Shown here: one piece after another, positions 1 through 64,000 of the stretch | Numbering within the stretch: position 1 is the first letter of the stretch | Layout: each line of letters begins with the position of its first letter | Assembly: GCF_030144855.1 (NCBI RefSeq) | Contig: NC_082725.1 | Location: 39,680,001-39,744,000 of the forward strand | Origin: Hypanus sabinus | Taxonomy: Eukaryota | DNA: 64,000 nucleotides | Direction: 5' to 3' | Program-made: the position numbers and the translations under genes | The notes under the pieces: generated by a model | Seen by the model: only the letters and a program-made list of their open reading frames with translations | The model's database searches: none | What the model was told of the DNA's origin: nothing

Positions 1-143
1 AAGGTAAAATATATACTATATTCTAAGTCAAACATTTGACTAACGCTAAATAATACCGGATGTACTTGTTCCGACTTACGTACAAATCCAACTTAAAAAC
101 GGGCTCGGTAAGTAACTCGTACATAACCCGGGGACTGCCTGTA
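1..143. mobile_element. End of a Tigger/pogo-like DNA transposon remnant
   Basis: Ends in ...ACATAACCCGGGGACTGCCTG|TA, resembling Tigger-type terminal repeats followed by a TA target site. Confidence 0.45.
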
Positions 144-144
144 T

Positions 145-1345
145 TTAAATACATGTTGCCAATCAAATGGGGTGCTTTGTCCTGGATAACATTAAGCTTT
201 ACTTCAGTTATGAATATTGCACTCATCTAGGCAAGTGGAGAGAATATTTCATCCCTTGCATCTTGTCTATAATGGAAAGGATTTTTGGACATTAGGAGGC
301 TTTTCCTTTGTATACCTCAATCTACTGATGTGATGAATTGATTTGTATGGATGGCATGCTAAATTACATTTATTCATTACACCTCCCTTTTAGGAGGCAA
401 GTTAATCATTGCAGGATACCCAACCTCTGTTCTTGTAGTCGATATATTTAAGACTGGGCCAGCTGAGCTTCCAGTTAATGTGGGACTCAGTGAAAGTAAT
501 GTTTGAAAGTCAAGGATAAGTGCTAAGCCTCCCTTTTGTTTGGGAATATTCCATGCCTAATGTCTTTGTGACATAAATGGTACCTATCACTTGCCAGGAC
601 ATATCTGAATATTGTGTATGTCTTGCTGCTTGCTGATGCGACTATTTAATTTGCTAAAATGCAAATTAACTGAACATTGTACAATCATAAAACATCCCCA
701 CATCTGATTTTACAATGGAAAGATCAGCTTTGAAGCAGCAGTTAAAAGATTGTAATATAGGCATTGCTCAAAAAAAAGTCAGTGATGATGGATCTGGGTT
801 GATTGATGTCCAGCAACTCCAGACATCTTTTCTTGTGCAAAATACAAGTTCAACCACTAGAATACATTTCCCATTTGGCACTCAGGGCTTCAATTTTACC
901 ATTGCTCCTTGATACACTTAATCAAATGCTACAAAGTGATCAAGTCATCAATTACGCCATCATCAATTACGCCATCAAGTGACATATCAATCAATAACTT
1001 GGTCACTGATGACCAGTTTGGGTTTATCTAGAATCAGTCCACTCCAGATCTCATAGATCAGAGAGTTGAATTCCAGAGTTGAGAATAACTGTCTTTGATA
1101 TCACTATACCTTCCATTATTCTGCCAATGATTGAGAAGACCAATTTGACAATAATTAACCAGACTGGATCTGTCCTACGTTTTGTGAACAGGACATATCT
1201 GGGCAATCTTCCACATTGCAGGGCAGATTTCAGCACTGTATTAGTATTGAAAAATGATGGAATGGCTTGGCTACATTGCTAATTCTGAAGAGTAGTCTTC
1301 AGCACTTACAATGGGATGTTATTTGGTCTTATAGCCATTACTGTG
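145..1345 (-). mobile_element. Degenerate CR1/L2-type LINE remnant
   Basis: Decayed RT-like sequence with no intact ORF; family assigned by resemblance only. Confidence 0.4.
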
Positions 1346-1761
1346 TCTATCAACTTCACCCATTTTTTCCCCAACAGAAGTTGGTATACATTAAGATTTA
1401 ATTAAAAATTATTCTGAGAAGTGAAGATTCAGAAAATAATCTCCATTTTAAAGTACACCTCAGTTAAGCTAATTATGTTTACATCATTAGTCATTATTAA
1501 ACAAAGAGTGTGCAAGTCAGAAAGCACCTGCACAGACCGAAACAGACCAAATGCTTCCAGTTGATGATGCTTCATTTCTAACTGATCTAACAATTCATCA
1601 GGAAAGGGAAGTCTTCTCTTTTTTTTTCGACACACACACACACAAACGCCATGTGAATAAAAGCAGTGTAGCAGTGCGAGAGGTAATAGTGGAAGTAGAA
1701 TAAACAGTACTATCCAAAGAGGAGCTGAGCAAGTATCAGAAAAGGAAAAAAAAATCAAGGT

Positions 1762-2612
1762 ATGGAAAAAAGAGAAACTGATTTGAATACTAAAATTGAT
1801 GAAATAGGTTGGTCAAGACTATTCCTTGACAGTATGACAAATACAATAAATGTCCGACTTAGTACAATATAATTTTTTACATCAATTATATATTACACCA
1901 CAAAAAATAAATAGATTAAACCCAAATTTATCTGATCAATGTTTTCGATGTAATCAAGAAATTGGTACTTTTTTACATTCTACTTGGTCTTGTTTTAAAA
2001 TTCAGCCTTTCTAGATAAATTTAAGAGCTTTATTGGAACAAATCATTGGAATACAACTTACACATAATTCAACATTATTTTTACTAGGTAGTATTGAAGG
2101 GATAAAACTGGAACTTAAATTGAACAACTACCAGAAAAAAATTATAAAAATTGCATTGGCAGTAGCCAAAAAGGCTATTACGGTTACTTGGAAATCAGAC
2201 TCATATTTAACTATGGACTGTTGGAATAATGAAATTTTTAGCTGCACTTCATATGAAAAAATTACTTATAATTTAAGAAATGAATATATTTCTGAAAATT
2301 TGGCATCCTTATTTACAAAAGATAGGATTAAATATGTAAGCTCTTTGAAAATAAAGTTATTAGCCATTTGGGGAAATAAATAAATATATATATTAAAGTT
2401 ATTTTCAACTCCATGGAGCATGTGGAGATCTTCTGATATCCAGGCAATCTTTTTCTTTCTTTTTCTTTTTTCTTTTTTTTTCAGATGGGGATATTAAGGG
2501 GGGGAAGGGTTAAGGGGAGGGGAGAGGGCTGATATTATACTCTACTATTCTATTATACTATTCACTCTATGTAATTATCTTAAAAAATCAAATAAAAAAT
2601 ATATTTAAAAAA
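1762..2612 (+). mobile_element. 5'-truncated L1 (ORF2 C-terminus, 3'UTR, A-rich tail)
   Basis: ORF 2033-2383 (LFLLG...IALAVAKKAITVTWKS) resembles an L1 ORF2 C-terminus; G-rich 3'UTR, AATAAA at ~2591 and an A tail; possible TSD GTATG(G)AAAAAAG. Confidence 0.75.
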
Positions 2613-3916
2613 TGTATGAAAAAAGGGTGGAGAATGAGGCTAGCAAAAATTGCCCTTGGGCAGCCAGCATGAACTTGGTTTGCTAAATGGTCTCTTCTGG
2701 GCTGTAACCTTTGCGGTTCTTTGGGGAAAAGAGACTAAAGATGGGAAATGTCAAGAATGACTAACTATTTGATATTGTGTTTCATGACTATCCCTAGAGG
2801 CAGTAACATGTAATTCAGAAGATGTGGTGCTATATTCTTCCAGCACACATTGAGCTTTGTTGGAACAATATAGCAGGTTAGAGAGACAGAAGTCAAAGGA
2901 GAAATGGGAATTGACTTACAGGGCAATGAAATCATCTTAGAGTTGGCAACAACATAGTGAATAGGATTGTGTTGCTCAATATTTACAATTCTACAAGATC
3001 AATTTAGGTCGTAGTTTGTCATTTTTTGGTCAAATTTCATCAGTACCCTCTTAACTAAAAAAATTTGAAAAATGATGTGCGAAAATGCCCATTCTGACTC
3101 TCCCTAATTATGTTAACTGAATTAACTGTACAGCAGCATCCCCTTTTTTTCTCATTTCATTAAGGAAAATCAATAATTAGGGAAACATATTTCTACAGCT
3201 CTTCAATAAACCCAACATCTCAACTGTTCTCATTGCCACAATATTCCAATCTTGGAAGCATCTTTATAAATCTTGTACCTTTGAGAGCAATCATGCCTAT
3301 ACTGTATTATATACCAAATAATGCAAGCAGTACAGATTATCCCCAGGTTACAAACACCTGACTTACTGACAATCCCTACATGCAAATGAGCTCCTATATT
3401 ATTAAACTCAGAAGTCCCACCAATACCTTTTGCATGCAGAGCGAATTTTGGATCCAATTATGCACTCTCTTGGAAAAAGCCTTCCATTTACCTTTATAGC
3501 TGTTTTCAGTCCACTTCTACTTAATTACTTATTGTAATAAAGAATTCAATTTAGAATTCACAGATTTAGCATATTTCAAAGAGCTTTAAAGACGTAATAT
3601 GAAAATTGAAAAAAGTCAAGCAAAGAAGATTAGGATCATTAATAAATTCTTGTTCAAAGAAACTGCTACAGTATTGAGGAAAAATGCTTAAACAAATATG
3701 GAAAAAATTACACAAGTAATTCTATAGAATAGACTTCTGACAACTTTAGAATCTGCCACTAACTAAAGGGAAAGCAGTAAAACAAGCTGGATTTAAAGAA
3801 ATTAAGTTTGCAAAGATTGAGAGATTTATAAATGTGGGAGATGTGCTTTAATATGACAGGATATCCTACAGTGGGATAAAGAATGGAAGGGTGAGGGCAT
3901 GAATTTCAGTTACTGA

Positions 3917-4997
3917 ATGACACCTGTCACATTGAGGGTTAATATGAGAGTAGAATTGAGCAAGTTTATCTTTAGACATATGAGCTCTATGTACAATTTT
4001 AAATTGTATTAAAGCATGTTTAGCACATATAGAAGAAGAATTAACCATTTGTAAAATTTTTTCCCATTTTTCTATTGATATATTATATTGAAGTTCTTTT
4101 TCCCATTCTTGTTTAATTCTACCTGATATTTCTGGTTGTATCTTCATAATCATATTATAAATAAAAGCCACTAATCCCTTCTGATAGGGATTTAAGGTAA
4201 AAATCATACCTAAAAAGTCCATTGAAGTTGAATTGGGGAAGGATGTCATTCAGATGTGGCTTCATTGACCCACATGTTTTGGTCATGTCCCACTTTACAT
4301 AACTATTGGAAGGACATATTTGCTACCATTTCCTCAGTTTGGAATATCGATTTACAACCTCATTTTATTACTGCAATTTTTGGTATACCAAATGAGGATG
4401 GTAATCAGTTTTCCCCTTCAATTAGACGAATGATTGCCTTTGTAACATTAATGGCCAGAAGGTCTATATTGCAAAATTGGAAAGCAGTAAATCCTCCTAC
4501 CACATTTCAGTGGCTCTCTCAAACTATTTCTTATCTGAGCTTGGAAAAAATTAGAAGCACTATTTTTGACTCATCAGTTAAATTTGAAGAAACTTGGGGA
4601 CCATTCATTCGACATTTTCATATGAATTAATTTGACCTCTCCCAGACCTTCTCTCTGTCTATTCTTGTTCTGGTATAGAGTTTTTGGCACTATCATATAC
4701 AAATAAACTGTTATTATTGCCCATGTTAGTTCACTTTAGTATTTTTTTTTCTCAATATATATTTTTTGCTTGTATTTTTACAATTTTTTCTTTTTCTTTT
4801 GACGATTATTCTTATTTTTTTCATACAATTATTATAGACTTGATTGATAATGTACTATGTTTTTCTGTTGATATCTTAATAGGATATTGTTATCCTATTA
4901 TTAATTCAATTTCAAGTCTTATGCATTTATAACCTATTCATTATTATGTTATGTTTTTTTATATATATGAAATTCAATAAAAAGATGGAAAAAGAAA
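3917..4997 (+). mobile_element. 5'-truncated, 5'-inverted L1 (twin priming)
   Basis: 3917-~4243 is ORF2 on minus (..SSSICAKHALIQFKIVHRAH..CDRCHS); 4244-4630 continues on plus (DVASLTHMFWSC..); 16-bp TSD GAATTTCAGTTACTGA at 3901-3916 and 4998-5013; same family as the L1 at 38850. Confidence 0.9.
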
Positions 4998-6204
4998 GAA
5001 TTTCAGTTACTGATTAAGCAATGGCAATTACAACTGATTTAAAGACAAAAAAATTACAGAAGACCCATTGAATTCTACGGCGTTGACTTTACTTTTATGG
5101 AATTCATTTGCAGTCAAGTGTCAATTCAAATAATGATCCCTGGGAGCTTTAATGCCATCAAGCTGCCTTAAGGCAGCTGATCAAAATGAATTTTCAGATG
5201 GCCAACCCCAGGAAGGGAAGAAGACAAATTTCTGAATTATAATTTAAACACTTTGCAAAGCGCATAACGTTAGAACCTTAACAAGGATTAAAAATATTTT
5301 TATAATAAATAAACTTCTACAATACATCCTACAAAATTAATAGGCCTTTAGAGTTTACTGTGTAATGATTACAGCTTACTAAATGAAAATATTACTGATG
5401 CTCAAAGTCTGAAATAAAAAGCAGAAGACATTGAAAACATTTTGTTGATTGGGCAATATCTATCATGGAGATGAGTTAAAATTTCATGCTAATGATCTTT
5501 CATCAGATGTCTCATTCTGATGTTCAGTGACCAAAACACAAACTATTGCTTTAACAACATACCATATATTTCCCCATCCACCAAGTATTTCTAGCTTTTT
5601 TGGCAATCACAGGATTGCATTTCACTAATACGACATTTTCAGTGTATTTTGCAAGGACAGCTTGCAAATACTTTAAATTCCCAAAATTTCACCAATTTCC
5701 ATTGATAATAGAAGTGGCTGCAAAGCACCATTAACGATAGAGCAGCACCAAATCCCTCAAGAAAACTTGTGGTTTCTGAGTTGAATCACGCATGCATGTA
5801 AATTACTAAATGAGTAACTAAATTATCATTACGTAGTGTAATAATGCCAAACCCTAATGATTTCACTGTCATTAAAATTGTAATATCCAGGCTAATGTTT
5901 TTTTAAACTTAAAGGGCTCAAGGACATGGATCCAAGGTGCATCAGTGAGGACTAAAATAAATACAGAACTTACCCTTAATGATAGAATGGCAAGTTTGCC
6001 AATAGTCAAAGCCATGAGGCTAATGGTAGGGGAGGAAGGGGAGTAATCACTGGGGTAATCAAGTCTAAAGCGATCTCTGCCAGCTGCAGAGCAAATGCAG
6101 CCCATCTCCCAGATATCAAAAAATTTGTGAAATCTTCCACCTCTATAGAACAGGGGCACAAGAATATAAAGTGGAAATTGCAAACACAATTTACTAAAGG
6201 ATTA

Positions 6205-6402
6205 ACACGAGGAAATCTGCAGATGCTGGAAATTCAAACAACACACACAAAATGCTGGTGGAACTCAGCAGGCCAGTCAGCATCTATAAGAAGAAGCACC
6301 GTCGACGTCCTGACGAAGGGTCTCGGCCTGAAACGTCGACAGTGCTTCTCCTTATAGATGCTGACTGGCCTGCTGAGTTCCACCAGCATTTTGTGTGTGT
6401 TG
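6205..6402 (+). mobile_element. Palindromic PLE-derived mini-element containing a hammerhead motif
   Basis: 14-bp TSD TTACTAAAGGATTA (6191-6204, 6403-6416); ~70-bp inverted arms around CTGACGA-AGGGTCTCGGCCT-GAAACGTC. Confidence 0.85.
6306..6341 (+). ncRNA. Minimal type I hammerhead ribozyme motif
   Basis: CUGACGA 6310-6316, stem II, GAAA 6330-6333, GUC triplet 6335-6337, short stem I GUC/GAC. Confidence 0.65.
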
Positions 6403-6821
6403 TTACTAAAGGATTAGCCAGATTAACAATGTCTAGTGATTTTTAAGTAGGTCACTGGTTTTATATTTCAAAGTTTGATGTTGTTTTCTGTTAAACATTA
6501 GCTGAACTTTTTAAAACCAGTCTGGACATTTAAATCTAAGCAGGCTTTTCTTAAAACATACAGCATGTTATTTTTTTAACCCTCCCACAATTTTAAGTGC
6601 CTAAACACCCAGGCTACTTTAATATAATGCAGTGACCTTGATATATTAAGAAAATGTGGAATTTAAGCACTGATCTTTTACAAAGGCTCATCTGGGCCTG
6701 AACTATAAAACACTTCCTTCACACAAAAAGATAATTACCACCTACCTATTAAATTGTCTCAAAATACTTAGGTCACCTTTCTAGAGTGAACAAAATCTGT
6801 TATGTAACAAGCAACAAATAA

Positions 6822-7505
6822 TCACTCTGGTTAATTGATACACATACGGACCAGTACATTTTGGTCCACTTAAGTAGCAGCACCAATTAGCTGAGGCTTC
6901 ATAGAAATAGTTAAAAAGGGATTAAAGAGAAAAACAGTAACAAATTATGTATTCAAATGAAATACAGAAAATATATTAGAACATTACCAATAGTACTATA
7001 GTACTATAAAACTGTATTTTGGTTTCCAATAGTTATCAATGGAGGGATTCATCCACTGTACCAAGGAACAAAAACAGCAGAGACACCTAGTGCAGATAGT
7101 CAACTGTTTTGATATAATACTACCCTTCAAATCTTCACTTTCATTGTAACATTCAAGATGATTGTTGATACCATCAAATTCTTTGTAGTCTAAACTTGTT
7201 GAAGTAGTGAAATTGTTTCATTTTCACTCCTGGCCTTTTCTAGCATCTTCCAAGCCTAAATGCTTGAAACCGCAGGAAGCAAAAGAATTTGAAATCATCT
7301 TACTGCTCAATGCTAGTTAGTTACTGTTGGTTAGTTAGTCGCTACTAGTTAGAACCTGTTCAGCAAATCTCCTGTCCAAATTAAGCAGCACAATGTCCCA
7401 AGTAAATGGAATCCCAGCAATTTTATCGGTGAAATTTTGTTCAAGAGTTGTCCTAAATAAGGGGCTGCCCTGATTAACCAATGGACCAATTAACAGGAAT
7501 CCAAT
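6822..7505. mobile_element. Decayed Tigger-like DNA transposon
   Basis: Imperfect inverted ends (CTCTGGTTAATTG... / ...CCAATTAACAGGAATCC). Confidence 0.4.
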
Positions 7506-9639
7506 CTTTGGAATCTGATCATGAGATTGTTTTACTGAAAACCAGGTATATGATTAATGGAAATCAGAATAACATAAGAGTTCAACTGACTTTTTTTATG
7601 CAGAGAAATATTTGATCATGAAGTACACAGCCTTTTACAAATGTGTTAAAACTAGAATTTGTATTTATATCTTGTAAGGAAAGAAGTACAGAAATAATTA
7701 AAACCAAATACTCAAAAAACAAGAAAATGAAACTAAGTCCTTTAAATAACCTGCACAAGAATCAGGTCAAAAACCATTGTATACAGTGCAAAATTTTGAG
7801 AGACTAAGCTCAAAGCAAAATATTAATCAGAGCTGGCATGTTGAATGTCAGAGAAACAAATTTTGCAAATGTTGTTCTTAAGGTGTAACTTCATTACTAA
7901 ATTCAGTGCTGCAAATCAGAATCAGGTTTAATATAATTGGCATATGTTGTGAAATATGTTGTTTTCCAGCAGCAGTACATTCAGAAGCAAAGTTAGTTAT
8001 TTAAGCACGTTTTAAAACAAAGTTTTATGATTGACTATGCTACTGTCCGTACAACCCCAGCTCTCTCAACAATTCTGGCCCTTTCAATGGACTGATGCAC
8101 TGTTTTCTTCTCCCCAGAACACTTTCTCTAGCAACCTTTTGGCAATTTATCTACTTAGCTATCTTTAATCCAGTGAGAATCATGGTTATCTAGCTATCAA
8201 ATCAAAAAAAATATTTTTTGTGTTAAACTCAGAAGTATTCCAAAAAAATTGAAGGGCGTACCCAAATAAAGCAAGACCAAGGTTTGTGTTAATAAATTGC
8301 AAGCTCACTTTTACGCCAACTACTAAAACAATGTCAGTCTAAATAACTCGCTTTCAATGACAGTCAGAGTAAATCCTCCACCATGGACATCTCATGTCCA
8401 GAGACTCATCTTGCCTGCCCTAATTAATTACCTAATAATATGGATGGATCAAAGGCAGGATATTCTATGGAGGTACAATTCACTTCCTGATTTTCCAAGG
8501 TCATTTGTGTTTACAAGGCACAAATCAAGAACATGACTGATTAATTTTCACTTATCTGATTGCAACACCAACACTCAAGCAACTTCCAGTAAATTGGTAC
8601 TTCATTCTGCATGTTAAATTTTCTCTCCTTAAATACCAGCTCATCATTATCCAGAGTGCAACACTTGCAAGATGCACTACAGTAACTTATCAAGGTTTCT
8701 TCAATGCTATTTGTGACCACAGCTTTTTCTAAAGTTTCAACAGGTACTGGGGAATGAAGATCTGAAGTTTCATATAATCCTACTGGGGAAATAATTCTCT
8801 GTACTGACACTTGTGTATAGTTACACTACACAACTGCAGCAGTACAGGATATACCACTTTCTCATATGAAATTCTGGATTGCCTAGCCAATGACATATTT
8901 GGAGTTCTGGTCATTTCATTATAGGAAGAATATGAAAACTTTAGAGAAGGCGCATAGGATATTTACCAGGATGCTGCGTAGATTACAGTGATCTAGGGCT
9001 ATTCTCTAGTGGAGCGGAGGAGGATGAGGAGTGACTAATAAACCTGAACCAATATTTTAAATAATCAAAACTCATACTTCATATCGGTATGCTTGTGGAG
9101 GCAATGCAGTGAATGAGTCAAGTCACATAATGTCAAGCCAGCATGGGAGTTAAATTACTTTATGTGAACAACAATTGTATCATGCCATAATATTGTGTAG
9201 GATGGCGACTCTTTTTTTTGCACAGAAAATAAAGTCCGCTCATTCAGCATTGTTTTTGGAGTCAAGAGGGTGGACAGGCAGAAATCCGACATCAATTAAG
9301 ACTATCTATTCAAAATGCAAGATGGGCTCGCAAGCTGTTGTTTGCCAGTAACGAATTCGAAACTTGGCAATACAAACATTGTAGTTATAAGATTGTATAT
9401 TAAGACATCATGCAAGTATATAACTTTTCGAAGAGGATGTGGCAAAGAACAGCCGTAAACACTAAAGGCACCGGAGGAGTGACGAACATCAGCCGCAGCA
9501 TTACACAATTGCGTTTATAACGGTGTGGACACGAATCCTAGTCCGCTACACAGCTGTAAAAACGTCACCCCATAATTTAGTAAGCAGAATCATGAAGTGA
9601 CAAGAAGCATGCGGCAAGGTCCGCTGCTTGGTCTTTGTT

Positions 9640-10440
9640 TTGCAGCATTACCCAGAAACGAGGACGTCGAGCGCCTCCTGGAGAAGCACATTTTGGGATT
9701 TGGGGGCACGGTTCGGGAGGGGCGGAGACCCCTGCCATGAACCAGGGAAAGATTTTGGTCAGGAATGAGAAAGAGTGAATGGTGGGGTTGCCTTGGTGAG
9801 CTTTTGCCATTAACGTGACAGCAGCAGGGAAGGGGATCGGGTGAGTATGAAAGGGCCCGGTAAACACGGGAACCGGCAGCCGTGACGCAGCAAGCGGCTG
9901 CAGCACGGCTAACCCTGACCGGGAACACCCGGGTGAAACACGATGTAAGAGATCAAGCAGACCGCACCCGCCCAACTCACAAAATTATCCCTGAAGTCGC
10001 TGTCTGGGCACAGGACATAGAAAGAAACGCCGGGATCCGCGTAGAAATCCAGGCGGCTCTCGGCCTCTTCAGTGGCGATGAGCTCGAACGGGGTGTTGTA
10101 GCACCATTTGTCCGCGATGTCGACGAACTGCTGGAATTCCATGGCCGCCGGATCTCCGGTGCGGGCGCGCGTCCTCCGTTACCTCAGCCGCGACCTCGCC
10201 CGCCGCATCAGTCTGGAATGGAGCGCGGCCCACGGAGCGCACCGCGCTTTTGTTTTATTTCTCTCGCGGTTCGTCGCTCGCCTTGTGGCGCACTTCCGCC
10301 TTTCCGACGGCTTGCAGCCGACTGCCTCCCCCTTCTTTCCCCCTCCCCCCAGTCCCGGGCGCTCGCGTTCCTTCCCCGAGCCCGAAGACCGCAGCACGAG
10401 GGCGCTGAGCAACCTGCAAGCTGGGGGCTCCATCCTTAAA
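9640..10440. promoter_or_regulatory. CpG island over the MTURN promoter and exon 1
   Basis: Sharp rise in GC and CpG content against AT-rich flanks, spanning the MTURN ATG. Confidence 0.8.
9981..10142 (-). CDS. MTURN: Maturin, coding exon 1 (54 codons); downstream exons not found in the window
   Basis: MEFQQFVDIADKWCYNTPFELIATEEAESRLDFYADPGVSFYVLCPDSDFRDNF matches the recalled vertebrate MTURN N-terminus; donor GTGAGT follows at 9980. Confidence 0.93.
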
Positions 10441-11319
10441 GCCTGTTCAATTAATACTGGGATTTGATTCTGCCGGCGATCTATTAGTTGCACATTTATC
10501 GATTTCTAATAGTGTACATTATGAACTTATGCAATTACAACATCCCATAGGCAGTGAAATAGTTTCCAACTCCTCACTATAACGCAACGAAAATAGTAGT
10601 AGTGTTGGTTCAATAGCTGGAAGAGTAGAAGTGTAATCCCTACCGTTAATTTGTGGGATTTAAATTGTTAAATAGCCATTATTTAAGTTGCCAAGTTGTT
10701 TTTATAACAGTTAAACAAATACTCTTTAATGAATACATATAAAATGCTGTTTTCTAGTCTTGCACTATTGAAAGATCTTTTTGAGTTCCTGTTTTCAAAA
10801 GCTTACCACCCCTTCAAGTACAGACAGTTTCTCCAGTGTTCAAACTGGGTAGGACTTGAAAATACACTTTAACGTCAAAATTAATAGACGTTGACCTTTT
10901 GTAATTGAAACAAATACTATACCAACATTCATTTCTTTACTCTTCATAGCACATTTCTTCAGGGGAACATCTTTTTCGTTATGCACCCAGGCAAAGGCAG
11001 ATTAATGGGAATGACCACATCCTTCAACTAATCTGAACTCTGAATATGGACATCTTTATGAACCTGCACATTGTTTTACATAACATAACTGAATAGGTGG
11101 AATTAATGCTAGTTCTTCCCATCCCCCTATACACCAATCTGACAATGATTGTGGAAGCAAAGTCATGGGCTATATTTAAAGTCTAGGTTGAAAGGATCTT
11201 GATTGCAAGAACATCCATGGTTACAGGGAGAAGGTAGGAGAATGGGGTTGAGAAGGATAATAAATCAGCATGATGAAATGGCAGAGCAAACTTGATGGCA
11301 TAATTCTGCTCCTATATCT

Positions 11320-11492
11320 TATGGAACTCAGCCAAAACCCTTCAGGACTAGAACAGAAGGGAGCAGAATCCAAAATAAGAAATTAGGTGCTGACTTCCTT
11401 TTCAGTCCTGATTCTCTTTCCCCCCTCCCCCATAAATGCTGCCTGCACTTAATGAGTTTCTCCAACTCAAGATTTCTGCAGAATTTCTTGTC
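11320..11492. mobile_element. Degenerate copy of the PLE-derived palindromic element
   Basis: GGAACTCAGC..AAACCCTTCAGGACT and TTCAGTCCTGA...ATGCTGCCTG..GAGTTTCTCCA..TCTGCAGAATTTCTTG. Confidence 0.55.
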
Positions 11493-12614
11493 ATTACCCA
11501 ATGTAGCCTATTTGTCAGTTGTGTCCTATGTCCCATAGAAACCTAATTCTCTTATAATTTAATCAGTGAAGCATTCAATTGACAACAAAAATTGCTTTTG
11601 GTTCAGGATAAACCAAACTAAATGCAGCTGGTTCAGGATACGTCATATAATCATTATAATTCTTTTCCATCTACTTAGAAGGATGGGGGAAAAAGCACAA
11701 GTCACAATTTACAAGTAGTGTAAAATTGCACAATAAATATGTATATTTCCATTAAAAACAATCTTACACTAGAAAGCAAATCCAGTATATATGTTAATAG
11801 TAGGCCAAGAAATAGGGCACTTGACACTGCATTAGGCCATTTACTGTGTTTAAGAAATTACTTGAAAGACAATATTATATAAACATTTCTTTATATGTAT
11901 TTAAAGTGTGAAGTTACTTTAAGTAAAGAAAGATGGTGAACAGGAGTTTCTTTCCTGCCCAACCCAACCTAGAACCATGAGCTGCAAGATTTCATTAACA
12001 TGACATTTGTGCTGAAACACTGTAATATTAAAATTTCAAATCTATAAATTTCTTGCTTTTCATATAAGTCTCTATCTGTTAGGCAAAACCAAAAACATAT
12101 TTAATATGGCAGGTTTGGATTGTGAGAATACAGTATTTTAGATACTAGACTTCTAAAGAACACAGAAGAATCAAGCTGCTTTACTAAGCTCACTTGCATG
12201 AAAATAACAATATGATTAAGGTGTGTTACATTGGAATAATCCTATAGCATGCATGACATAAGCAAATTGGGGATTAATATGGTCAAATGTTTAAATTTAT
12301 CGGTCTGTGACGATACTGGTACAGGTTTATATTATCAGAACTACAAATACACAAGATAATCAGATTCCTCAGGTAGCCCTGTCTAGATAGCCTCGAGAAG
12401 TTATAAATTAAGATTCTCAGATTTTTTTAAATGTAGTTGAATTTGTTTCTTATAGAAAACTGTAATTGAACAAAACATACAAAGGTGAAATAAAGGATAA
12501 AAGAACTAGAGTAGGCTGTAACACAAATAGCCTTAAAATAGTCACTAAATGGAATATTGGGGTGTCAGGGACAGGTAGCACCTCTGGTGGGGGAACATGT
12601 CACATCCTTTTCAG

Positions 12615-12702
12615 ACAACACACACAAAATGCTGGTGGAACACAGCAGGCCAGGCAGCATCTATAAGGAGAAGCACTGTCAACGTTTTGGGCTGAGACCC
12701 TT
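12615..12702 (-). mobile_element. Single arm of the PLE-derived element
   Basis: ACAACACACACAAAATGCTGGTGGAACACAGCAGGCC...GCTGAGACCCTT; truncated just before the CTGANGA core. Confidence 0.75.
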
Positions 12703-12704
12703 AA

Positions 12705-13215
12705 AGACTCTTTTCAGGCAGTTTTTCCACCTCTGGTCTCCACCTGGCACTCAGCTCTCACCTGTGGTTCCCCATAGCTGTATACATGTGACAGCAACCA
12801 CACCCCGGGCAACGGCTTCGACAAGTCGGCTAAATCAGGTGAGGGTAGCTGACGGGTCTCAAACCCTTGGTGAGATAGGGAGTTGTCTATCCCAGCATAT
12901 GAAGACAGACTCCAGCAGATTGAGTGGACAAGACCAATGGAAGGTCCAATGGTTAAGAAGGCAGTCTCTGCAAGTGTTGTGGAACGCGTAGAGCATGACA
13001 AGACACAGAAGATGTCCTGGTCATCCTCTGTGACTAGTACCATCCCCAGCCATCTCATCTCGTCTTGCCACTGGATCCAGATAGGAATTGGGAAGAGAGT
13101 GAGGCCAACGCTGCGCAACTCTCCCTTACTTAAATCCAAATCAAGCGCTAGTCTCGACACCATCATCATAATGGTGTCGAGGTCTTCATCAATGACGATG
13201 GACGAACAACCAACC
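12705..13215 (+). mobile_element. Unclassified non-autonomous retroelement (RTE-like?)
   Basis: GC-rich island with a structured 5' part and an ACAAC-repeat 3' end; no recognisable intact protein. Confidence 0.35.
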
Positions 13216-14694
13216 AAATGGAGTATTTTAATGAGGAAAAAAATAAACAAAAAAAGTGAGTGGAGAAAAAAAATTCTACTTCCAACCTATCTAATGTTAT
13301 GGAGAAATCGGGTGGTTTCAATTGATCACTTTACTTCTCCATTTATTATTTAGCAGGATATAACAAATTCTTAATGTATCTACTATCATTTCACATTTAA
13401 TTCTAAGCTTCATTGTTTGGTGAACTGAAGCATTTAATATGTTTATGGTACTACACACCAATCTTGTCAGAGCACATAAAATAGCTTCCAAATTTACTAA
13501 CATCTTGTTGGGATACAAGAATCTCTTTTTATTCAAAGGATTCAACTGTTAGAATTTGAAAACAATTGAAGACTGATGCAATGGCGGATTGATTTTATAT
13601 TTGTTTCAAATGGAAATTTTGAAAGATCTTTCACAGTCACTAATCACAGATACTCCGGTCCTGAATTTAAGCTGCAGCAAACAACAGTGAGAAATCTCAC
13701 AAAAGTATATGGAGCATTTAAACTGCAAAATTAATGATGAAGCTCTGGGAGGGGATCCCCAGCCCACTCACTCAAGCCATGATATGCAATTTTTGTGACC
13801 AGAAAAATGAGAGAATAGGATCAGGCTTAAGTAGTAAAGCTTCTTTTTATATTTCATAGATACAAAGTTGAAGGGTATCATGGATTAAATACATATTTAA
13901 AAAAATCATTGTAGCTTGAAACATTTTTCCCAGATTGAATAGGTCAACAAATTACAGTTGTGCATCGAACTGCTAAAACTGCAATATGGGAGATCAGTCA
14001 GAATACCCAGCTTCACACAAATTCTTCCATTAAAGGAACAAGCACATAATTTTTTTATGATACAAAATGTTTTGCTTTTGGAAATTAAAACCTAGTCTAA
14101 CAATTTATTTCACCAGCAAAATTCAAAGATATAGGAAACAATGTTGCTGTTAATTTCTAGAGTTGTCAATGCCCATTCATGGTTCTTAAATTACTATTTT
14201 TAATCCACTAGTGGTTCCCACCATTAAACATCATGAACTTCACATCCATCATGGTACTTGTAGACAGTGACTCTGCCAATGGATTTCTACACTGCGTGAT
14301 ATCTGTTATGATATACTTGTATAAACTTATTGTATAACTAAACATTACATTAGGGTGGACATCACCCTTGTTGCATGATTAAGCATTAAAGTCTATTTCT
14401 GTTTGATAGTTTTGAAAATGCAAGTTTACCATTTAGTTCATTTAAAAGATCAACTTCAGAAAATTAATTAGAATATTTGACAAAATATACAGGTAAAACT
14501 AATGTCTCTCTAACTTAACTTTTAAAAAGCAATTAAATACATTTTTGAAAATATACTGCATTTATCACCCCATATCTGATATTAAAACTGCAGTAAGGAC
14601 ACATAATAAATGTATTACACAAAATCGAATAATGCATTAACACATTTCTCCTGTTCGATCAGTATGGAGGTAGGTGGTCTATTTTCCTTAGTCC

Positions 14695-14741
14695 TTAATC
14701 ATCACTGTCACTCCCAGATTCACTCAATTGTAAGTCATTTC
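14695..14741 (-). CDS. EAF1: EAF1 coding exon 6 (RNDLQLSESGSDSDD*)
   Basis: TTTCAG acceptor; conserved EAF1 C-terminus; TAA at 14697-14695. Confidence 0.95.
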
Positions 14742-15039
14742 CTGAAAATAAAGATTTGTGTTATTAACAAGTGGTTGTCATTTTGCAACTATTAACATCT
14801 ATTTTCACTTTGTAGTTGTTCCTCTTGGGACAATATTAACTTCTGTGTGGACTAAGTGCCCAAGAAGTGAGAGTCCAATTCCACTTGTATAAAAAGACCA
14901 GCCAACTATTTTCAGTTTACTCAATTTTGGTGTACAAAGACCAGACAAGCCCTGAAAACCATTAATAAATTACAAGTAAGAGAAAGTGCTAGGGTCAGGA
15001 AAGAGGAATCTGAGGTGGCAAAAACACTTATTTCCTCTA

Positions 15040-15955
15040 TGAGATTTTTAAAAAATAGGTATTACAAGGAGGAAGAGCTACCCTTGTCAGCTCGTTCCTC
15101 CCCACTGATCTCCCTCCTGGCACTTATCCCTGCAAGTGTGACAAGTGCCACACCTTCCTCTAGATCTGCTTCCTCACCACCACTCAGAGCCCCAAATACT
15201 CCTTAGAGGTGAGGCAAGATTCCAGCTGCAAATCTCTTAGAGCAATATTTTATATCTAGCACTCCCAATGCAGCCTCTTCTACATTAATGAGACCCGACG
15301 TAGATTGGGGATTGTTTTGTCAAGCTCCTTTGCTCTATCTGCTGGATTTTCCAGTGGTTACTTGTTTCAATTAAATTTCTCATTCCCATTCCAACATGTC
15401 AGCCCATGGCCTCCTCTACTGCCAGAATAAGGCCACACTCAGGTTGGAAGAGCAATAATTCATTTCCATCTGGGTAGCCTCCAACCTGATGGCATGAAAG
15501 CTGAGTTCTCTAACATACAGTAACTTCTCTCCCCAAATTTTTTTTTAATTTTAAATTCCCCATTCTGGTTCCCCTCTCACCAATTCTCTTCCCCTCACCT
15601 CCATCTGGTGTCTCTCCTCCCTCCCTTTCTTCCATGGTACTCTATCAGATTCCTACTTCTTCAGCCCTTTACCTCTTCCACAAATCACCTCCGGGCTTTT
15701 TAACTTAATGCCATCTCCCTCACCCATCTTCCACTTCCACCTCACCTGATTTCATCTATCAACTGCTAGCTTGTACTCCTCCCCACCCCAACACTGATAT
15801 TTTGGCTTCTGTCCCCTTCCTCTCCAGTCCCGATCAAGGGTCTCAGCCCAAAACACTGACTATTCTCATCCAGAGATGCTGTCTGACGTTGAGTTCCTCC
15901 AGCATTTTGCGTATGCTGCTCAGAATTTCCAGCTTCTGCAGAATCTCTTCTGTTT
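15040..15955 (+). mobile_element. Penelope-like element remnant (GIY-YIG region and 3' terminal repeat), possibly Neptune-type
   Basis: Decayed PGTYPCK..KCH...SCKS..IFYI..SQCSLFYINETRRRLG; 3' end 15822-15950 matches the mini-element arm and a decayed hammerhead (CCGATCAAGGGTCTCAGCCCAAAAC). Confidence 0.7.
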
Positions 15956-16189
15956 ACCTGTTTTCCTCATTCACTTCATGTAAAAGGTATCAAAAAATTT
16001 GTAACGATAATGGTGATTAAAAAAACTTTTTAAAAAAAATCAAGGTCAGCTGAAGCCCTTGTAGTTTAAATATATTTTGTTAAATCGTACAAGTTGTTCA
16101 TGATGCTGCATCTGGCAATTTAGTCCTTTCATTTAAATAAGGTTATACTATTAATTGAGGCCAATACCTGAGATTACAGGGCTGGCTTT

Positions 16190-16560
16190 TCAAAACATTA
16201 GATCAGTAATTTCTTTTTGGAGTTTAGCATAATGACAGGTGATCTTATCCAAATACAAGCCCCTAAAAGGGCATGACATCTCCAATAGTGGGAGAAGGGA
16301 CAGTTTCAAAAGAGAAGAAACATTTATAACTGAGATGCTTGAGGATTTCTTCTAAAGAATAGTGAATCTCTGAAATTCAATACTAAAGAGTTGTGGAGGC
16401 TATATTATTACAGGTAGCTTAAGGGGTTTTTAAAAAAAAGTGGGGAGATGAAGTCTACATGGGGTCACTACAGGTATGCCCATTAAGACTGAAGATAGAT
16501 CAGGCATGATCATAACAGAATGGCAGAGCAGCCGAGGGACAAAGTGGTTGGACGGTCTTC
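16190..16560 (+). mobile_element. Degenerate CR1 3' fragment
   Basis: Resembles the CR1 3' end seen at 31307-32371. Confidence 0.5.
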
Positions 16561-16689
16561 AAAAACTATGGCTTGGTATTGACTAATTTAGCACTTTGGA
16601 TTTAAAGCAAACATATTAGAAAAGAAAATCATAAAGTAAAACAGGTAGCTGCGATTAATAACAGATGTAGTTGAGTACTGTATACTTAC

Positions 16690-16953
16690 TCAGTGTGGTC
16701 ATAAGCTGATTGCTTCCTGGTCTGCTGGTACCATTTGTAGAAGCAATTCTGTTACTGTAATTCTGTGGCTGCTGTTGCTGATGAGATTGGGAATGGGATT
16801 GTTGATGTGTTTGTAGCTGTGGCAGTGTAGATGGGCGAGCTTCATTTTCCACATCACTACTAGAGCTGTCATCACTGCCAGATGAGCTTCCAGATTCTGA
16901 GGAACTACTGCTGCTACTCATCTGTTCGATTATATCAACTTCAGCTCTCAGTT
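16690..16953 (-). CDS. EAF1: EAF1 coding exon 5 (Ser/acidic-rich region)
   Basis: ELRAEVDIIEQMSSSSSSSESGSSSGSDDSSSSD...NGTSRPGSNQLMTTL; AG/GT boundaries; phase 1-1. Confidence 0.95.
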
Positions 16954-17939
16954 CTGGATGGATTAAAAAAAAACAGGTGCTTTGTTAAGCCACATCAATA
17001 GGAAAAAAAATAAAATTTTTAAAAATCTATGTTGTGAATACAGAATTTGGGATTTTGCAGTGGAAGGCAAGACTGCAAAATCTATGCGCCTTATAACAGA
17101 ACAATTTAGGAAACCTAAAAGTACCAGAACTAAAGAGTTGTAGGGCTCAAGCTATGGGGAAACATTACACTATGGAGGCATTTGAAAGTAAAAATTTTAA
17201 ATTGATGAGTAAGTTAACTTGGGAGTAAGTGTAGTGCATACAGCAAAATAGCATTGATGGAGGAAGAAGTGAGTTAGAACACATAGCTACTGAGATTTGG
17301 ATGGCAAGTTGTAGAGAGTAAAATAAGACTGGATGTCCAACAATGATCAGCACATGATCTGAAGCATAAATACAGCAGTGATCTTAGTGGTGGAACAAAT
17401 ATATATTCCGAAACTTAAAGTTGACTCAAATATAACACCTGAACACCAATTGTCCAGTTCCATCATCAGTCAGCTCCCAAAGAAATGTTTGAGACTTGTG
17501 GCTAGGAATTGCAATTTTTGACAGGGATCAAAGTAAATAGTTTCAGCCTTCCCAGTATTTAGTTAGGGAAATTATCTACTTGTCAAATCCCAGATGCTGG
17601 ATAGAGGTATTAAGAAAAAGTAAGTGCATTCAGAATAATAACATAATGAAGATTATTCAAAAATAACATTGGGCAGCTTTTTATAGGACTGTGGTACTAA
17701 GTAATATGGAACCAACGTGGGTAAATGAGATGCAAAACAATCATGGACTAATTGAATGGTTAGTCAGGTTTCATGAACAGAAAAAAGCTATTCCTTTTCT
17801 TGTGTTAGGAAATTGTGTTATGAGATCATTTGTAAACAGGATTAAAAAGCTAGCTAAAGAACAGAAATACCACTAAATGCTTTATTAATAACAATTTTCT
17901 GTAGTAAATTGCAATAATCTATCACCACAAACAATGAAG

Positions 17940-18940
17940 ACTGTTCACTCACAATCCTCATGCAATCTGCCAGAGGTTGAGCAGTTTTTTTATAAAGAAT
18001 AGGAAAAATAACAGTGTTCAGATACTCCAAGGGTAGTCATAGCTGAAGGGTGGGAGTAGGGACGAGCTCCCACTGCTAAACAAATACTCCTCATGATGTG
18101 CATCTCAAACAGCCTCTGACAACCAAGTCCAACTCCTGGCCTTCATGTGTGGCATAGTTCTTTTGCCCGGCGGAGCGGTTCTCACTGACAGGGGAAGGGG
18201 CAAAGGCGGACCACTGGTGCCTTAAAACCAGTTACTCCGGGCAGATGGGGCTTGTTAACCATGGATGGTAGCTCATCTAGGAGAGGGAAAACTCCGATTT
18301 CAAACCTCCGCTGCCTTATGGCTATACCCGCTCATGGGAAAGGCTTTGGGAGTAAACCCTGAGGAAAAATCCGGAGTCGGAGTCCCAAAGACAGCTGACT
18401 GCTGTACCCAGCATTGGCACGGCAACTCCTGTGATGCTGCTGGCACCAAACCGTATCGACTTCCGTCGTTCCTGTGGACCTGTCATCAGCATGGGGGGGG
18501 GGGGGGGGGGGGTCCCACTGCATGGGCAACAGAAGGTTCTCCATATCAACTCTGCCCTGGCTTGCACCCTGGAAAAGCTACTCCCGGTGACTACCAGAGG
18601 CACAGAACCCATGGCTGACCACGACCGACGGAGGCCACGGAGATGCACAAAGCTGATAGAGACCTATCCACACAGACTCAAGGCTATAATTGCTGCCAAG
18701 GTAAATCTACTACTAAATACTGACTTGAAGAGTGTGAATACTTGTGCAATCAATTATTTTGTGTTTTATATTTGTAATTAAATCACTTTGTAGAGATCTG
18801 TTTTCACTTTGACACAAGCTTGTTTTCTGTTCATCAGTGTCAAAAAAGCCAAATTAAATCCACTCTGATTCAATGTTGTGAACAATAAAACATGAAAAAT
18901 TCTAAAGGGGGTGGGGTTAAATACTTTTTATAGGCAATAT
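17940..18940 (+). mobile_element. Tc1/mariner remnant interrupted by an insertion
   Basis: CTKLIETYPHRLKAIIAAK is a typical Tc1 transposase C-terminus, followed by a TIR-like end TTAAATACTTTTTATAGGCA. Confidence 0.7.
18024..18644 (+). mobile_element. Non-autonomous retroelement (RTE/Vingi-like?) nested in Tc1
   Basis: GC-rich block splits the Tc1 sequence, with AGAT at both junctions; 3' part resembles the SINE tail at 62170-62345. Confidence 0.5.
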
Positions 18941-19011
18941 ATATGTATGTAAAGTGATGAAAGGTGTTTTGCATCAATTGTTCCTTTCCACACAGACATT
19001 TATTTGCTTAC

Positions 19012-19178
19012 CTCTTTTTATGTCATCAAGCTGTGGTTCAGGTGATGGGTTGTCCTTTGAGGGAGATGTTTTTGGTCCAGTACATGGCTTATTTGGTGCT
19101 CTAAACTGCGATGAAGGCTGAGATCTTCTCACTGCCTGTGATTCCAATTGAGCCTGGATTTTACTGCTCCCTTCAGCT
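19012..19178 (-). CDS. EAF1: EAF1 coding exon 4
   Basis: AEGSSKIQAQLESQAVRRSQPSSQFRAPNKPCTGPKTSPSKDNPSPEPQLDDIKR; AG/GT boundaries. Confidence 0.95.
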
Positions 19179-20129
19179 CTGTAAAAAAATAATTAAAAAA
19201 TATCAATCACTTCACAACAGTAAAAAAAAATACCTTTAGAATAAGATCTCAAAAATATTTGAAGACAGGTCAATCAAGTTTTTGTGTAAGATTTTAGTAG
19301 AAATTAGTAGAAGCACCTGTTTATTTTTTTATTCCTTCCAGAACTGAGAGCTTATACACCAGATAAAATTCTCCTACTCTCTACTTACATTTACTCTTTT
19401 TCTTACATCTTGAAGGCATTGACTCTGCTGAAAGACAGAGGGAGGAACAGGAGTCTAAGAATTCCACGGGTGTCACTATTCCCTAACTGCCTTTCATTTT
19501 GTCAAAATTTATGCACCCTGCATCAAAAGCCTACTTAGCCCTGGGGTTGGGGAATGTGGAAATTGAGAGTTATTTATAAATAAGACCGATAATAGCTTCA
19601 GCCAGTGCTCACATATTGCAGAAGTCTTAAGAAATGCATAATCACAATTCAAGTGACCAGTCAGATAATAATAAAAAATACATGAAAAACTTACTGCAAT
19701 GCCAGACCACTGAACCCTGTCTCAAGGGCCGGAGTTAAAATTCAGTTCAACTGTTTTGACTTCAAAAATATCTTAAATGTTACATTAGCAAAAAAACTCA
19801 CAACAATATAGTTTACTAAATTTCCTGAGTTTTCTCACACTAACCTGGCCTTTAAAAAAAAATCAGAATTTTCCTTTTAGTAGGTGAGTGCAGATCGGTT
19901 ATTGAACTGGCTGGTAAATATTAACTGTTTTTCATTATCGTCTGATATCAGGTATGTAATCTGCTAGGTACCCAAAATTTTCTTTATAAATACAGACTTC
20001 AAGAAAACAAGTATTTTAATGAATGATTACAGTTATATTTTAGGACGTAGCCATTCAGTACAGTGTGCTTGCAAGCTTCAAAAATGGAGAGGACAGAAGA
20101 AGAACATAGGAAATAGAAGCTGGATTAGG

Positions 20130-22445
20130 CCATTCAGAATCACAACCAGGTTTAATGTCGTGAAATTTGTTGTTGTGGTGAATTGACTTTATTATTTACA
20201 TCCTTCATATATACATGAAGAGTAAAAATCTTTACGTTATGTCTCCGTATAAATGTGCAATGTGCAATTTATAGAAATTTGTAATAAATAATATGTACAA
20301 CAGGACAGTCAATATAACATAGAAATACAAGTGTTTATCAGCATGAATTAATCAGTCTGATGGCCTGGTGGAAGAAGCTGTCCTGGAGCCTGTTGGTCCT
20401 GGTTTTTATGCTGTGGTACCGTTTCCCGGATGGTAGCAGCTGGAACAGTTTGCGATTAGGGTGACTCGGGTCCCCAATGATCCTTCGGGCCCTTTTTACA
20501 CACCTGTCTTTGCAAATGTCCTGAATAGTGGGAAGTTCACATCTACAGATGTGCTGGGCTGTCCACACCACTCTCTGCAGAGTCCTGTGATTGAGAGAAG
20601 TACAGTTCCCATACCAGGCAGTGATGCAGTATTTTCTTAAGTCAAATAACACAAGAAAAAAAATAGTACTGAGGTACTGTTCATGGGTTCAATGTCCATT
20701 CAGAAATCTGATGGCAGAGGGAAGAAGTTGTTCCTGAATCATTGAGTGTGTGCCTTCAGGTTCCTGCACATCCTTCCTGATGGTAGCATTGAGAAGAGGC
20801 AGTGTCCTGGGTGATGAGGTCCTTAATGATGGATGCCACCTTTTTGAGGCATTGCTCCCTGAGATGCTGGGGAAGCTGGTGTCCATGATGGGGCTGACTG
20901 AGTTTACAACTTTCTGCAGCTTACTTCAATCCTGTGCAGTGCACCCCTCCCCATACCAGACAGTGGTGCAGCCACTTAGAATGCTCTTCACAGAACATAT
21001 GTAGAAATTTCCAAGTGTCTTAGATGACATAGCAAATCCCCTCAAACTCCTAATGAATAGAGCAGCTGTCATGCTATCTTGTAACTGCATCAATATGCTG
21101 GGCCCAAGATAGATCCTTAGAAATGCTGGCACGCAGGATCTTGAAACTGCTCACTCTTTCCACTACTGATCCCTTGAAAAGGACTGGTGTGTGTACCCTC
21201 ATCTTACCCTTTCTGAAGTCCCCAGTCAATTCTTTGGTCTTACTTACATTGAGTGCAAGATTGTTGGTGCAGCACCATTCAACCAGCTGATCTATCTTGC
21301 TCAGTACACCTTCTCACCACCATCTGAAATTTTGCCAATAATAGTTGTGTCATCAACAAATTTATAGATGGCATTTGAGCTGTGGGCATACAGAGTAGAG
21401 CAGTGGGCTAAGCACACATCCATGAGGTGCGAAAGAGTTGATTATCTGGAAAGTGGAGATGTTATTTCTGATCTGCACAGAGTAGTCTTCCAATGAGTTT
21501 GTCGAGGATCCAGTTGGAGAGGGAAGTACAGAGGCACAGGCTTTGGAGCTTTTTAATCAGAACTGTAGGAACAATTGTGTTAAACACTGAGTTGTAGTCA
21601 ATGAATAGCGGCCTGAAGTATTAGTATTATCCAGGTGATCCAAGGTCACGTGAAGAGCCAATGAGATCACATGTGGCATTAGGCAAATTGCAGTGGGTAC
21701 AGGTCACTGCTTATGGAGCAGTTGATTCTAGCTACAAACAACCTCTCAAACCACTTCATCATGGTAGGTGTATGTGGTACTGGATAATAGTCATTAAACC
21801 AACTCACCCTGCTCATCTTGGGTTCAGGTATGATTGTTGTTCTTTTGAAGCAGATGAGAACTTCTGACTATAACAGAGATTGAAAATGCTTTTGAATACA
21901 CCTGCCAGTTGGTTGGCACAGATTTTCAGAGCCCTATCAGGTACACCATTAGCATTAGGGCCTGCCAACTTGTAAAAGTTCACTCTCTTGAAAGACATTT
22001 TGACGTCAACCTCCAAGACAGAGATCAAAGGGTCACTGGATGTTGCAGGGATCTTCATACACAGAGTTTTATTCTCCCTTTCAAAGTGGGCATGAAAGGC
22101 ATCTGGAAGTGAAGCATCACTGTCATGCATGAAGTTAAGTTTTGCTTTGTAGGAAGTAATGGCCCGCAAACCCTGCCAGAGTTGATGCACATCCAATTCC
22201 ACCTCTAATCTCAATCAGAATTATTCTTTGGCTTTTGAGGTAGCTCTCCATAACCTGTACCTGGCCTTCTTGTATAGTCCTGAATCACCAGATCTAAATG
22301 CCACAGATCTAGCCCTCAGCAGACTGTGAATCCCCTGGTTCATGCATGGCTTTTCGTTCGGGTATGTACGGTATGTTCTTGTAGGCACATGCTCATCCAC
22401 ACAGGTCTTAATGAAGTCAGTGACAACTGTGGCATATTCAGCTAC
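20130..22445 (-). mobile_element. Rex1/Babar-like LINE fragments (at least two, nested or adjacent)
   Basis: ORFs with CITAWYGNC...LQRVV...HPNRKLFQLLPSGKR and LWQGLRAITSYK...[10 protein letters not shown]; AAACCTG(A/G)TT(C/G)TGATTCTGA tail. Confidence 0.8.
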
Positions 22446-22768
22446 TCATGGATCCACCATTCAATATGATTTCAGATTTTTACTCCAGCACATACACATT
22501 TCTGTACTAATCCAATGTCCTTGAACTCCTGGGTATCCAAATAAACATATTTATAATTTATTTATATATATATTTCATGATTTCAAAACAACACATTCCA
22601 CAATTTCACAAGTCAGTGATAAATAAATCTAATTCTGAATGTAAATCCAAAAGGTACAGAATAACCAACACTATCCATAACTGTAGAGAAGCTGTGCAAC
22701 AATTAATCACACACAAAACTGAGTGTATAGTGACAGATTCAACTGAAGAAATAGCTTTGTGTTCTTAC

Positions 22769-22905
22769 CTAGTTTTCTTCACCTGGATACTGCTACTGAG
22801 CTTTTCAAGCACAAACTCTCCAGTGTCATGGTTAATGATAAGTACACAATCCTTCTGATACGGCCTTTTGTTACCTTTGAACACAGTCATTGGTGGAGTA
22901 GAGCC
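22769..22905 (-). CDS. EAF1: EAF1 coding exon 3
   Basis: [46 protein letters not shown]; 137 nt; AG/GT boundaries. Confidence 0.96.
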
Positions 22906-25187
22906 CTGGTGACCAAAAAGTATATTACTGCAAATGTTAGAAAGAATTCATTCATTAATTAATCAATACTGATAGTAACTCTAAACATTTTATGTGACTG
23001 CAACAAAGTCCATGAAACATCTCCATTACACAAGTGTGTTACATGAAAAAAGGCACATTCAAGTACAAACTTTGTATGATAAAAGTTGACGAGCACAAGT
23101 ACTTACTATTGAAGCTACTTTTATGAATGAGTTACGTACTCATATGCTAAATCAACCAGTTCCCATTAAAAAGCCAAGAAATATAATTTATAAAATCAAG
23201 TTATAACCATTTCAAAAGTAGACTACATTGATGCATATTTTGCATATTTTTCAGACACAGTATTATAATTAAATATTACATGAGATTGTGCATTAATGAC
23301 TGTAAGAAATCTTTCAGTCATTAATGTAAAGTGGCAGTGCAGGTATGCAATTTCAAAAGCAAAACACATTACAATTATCTGAAATAGTAGTTAATACCAT
23401 AATATTGGGTTACTAAACAATGAAAATTCCAACCTTCTACCTCATTTCCTTCAGTTGTTAACCCCTTCCACTGTTCTCTTCTATCAACATTAAATTCCAT
23501 TCATCTCCTATGTATAACACTATCAAAAATATTTTAATTCACTCATCTTTACCAGTCTCTCCATATTGATAGACATTACCTTTTGCTTCCTTCATATCTT
23601 CCCCCTTTAATCTGTGCCCTTAAAGATAGTTTTATTTCTAATTTTGCATTTCTAATGAAATGCCTTAAATCTACATGTTAACACTCTCTCTGCAGATGCT
23701 GTCTAGCCTGCTAAGTTACTTCCACCAATTTTGTTTTTTATACAAAAAAATTATAAGTAGCCAGATTGAAATAAACAGAACTGGCAAACATGATCAAAAA
23801 TTCCTAAAGCAGTGATACATAAATATTCCTTTTCTCCCAATTCTGTCTATTATTTTCTCATGCTGGTGATAGCCTGCATGAGGTGTTGAGGCTCAAGAGA
23901 CACTTCCACTGTTTTTTCATTGTGCTGTACTAAGCAAAAGTTAAACAACTTTCTCTGTTCCTACAAAAAAAACATCTCTTCAGCCAGCAGATTAGATGCT
24001 TTCAATATTAAGTAACTGCTTCGGTAGTTTTCAAATAAAACTTCCCCTGTAGACCCCTTAACTTGGTCTATAGTACTATGAGAATCAAGAAATTATACTG
24101 TATATACGATAATCTTGTTCTGTTTTGATTGTAAGAATTATACTGAATTTAATTTCTTATGATATTCCCATAACATATTGAAATTAATGCAAATCTACCA
24201 TTACTAATGAGGCAAGGCTGTTTATGAAGATTCTGATGTTTGAATCCAAGGTTCGTTCAAAAATTAGGAAAGAGGCACAAAACTTGTTGATTTGCAATCA
24301 AGAGTTAATAGAATAGAGGAAAGCCGAACAGGTAGTAATATGGGACTACTAAGCAAAGAGAGTCAAAGGAACAAAGATGGCACCTAGCACAGAACAGCTA
24401 TTTTTATACCACAGAGATTAAAAAAAATCCATTCAAATTTATAGATAAGAGACAACTAATTAGAAAATACTTATTTGAATACTGCAATACCAAGTTAATC
24501 AATGAGAAAGAACTTATTAATTTAATGCAGAACAAAGACACTTCCGGAGCTTTCCAGAAGTGTACTTTGTATAGCCACTAGAGGCATATTAAACTTGCAT
24601 ATACATACAAGAAATACTTAAAATACAAACAGATAATTAATTGTTAAACTGCAAGGAAAATAACATTAAACACATGTAATCTAAGGATTCAACAGTCAGA
24701 TCCAATTCTAGCTGGAAGAACAGCATGGCCCAAACCCATTCCACTCACTTTATCTATTACCTATTGCAACATAAAAAAGTACATTGGTTGGGGCATGCAA
24801 TCTAAGCCAAATTGTAATGCAGGACATTTAGGATACATCTTTTGAATGAGGCATTTACCCTTATAGATGATATGTCCAAACAGCAGTGAAGTTCTCCCAA
24901 GTGGCCTAGCCAATGTAAATTCCTCAATGCAGCTAAAAACAAATTACCTAGCCTTTTATTTTTTTTTGTGTAGAACAGTGTTGTATATGCAATCTGAACA
25001 ATTCTTAACTGTAATAACAACACTTCAGAAAATATTTAATTGGCTTCAAAATGCTCTACCATGTCTCCAGACTCAAGAAAAACACCACATTAATGATAAA
25101 TGCTATTTTCCTTTCCACAACCACTTTTAGAGCTCATTTTCATCGGAAAAACTACCTAGTTCTTTCCCTGCATAAATGAGCAACATG

Positions 25188-26662
25188 CTCTTCTCAGGCT
25201 TCCAGCCAGGTACAGATATCGATTATAACTGACGTTTCAATGACAAACTCTTGCCTCTTCTTCAGGGATGATGCCTGGGTATGTCTAGGCTGGTGGTATT
25301 TATCAGTCCCTCCTTATTAGTTAGTCCTCATCCAATCAGGTTTCTGCTCTCCCACCTTGTTTACAATCGAATTCCAGTTCTCATTTACAGCAAAACCTTC
25401 TTCCTGCAGTCAAGGTTTGATAAGGGTACCATTGACCTTTTTGAACACACCCTTACATTGATGTACGCCCTCTATAAGGGGAACTACTATGAACAAAAGG
25501 ACAGAGTGGCCATGGGATCACCCTTGTCACTGGTTATTGCTAATTTCTACATGAAGGACTTTGAGGAAAGGGCTGAGTTCATTGCCCTTATATCCCAAAT
25601 TCTTCTTTAAATACGTCAATGACACCTTCGTAGTGTGGCCTCATGGACTCCAGACACTCCAACGGCTACGCTACCATCTGAACAATATACACCCAAACTC
25701 TATTCATGACAGAGATGGAGAAGAATGGTTGCCTCCCGTTCCTGGACATTCTAATATGACAAAAATCGGACGGTAGCCTTGGTCATGGGGTCTACTGGAA
25801 ATCCAATCAGACAGGCTTATACTTCAACAGTAACGGCCACCATCACCCCTCCCAATGTAGAATAGTTCTTTCTACTTTGAGTAACAATGCAAAAACTATT
25901 TTGGACCTGGAAATAAGGTCCACGAGGAAATAAGATATCGCACAACATTCCTACAGAATGGCTACAAGGTGAAGGAAATCAAATGGGCCCTCAAAAGGGC
26001 TGACAGAAAAACCAGGAGACCTAACAACGAGGATGAATCCATCGCTTCCACCTTTCTTTCCTATATTGCCAGGGTTTCTGGAAGGATTGCCAGGATCCTG
26101 AAGAAATACTGGAATAATGCAATCCACAAACCCATAAGGAAGCTCAGTTCACAGCTCATGTGGGTCAAAGATGACCTGGACCGCAGGTCAGCAGGTGCTT
26201 ACAGGATTCCCTGTGAATGCGGAGCAGCATATATTGACCAGACGGGACAAACAGTGGAAACCCACATCAAGGAGTAAAAGAGGTACATCAGTTTGGGTTA
26301 CCTGGGGAAATTGTTGGTAGCAGAACACTGCATTCACAATGGCCCTAGGATTGACTTCAATGGCAGAAAACTAATATGCTGCACTAATGTCTTTTGGGAC
26401 TGTCTGGTAAAGGAAACCATTAAAATAAAACAAAGACAAAGGTCTCGCTCCAAGTAAGAACTGGAATTTAATTGTAAACAAGGTGGGAGAGCGGAAACCT
26501 GATTGGATGAGGACCAATCAATCAGGAGGGAGGGACTACGTGGTATAAATACCATCGGCCTAGACATACCCAGGCATCACCCCCGAAGAAATGGAAGAGT
26601 TGTCATCAAAACGTCAGTTATAATCGATACCTATATCCAGCAGGAAGCCTGAGAAGAATTTA
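25188..26662 (+). mobile_element. Penelope-like element (Poseidon-type) with inverted pseudo-LTRs
   Basis: RT motifs AMGSPLS..IANFYM and KYVNDTF; GIY-YIG AGAYRIPCECGAAYIDQTG; 25190-25382 is the reverse complement of ~26458-26656. Confidence 0.88.
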
Positions 26663-27897
26663 TTCATTATCATTTTATGTATTTTTGAAACCCAGCTCTT
26701 TAACATGGCTACAAAAGGTAACTCCATGCCCATATCAGTGCTGCCAGGTCATTTGTTCATTGTTAAAAACTCTACAATTGAATATCATACAAACTGGAGA
26801 ATTTAATTGACTTCTAAAACTACCATTTCTCTGCGTCCCTGCTTAGTGACTAGATAAGTTTCAAACCATTCATCCACTGTATCCATATAGTTCAATTCCT
26901 TCAATATTGTCTATTCAAACATTTGCATTCTCCCTCCCCACCCACCACTGCCGAGAAAGTGTTAATCCCACCCACACAACTATTCCAGATACTTAGTAAA
27001 TTTTATTCTTCACAATTCCAAACTCTGCAGAATTCTCACATCTACACACTGCCCCAATGAAGTCATTCTTTGTCATTTCTGTCCCTGGTGTTTGTTGAAT
27101 CCTCATTGTTTAAAAACCATCTCCTTAACAAGGGTTTGCTCATTATTTCTATGTCCCTACTCCTACATTTTCTTTTTAATATACAGTTGCATTTACTTGA
27201 CACTTGCAACAGAAAAATATCCTAAAGTCCATCACAGTTAATCTTAAGAAAGGTATTTGAAGGTTTGGTTAAAATTGAATTACCAGAATCTTAAATGAAA
27301 AGAAGATCGATCAATACAGGAATACCACAGGAATACAGGTCCAAAGTATTTTCTTGACCTTTCCAAATTTCTTTTTTAATTCTTGGTAGGCATCTCCTCA
27401 TGATATTTGAGAACTATCATGAGCAGCCGTATTTCTCTCAAACATCCTGACTCAAATCAACCCTAGTGGAAGCTATATTACAGACAGAGCAGGAGGTTGG
27501 TGAATTAATGAAAAAAAAAGAATTATTTGAATTTAGACAGAGGGTTTGCAGAAAATGGCACACATGAAGAAGAAACAACTTGGTTTCACAAATTGAAAAC
27601 CAGGAACAAAAATAGGTCATTTAACTCCTTAAAATTATAATGTAATTTAATAAGGTGGTGGTTCATCTGTCACTTAATTCTACTACCTCGCTTAACTACA
27701 TTTTCTAAAATATTTTGTTATATATAAACATAAATTCATTAAATATTTAAAATTAATAAGCAATTTAGTATGCATTGTCATTCATAAACTATCACTCAAA
27801 TCATCGAATGCCCTTTGCACAGAAGTATTTAAGAAAAATATTGCATTACTCTTTAAAGTTTTGGTTTTAACTTTTAAAAGAAAGATTGCAAACTTAC

Positions 27898-27992
27898 TGG
27901 GATGTGCGGCAAAGTTATGGTGACTTGGTCACCTTTTCCAACTTGTAGCTCACCCTCACAAGTGGTGTCAATGGATGCTGGTTTAAAATCAT
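27898..27992 (-). CDS. EAF1: EAF1 coding exon 2
   Basis: [32 protein letters not shown]; 95 nt; AG/GT boundaries. Confidence 0.96.
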
Positions 27993-28299
27993 CTGAAAGC
28001 AAGCAGATAAGACAGATTAATTGACAAAATAGAAAATTCTGTCCTTTGATTTTCAGCTGATTGTTTTTTTTAAATTTGTATGCTTTTTTTCTTGAGAAAG
28101 ATTGATAAGGAAACTTGCCCCAGGTAACTTAATTGCACTTCTGTTTAAGATCCTACAGAAGTTATTGCAATGTGTTTAAGACAATATAATACTGAATAAA
28201 AGTCTAAATTAGTACTTTTAGGTATCCTTGCAACAGGTCATTTGAACTAATGAATCCACTTCATGTCACTAGAGTTGTTAAGGATGTGGATTTTTGTAA

Positions 28300-28828
28300 G
28301 TAAACTGTCAATATCTCAGAGAATCAATCCTGGCCCAACATATTGATGCAATCACAAAGAAGGCACACCAGTAGCAATACTTCTTTAAGAGTTTGAGGAG
28401 GTTTGGTACATCAGCAAAAACTCTAGCAAATTCCAGCAGATGTATAGAGGACAGCATTTCAATTGACTGCATTACACTCTGGTATGGAGTCTCCAATGCA
28501 CAGGATTGAAAGATGTGCAGAGGGTTGCCAGCTCAGCCAGTTAATCATGGGTACAATCCTCCCCACTATTGAGGACTCCTTTAAATGGCAATGCCCATCA
28601 CCATCTGGGACATGCCTTCTTCTCATTAATACCATTGGGGAGAAGATACAGGAGCCTGAAGACTCACACTCAATGTTTTAAGAACAGCTTCCTCTCCCTA
28701 GCAGATTTCAGAATGGTCCATGAACTCAACATCACTATTTCTCTTTTGAACTTGTTTCATTGTAACTTACAGTAATGCTATATGCCACCGACATGTGTCA
28801 GTGATAACAAGCCTGACTCAGATTCTGT
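28300..28828 (+). mobile_element. Rex1/Babar-like LINE 3' fragment
   Basis: Homologous to the 3' part of 36330-38770; tail GATAACAAGCCTGACTCAGATTCTG. Confidence 0.7.
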
Positions 28829-29543
28829 TTTTGGATAGATAAAATTACAAGCATAGACAATACTTGATTCTTTTTTCAAAGATGTTGCCTGACTTGCTGA
28901 CTATTCTTAATTCTTGCAATACCATCATTGCTCACTCACAGAAACCCCCGTTGAATAATCAGTCAGAAGGAAATGCTCACATTTGAACATAAATAATTGC
29001 AATGAGGGAAAACTAAAAATACAGGAAAGTAAGTTCCTGAATCGTATCATTACCATTTGGTGGTATATCCCTCTCAAATATTTATCACACCAGTGCATGT
29101 TCAGTATTCTGGAAAAGCATTAAATCAAAAGCCACTACACACACATACACGCATACCGTCTTAACCGTCTAAACTGAAATTTCAGAAAACTGCAGATACT
29201 GGAAATCTCAAGTTAAGCAGAAAATGTCGGAAACACTCAGCAGGCCAGGCAGCATTTGCAGGGGGACAATCGTTTGCTGCTCCACAGAACAGATAAGGTG
29301 TGCAACCTGTTTCTGTCAGAACACCGGGCCCGGTTGCGCTCGGACTGGCCGGGGGGAGGCGTGATGGGCAGAGCAGCGCTTCCATCCGCGGTCACGGAAC
29401 CACCGTTAGACCCCGTCTTCGGTTCGGCTTGGTCACGGGGATTCTCACTATCCCCGTGGTGGCCCAAGCCTGCCGAGTGTTTGTTTTCCAGCATTTCCCT
29501 CTGCTGCTTCAGATTTCCAGCGTGGTGCAGGTTGCACACTCAC

Positions 29544-29646
29544 AGCGGATGGTGTGGAACGAGCTTTTAGGCCGTTTCTCGAAGCTCTCGCCCAGTTTCA
29601 GCACATGCTCCTCCTTGCCCAGCGCCGGCTGTGCGGTGCCATTCAT
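29544..29646 (-). CDS. EAF1: EAF1 coding exon 1 (ELL-associated factor 1; 270 aa in total)
   Basis: [34 protein letters not shown]; donor GTGAGT at 29543; the six exons sum to 813 nt in frame. Confidence 0.96.
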
Positions 29647-29899
29647 TGCCGAACTGCTCAGTCATCAACCACCGGGCTTCTAGACGGAAAGGCCGGCGGA
29701 GTTGGGTGGGGGGGAAGGGATAGCGACCGCCGGGTCACGGGCTGCAGTCGTGGCCGTTAAACTCAGAACGTAAACATGTCCAACTCGCGTCACGGGCCGC
29801 TCTCGCCACGCATGCGCCAGCCGGGGGTGGGGGAGGGGGACCGGCGCTCTTCCGGCTGCCTGCGAGCGCGGGCACGGCCGAGCGACGAAGGTGAGGGCC

Positions 29900-30103
29900 C
29901 GTCTTCTCCCGTCCTGCACAGGCAACGGTTTCCAGCTGAATGCTTCGGCACCTGGCGAGTTTCGTTTTTAAATGCGCTTCTCGCTCTCTCACGGACATAG
30001 TGTCACAGACTTCGGCTTGCGTTTCTGTCCAGCCCTGAACATTCAAAGCCGTGATCTGCGCGCAGTGAGTCCTTCGGCTATTAGTGGTACCTTGATCACT
30101 GAA
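29900..30103 (+). other. METTL6: Putative non-coding first exon of METTL6 (start uncertain)
   Basis: Strong donor GAA|GTAAGT at 30104 at the edge of the CpG island; the first coding exon has an acceptor upstream of its ATG. Confidence 0.55.
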
Positions 30104-30894
30104 GTAAGTATTTTTTCCCAAGGGGTTGTCTACTGTTGAGTCCTCAGGTGGCTGTAGAAGCCGATCCGGGACCTACATATATACTGGTTCAGTGTGGGCA
30201 AGAATAACGTGGCTGTGTTTAGTAGTTGGCTCTTTTGGTTGTTCAGGCTTTACTTTCGCAGAATGGCAGGCTGTTGGCGCACTCGTCAGACGCCTTGAGG
30301 AATAGCACATTCTGCTTTATGTATGGTCATTTAAAAGCAGATGTATACAAGGTTAATGCGATGCGTCCGATTCTTAACCTCATAATATTGATTTTTTGAG
30401 ATGTTGGGGTCTATAAAAGAAATATACCCACGGATGACATACAGGCTCACTTCGTGTTAGGAACGCCTGATTTATGGATACCACGTATATATTAATGAGC
30501 AACCCCCCCCCCCCCCCCCCAGTTTTTGACTCCTTTGATTGCTCCAGTAATTCCCTTAAAACCATAAGATATAGGAACAGAATTAGGTCATTCTTCATTC
30601 TGTGTATTTTCTAGCTGGTGAACAAATTCGACTATCCTTTGCCATCTAGGCTTGACCTGTAGTGAGTGGAATGTGAGAATTGATAACTGATGCTCTTGAT
30701 AAGTACACTGAAATCTGGCTCTGTTGAATGGATCATTTAGCAGCTGCTTACTATCAATATCAGTGATTTGGATGAAGTGATTCAGTAAATATATCCAAAG
30801 TAAAAACTTAAAATCGTTAGGAGTTCTGGCTGCATCCAGGCCTGTAAATTATACAAAAATGAGTGGAGATGAGGGTGCAGAGAGGCTAAAGATA

Positions 30895-32600
30895 TTAGAA
30901 CATAGAAAACCTACATCACGATGCAGGCCCTTTGGCCCACAAAGCTGTGCCGAACATGTCCTTACCTTAGAAATTACCTAGGGTTATCCATAACCCTCTA
31001 TTTTACTAAGATCCATGTACTTGTCCAGGAGTCTCTTAAAAGACCCTATCATATCCACCTCCACCACTGCTGCCAGCAGCCCATTCCACGCACTCACCAC
31101 TCTGGGTAAAAACTTATCCCTGACATCTCCTCTGTATCTATTTCCAAGCACCTTAAAAATGTGCCCTCTCGTGCTAGCAATTTCAGCTCTGGGGAAAAGG
31201 CTCTGACTTTTGATCAGTGCCTCTCATCATCTTATACACCTCTATCAGGTCACCTCTCACCGTCCGTCGCTCCAAGAAAAATAGGCCAAGTTTACTCAAC
31301 GTATTCAACAGTGGCTAGATGGGAGATGCCAGAGAGTAGTGGTGGATAATTGTTTATCGGGATGGAGGCCGGTGACTAGTTTTGGGCCCAATGTTGTTTG
31401 TAATATACATAAATGATCTGGATGATGGGGTGGTAAATTGGATTAGTAAGTATGCCGATGATACTAAGGTAGGAGGTGTTGTGGATAATGAGGTGGATTT
31501 TCAAAGCTTGCAGGGAGATTTATGCCGGTTAGAAGAATGGGCTGAATGTTGGCAGATGCAGTTTAATGCTGAGAAGTGTGAGGTTCTACATTTTGGCAGG
31601 AATAATCCAAATAGAACATACAGGGTAAATGGTAGGGCATTGAGGAATGCAGAGGAACAGAGAGATCTAGGAATAACTGTGCATAGTTCCCTGAAAGTGG
31701 AGTCTCATGTAGATAGGGTGGTGAAGAGGGCTTTTGGAACGCTGGCCTTTATAAATCGAAGCATTGAGTACAGAAGTTGGGATGTAATGCTAAAGTTGTA
31801 CAAGGCATTGGTAAGGCCAAATTTGGAATATTGTGTGCAGTTCTGGTCACCGAATTATAGGAAAGATATCAATAAATTAGAGAGAGTGCAGAGACGATTT
31901 ACTAGGATGTTACCTGGGTTTCAGCACTTAAGTTACAGAGAAAGGTTGAACAAGTTAGGTCTCTATTCATTGGAGCGTAGAAGGTTGAGGGGGGATTTGA
32001 TCGAGGTATTTAAAATTTTGAGAGGGGTAGACACAGTTGACGTGAATAGGCTGTTTCCATTGAGAGTAGGGGAGATTCAAACAAGAGGACATGATTTGAG
32101 AGTTAGGGGGCAGAAGTTTAAGGGAAACATGAGGGGGTATTTCTTTACTCAAAGAGTGATAGCTGTGTGGAATGAGCTTCCTGTAGAAGTAGTAGAGGCC
32201 AGTTCAGTTGTGTCATTTAAGGTAAAATTGGATAGGTATATGGACAGGAAAGGAGTGGAGGGTTATGGGCTGAGTGCGGGTAGGTGGGACTAGGTGAGAT
32301 TAAGGGTTCGGCACGGACTAGGAGGGCCAAGATGGCCTGTTTCCGTGCTGTGATTGTTATATGGTTATATGGTATTCTCATAGAGCATGCTCCTCAATCC
32401 AGGCAACATCCTTGTAAATCTCCTCTGCACCCTTTCTATGGTCTCCACATCCTTCCTGTAGTGAGGCAACCAGAACTGAGCACAGTACTCCAGGTGGGGT
32501 CTGACCAGCATCCTATATAGCTGCAACATTACCTCTCGGCTCTTAAATTCAATCTCACAATTGATGTACCGAATGCTTTCTTAACCACAGAGTCAACCAT
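30895..32600 (-). mobile_element. CR1 3' fragment split by a younger CR1
   Basis: TAGAACATAGAAA tail; the sequence rejoins across 31306/32372. Confidence 0.75.
31307..32371 (+). mobile_element. Young 5'-truncated CR1 LINE with an intact 303-aa RT C-terminal frame
   Basis: FVIYINDLD..KYADDTK..LYKALVRPNLEYCVQFWSP; (GTTATATG)n tail; TSD GTATTC at 31301-31306 and 32372-32377. Confidence 0.9.
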
Positions 32601-32719
32601 CGCAGTGCAGGTGGAAGTATCAGAGATCATCCACTTTGGTAATGAAATTGCAGGCTGTTGATGTGCAGAGGGATTTGGGGTCCTGGCACATCTGCCACTG
32701 CAAGATAATATTAATTACA

Positions 32720-33285
32720 GCAGGAGAGTTTGGGAACAAGTGTATAGATAGATGGTCTCCTTTAATTGTATTGTGTCCTACTGAGATTGCACAAAGAATG
32801 ATATGTGCGGGCCTCGTCTCCTTACTTAAGGAATTGGCGATTGAGGAACAATGAAGCACTTTACCAAATTGATTCATGAAATGGTGGAAAGTTGTCCGAT
32901 GAGAGGTTAACTGGACTGAGCCTACACAGTCTTCTGGGTTCAGTAGAATGAGAGGTGATCATATTGAAACTTGCAAAATCCTTCCAGGGCTTAACAGGAT
33001 AAGGTTGAAATAATGTTTCTCTTAGCTGAGGTGATTAGAATGAGGGGTCACAGCCTTAAATTAAGGGTTTGATCATTCAGGACTGAGGCAAGAACCAAGT
33101 TATTCATTTAGAAGGAAGTGAAGTTTTGACATTTTCTATCAAAGCTTTGGAGGTTCACTGGCTAAGTGTATTAAAATTACAGGTATTAAGGAAATTGATG
33201 GATATGGGAACAGTGTTGATCAGCCATGATCTTATCGAATTTCTGGGCTTGCATGAGGAGCCAAATGGCCTACTCCTGTTGATGT
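32720..33285 (+). mobile_element. Degenerate CR1 3' fragment
   Basis: Homologous to the 3' half of 31307-32371. Confidence 0.6.
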
Positions 33286-33599
33286 TCCTTTGTTAGGTGT
33301 AGGGACTGGTTGCTGGTTTGTGGCAGAACATTAATCATTGCAACCTTAGAGATACTTGACGGATAACTTGTTACTCTTTGGGAGATGCTCTTGTTGATAC
33401 GTAGAAATACCTGTAACAATGAAATGTATAGATTGTTATATATTTTAATTTTATATTTTTAAGATGTGTTTGTTGTTACTTTTGTTTGCAGTGTTGACAT
33501 CTATAGAGATTTTAAATTATACAGTTTTGAATTTTAAACTAAGATGCAATGTTTAATTTTCCTCTTTGCTTTAAGGTCAGCTGGAATATTGAAGACACA

Positions 33600-33932
33600 A
33601 TGAATTATGATGTGGGGACAAATGATCCATGTACTAGTCAAATGCTTGCAACAGAAGGCATACATGAATGCACTCTACGGAGCAACACAGTAACATATTC
33701 AGAATCAGAGTCTCCTTTACCTGTAACAGGGAACAAGGGAAGGATCCTCACCCCTGCAGAGGTGGAAATGCTCATGAAGGACCAGAGCTTGGTGTCAGAT
33801 TTTAAACAACAAAAGCTGGAAAGAGAGGCACAGAAAAACTGGGATTTGTTTTACAAGAGGAACAGCACCAACTTTTTCAAAGATAGACATTGGACAACCA
33901 GGGAGTTTGAAGAACTGAAAGCATGTAGAGAT
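33600..33932 (+). CDS. METTL6: METTL6 (tRNA-Ser m3C32 methyltransferase), first coding exon
   Basis: GRILT..DQSLVSDFKQQKLEREAQKNWDLFYKRNSTNFFKDRHWTTREFEEL; acceptor TTTAAG at 33575; donor GTAAGT at 33933; choice of ATG uncertain. Confidence 0.92.
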
Positions 33933-34772
33933 GTAAGTAACAACGATCTAGCTATGGGTCAGCAAACTGGTTGACTTTTAGATGTCCTTTGAAATGATTT
34001 AGCAAGCTACTCGATTAGGATTAGTGAATAAATGCTGGCCTTAGTAGTGGTAAACAATCCTAACGAATGACTAAGTGATAAATGACACTTCTGGGATTAG
34101 TTCCCACTTCCATTCAAATGGCCCTACTTAAGTCAGAAAAAATCTCCAGCAATGGTATATTCTCCATGGTTTCTATAATTTTCCCATCCCTTGCTATTTC
34201 CAGCATAATTTGAAGTCTCACATTTGTTCCCTTTTTCATTGCTATTTCTTCTTGGCTCCACCCCCTTGTTTACATTATGTTTCCAGCAAGGTTGGTGCAA
34301 GCATGAGTTGTTTCTCGTATGGCTGCCAACAATGGGAGATTTACTTGTATCACTGTTAAATTGATCATTACTTTTTATTTCAGTGCTTATTAAGTAATTA
34401 CCAATAAATGAGACTGAGGTTTCTCTATTATTTATTCAGAAAGGTGCATGCACATTATTATGAACTCTTCACTTGTATCTTCCAAGTGCTCACTCAGGCC
34501 AATTCAGATAGCACCAAGGATGCTTTCTTCTGCCCTGAGAGTAGCATGCCTCAACCCTCATATTCTCCACTGCATCTGCCCTTTCTGCTCATTTATCAAT
34601 GTCACCTTCACACCTTTCAACTTTTTAGTCTAAAACATTCTTGCCAAAGCCCATTACCATTCCACCTATTTTCTTAGCCTATCTTCTATCACTGATGGTG
34701 GTGTTCAGTTTTTAAGTGAAGCTCACGGTATCATTTTGTTACGTTAATGCTGCTGTAAATTTTCCTTTGCAG

Positions 34773-34907
34773 CTTGAGCATCAAAAACTGACCATCTTGG
34801 AAGCAGGTTGTGGAGTTGGAAACTGTCTATTCCCTCTATTAGAGTGTGATCCAAATGTTTTCATTTATGCTTGCGACTTCTCTCCCCGAGCTGTAGAATT
34901 CGTGAAG
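34773..34907 (+). CDS. METTL6: METTL6 coding exon 2 (SAM-binding motif I)
   Basis: [45 protein letters not shown]; 135 nt. Confidence 0.96.
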
Positions 34908-35870
34908 GTAGTTAAAATGTTAATATAAATATTTCTGATTTTTGTATTAATGCTTTTTTTCTTTATAATCTTTTCTGCCAAAATTCTTTAAAATGAAATG
35001 TATTACATATATAATGGAGGTAGCCTTGATCATAAACTCTAAGTGTACAGATGATAAATGGTGCACACAAAAGTCACGTTGATGCAAATATAAATATAAG
35101 AACCTTGAAATCAGCAGCAGAAACAAACAATTTGCATTGTTATGTTAACATCTAAGAATGAAAAGCATACCAAAGTACAAGCAGTTAAAGTACTTCTGAA
35201 TGCCCTCAGTGCTATAATGGAAAAAACATCACCTCTATGTTGGATATAGCACAATTCCACAGCTAACATTGTTATGATACTGAGATACATCCTAGGATGC
35301 CCTGCGATATATCATTATATCATCAGAATGTAACCTGGGGTCATCGGGTGTTTTGGGTTATTTCAACATCTGACTCTTTGCCCAGTTGCCCCTGCCCAGG
35401 GTGAATTAGGCCCTGGCTTGTGTCCCAGCAGCATTGTCCATGGGTCATAACTCTTGATTCATAGCCACGTGGAGGCTTGCTCTGCAGCCTCTGTGATGGT
35501 TTTTGTGGCTCTTTTCTTTGCAGCCCCATAATGCCAAAAAGAGAATGGGTTCTGCCGTGACCCAGCCAGCAAAACCTCTACACCCCACTTCTATAGGCTT
35601 GCATCGTGTCTCCCCCCCCCCCCCCCCCCATGTCTCTGACATGGAGTTAAATTTCAGTGGAATACAGTATTTATTTGTTTTGTTAAGGCAAGCATTTGTT
35701 TCAAATTATTTTATAACTCAATAATTATTTTATGCAGTATAGGAAGTAATTTAAAGTGACAGGAGCATGTAAGCTGTGATAATGATTCAAGTTTATGTTA
35801 TAGAGGACTATCGATGTGAGAATCCGTCACAGAATGTTTTCATCTATTGCAATGTTTCTTGTTTTTAAAG

Positions 35871-36041
35871 CAAAATCACTTGTATGACTCTGAAAGATGT
35901 AAGGTCTTTCAGTGTGACCTGACAAAAGATGATTTACTGGAGAATGTGCCTGCTGATTCTGTGGATGTTGTTATGCTGATTTTTGTGCTCTCTGCTATTC
36001 ATCCTGAGAAGATGCAGTTGGCCTTGGAAAATATTTATAAA
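35871..36041 (+). CDS. METTL6: METTL6 coding exon 3
   Basis: QNHLYDSERCKVFQCDLTKDDLLENVPADSVDVVMLIFVLSAIHPEKMQLALENIYK; 171 nt. Confidence 0.96.
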
Positions 36042-36199
36042 GTAAGTACTTAATGAATCACAAGCTAATTCTATTCTGCTGTAGCATATAATAGAATTAA
36101 TATTAGTGGTCACTTTTTCAAACTGACAAAATTCAAATTAAAGCTTGCAGTTTATATATATGGACTGAATCTATTACATTTTCTCAATTAGTTTGTCCT

Positions 36200-38772
36200 T
36201 TGTTTCATGGAATCCTGGTTAACCCCTTCCGTTCAGGATGCAGCGATTCAGATCAACGGGTTTACTATACACTGTCAGTCTAGATCTATAGAGTCTTTCT
36301 AAAGCAGAATTGGAGGAGTATGCCTCATGATCAACTCTTCTTGCACAAATATATCAGTGCTGTCCCAATTCTGCTCACCAGACCTGGAATATCTAGCAGT
36401 AAAGTGTTGTCCTTTTTAGCTTCCATGGGAGTTCTGTGGGGTCATTTTGGTAGCAGTTTACATTCCATCTCATCCAATGTCAAGCAAGCTTTAGATGATC
36501 TGAATAATGGGATCAACATGCACAAAACAGTTCACCCTAATGCCTTCACCATCTCTCCAGTCTGAAAAAAATCACTAAGCGCTTACTATCAACAGATCAC
36601 TTGCAATACCAGAGGAAACAACACACTGGACCATTGCTACACCACCATCAATGCCTACTGTGCTATTCCACGCCCTCACTTCAGGAAGTCTGATCACCTA
36701 GCTGTACTTCTACTCCCTGAGTATAGGCAGAGACTGAAGACTGCAACATCAGCAATGTGGACCAAGAAGATTTTGACAAGGGAAGCACAGCAATGCCTAC
36801 AAGACTGCTTTGAATCTGTGGACTGGACTGTATTCAGGGATTCATCTTTGAATCTGGATGAGAATGCTGCAGTTGTTACCAACTTCTTTAAAACCTGTGT
36901 GGATGTGTGCCTACAAAAACTTACTGTACATTCCTAAGCCAAAAGCCGTGGATGAACCAGGAGGCATTCTGGTCTGTGGCATTCAAGACTGGCAACCCAG
37001 GCCTGTAGCAGAAAACCAGGTATAATTTGAGGAAGGCTATTTCAAGGGCGAAGAGACAATTTCAAACGAGGTTAGAGGTGCTATCACAGGACTGCGCAGA
37101 GACTGCACAGGAACACTGGCAGGGTCTGCAAGACATTACTTCCTATGAAGTGAAACCCAATAGTATGAATGACAGTAATGCTTCACTACCAGATGAACTC
37201 GACGCCTTCTATGCATGCTTTGAAAGGGAAAACACAACTACAGCTGTGAAGATCCCTGCTGCACCTGATGACTCTATGATCTCTGTCTCAGAGGCTGATG
37301 TTAGACTGTTTTTAAAGAGAGTGAACTCTCGTAAGGCAGAAAGTCCCGATGGAGTACCTGGTAAGGCTCTGAAAACCTGTGCCAACCAACTAGCGGGAGT
37401 ATTCAAGGACGTTTTCAATCTCTCACTGCTACGGCAGAAGTTCCCACTTGCTTCAAAAAGACAACAATTATACCAGTGCCTAAGAATAATAATGTGGGCT
37501 GTTTTAATGACTATTGCCCGGTAGCACTCATATCAACAATGATGAAATGCTTTAAGAGGTTGGTTATGACTAGACTGAACTCCCGCCTCAGCAAGGACCT
37601 GGACCCATTGCAATTTGCCTATCGTCGTAATAGATCAACAGCAGAAGCAATCTCAATGGCCCTCCACACAGCTTTAGACCACCTAGACAACACAAACACC
37701 TATGGCAGAATGCTGTTCATCGACTATAGCTCAGCATTTAATACCATCATTCCCACAATCCTGATTGAGGAGTTGCAGAACCTGGGCCTCTGTATCTCCT
37801 TCTGCAATTGGATCCTTGATGTCCTAACCGGAAGATCGCAGTCTGTGCGGATTTGTGATAACATATCCTTCTCGCTGATGGTCAACTCTGGCGCACCTCA
37901 GGGGTGTGTGCTTAGCCCACTGCTCTACTCTCTATATACACATGACTGTGTGGCAAGGCATAGCTCAAATACCATGTATAAATTTGCTGACGATACAACT
38001 ATTGTTGGTAGAATCTCAGGTGGTGATTAGAGGGCATACTGGAGTGAGTTATGCCAACTAGTGGAGTGGTGTTACAGCAACAATCTGGCACGTAACGTCA
38101 GTAAGACGAAAGAGCTGATTGTGGACTTCAGGATGGGAAAGATGAAGGAACACATGCCAATCCTCATAGAGGGATCAGAAGTGGAGAGAGTGAGCACCTT
38201 CAAGTTCCTGGGTGTCAAGATCTCTGAGGATCTCAAAAACTTCTATAGTTGTACCGTGCAGAGCATTCTGACAGGCTGCATCATTATCTGGTATGGAGGG
38301 GCTTCTGCATAGGACCAAAAGAAACTGCAGAAGGTTGTAAATTTAGTCAGCTGCATCTTGTGCACTAGCCTACAAAGTACCCAGTACATCTTTAGGGAGC
38401 AGTGTCTCAGAAAAACAGCATCCATTACTAAAGACCTCCAGCACCCATGGCATGCCCTTGGGTAGGAAGGTACAGAAGCCTGAAGGCACATGTTCAGCAA
38501 TTCAGGAATTGCTTCTTCCCCTCTGCCTTCTGACTCTTAATTGGACATTGAAGCTTTGGGCACTACCTCACTTCTTTTAAATATGCAGTATTTCTGTTTT
38601 TGCACGTTTTCTTAAAATCTATTCAATATACATAACTGATTTACTTGCTTATTATTATGTTTTATTATTTTTTTTAAAAACTCTCTGCTAGATTATGTAT
38701 TGCATTGAACTGCTGCTGCTAAATTAACAAATTTCACATCACATGCCGGTGATAATAAACGTGATTCTGATT
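36200..38772 (+). mobile_element. Rex1/Babar-like LINE (APE remnant and RT, frameshifted)
   Basis: NTLDHCY, SDH; RT motifs [43 protein letters not shown]; tail GATAATAAACGTGATTCTGA. Confidence 0.88.
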
Positions 38773-38849
38773 TTATAATTTAAACATAGCAGCACGAAAG
38801 ATTATTTTTAATTGGAAGAATTATTAATGTATCCTTGAAGAAACCAATG

Positions 38850-41800
38850 GTCTCAAGATGGCGCTTATGGAGTGAAGCGGTTTTAGGCTTTGCTCCAATC
38901 CTTTTACTTTTTTTTAACCTACAAACACCCCCTAATTGATCTTTTTATACCTATTCTAAAGGGGTTTAAACATATGAAATTTTTTTCAACTGTTTGAATC
39001 ATTTTCAACTCGCTGAAATGTCTAAACCAAAGGAATCAAAACAGACGAAAGATTCGTTAACTTTAGAAGCAATTGCGAATCTTATGGACGACAGACTTGG
39101 AAAACTGGAGAGTAAATTAACCGCAAAGCTTTCTACGTTCGATGAAATTTTAAAGACATTTGACGCAAAACTTCAAGCACTTACACTGGATTCACAAAAA
39201 CAACAAGCAAGTATTCTTGAAGAAGCCACTGGCCAGAGAGATCGTATAATTGAAACTTTGCAACAACAGCAACCTTCAACTTCTCAACAGATGGATCGTT
39301 ATAAATCTAAAATCACTGATCTTGAAAACTGCTCTTGAAGACAAAATCTTCGGTTAATTGGGATTCCGGAAAAATTTGAGAATGGCGATCTCACTGTGTT
39401 TTTTCTCCAAATTTTTAATGGATGTCTTTGGCTCAGAAGTACTGGATTCCCCTCTAATAATCGACCGTGCACATCACATTTCTCGTTTTCATTCAGATTC
39501 AAGTTTGAAACCACGACAAGTAATTCTCCAGATCCATTATCCTCATACTGAAGAGCGTTTGATTCGGGCTGCCTGGAAAAAGGGTATGATCAGCTTTCAA
39601 GATTTTAAATTCCGTATTCTGGAAGACTACAGTCCCGAAGTTTTAAGGGCAAGAATGACTTTTAAATCGGTTCTGTTGGAAATTCATCAGGAAGGCTACA
39701 AGCAAGCGCTGTTATTTCCAGCACATTTGAGAGTTACTCTCAAAGATGGAACTTATCGGCTGTTCAAATCTCCAGCGGATGCTCAAAGATTTCTTGAAGA
39801 ATAACATTTTATCGGGTTGACTAATGTAATAATTAGTTTATAGATTTGGATCTTTTATAAAATGATGTTTTTTTTTACGTATGGCTTACATGTATTTTTT
39901 ATATATGGTAAAAGTCCGTTTTTGGTTTATTCTGAGTTTGTTATTTTTTCATATTATTAATCTGTTAGTTTTGAAAGTAATTCATTAGGGTCTTCTTTTA
40001 AGTTCGTATATACTTTTTATATTTTTAACGTTTAAATATTAAGATTTTTAAAAAAATAAAATGTCGTTTCTTCTTCCCGAAAGATCTTAGTGCTTGGAAC
40101 GTCACATCCGTTTTGATGTGTTTGAATAAGTTTAAAGCTTTCTTTTAAAACACTAATACAATATTATTCATTTATGGGTTTTATCGTTTTAATTTTTTTT
40201 AAAAATCCTTTTGTTTGATATATATATATAATACTAATTTTATATTTTAATTTTTGTTATACCAACCCTTTCTTTTAATATGGGTGGTTTGTATCTTTTA
40301 TTCAACTTTTTTTTTTGTTTGAGTTGCCGTCTTGAGACATGGGGGTAATTTTAGTGTTAGATTGCTTGCTTGCCTCTTTTTGGCTTTTTTCCTGGGGTTT
40401 TGAGGGTGGAGGGAGGGCGATTTTTCTTCTTTCTTTTCTTTTTGCTTGCTTTATTCTTAGTTTTGCTTCATGGGCTCATATGAAACTACAAAAATGGTTG
40501 CAGTGCCATAACTTCCGGTTCCTCCTTGAACTTACTTCCCTCTTCTGGATTCATGAGTTCATCTTTTTTTTTAAACCTTATGTGTTAATTGTAATAAATA
40601 TTGTCAATATGGATAAGGTTATTAATTTTGTTTCTTGGAATACTAATGGTTTAAATCATCTGATCAAACGGAAAAAAATATTCAAAGTATTCCATAGAAT
40701 GAATGCTAATGTTATCTTTGTACAAGAGACTCGTGTAAGGAAGGTGGATAGTCAACGCTTTTTTAGGTTTTGGAAAGGCCAACAATGTCACTCGAATTCT
40801 CAAGCCAAAGTAAGAGGCGTTTCCATTTTTATAGATTCTTCAACCTCCTTTATACACCATGAAACAATTTCAGACCCACAAGGTAGATTTTTGCTTATTA
40901 CTGGTCTACTTTTTAATCAAAAAGTAGTTTTAGTTAATGTTTATGCTCCAAACACTGATTGTCCTGAATTTTTTAAGTGTCTATTTACATCCTTTCCTAA
41001 TTTGAATCAGTACAGGCTGATAATGGGTGGGGATTTTAACTGTTGTTTAACCCTTCGATGGATAGATCTAAGCCCACCCAAGTTCTTCCGAATAAACCAG
41101 CCTCTCTTATTAATTCCTTTATGACTGATTCAGCAATTTTTGAAATTTGGCGTTTTTTACACCCCAATGACAAAGAGTTTTCATACTTTTCTCATGTTTG
41201 TCATAATTATTCAAGAATTGATTACTTTTTCATTGATCACCGTTTACTTACAGATGTTATCTGTAATATGACTCTATTACCATTTCTGACCATGCACCTT
41301 TGAAGTTATCTATTAATCTAAATCTTAGAGGTTAAACTCTATTTTATTGCAGGACTTAGACTTTGTTAATTTTATTAAACAACAAATTGATTTGTTTTTC
41401 TCAACAAATTCTACAGCAGAGATCTCTAGTGGAATTTTATGGGACACTTTTAAAGCATTTATTCGTGGACAGATTGTTTCATACTCTGCTGAGTTAGGAA
41501 ACGAACTAATTCTAAAATATTAACATTGGTTGATAAAATCAAAGCAATTGATAAGATTTATTCAGTGACCCCCAGCAAAGAACTTTATAAAGAAAGAATG
41601 GAACTTCAAATGGAGCATAGTTTGTTATTATCCTCTTCGATCGAAAATCAGTTAATTAAATCTAGAACCCAGTTTTACGTACATGGAGATAAGTCTGGCA
41701 AATTATTGGCTAATCAATTGAAAACTGCTTCGGTTAAACGACAGATTACTAGGATTCGTAAACAAGATGGCACTCTGACGATTGACCATAAAGAGATAAA

Positions 41801-44631
41801 TAAAGCCTTTCAAGATTTTTATAATTCCTTATATCAATCAGAATTTGTTGAGGATTCTTCTATAATAGATGAATTTTTAAGGAAATTGAAATAAAAAAGG
41901 CTATTTTTTCAATGAATTCCAGTAAAGCTTCTGGTCCAGATGGCTATACTGCAGAATTTTTAAAATCCTTTTCCTCTATACTTTCTCCTTGGCTTTGTAA
42001 AATTTTTAAAGATGTGTTAATTATAGGCAAATTGCCACAATCTTTTTATGAAGCCTCTATTTCTTTAATTCTTAAAAAAGATAAAGACCCTATTGAATGT
42101 GCATCCTATCGGCCTATATCCTTGCTGAATACAGATTTTAAGGTTTTTAGTAAAATTTTGGCTATTAGATTAGAAAATATATTACCTTGAATCATTTCTG
42201 AAGATCAGACTGGATTTATTAAAAAAACATTATTCATCTTTTAACATTAGAAAATTAATTAATTTTATTTATACTCCTTCACCCAAAATACCAGAATGTG
42301 TCATTTCCTTAGATGCTGAAAAAGCATTTGATAGAGTTGAATGGCCATATTTATTTAAAACTTTGCAGCATTTTAATTTTAGTTCAAAATTTATATCATG
42401 GATTAAATTAATATACTATAAACCCTTGGCTTCGGTTTTTACCAATAATCAAAGATCTCCTTTTTTTCAGTTATTCCTTGGTACAAGGCAAGGTTGTCCT
42501 TTAAGTCCTTTACTATTTGACATTGCTTTGGAACCTTTGGGTATTACTCGTGGGGAGGGAACGTATAAGTTATCATTATATGCCGATGATTTGTTACTAT
42601 GCATATCTGACTCTGAGAGATCTATTCCTGCTATTTCGTCCTTGCTTGCTCAGTTTAGTAACTTTTCTGGTTATAAATTGAATTTTAATAAGAGCGAATT
42701 ATTTCCATTAAATATGCAAGTTCCAATTTATAAACATTTACCATTTAAAGTTGTTACAGATTATTTTACTTATTTAGGTATTAAAATTACTAAAAACATA
42801 AAGATTTATTTGAAGCTAATTTTTTACCTTAAATTGACAAAATTAAACAACTTGTTACCAGGTGTTCTCCACTATCTTTGTCATTGGTTGGTCGAATTAA
42901 TGCTATTAAGATGATGGTATTACCCAAATTCTTATATTTATTTCAAGCATTACCAATTTTTATTCCTAAATCTTTTTTTGATATTATTGACTCCAAAATA
43001 TCTTCTTATCTGTGGCAGAATAAAAACCCTAGACTAGGCAAAAAATATTTACAGAAGCCTAAGAAGGAGGGCGGTTTGGCTTTGCCAAACTTGAGATTTT
43101 ACTATTGGGCAGTTAATATACGATATTTAATATTTTGGACACAAGAATTGACTATAGCTGCTTGCCCACAATGGGTAAATTTGGAATGTAAATCTGTACA
43201 AGACTTCTCATTGTTTTCAATTTTGGGATTTTCACTTCCTTTTTCTTTATCTAAATTGAACAAGCAAATAACTAATCCTATAGTCAAATATACATTGCGA
43301 ATTTGGTTTCAATTTCGTAAATGTTTTGGTTTGAATAAGTTCATGCCCTATAATATCTAACTATTTTTTTCGGCCCTCTTTTATGGATCAAGCTTTTCTT
43401 TTATGGAAAACAAAAGGTATAACATGTTTTCGTGATTTGTTTTTGGATGATAGCTTTATGTCCTTTGAACAGCTATCTAATAAATATAATTTACCTAAAA
43501 CTCATTTTTTTAGATATTTGCAAGTTAGAAATTTTTTGTATAATGAATTACAGTCTTTTCCAAAACTATGTCCATTGGACATTACCGAAAGAATTTTAGC
43601 TCTGAATCCTTGTCAAAAGGGTTTAGTAGCTGTCATTTATAATATGATCATGCAAATACAGCCAGAAGTATCAGAAAAAATTAAGAAGGAATGGGAAGAA
43701 GAATTTCATTGTCTTGTATCCACTGAGCAGTGGGAGAAAATTTTACTATTAGTCAATTCATCCTCTATTTGTGCTAAACATGCCCTAATACAATTTAAGG
43801 TTGTACATAGAGCTCATATGTCTAAGGATAAACTTGCTCAATTTTATTCTTATGTTAATCCAACCTGTGACATGTCATTCTGATGTTGCTTCATTGACCC
43901 ATATGTTTTGGTCTTGCCCTTGTTTGCAAAACTACTGGAAAGATATTTTCAGTATTATTTCAAGAGTTCTGAATATCAATTTCCAACCACATCCTATTAC
44001 TGCAATTTTTGGTTTACCAATGGTGGATAATAGTCATTTATCCTCTTCATCTTGACAAATGATTGCATTTGTTACATTAATGGCTAGAAGATCTATTTTA
44101 TTGAATTAGAAAGAAATTAATCCTCCAACTATATTTCAGTGTTTTCTCAAACTATCTCTTGTTTGAGCTTAGAAAAAATTAGAAGTGTTTTTGATCCTTC
44201 AGTTAAATTTGAAGAAACTTGATCATTTATTCAACACTTTCATATGAGTTAAATTGTCTTTTCCTAAACCTCACTTTTATTATCCTTAATTATTTGGATG
44301 GAGGTTCGGAGTTATTGGCACTACTGTATATATCTAACATTATGCAACAGCCCATGTTGGTTAGTGTTTTTTTTTCTGCTCTTTTTTTTTGTTTTTTTTT
44401 CTTTTTATTTCTTTTGTTCATAAATTAACAAATTTCACATCACATGCCGGTGATAATAAACGTGATTCTGATTTTATAATTTATACATGAGTTTGGGAGG
44501 TTATATATATTGATTATTATATACTTGAATGTCTACTTATACTATTAACTATGTACTCTCAAACTCTTTGTATTCATGTTTCATTTATGTTTGCTTAAAA
44601 ATTAATAAAAAGATTTAAAAAGAAAGAAAGA
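38850..44631 (+). mobile_element. Near-full-length L1 (ORF1 ~39018-39804, ORF2 ~40609-44250; frameshifted)
   Basis: ORF1 coiled coil and IDRAH; ORF2 APE SWNTNGL/QET/GGDFN/SRIDY, RT SYRPISLLN, LDAEKAFD, QGCPLSP, YADD; AATAAA and (AAAG)n tail; 12-bp TSD AAGAAACCAATG at 38838-38849 and 44632-44643. Confidence 0.93.
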
Positions 44632-44749
44632 AAGAAACCAATGACTAACTTTGCTGCTCTATATGGAAATATTAAGTTCATTATATACATTAAAATAAAC
44701 AGTATTACTTTTAAAGATTTAGATATTTTCAGGCCTAATGTTTCAATTA

Positions 44750-46250
44750 CCGTAGATTCCGGACTACAGAGCGCACCTGATTAAAAGCCGCACGCTCTAA
44801 TTTTAGAAAGAAAATCAATTTTGTACTTGTACAGGCCGCACCGGATTTTAAGCCGCAGGTGTCCCACGATGTAATATGAGATATTTACACAGAAAGATAT
44901 TACATGTGAGGATTTTTTAACTTTTAATTAAATCCGTATGGTAACATAAACAAATACATATTGCAAATGCTCTTTTTCGAACAGTGCCTGTAACACAGCT
45001 ACTTTTAAATATACATACGTATCGGTAACACACAAATTACGTTGCGTATACTTTTTTACTGAACAGTGCACGAACAACATTCCAATATCTCCTAACGACT
45101 GGTAAAAAAAATATATATACTGCAGTCTACCAGGAAAAGTTATTGATAACCTTTAACTTAAAAGCTGCATCATATGCTTTTCTTCGAGTGTTTTCCATGT
45201 TGATTAGGGTGAGCACAAATGACTGATTTACAATAATTTAATTGTGAAAGTGCGCTTGATTTATCGTACAATTTCATTGGACCTCTGTGAACTACTCATC
45301 AATTTTATTGGTCTTGCTATGATCCCAGCCCCCTCCTTTGTGAGAATCGCAAGAGCACCCGTTTGGGGGGGGGGGGGGGGAGTCAGTAGACTCAGGAAGC
45401 GAGAGAGATAGAAACATGCCAAATTGCACGTCCCACCTATGATGCAGAATAAGACGACAGCGACTATTGTCTCATGGAGACCACGTGAAAAGCCCTCAGG
45501 CGAGGTGGGCTGGTTGCATCATCCCAACCTGATTGACACCTGCTACCCCGTGAGGAAGTATAAAGGAGAGTCTCAGGGGGACAGCCCCCTCAGACGCACC
45601 AAGAAGACACTAGAGTGTTCCCGCAGCAGCGGGAAGCCATTCTGAAGGAAGCCACGTGCGTTAGATTCCGGGATTGGAATTTGTGGCTGGAATCACAGAA
45701 AACCGCTTTTAACTAACATCGGGGCGAGGAAACCAACGCTCCCCCGATTTCACGGAAGATTCATCAAGACTCGGCAAGTTCTTTCTCTTCTCCCCCAATC
45801 TCTCTCTCTCGGTCGCCCCACGTGAAACCCAGCGATTTTCAAAGGGCTGAGGCCTGCAGACTTTCTGAGTGACTTATATTTCCAAAGGACAATCTATTAA
45901 CCCCTAGACAACAGCAGAGCTTACTTCTTAATGATGATTATTACTATACCGGCGCTTTAGATTGAGTGTTGACGATGTGCACTATCTGAATGTATGTATT
46001 AACCCTACTTTTGTGTCCCTTTATAAATAAAACGTCTGAAAATAGTGACATCAGACTTCAACGGACCTCTCTATCTTTGCTGGTAAGTTCTCCAGTTACG
46101 GGATTCATAACAGTCTACTGTTACGAGGCAAAATGTTTTCGGCGGCATGAAAAAAAACATGCATTAGCCGCACCGTAGTATAGGCCGCAGTGTTGCTGCA
46201 GTGTTCAAAGCGTGGGAAAAAAGTAGCGGCTTATAGTCCGGAATTTACGG
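44750..46250 (-). mobile_element. Internally deleted pogo/Tc2-like DNA transposon
   Basis: TIRs CCGTAGATTCCGGACTA / TAGTCCGGAATTTACGG; TA TSD; transposase N-terminus MENTRRKAYDAAFKLKVI on minus at ~45198-45145. Confidence 0.85.
45315..46112 (+). mobile_element. Solo LTR nested in the DNA transposon
   Basis: TGCTATGA...TCATAACA termini; 4-bp TSD GTCT; TATAAA at ~45559; AATAAA at ~46026. Confidence 0.85.
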
Positions 46251-46370
46251 TAGAATGTACCCAAATATTTTGTAACAGGTGAATTACTCACATATTCACA
46301 CTTTTTTCACTTGGGAGCACTTCATGGTAAATGGTATAGCAACTGTGACTATGATTCTTGTGTATGACAG

Positions 46371-46512
46371 GTACTAAAACCAGGTGGATGCATCTTATTC
46401 AGAGATTATGGACTATATGATCATGCCATGCTTAGATTCAAATCTGGACACAAACTTGGCCCAAACTTTTATGTTCGACAAGACGGAACCAGATCCTTCT
46501 TTTTTTCTGATG
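46371..46512 (+). CDS. METTL6: METTL6 coding exon 4
   Basis: [47 protein letters not shown]; 142 nt; AG/GT boundaries. Confidence 0.96.
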
Positions 46513-47002
46513 GTGAGTTTGTTTAATGGTTTTCTTTTCAAGAAACTTTCAATTAGTACATTTGTATTTGAACTACATAGAGGCTGTACTTGGAGTTTAT
46601 TGGAATTATTAACCCTAAAAGATATGCTATCAATTGAGTGCCAACCAAAATAACTCTTCATCTGGAAGGTTTTCATGTTTGGTCCTGCCACTAGATGTTC
46701 TGCCAGCAGCTGTTTCCCGACAGTAGTCAGCAGCTGAAATCCTTGGAAATATTGTGAATTTTGTCACAGGAAAGTTGAACCTAATTGTGACACTGTCACT
46801 GTTGTCCTTACCGTAAAGGAAGTTATTGTTAAATCAAGGCCTTATGGAGCTTGCATGCATTTGACAGACTCAATGGCACAATTTTGTAGAAAGCCAAGAG
46901 ACCCTGAAAGGGTAGTTTCTTAGGAGTGTCAGAAAATTTTTTTTTTAACCTTCTTCCATCAATATTTGTATTTGGGTGAAATTTTGTAATGAAATGAGAA
47001 CA

Positions 47003-47205
47003 GTGGTAATGTTACTGGGTTGTAGTCCTGAGGTCTGTACCAATGATGCATAGATAAATTCAACTCATGCTTTGGCAGGTGCACAAGTTAAATTATGTTA
47101 ATTAAATATGAATAAAAGGTTGATGTCAATATTAGTTACTATAAATTTATTAGATTATCATTTAAAAATTTGTGTGATTCACAATATCCTTTAGAGAAAG
47201 AACTG
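47003..47205 (+). mobile_element. Degenerate SacSINE1/DeuSINE-like SINE
   Basis: GTGGTAATGTTACTGG...TCCTTTAGAGAAAGAA resembles the recalled shark DeuSINE consensus. Confidence 0.45.
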
Positions 47206-48064
47206 TGTGAATGTATGGACGTCCGAATTAGAAGCATTCAAATCCCTCAGAATCTTAAAGCTCCACAATTTCCGACCATTTGGATAATATGCTTCTTATC
47301 TATATCTCTTGCCAAAATAAACTATCTCACATTATACTCTAATTTACCTGAACTTCACCCTTTCATTTAACGTATCTATATTCATTTGTTGTTGTTCCTT
47401 TTCATGCCTATTGCTCATTGGGTGGCATTTTTGCAGTTTCTGTGGCATTTGACTGTTTATGAGGCCAAATTGCTAGCTTGACACTGAACCCAGCAGGGAT
47501 GGAAAGTGTGGAAGGAGCTGGACAGATTCGAACCCAAGATCATTTGCCTTGGAAGTCTGGTGTTGATGCCGCTACAGCAGTGGCTAGCTGTGTATTCATT
47601 TGTGGTCTCATAATATTCTCTGCACAACTTACCTTCCTATTTATCTTTACCTTCATCAGCAAATCAGCAACAACATCTTTGGTACTTTGAAATCAGTTAT
47701 TTAAATTATAAAAGATTAATGCCCCAACACTGATCCCTGTGGCACAACATTTATTAATGCTTCAACCAGAAAATATATTTGGGCTGCCCTTTATTTCTTA
47801 TTAGCCTGGGAATCTTCTATCGATTTAGATATGTTGCCTACAGAATGTGGTTTTATCTTCTGCAGTAACACTGAAATGCAGGCACAGCTGGTAGTACTGC
47901 CACTGCACAACTCCAGCGGTGGGGATTCAATCCTTACATCAGGTGACGTCTATGTGGCCTGTGCACTTTCTTCCTGTGATTGCCATTGTTCCAAATTTGT
48001 GTTCTCATAATTCCTTACAGTGTATAAGGAGGTCATTTAATCATCAAGTTTGCTGACTCTCAGA

Positions 48065-48402
48065 GTATAGAATCAGAATCAGGTTTAATATCACTGGCAT
48101 ATGTTGTGAAATTTGTTGTTTTGCAGCAACAGTATGTTGTAACACATAATAAGAACTATGAATTACAATAGTAAGTATGTATATATAAAATTAAATTACA
48201 TAGTGCAATAAAAGAGAGGGAAAAGTACTGAGATACTGTTCAAAGGTTCATCGTCCAATTCAAAATCTGATCACAGAAGGGAAGAAGCTGTTTTTGAAAC
48301 ATTAAGAGTGTGTCTTCAGGCTTCCATACCACCTTCTAGATGGTAGTAATGAGAAAGGGGCCTGTCCTGGGTTATGGGGTTCCTTAACAGTGGGTGCCAC
48401 TG
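48065..48402 (-). mobile_element. Rex1/Babar-like 3' fragment
   Basis: AGAATCAGAATCAGGTTTAATATC is the reverse complement of the family tail. Confidence 0.7.
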
Positions 48403-48818
48403 ATATTAATCTCATCCCCCCTCTTATTTCCCTGGGACCATTTCTCTCTTGCATGCCATAAACGCCTCTGATTATTTTTATAATGTGCTCACCTGCATTA
48501 GGGGCAATTTACAATAAGCAGTTTACCTGCTCTTTATTACTATTTCTCCATACATCTTATTTTCCCTGTTGTAGTGGTACAAATCTGCAAGCAGCGGTAC
48601 TGAGAAACCTTAATATGGACTCATATTCCAGGAAATCTCAAAAAGTATATGGAAATACATCCTGATGTTTAGCACTTACTGCCATCCCTTAATTAATAAA
48701 GTGGTATCCCTTCATGTTAACCATCACTAGGAAGAAGCACTAAACACATCAAAGGAATATAATTAGTGGAACAAAAAGCATTATTGTCTGCATTCATTTT
48801 TGTATCTTTTTACTGCAG

Positions 48819-48997
48819 AGTATGTGGCACAGCTCCTGACATCTGCTGGCTATGAAGTGTTGGTGAATGAGTATGTTTTCCGAGAAACTGTTAATAAGAA
48901 GGAAGGTCTGTGTGTTTCAAGAGTTTTTCTTCAATGCAAATTTAAGAAGGCGAAGAGAGCACTGAGCGTATGTAACACAAGTGATTCCGTCAGTTGA
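48819..48997 (+). CDS. METTL6: METTL6 last coding exon
   Basis: EYVAQLLTSAGYEVLVNEYVFRETVNKKEGLCVSRVFLQCKF..*; the five exons total 960 nt (319 aa). Confidence 0.95.
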
Positions 48998-49492
48998 TTT
49001 TGTTTTTGATGTCTTGATAGTTCACTCGGACAAACTTTGCAGAGAGGCGAACAATGCCAGACCTGTATCTGAAATGGTGCTTTTTAAGAAAAGGAAGATT
49101 TTACGAAGGTTAACTTTATTTGTCACATGTGCATCAAACATACTGTGAAATGCAACAGTGGGAAATCGGAAGTAAGACACAAGAATGAGTTGGTGATCTT
49201 TGCTGTACTGCTGGAAAAATGATGTTACTGAGTGGGAGGATGCTTTTCCCACACACAGCTAAATATTATGGGAAAGGAAGTGTTTTCTCTAATGCCTGAC
49301 TCAAAGCAACACTTGATGAATTTATAGGAGGAAGTTATCTTGTACCTATTGCAAGAAAATATTTTAAATAAAAATTATGCATATTCCAAGATTGGAATTT
49401 TAGGAAATTTCTACCTTGTTTGTATTCACTTTTGTAAAGTGTCAATGTTGAAGGTTTTACAAACTTGCATAGTTCTCGTTGCCATTTATTTT

Positions 49493-49498
49493 AATAAA
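49493..49498 (+). terminator. Candidate METTL6 polyadenylation signal (alternative at 49367)
   Basis: AATAAA ~500 nt after the stop codon, in AT-rich UTR-like sequence. Confidence 0.45.
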
Positions 49499-51572
49499 CT
49501 ATATTTGTTAAATAGTATACAGTATTTCAATCCTTTATGAATGCTACATTTTTGAGGATTTGTTCATTACAAAAAGACATTGAATTTACACTTACTGGTT
49601 TCTGTTTTTAAATCTTAAAACTGCAGTGTGTATCTGTATTTAAATTCACTTAAAATCTTAAATTCAGATGCTGCATATCCTTGGCTGTCTTCTATTGAAT
49701 ATGTGTATACAGGTAAACTGAATTGCATTCACTATATAAATAACGTATATAGAACACATTAGAGGCTAATATTCTTGTTAGCTGTATTAATCTATTAGTT
49801 CATCAGTTCAATCTATTATAGTTAACCTCTACAATATAGAGTATACAGAGGGCAATCCTGTCCTCACCTTAGCAGAGATATTCCCTGTATCCTTTCCATC
49901 CCTCCTCCATCTTCCCTGCAACTTAAGACAAGTTTTGACTTTTTATTAGTTCTGCTAAAGGATCTTCAGTCCAAAGCATAAATGTTTCACTTTCCATAGA
50001 TTCTGTCTAACCTTTCCAACATTTTTTAGTTTTAATCTCTGATCTGTAGCTGAGCAGCTTTTAAAAATTTTTTCCTTCACCAACTTCTACTTCCTCCGGC
50101 TAAAGAAATTTGACATGTCCCTGATGACTCTTTACCAATTGCTTTATAGATGCACCCCAAAAAGCATCCTGTCTGCATGCATCACAGCTTGGACTAGCAA
50201 CTGGCCTACCCAAAACACCAAGAAATTGCAGTTATGAAATGCAGCCAAGTCCAATATTCCCTCTGATGAGTCCATTACGCTTCCTGCTGTCTCAGGAAAG
50301 CTGGACATCTGCTTTAAACATAACACTCGATGTGTTCCAAGTGAAATAATAAAATATCTAATGTGTTGACTGTTTGAGTCTCAAGTCTCCTGCTGACTAA
50401 CTTTTTTTATTTATGTACTAATCATCTCTTCCTATTCCATCAAGGAACATTAATATTATTCAGTGGAATGGAAATAAGGACATATTTAAATGCAAATTGC
50501 CATATCAAAATAAGAAAATTGACGTAGATCAATGTGCTAATATATTTGTCAATACCAGTTGCTAACATTAACACTGCTAATAAGTCAGCAAATCAACCTG
50601 AATTATTTATTTAAAGGGCAGAGGAGAGGCTTTGTATCCATGCTATAATAGTGACATTCAGTTCTTATTTTCTTAATTAGAGCTTTGGTATCAATAATGG
50701 TTATACACTGTAGAGCAGCATACAGCAAATGGTTCTTGATGCAATTAGGTTTGCATTAAATGCATTGCATTAAAGTTCTAGACATTTAAACACTCTTGTA
50801 GTCACTTATCTCTAGCTTTACTACATTAGAAATATACGTTGCTACTGATGCTCTCAAATGAGTAATCCCTTTTAGTCCATTTCTTCTTGTCCTTCAAAGT
50901 AGGCAACTGAAAATTTATACCATTTATTAGATTAATTTAGTTCATTGGTGTCTATCCCCTTCCATGAGAGCTGTTAACCTCAAAGAATACAACTGTATTG
51001 GACTTGATTAGCAAGCTTAAGATAAAGAAACTCCTAGGAAACAGCGATCATAATAGGTTAGAATTTGCCCTGCAGTTTGAGCAGATGAAGATAAAATGGG
51101 CTGTACCATTATTACAGTTTGGTAAAGTTAATTGGAGATCATGATGGAGGAGCTGGCCAAAATTGATTTGAGTGGGGCACTAGCAGGGATGACAGTAGAG
51201 CAGCAATGGCTGGAATTTCTGGGCATGATTTGGAAGATGCAGGATTGGTTCATCCCAAAGAAGAAGCAATCTAAAAGGATGAAGCAAATGTGGCTGACAA
51301 GAGAAGTCAAAGACAGCAACCAACAGAAGACAAATAAAGAAATGATAATGAATAAAACAAAATATGAAGGTAATCTAGCCAATAATATCAAATAGAATAT
51401 CGAAAATTTTTCAGATAAATAAAGAGTAAAAGAGACAAGAGTGGACATAAAACAGCCGGGAAATGATGCTTGAGAGGAAGTAATGGAGAGCAAAGAAATC
51501 ATGGATAAACTGAATAAGTATTTTGCATCAGTCTTCACTGTGGAAGACATCAGCAGCATGCCAGAAGTTTAA

Positions 51573-51758
51573 CAACACACACAAAATGCTGGTAGAACAC
51601 AGCAGGCTAGGCAGCATCTAGCATCAGTCCTGACGAAGGGTCTCAGCCCGAAACGTCAACATCGCTTCTCCTTATAGATGCTGCCTAGCCTGCTGTGTTC
51701 TACCAGCATTTTGTGTGTGTTGTTGTTACAATTCTGGCATCTGCAGATTTCCTCGAGT
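51573..51758 (+). mobile_element. Palindromic PLE-derived mini-element with a hammerhead motif
   Basis: 15-bp TSD ATGCCAGAA(G/T)TTTAA (51558-51572, 51759-51773); inverted arms; AGTC-CTGACGA-AGGGTCTCAGCCC-GAAACGTC at ~51626-51657. Confidence 0.85.
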
Positions 51759-51822
51759 ATGCCAGAATTTTAAGTGTGTTGGAGGGGCAGAAGCAAGTTT
51801 CGTCACTATTACTAAGGAGAAG

Positions 51823-52530
51823 GTCAAGTCAAAGTCAAAGTACATTTATCATCAAAGTATGTATACTTTATATAACCTTGAGAATTGTCTTCTTACAGGC
51901 AGCTACAAAAACAAATAAACCCAATAAAACCCATTAAAGCTAGACTGTCAAACACCCAAAGTGCAGAGAAAAAAAGAGAAGGAAAAAGACTGAAAATAAT
52001 ACAAGTAAGCAGATAGCATTCAGAACTGAAGTTCACAAAAGTGTGTTCACGCTGAGATAATTGTACCCACAACCTCAGTTCAGTACAGAGATAAATAATC
52101 CTTGTGGAGTAATGAATTGAAGTTCGGTGTGGAGAAAAGCAGCAATTTGAACTAGACCCTGCCTCGCCTCTGGTCCTGACACTGTGTCCTTTTCAATATG
52201 GCCTGATGATTAAATCATCCAGACCTTGCTCTTGGACCCGGACCCAATCCCTACTAATTCAATACACCCTCAGGGGGTTGGTGCCCCACCACCTCAGTCC
52301 AGCCCATATCCAACTTTTCCAATTCAGCTCAGCACTTAAATTGATCAAATCTCTGGTCTTTCCTTGCTCTCAGGCCCAGTCCAGGCCCCATTGCCTCCAC
52401 TCGCCTCACCTTGGTTCTGCCAAATCGAATTGCCTCCAAGTTTGCTCCGGGAATGGCCAAACAGTGGCTCATTCCTCACTCTGGTCCGAACCCCACCACC
52501 TTGATTTGGACCGTACACACTACGCCCTGG
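51823..52530 (-). mobile_element. Unclassified LINE 3' UTR insertion
   Basis: (AAGTCA)n tail with TTTATCATC at the left end; interrupts CR1. Confidence 0.45.
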
Positions 52531-55500
52531 TACTTGGGAAGTGAAAGGTCTGAAAATGGATGTCACCTGGACCAGATGGACTACACCCCAGGGTTCTGAA
52601 AGAGGTAGCTGAAGAGATTGTGGGGGCATTAGTAGTGATCTTTCAAGAATCACTAAATTCTGGAACGGTTCCGGAGGACTGGAAAATTGCAAATGTCACT
52701 ATTCTGTAAGAAGGAAAAGAAGCAAAAAAGCAAAGAATGGGCAGTTAGCCTGACTTCAGTGGCTAGCAAGATGCTAGAGTCCATTGGGTTGGGTTATTTG
52801 GTACCACGTGATAAAATAGGCCAAAGGCAACATAGTTCCTTAACAGGAAATGACAAATCAGTTGGAATTCTTTGAAGAAATAACTGGCAGGATAGACAAA
52901 AGAGAATCTGTGGCTGTTGTTTTATTTGGATTTTAAGAGCCTTTGACAAGGTGCCACACATGAGGCTGTTAAACAAGATAAAAGCCCTTAGAAAGATAAA
53001 GCAAGTACAGAAAATTGTTGAACTGGCAGAAGGCAAAGTGTGGGAATAAAGGAGGTATACAAGTGGTGTTCTGTAGGGGTCAGTGTTGGGTATGCTATTT
53101 TTCATATGGGCCTGAGAGCAAGGACTTCAAACCTGGGCCTTTTGCTATTTATTTGAGTGACGATCTGAGTGATGGAATTAATGGCTTTGTGGCAAAGTTT
53201 GTGAATAATGCAAATATAGGTGGAGGGGTAGGTAGTTTTGAGGAAGCAGGGAGTCTGCAAAAGGACTTGGACAGATAAGGAGATAGGGCAAATAAGTGCA
53301 GATGTTATGTGTAGAGAAGTACATAGTCATGCACTTTGGTAGAAGGAATAAAGGTGAAGGCTAATTTCTAAATGGAGAGCAAATTAAGAAATCAAGGGTG
53401 CAAAGGGATTTGGGAGTACTTATGCAGGATTCACTATAAGTTAACTTGCAGGTTGAGTCAGTGATAATGAAGGAACATGCAATGTTAACATTTGTTTTCA
53501 CATGACTATAAGGATGTGTAATGCCCTGGTTCACATCTTTACAGTTATGCTGTAGGTATTTAGTTTAGCTGTTCAGTAAGAGCTGTTTATTCTGCTTTCA
53601 GCCTGTTTGGGTTATTGTTGAAGATAAGGGATGATGAGGAATGTGTGCCATCCAATTAGGATGATGGAACTGGGAGGAGGTTTTTTTTTGGTGAGGTTTA
53701 CTTAGGTTGCTCTTGGAGCTTTTCTTCAGCGGAAGATGATGCTGGGGAGAACTGGTCATAGGATACGATCCGGTGGGAGACCTGTTTGTTCGCGATGGAT
53801 TGCGAGCGACGTTCGTAAGGTGGTGTGAGCTTTCACGCAGATCGAGGGCCCGGCGTGTGAATGACAGAGAAGTTCAAGGTGAGCTCCAACTTGTGCACAT
53901 TTGACTATTTAATTAGAATGGGCCCTTCTTGTATTTTTTTTTCCCTTTTCCTTACTAACCCTTTAGTTAAGTAAGTTTCATAAATATAATTCCTTTAGTC
54001 GTATGGAGCGTGCCGTCCGTTATTTCTTGGCACTGAGTTATAACAGGAATTACACAACATCCATACAAACATGGGTTTGGGGTGGGAGAGCCGTCTCAAT
54101 TTTGCAGGTTTGGCAGGACCAGCGTCTTTCCTAGACTTACACAGCCAAAGAAACCAGCAAGGTATCATTTGCGGGGAATTCGTCCCGCATTGAATTTGTT
54201 GGATGCCATGTGATTGCCCTGTGCATTGATCCGGTGGGTTGTGTGTTTAAACCTGTGTTAAACTGTTGTCTGGTAAAGTGATCAGGATACGTGGTTACGA
54301 CGCTACACGGGTTGAGCGGTGATGCGAACCCACGGGGTTACCAGTAACGAATGCGTGTGTATTGAGAGAGGTAGAAATTCGTAGTCCAAATGAATTGTTA
54401 ATTCGGACTCTAAGTACTGTTAGAGACCAATTGCCGGGCAAAGACATTGTTTTGATTCAGACTAGCGCTGATGTAAGGGCAGTGGATCTGCTAGTACTAT
54501 TGTGGCCCTGGGAGAGGGTGGTGGGGTGGACCATACTTTCTGGGAGGAAGGGAGTGTAGGTGACTGCCGTATCAGAAGCCGAGTTTCCTGTAGTTGGGGA
54601 CGGAGACTTTGTTGTAGTTTTTGCAAATTGCAGAGCGAGGGAAAGGAGTGGTCTGATGTGGAATGTCTAATGAGCCCTCCAGCGAGGGCTGAGCATTTCG
54701 AGTTGGTAGCGACCCTCACCTCACTGGTGACTAAATGGCAAAATGCCCAGGTTTAAAGAACCTGCTATCGTAAACTCAGTGTGTTCTCAGGAATGGCTTC
54801 AATCCCGAGAACTTCCACCTCTAAAGGGGAAGAGGAGTACGAGACTTGGGCAGAGCAGGCCTCTCAGATGTGGCAGTGCTCCGAGATGTAAAAAGACAGT
54901 ACAGAGTTTAAGGGGAGGGGGAGGTACTGAGATCCTTAAAGACACAGAACCCTTTTTCTACCTTTGCGGGCTACATGCAAGCGCTAGAAAATGCTTTTGG
55001 TGCTTACGACGGGGTTTCAGGAGAAGAAGAGGAAACTTTCCGCCTACATCTTTCGGCTAGGGAGGCAGCGGAGCTGTTTGCTGCGAAGGTGGGTGGGGGG
55101 GAGGGGGGGGACATTCAAGTGGCTGAGGTGAATTAGTTAAGAATGGACCAAGTGGCGAAAGGCGCCCAGTCACAGGACCTGATCGCTTGGGGTCTCCAAA
55201 TGATCCCCCCCTCCCCCCCACCTCGTTTGTCGAGCTGATCAGAGAAGTAAGAGAGCAGGAGAATGTGACGGAGGCGTGGGATGCTTCTGTCAGCAGGGTA
55301 CAGTCCTCGGTAGTAGCCCCCCTTGGCCGAAGTGACCACTGATAGCCCACCCCGGGGAGTGTTGGAGCTCATGGCACAGTTTAGGACTGAGATGTCCCCG
55401 TTGTTACCCGGCACGATGAAGCCGACAGGGAGTCGGAACCCCTGAGGGGACGGACTAAACAGGGCTGCAAGTAAACGGGGTCCAGCGAGAAGGGGAGCAA

Positions 55501-56440
55501 CCGATATTGTCGGTTACTGTATGACTGTGGTGAAGAGGGACACGTCATGCGGGAGTGTGAAGGACAGGAAAATCCTCAGAGAATGAGCCCCCGGGTACTT
55601 AAGCAGAGAGACCAGTGAGGGAATGGCCTGGCGTCTCGGCAGGAACACATGCCCAGCAATACACCCGAAAGCAAAGAGACCCTATTCCTGAAGGCTTAGT
55701 GGGGCCAGACTCCAGTGTATCGCCACGGATTGAGGGTATTTATGCTAGAGCCATATTTGACACGGGCTCTCGGGTTACTTTGCTCTACCGTTCGTTTTAC
55801 TGATGCCATTCAGTGCGCTAGAGATCTGGGTCTTAGTACAGATGACTTTTCATATGATTGTTACTTGTCCGTGAAGCTGGAGTTTTTGGAGGCAGAGGTA
55901 GGAATAGTTGGAGTCCTTGATACATCAGTGTCAGTTTGCCCGGACCTGGTGGCGACGAATACTCCTATTGTGGGTGAGGAGCCTAGGGGAGCCTGCAAGG
56001 AGAAAGGTGGAGAGGGCTTTCTGAAAATATTGTCCATTTACCCTGTATTCCGAACTGCTTTTGAGGAAGTGTGTGGCCACCCTTGGCTGGATGATGAGCA
56101 TAAACGAGAGACTCTGTGGCACACCCAGTCCAAACCAGCCATGTTACAGCTAGAGTGATGGGAAACCCCACATTTCCCAGAAAGCCTGCTACGGAGGACC
56201 TTTTAGTGGATGCCCCTGAGAGGAGTCAGGCTTACCTGCTGGAGTACTGATGAGCCCAAACTGCAGAAGCCCTGGGTTGTACAGGTGAACAGGATGGCAG
56301 TGAGTGTCAGGAACACTTTGGAGTGGAAGAGGGTGCCAATGGTGCGCCTCTGTCCAGTGATGGTAATGTTTAGTGTTCCTGTAAGACAAGTGGGGGAGAA
56401 ACTCTCACCAAAAAAGGGAAAGTTGATTGCCAAGTCATTC

Positions 56441-56957
56441 ATAGAAACATAGAAAATAGGTGCAGGAGTAGGCCATTCGGCCCTTCAAACCTGCACTGCC
56501 ATTCAGTTTGATCATGGCTGATCATCCAACTCAGAACCCTGTACCTGCTTTCTTTCCATACCCCCCCGATCCCTTTAGCCACAAGGGCCATATCTAACTT
56601 CCTCTTAAATATAGCCAATGAACTGGCCTCAACTGTTTCCTGTGGCAGAGAATTCCACAGATTCACCACTCTCTGTGTGAAGAAGTTTTTCCTCATCTCG
56701 GTCCTAAAAGTCTTCCCCTTTATCCTTAAACTGTGACCCCTCGTTCTGGACTTCTCCAACATCGGAAGCAATCTTCCTGCATCTAGCCTGTCCAATCCCT
56801 TTAGAACTTTATACGTTTCAATAATATCCCCCCTCAGTCTTCTAAATTCCAGTGAGTATAAGCCTAGTCGATCCAGTCTTACTTCATATGTAAATCCTGC
56901 CATCCCAGGAATCAATCTGGTGAACCTTCTCTGTACTCCCTCTATGCCAAGAATGTC
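56441..56957 (-). mobile_element. Young CR1 3' fragment inside the Gypsy element
   Basis: ORF RLDRLGLYSLEFRRLRGD..FFTQRVVNLWNSLP; ATAGAAACATAGAAA tail. Confidence 0.88.
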
Positions 56958-59900
56958 AGTACCTGGAGATTAGAAGAAGAGGTTGATAGAGAAGATGTTG
57001 AAGCTGAAGGATGTCTTTCCACTGACAACTTTGATGTGGGTTTGTTCCAAGAGCACTCACCACACCATCCAGGTGACAGGACACCTCTTTCAGAGAAAGG
57101 TCATGGCAGCTGGTGCCTGTAGAGGTGATGGGGGACTTTTGGCAACATCTCCGGAAGTTGAAGGAAGCTGGGATTATAACTGAGTTTGGAAGCCCTTATC
57201 CATCTCCAGTAGTGGTGGCCTTGAAGAAGAATGGGAAGGTACAGGTGTGTGTGTGGACTATTGGACTCTAAACAGACATATAGTCCCCAGCCAGTATATG
57301 GCCCTGAGAAATGAGGGCGCACTAGCCTGCCTGGGTGGTGTAAAGTAGTTCAGTGTGCTGGACTTACTTGAGGAGTGGGTATTATCAAATCCCCATGACT
57401 GAGGCTGACAGAGTACGGAATTCATATGTCCACTGGGATTATTGCAGTTCAAAAGGATGCCCCCAGGCATATTGGGAGCCCCTGCAACTTTCCAGTGTGC
57501 CATGGAGAAAACAGTGAGGGCTATGAACTTACTTGAGGTATTGGTGTTCCCGGATGATCTCATAGTGTTTGGGTCCACCTTGGAGAAACATGAAGCGAGG
57601 CAACTGAAGTTGCTGGGCTGCCTGAAAGCTGAAGAGTTAAAACTTTCCCTGGACAAGTGCCAGTTCCGCAAGACGTCTGTCAACTATTTTTGGCACTTCG
57701 TCTCACGAATGGAGTAGCTATGGATCTGTCTAAGATAGAGGTGGTGACCGCATGGCCAAGGCCTCAGACTGTGAGCACCTTGTGCTCGTTCCTTGGATTC
57801 TGTGGGTACTATTGGAGGGTTGTGAATGACTACTCTAAAGTGAATCACCCATTAATCAGCTTCTGTGCAGTTACCCTCCCTCTGTGGTGTCTCTACTATT
57901 GAGAGAATGGCTCAGATTGGAGTTGAGGAACTCCATGTTGCCTCTGGACCCATCTCGGAGTTGCCCCCTGGTTCTGCCTGAGAAGTATCAGAGGATGGTG
58001 TTGAAGTCACTTCAAGATGATTCTGGTCATTTGGGGGTTGACAAGACCTATGGATTGCTCAGAGATCAGGTCTACTGGGGCTGGATGAAGCCAAAGGTCG
58101 AAGAGTATTGTAAGTCGTGTATTCGATGTATACAGAGGAAGATGCTGCCTAAAAGGGCCGCTCCGTTGTCCAATTTCAGAGTGCGGAGCCACTTGACCTG
58201 GTGTGTATGGATAGCCTGTCAATAGAGCCGGATGCCAGCAACATGACAAATGTCTTGGTCATTATGGATCACTACACCAGATATGTGCAAGCCTTCCCTA
58301 CCAAGGGTCAGAGGGTGCCCACTGTAGCCAAAGGGTTATGGGAGAAGTATTTAATTTACTATGGCCTCCCCTGGTGGATACATAGTGATCAGGGATGGGA
58401 TTTCGAGAGCAAGCTAATACATAAGTTACTGAGCATGCTTGGAGTCGCGAAGTTGAGGACTACACCTTATCACCTGTAAGGTGATTTCCAGCCTGAGAGG
58501 TTGAATCAGTTCTTGCTAGACATGCTCAGAACCTTGGTAATCTGCAAAAAGAACAAGTGGAGGAGTCAACGTATTGGACAATTGGTCCAATATTCTACAA
58601 CTGTACACAAAATGAAGCTATCGGGTACTCGCCATATTACCTAATGTTTGGGTGTGAGGCGAGTTTGCCTGTTGACCTCTGTTTTGGAGCTGGTGAGGAA
58701 GATCTACCGCAGAAGACTTATCTGAAGTATGTGTCTGACATGAGAAAGGAGCTGAAAAAGGTTTATGAATTAGCTGAGGTCTTGGCTACCAAGCAGAATC
58801 AAGGAAATAAGAGGAGGTATGATCAAAAGGTTAGGCTCTCCCAGCTCATGCCTGGAGACAAGTCCTGATAAAGAATTTGCGGCTTCTTGGGAATCATAAG
58901 TTGGCTGACCGCTGGGCAGCTATGCCCTGTGGAGTTAAGAGTCAGATGTCAACCGTACCAGTTTTCCTAGTGAAACCAGAGGATGGGAATAGGTCTGTAA
59001 AGATTCTCCATCAGAACCACCTTCTACCTCTGGAACAAGAGGTGCGTGTTGACCCAGAGTCTGATCTGGACCTTACACCTAGTAAGAGGACTCTGGCGAT
59101 GTGGGGACACTGACGGACCAACAGCAGGAAGGATTAGACCAGCCCGCCCCCGGAATGGGATATGAATTCGGAGGATGAGGAGGTGGGGGTGTGGTATATG
59201 TTGCCTTTCGCTAACTCCCCACTAATCGAAGAAGAGATTCCCAACCCTTCTAACACTGAGGCAGGTGAAATGGGGAGGGGGGGGCCACCAGAGGACAGGC
59301 AGGCTTGCAGCTGGACCACAAAGGAGGGGCCAGGCTCTAATGCAGCTGAGCTCAGCCAAGTGGCAGAGGGACCTGAGCTGGAATGCACAGGTAACAGACA
59401 GGGGGAGGCCTCGCCATGTAGACCAGACGTACCCAAGAAGCGCCTGAAACTGAAGAATTAGATGATGGGATAAGGAGGTCTCAAAGAGTCAGAAGACCCC
59501 CAGATAGGCTGGCCTATGTAGCACCAAGGGAACAGAGCATTGTGACTATCCCCCTAGTGAGATAAGTCACTAGCATTTCTAAATTAATTGGAGGTTCTGA
59601 CATTACAATATTCCTTTGAAAACATTGTTATTAATGATGAAATGACAAATTATTTCTAAGTCATGAGGACATGACTATTTGTGGTGGGGGAAGAATGTAA
59701 TGCCCTGGTTCAAATCTTTATGTTAATGCTGTAGGTATTTCATTTAACTGTTCTGTAAGAGCTGTTAATTCTGCTTTCAGCCTGTTTGGGTTATTGTTGA
59801 AGATAAGGGATGATGAGGAATGTGTGCCACACAATTAGGATGGTGGAACTGGGGGAGGAGAAGGTTTTATTGGTGAAAACCTCCCCCAAACCAAGGTTTG

Positions 59901-60185
59901 TCTTGGAGCTTATGTTCGGAGGGAGATGAAGAGCGAAGATGCTGGGAAGAACTGGTCCCCAGTGGGAGACCTGTTAGTTCGAGATGGATTACAGGCAACG
60001 TTCGGAAGGTGGTATGAGTTTTCATGAAGACCAAGCATCCAGCACATCAATGACAGAGAGGTTCAAGATAAGCTCCAACTTGTGCACATTTGACTGTTTA
60101 ATTATAATGGGCCCTTTTTGTTTTTTCTTTCTTTACTAACCCTTTAGTTAAGTAAGTTTCATAAATATAATTCCTTTAGTTGTAT

Positions 60186-61155
60186 TGTAACGTACCCCAT
60201 AACTGGGTGTCTAACCAGCAGAGAAAGAAGAATCCGTTGGAGACTGGTGGTACTATATTCAAAAGTGTTTATTAGTAAAATACACATATCAATACCAATA
60301 ATGGAAATATATGGATAATACACATTAGTAATAATAAATCTAAAAATATGGGTATAATAATAATCAATAATAAACAAGCTCTATTGATGTCTAGGGGATA
60401 ACAAATTGTCATTTATAAGTATAAAGTTCAGTTCAATTCATACTTGCTGAGGTAGATGTTGGTTGGTGTGTTGTAATCGTTGGAGAGAGAGAGAGCGAGC
60501 GAGCAGTAACAGCTACAGGCAGGCAAACCTTCCTTTATGTTCTTGATCCGTCGTTTTGTTGTGGCCATTCAGGTATGACCCCTCTGTCCTTCAGCTAGAC
60601 CATTCTTCTGTGGTGGACTCGTCACTCTGGCATGAGTGGACACACACACAAGCCCCCCACTGGCCCTGCTGAGTAAAACTGACCAATCCTTTGTTCGGTC
60701 TCCGATGCCCCACACCTTCACGTGGGTTCCAACACTCAAGCAGTGCTCAATAGTGTGCCTCCTGGTGTGTCTGAGCGGTGTCTCCCCAGACCTCACTTTT
60801 ATCCCTACTCACGGGGTCTCAGTTGTCAATCAATTTTGAATGGCTGTGTCCATAAAACCAGCCCACTCTGGCTGTCCACTGAGGAACTTTAATGAACAGA
60901 ATGGTACAAGATAAACAACCCTCTCAGAAGCCATAAGTCTTTCAGAAGTCATAATATGGTGAATCAACAATTCTCTCTCCCCTGCTTTATCTCTCTCTTA
61001 CCTGTAGCAGATGTTCCAGTTCCAGCATGTTTTCTCTTACATCTCTCTCTCTCATTAGCAGCATAGCAACAGTAATGGTTTGCGATTCTTCCGGGGGGAG
61101 GACATGGGCAGCTCTGCACCCTTCTGCCCATCAGAGCTGTTCATCCTTCGTAACA
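60186..61155 (-). mobile_element. Solo LTR inserted in the Gypsy 3' LTR
   Basis: TGTAACG...CGTAACA termini; 4-bp TSD GTAT; the Gypsy LTR sequence resumes after it; orientation inferred from AATAAA on minus. Confidence 0.85.
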
Positions 61156-62054
61156 GTATGAAGTGTGCTGACTGTTAATTCTTGGCACTGAGTTGTAACA
61201 GGGTAGCAAACAACACAGCATCCACACACACTGGGGCTTGGGGTGGGAGAGCTGACTCAGTCTCATGGGTTTGGTGGGACGGAGTGTGTGTTCCCTAGAA
61301 TTGCACCTCCAAGGAAACCAGCTGGGTATCACATGTTCTGCTGAGGCTTTATAAGGCATTAGTCAGACCACATCTGGAGTATTGAGAATAGTTTTGGGCC
61401 CCATATCTAAGAAAAGATGTGCCGGCATTTGAGAGGGTCCAGAGGATGTTTATGAAAATGTTGCCGGGAAGGAAAAGCTTAATGTATGAGGAGTGTTTGA
61501 TGGCTCTGAGCCTGCAGTTGCTGGAGTTTTGAAGGATGAGGAGGGCAGGGGGATCTCACTGAAACCTACCAAATATTAGATAGTACCTATATGTTTCCAA
61601 CAGTGAGAGAATCTATGCCTGGAGGACACAGACTCTAAATAGAAGTACGTCCTTGTAGAGCAGAGATGAGGAGAAATTTCTTCAGCCAGAGAGTGGTGAA
61701 TTTGTGGAATTTATTGCTATAGATGACTGTGGAGGCCACATCATAGAGTATATTTAAAGCAGAGGTTGATAGGTTCTTGATTATTAAGATTGTCAAAGGT
61801 TATGGGGAGAAGGGGGTTTATAAATCAGCCATAAGGCAAATGACTTGGTGGGATTAATGGCCTAATCCCATTCCTATGTCTTATATCCCTGATGGTGAGG
61901 GTTCTTAATGATGGATGCCATATGTGAGGCACTGCCTCTTGAAGGTATGGTGGGGAGGTCGTGCCTGTGTTGGAGTAGGATGAGTTTACAAACCTCTGCA
62001 GCCTCCTGCGATCCTGTGCATTTGTGCCTCCATAGCAGGCAACAGTACATGCAT

Positions 62055-62348
62055 TGGCACATGGCCAAGTGGTTAAGGCTTTCATCTTGCTATCTGAAGG
62101 TCGCCAGTTCAAGTCTTGGCTGAGGCTGCATGTTGTGACCTTGAGCAGGGCACTTAACCACACATTGCTCTGTGACGACACCAGTGCCAAGCTGTATGGG
62201 TTCTAATGCCCTTCCCTTGGACAACACTGGTGGCGAGAGGGGAGACTTGCAGCTTGGGCAACTGCCGGTCTTCCATAAAAAAATCCTTGCCCAGGCTTGT
62301 GCCCCTGGAAACTTAGTCTATTGAGACTAACGGAGGCCTACACACACA
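62055..62348 (+). mobile_element. tRNA-derived SINE inserted in a Rex1-like fragment (~61885-62720, minus)
   Basis: A box TGGCCAAGTGG, B box GTTCAAGTC, CA-repeat tail. Confidence 0.7.
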
Positions 62349-64000
62349 GTGCATTCAGTCGGAATGGTCTCCATCGTACATCTATGTAAGAGTGATGTAA
62401 CAAATCTCCTCAAATTCCAACTGAAGTAGAACCACTGGCATACCTTCTTCATCATTGCATCAATGTGCTGGGCCCAGGACAGGTCCTCCAATATGTTGAC
62501 TCCCAGGAACTTCAACCTATTCGCCTCTTCTACCACTGACCCCTCAATGAGGAGTGGTGTGTGTTCTCCCAACCTCCCCTTCCTGAAATCCACCATAAAT
62601 TCCTTGGTTATGATTGCATTGTGTGTGAGATTCTAATTGTGATACCACTCCTGTACACCTCCACATCACCATCTGAGATTCTACCACCAATAATGCTGCT
62701 AGTGATGAATTTGTGCAGGATAATGGGTAGAATGATAACTACTCATTCTGTCCAGGGTCATCTGTACTTGATTCATCTGATCCTTGTTTTTGTAGTCCCT
62801 ACAATTCATTTTCATCCCCAATATTCAACCTTTCTTTCCTTTACTCTACTGCCAGGCTGTTTATATTGCCTTACATAAAAGTTATGTGACATAACAACCC
62901 AGCTACCAGGAAAACCTGGAATATCACAAGCAGTATTAGCATCTCTTGAGAGCATAAAGATCAAAAATACAACCTGTCAATATAATCCAGCATGTTTGTG
63001 TCATTTATTAGTGCTTCACCTTGTTTGGGTATTTTGAGTGATGAATCAATTGGCCTTTTCCTTTATCTCCTTACTTTGTGTCCTTTCCATGAAGCACAGA
63101 GAGATATTTTTCTTACTTCTAATGCAGATGTAGTTATCCAAAAGAAATGCCATCTGCTGCTGCTGTGACTAAATATAAAAATTGTCAAGCTCTTGCTAAA
63201 AGGTGAAATTAAGAATAACTTGAAATAACTGATGTTCCTGGAATGGAAGGCTTAAGATTGAAGAAATAAATGACATTACTGTTACTTATCAGAATACGTT
63301 CTGGTTGATTTGCCATGTCAAGTCCAAGATTCAATACTTATGAGTCAGAGGTCCACTATCTGAAAAACAGTTAATGTTACTGTACTTGAGATGAATAGAT
63401 CAAAACACTTGTTAGAATGCCAGATAATGTAAGGAATGTTTTTAAAGGGAAATTAATTAAAACTTTGTCATGCTTACCTTAATCTTCAATAAAGCACAGT
63501 TGTGCAAAAAGGCAATTGACTCTGAGTTAGTTAAAATTTAAGTGTTATCTATGAATGATTTGAGTACTTGTCAAGTACAAACAATTAATAAGTGTCAGAC
63601 ATGACCATGAAAACATTGACTGGTGCCTTTTCTATCTGTCCTTCCATTCGTCTGTCTTATCTCATCAATAGTACAAAAGACAGCTGCAGAAAGTCTGTCT
63701 GCAGTGTCACTTGTGTTATGGCATATTCTGAAGTTATGGATGACAGCAAATAATCATTTCAACAGCAACCAGCCTCCAGATCTGAATGTGGATTGTAGAT
63801 TCAATCTAAAATGCAGTTCAGAACAATGATCTTACTGGGCTAAGTTAAACTGTAGATTGAGGTTCATTGCAAACCATGAAATACCATGTTGACCTGACAC
63901 GCCTGCATATGCACGAATACAGCTCAGGACAATGGTCTTCCTAGGCTAAGTTGTTCGCGTGGGCTTAATTGTATGACCTGTCTGTGTACTCAGAGACTGT

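Follow-up and report, generated by a model that had tools for sequence, protein, structure and literature searches.

What kind of element is a 198-bp palindrome that carries a hammerhead ribozyme motif at its centre? The question is raised by an insert at positions 6205-6402 of a 64,000-nt stretch of the Hypanus sabinus genome (NC_082725.1, positions 39,680,001 to 39,744,000; the whole stretch is called the window here, and all coordinates refer to it). An earlier note on this DNA took the insert for a member of a palindromic, retrozyme-like family of mini-retroelements derived from Penelope-like elements (PLEs). Our analysis gives a partly different answer. Structurally, the insert is a PLE terminal insertion with a PLE minimal hammerhead motif and represents no new class; it is neither a retrozyme in the defined sense nor a MITE. 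We put the probability at about three in four that 6205-6402 came from a single retrotransposition event in which a PLE, or a short RNA derived from the terminal region of one, was copied.

The insert and its central hammerhead motif

By direct reading and a repeat search, the insert is bounded by direct repeats of TTACTAAAGGATTA (Table 1). The earlier note had described a 198-bp insert with a perfect 14-bp target-site duplication, and both the length and the 14/14 identity are borne out; we give the length of the duplication as 12-14 bp because its first two letters, TT, may just as well close the right arm. An inverted-repeat search delimits arms at 6237-6308 and 6333-6404, each of 72 nt, 97% complementary and separated by a 24-nt spacer, close to the ~70-bp arms reported before. 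The tail that extends one of the arms aligns with tails at 51723-51758, 15920-15955 and 29185-29215 in the alignment of the window copies. A 17-nt likeness of the flank (6172-6188) to the element itself (6227-6243) is at chance level and was dismissed.

The centre of the insert reads GTC-CTGACGA-A-GGGTCTCGGCCT-GAAA-CGTC-GAC, and all of the conserved boxes of a minimal hammerhead (C3-U-G-A-N-G-A9, G12-A-A14, A15.1, U16.1 and H17) are present at 6310-6337. Helix I has 3 bp (6307-6309 with 6338-6340), the short GUC/GAC stem that had been noticed earlier. The C3-A9 box (6310-6316) is followed by an unpaired extra A6317 between A9 and 10.1, then by helix II (6318-6321/6326-6329), which has 4 bp and a CUCG loop. 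Beyond it lie G12-A14 (6330-6332), A15.1 (6333), C15.2-G16.2 (6334-6335) and U16.1 (6336), with no helix III loop. Positions 15.2 and 16.2 are complementary, and the ACGU at 6333-6336 could pair between two molecules. C17 is 6337, and hammerhead numbering predicts a cut between 6337 and 6338, in agreement with the site that the earlier note had predicted; its account of a loop with CUGACGA, a hairpin, GAAA and CGUC likewise corresponds to a complete core. At the base of helix II, T6329 makes the 10.1-11.1 pair G-U, although an alternative register with A-U, G-C and G-C pairs is possible. The copies at 51630, 12684 and 15836 differ from the 6307-6340 motif in this respect, having GGG...CCC and thus G-C at 10.1-11.1.

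A hammerhead scan, which the earlier note had proposed as a check, gave a divided result. A custom descriptor of the loop-less minimal hammerhead, which demands palindromic 15.2/16.2, matched once in the window, at 6307-6340 (best parse: bulge 1, stem II 4 bp, loop 4 nt), and had no match in 300 Markov-2 simulated windows. The hammerhead core at this position is no chance match. Rfam, on the other side, returned no hammerhead match at gathering score, nor at E<=10 on 6150-6450. Rfam hammerhead models expect a helix III hairpin, so the miss is expected for a motif without one, and a minimal hammerhead is not excluded by it. Weak Rfam matches to miRNA (the best), psbJ and sRNA models result from the long hairpin alone and were set aside.

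Minimal hammerheads of this kind are known from the terminal repeats of metazoan PLEs. They combine two conserved boxes with an unpaired base between positions 9 and 10.1 and a G10.1-C11.1 pair; helix I is short, helix III is tiny or missing, and 15.2/16.2 are palindromic (Cervera & de la Pena 2014, PMC4209133). They are found as single copies by the thousands and as opposite-strand pairs 100-700 bp apart, and their in vitro activity is low and confined to dimers (PMC4209133); a passage in PMC6765202 also cites dimer cleavage of PLE minimal hammerheads. The present motif shares the CUGANGA and GAAA boxes, the unpaired base, the loop-less helix III, the ACGU palindrome and the short helix I, and the family shares the dispersed single motifs in huge numbers and the opposite-strand pairs. 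The earlier assignment to the PLE minimal hammerheads with a palindromic ACGU stands as far as sequence features go, including the extra base after A9. In contrast to the 7-8 bp of the schistosome consensus, helix II has 4 bp and a tetraloop here; the 6307-6340 copy also has G10.1-U for G10.1-C and a helix I of 3 bp, and as a ribozyme it is putative.

Copies of the unit in the window and in sequencing runs

Table 1. Features of the insert and of related copies in the window
Feature	Position	Strand	Description or basis
Left target-site duplication	6191-6204	none	TTACTAAAGGATTA, 79% A+T; 14/14 identical to 6403-6416
Tail, 32 nt	6205-6236	-	3' extension of the minus-strand unit; no counterpart on the other arm
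Left arm	6237-6308	-	Terminal unit in antisense; A15.1 (ACGTCGAC...) through short 3' end
Minimal type I hammerhead motif	6307-6340	+	Direct reading and descriptor
Right arm	6333-6402	+	Sense unit contiguous with the core; short 3' end (...GTGTGTGTTG), no tail
Right target-site duplication	6403-6416	none	14/14 match to 6191-6204
Weak, internally deleted fragment	11342-11377	-	Start of the core fused to CTGAGTTCC; matches the remnant at E = 0.048, identified by eye
Solo unit, 95 bp	12615-12709	-	Direct reading, alignment
Longer 5'-truncated remnant	15040-15955	+	Direct reading, frames, alignment; terminal unit 15827-15955
Old 5'-truncated body fragment	23694-23734	+	BLASTN, alignment
Old 5'-truncated copy, body and tail	29185-29255	-	BLASTN, alignment
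Decayed second-subfamily copy	49945-50035	+	..TGTTT.A.T..CCATAGAT..; BLASTN, alignment
Second fold-back	51571-51758	+	BLASTN, direct reading, alignment

Copies in the window were collected by BLASTN of the insert against the window, direct reading and alignment of the copies (Table 1). The second copy flanked by a target-site duplication, placed at 51573-51758 in the earlier note, is real and runs from 51571 to 51758. Its duplication is 13 bp long with one mismatch (12/13 identical; 51558-51570 and 51759-51771). The antisense short arm (51571-51619, 49 nt) ends in AGATGC and is followed by the junction at 51620-51626, and it is identical at 49/49 positions to the other arm (51674-51722), with common private variants. 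The core at 51630-51657 is intact, but an A in place of G at position 1.1 costs helix I its first pair. The 36-nt tail (51723-51758) extends the core-contiguous arm, the reverse of the arrangement at 6205-6402.

The decayed or partial copies that had been listed before all exist, in mixed forms, but 12615 should not be counted among the decayed ones, being a solo unit with a perfect 8-bp duplication of its own, CTTTTCAG, at 12607-12614 and 12710-12717. The solo unit starts with AGTC and ends at the short 3' end, and its core is dead, since TTTA stands in place of the CTGACGA box and G12 is A. Mutated cores are found at 12684-12709, within this unit, and at 15829-15860. The copy near 49945 and the remnant at 15040-15955 both extend upstream of the core.

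From these copies, the repeated unit can be described as the core, ~65 nt of body and an optional tail of 32-36 nt. The 5' ends vary, and three young copies begin at or near AGTC. The 3' ends fall into two classes, one short and one consisting of the short end plus the 32-36-nt tail. Target duplications across the family are of 12-14, 13 (one mismatch) and 8 bp. The two fold-backs differ in junction, loop size and tail placement, and the antisense arm ends at A15.1 in one and in AGATGC in the other. Tandem Repeats Finder detected no tandem array of the unit in the window.

Outside the window, the family is very abundant. In the three largest sequencing runs, 38,000-74,000 contigs per run match at a likeness of at least 80%, with 2,800-4,800 in two smaller runs, and most matching contigs are 90-95% alike to the element; the high copy number claimed in the earlier note is supported. 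Words of the element occur in runs labelled as many organisms, and one raw-read run of another organism contained 4 matching reads. None of the listed runs with the element is recorded as an RNA run, and neither the contigs, which do not show molecule ends, nor the 4 reads gave a pile-up of begins or ends. Exact-pattern scans for the core or an arm gave 0 loci in metagenome contigs and 0 in viral contigs.

The contigs also carry information on how the unit is joined. In runs of other organisms, opposite-strand joints link 6301-6315 with 6350-6369, and same-strand skips lead from 6228-6263 to about 6307; the junctions of fold-backs are therefore of many kinds. One joint, 6307/6357, was seen in several contigs, a junction of the 6205-6402 type is crossed by two contigs of a run from another organism, and there are a few head-to-tail joints of the ~96-nt unit in contigs of other genomes. 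Among the private variants common to both arms is A6364/T6277, which is carried by about 10% of the contig depth. Nearly all matching contig pieces begin at 6307. The lack of listed differences at 6304-6336 might be mistaken for conservation of the core, but it is an artefact, as differences closer than ~31 letters to the end of a piece did not enter the count. A second subfamily (..GTCGACTGTTTATTCC..) appears in the loose ends of matching contigs; its consensus has A for G12 and G16.2, at CpG sites, which suggests ordinary decay.

Parent element and origin of the fold-back

The arms probably represent the 3' terminal unit, the last ~100-130 bases, of a PLE retrotransposon, or else a short RNA made from that part of a PLE. 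The longer remnant at 15040-15955 consists of a decayed, frameshifted frame, ~300 nt of untranslated sequence, the mutated core at 15829-15860, body and tail, with its end near 15953. Spread over frameshifts, the three forward frames of 15059-15520 hold a Cys-rich ..YPCKCDKCH.., ..AIFYI., ..LFYINETRRRLG.., ..HGLLYCQNKATLRLEEQ.. and ..LGSLQPDGMKAEFSNIQ followed by a stop. GIY...YIG-like and Cys-rich motifs were thus seen by eye at ~15059-15520, in a layout that we take to be the C-terminal CCHH plus GIY-YIG endonuclease of PLEs; the remnant has no reverse transcriptase (RT) part. Pfam was blank for five stop-free pieces of the putative endonuclease remnant, with no GIY-YIG and nothing relevant, so the endonuclease reading rests on motifs recognized by eye, and ESM Atlas gave no usable match for one piece. 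Among 10 of the window's 19 ORFs of at least 130 aa, Pfam found no intact PLE; the matches in these 10 were only to LINE-type RT and AP-endonuclease domains.

Previous work has helped define what PLE insertions look like. They show strong 5' truncation; often the 5' end is joined by an inverted copy, itself 5'-truncated, and often a tail of 30-40 bp is present at just one of the two ends (Craig et al. 2021, PMC8557442). In vitro, the protein of an Anolis PLE (PAc) cuts both strands of the target and extends each of them, and a dimer is predicted for it; its RT begins at two internal sites whose spacing equals the tail, and its target is A+T-rich (Frangieh et al. 2024, PMC11167929). A preprint reports that, through 5' truncation, a single terminal repeat is all that is left in most PLE insertions (Li et al. 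2026, 10.64898/2026.07.22.740005). The 6205-6402 insert resembles complex PLE insertions in its 5' truncation, inverted partner, one-sided tail, variable duplication and A+T-rich target, and the two classes of 3' end seen here correspond to the two RT start sites (PMC11167929; PMC8557442). The PLE derivation given in the earlier note is supported by the same traits: variable duplications, the one-sided 32-36-nt tail and the inverted 5'-truncated partner. Unlike typical complex PLE insertions, both partners are just ~70-130 nt long, and the result is a MITE-sized palindrome centred on a ribozyme motif.

How might such a palindrome arise at insertion? We infer that a PLE ribonucleoprotein would nick both target strands and that reverse transcription would be primed on both, from the short start site on one strand and from the long (tail) site on the other. 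The two antisense cDNAs would then join near their 3' ends through a 2-nt microhomology, GT at 6307-6308. The outcome would be a heavily 5'-truncated terminal unit, comprising the hammerhead motif and ~65 nt of body, in head-to-head fusion with an inverted and likewise 5'-truncated copy of the same unit; a hammerhead core would be present in it because every PLE terminal repeat carries one. The differing junctions, opposite tails and contig joints indicate that the fold-back is made anew at insertion. Two independently primed cDNAs would account for both fold-backs in the window, and they fit the two-strand extension seen in vitro.

Related inversions are known from L1, where twin priming makes 5'-inverted insertions by copying two different parts of one RNA and yields no palindrome. 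The mechanism proposed here would share with it the inversion during target-primed reverse transcription and the use of both nicked strands as primers. In contrast to L1 twin priming, both cDNAs would cover the same region, each begun at a proper internal RT start site.

Other explanations were considered. A palindrome could also come from one cDNA that snaps back at the 5' end of the RNA and primes itself as a hairpin. The likeness of the arms (49/49 identical at 51571-51758, 97% at 6205-6402) is what this would produce, and the tail of the second fold-back is on the core-contiguous arm, as expected. At 6205-6402, however, the core-contiguous arm, which would have been the template, stops at the short site, and the 32-nt tail is on its partner. 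Snap-back is ruled out for this copy because the template arm lacks that tail, and as a general origin of the fold-backs it is highly improbable. Still less credible, to the point of being negligible, is a DNA-transposon MITE with terminal inverted repeats and a hammerhead-like core that arose by chance. Long inverted arms, a flanking duplication and an Rfam search without a hammerhead match are all in keeping with a MITE, but the family has target duplications of 8, 13 and 12-14 bp, which exclude the transposase type. The ends are asymmetric, with 32-36 extra bases at one side only; the solo, non-palindromic unit has its own duplication; and the unit sits at the 3' end of a longer element. 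The chance origin of the core is further contradicted by the empty descriptor search of the simulated windows.

The reading of the earlier note deserves more attention, although we consider it unlikely. It holds that the palindromes form a dedicated non-coding, retrozyme-like family of mini-retroelements in which the fold-back RNA is the template and the central hammerhead is functional. Metazoan non-LTR retrozymes are by definition arranged in head-to-tail tandem repeats and give circular RNAs (Cervera & de la Pena 2020, PMC7229834), and the preprint argues that animal retrozymes are non-autonomous elements derived from PLEs, tracing short hammerhead repeats of vertebrates, including one chondrichthyan, to PLE terminal repeats (10.64898/2026.07.22.740005). 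Like retrozymes, for which dispersed monomers have been described, the insert is a short non-coding, hammerhead-bearing sequence related to PLE terminal repeats; unlike them, the 6205-6402 locus is an inverted pair, not a tandem one. The retrozyme-like character is not borne out in the window, where the unit forms no tandem array, although the few head-to-tail joints in other genomes speak for it.

Nor does the window bear out a palindromic family, as it contains two unlike fold-backs next to solo, truncated and longer copies. On the tail-bearing strand of the 6205-6402 copy, moreover, the core is in antisense; helix I has only 3 bp and the 10.1 pair is G-U; and the RNA is predicted to bury A15.1-C17 in a 72-bp hairpin. 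Other observations favour the palindromic family. The private variants shared by both arms of each fold-back, together with the two contigs over a junction of the 6205-6402 type and the recurrent 6307/6357 joint, leave some room for a propagating palindromic subfamily, and the start of the young copies at or near AGTC is in line with it. The same facts weigh on the PLE account that we prefer. The shared private variants would be explained equally well by templating between copies or by a palindromic master, and the three starts at or near AGTC could reflect a discrete short RNA instead of random truncation. The PLE parent, too, is a probable one, with Pfam blank on the decayed pieces.

A more specific version of the PLE account is best regarded as speculation when all its parts are taken jointly. 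In it, the fold-backs would be footprints of symmetric two-strand priming by a dimeric PLE ribonucleoprotein, with one start site per protomer and the tail on either arm. The joint would tend to fall at or next to the hammerhead palindromes (ACGT or GTCGAC), and the ~96-130-nt module from the hammerhead to the start site would be a discrete, SINE-like parasite of PLEs.

Predicted RNA fold and consequences for annotation

The RNA of the insert is unlikely to be a working ribozyme. The 198-nt RNA is predicted to fold into a single long hairpin on either strand (plus, -138.5 kcal/mol; minus, -147.6 kcal/mol), and enforcing helices I and II in it costs about 11 kcal/mol. Because the 72-bp hairpin sequesters A15.1-C17, this copy would be a poor candidate for cleavage. 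Judged from the predicted fold, self-cleavage of the 6205-6402 copy is unlikely; we rate the copy as probably inactive, since its loop-less helix III needs a second molecule and a domain swap must open the 72-bp stem. The function of the motif, if any, belongs to transcripts of active elements. If the core does act, it would do so in multimeric transcripts of this kind, in dimeric form and probably assisted by protein, and the fold-back copy itself would be a dead-on-arrival by-product whose RNA is a long hairpin. The Anolis PLE hammerhead likewise cleaves only with protein and is dispensable for insertion in vitro, and no RNA-seq reads ended at its cleavage site (PMC11167929).

What does this locus add? 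That PLEs have minimal hammerheads in their terminal repeats, insert in 5'-truncated and inverted form and carry one-sided tails is already known, and a full-text literature search for strings of the sequence returned no relevant paper. The added value is modest and lies in the argument from tail placement for two-strand priming, for which 6205-6402 is useful as a compact, young and duplication-flanked example. Building on this, the occurrence of the tail on either arm offers a simple genome-wide statistic to separate models of the PLE integration step. There is also a practical side. A fold-back of ~200 bp could pass for a MITE or a microRNA-like hairpin, and annotators of Hypanus sabinus and its relatives should mask this family as PLE-derived.

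Sequence in and upstream of the hammerhead core

Among the copies that extend upstream of the hammerhead core, a pyrimidine-rich tract with CAG or TAG at its end stands before helix I (15808-15828 and 49925-49955). In contigs of public runs from other genomes, the loose-end consensus upstream of 6307, where helix I of the 198-bp fold-back (copy 1) begins, is T-rich as well and ends in CA. Judged by its sequence, the tract and its terminal CAG or TAG resemble a 3' splice acceptor and bring to mind the Penelope element of D. virilis, in which an intron's 3' end falls at helix I's 5' end (PMC4209133).

In the native unit, which carries the minimal hammerhead motif, two palindromes overlap without sharing a centre: ACGT (helix III) and GTCGAC (across the cleavage site). 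Self-pairing of two RNAs through GTCGAC would compete with the active dimer. Within 6300-6341, the end of the left arm creates a perfect 10-nt palindrome, ACGTCGACGT.

Target of the second copy and LINE remnants

The target of the second fold-back, copy 2 (51500-51570 / 51759-51800), reads as an apparent LINE reading frame (..LNKYFASVFTVEDISSMPE..). BLASTN within the window showed that the 28 nt to the left of this insertion (51543-51570) are similar to the reverse complement of the element's own tail. This likeness may be due to chance, or the endonuclease may favour tail-like targets. By their Pfam domains, none of the LINE remnants tabulated here has PLE-like (Penelope-like element) character.

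LINE remnants in the window and their Pfam domains
Feature	Coordinates	Pfam domains (start)
LINE remnant	31382-32290	RVT_1 (31382)
LINE remnant	37476-38027	RVT_1 (37476)
LINE remnant	40339-43880	AP-type endonuclease (40339), RVT_1 (42363)

miRNA models and unique flanks of copy 1

Part of the fold-back (6267-6374) matches Rfam mir-515 (38 bits, E = 1.5e-06), and further miRNA models match more weakly. These matches arise because the hairpin is long and perfect; miRNA identity is thus a false lead, and a caution for annotating miRNAs in the Hypanus sabinus genome.

Contigs of three other runs cover the unique flanks of copy 1 (6150-6204 and 6403-6450) at low depth, but break at the repeat, so that this cover does not distinguish presence of copy 1 from absence. 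The flanks differ at only 1-2 positions, and the public runs therefore include either the same species or close relatives.
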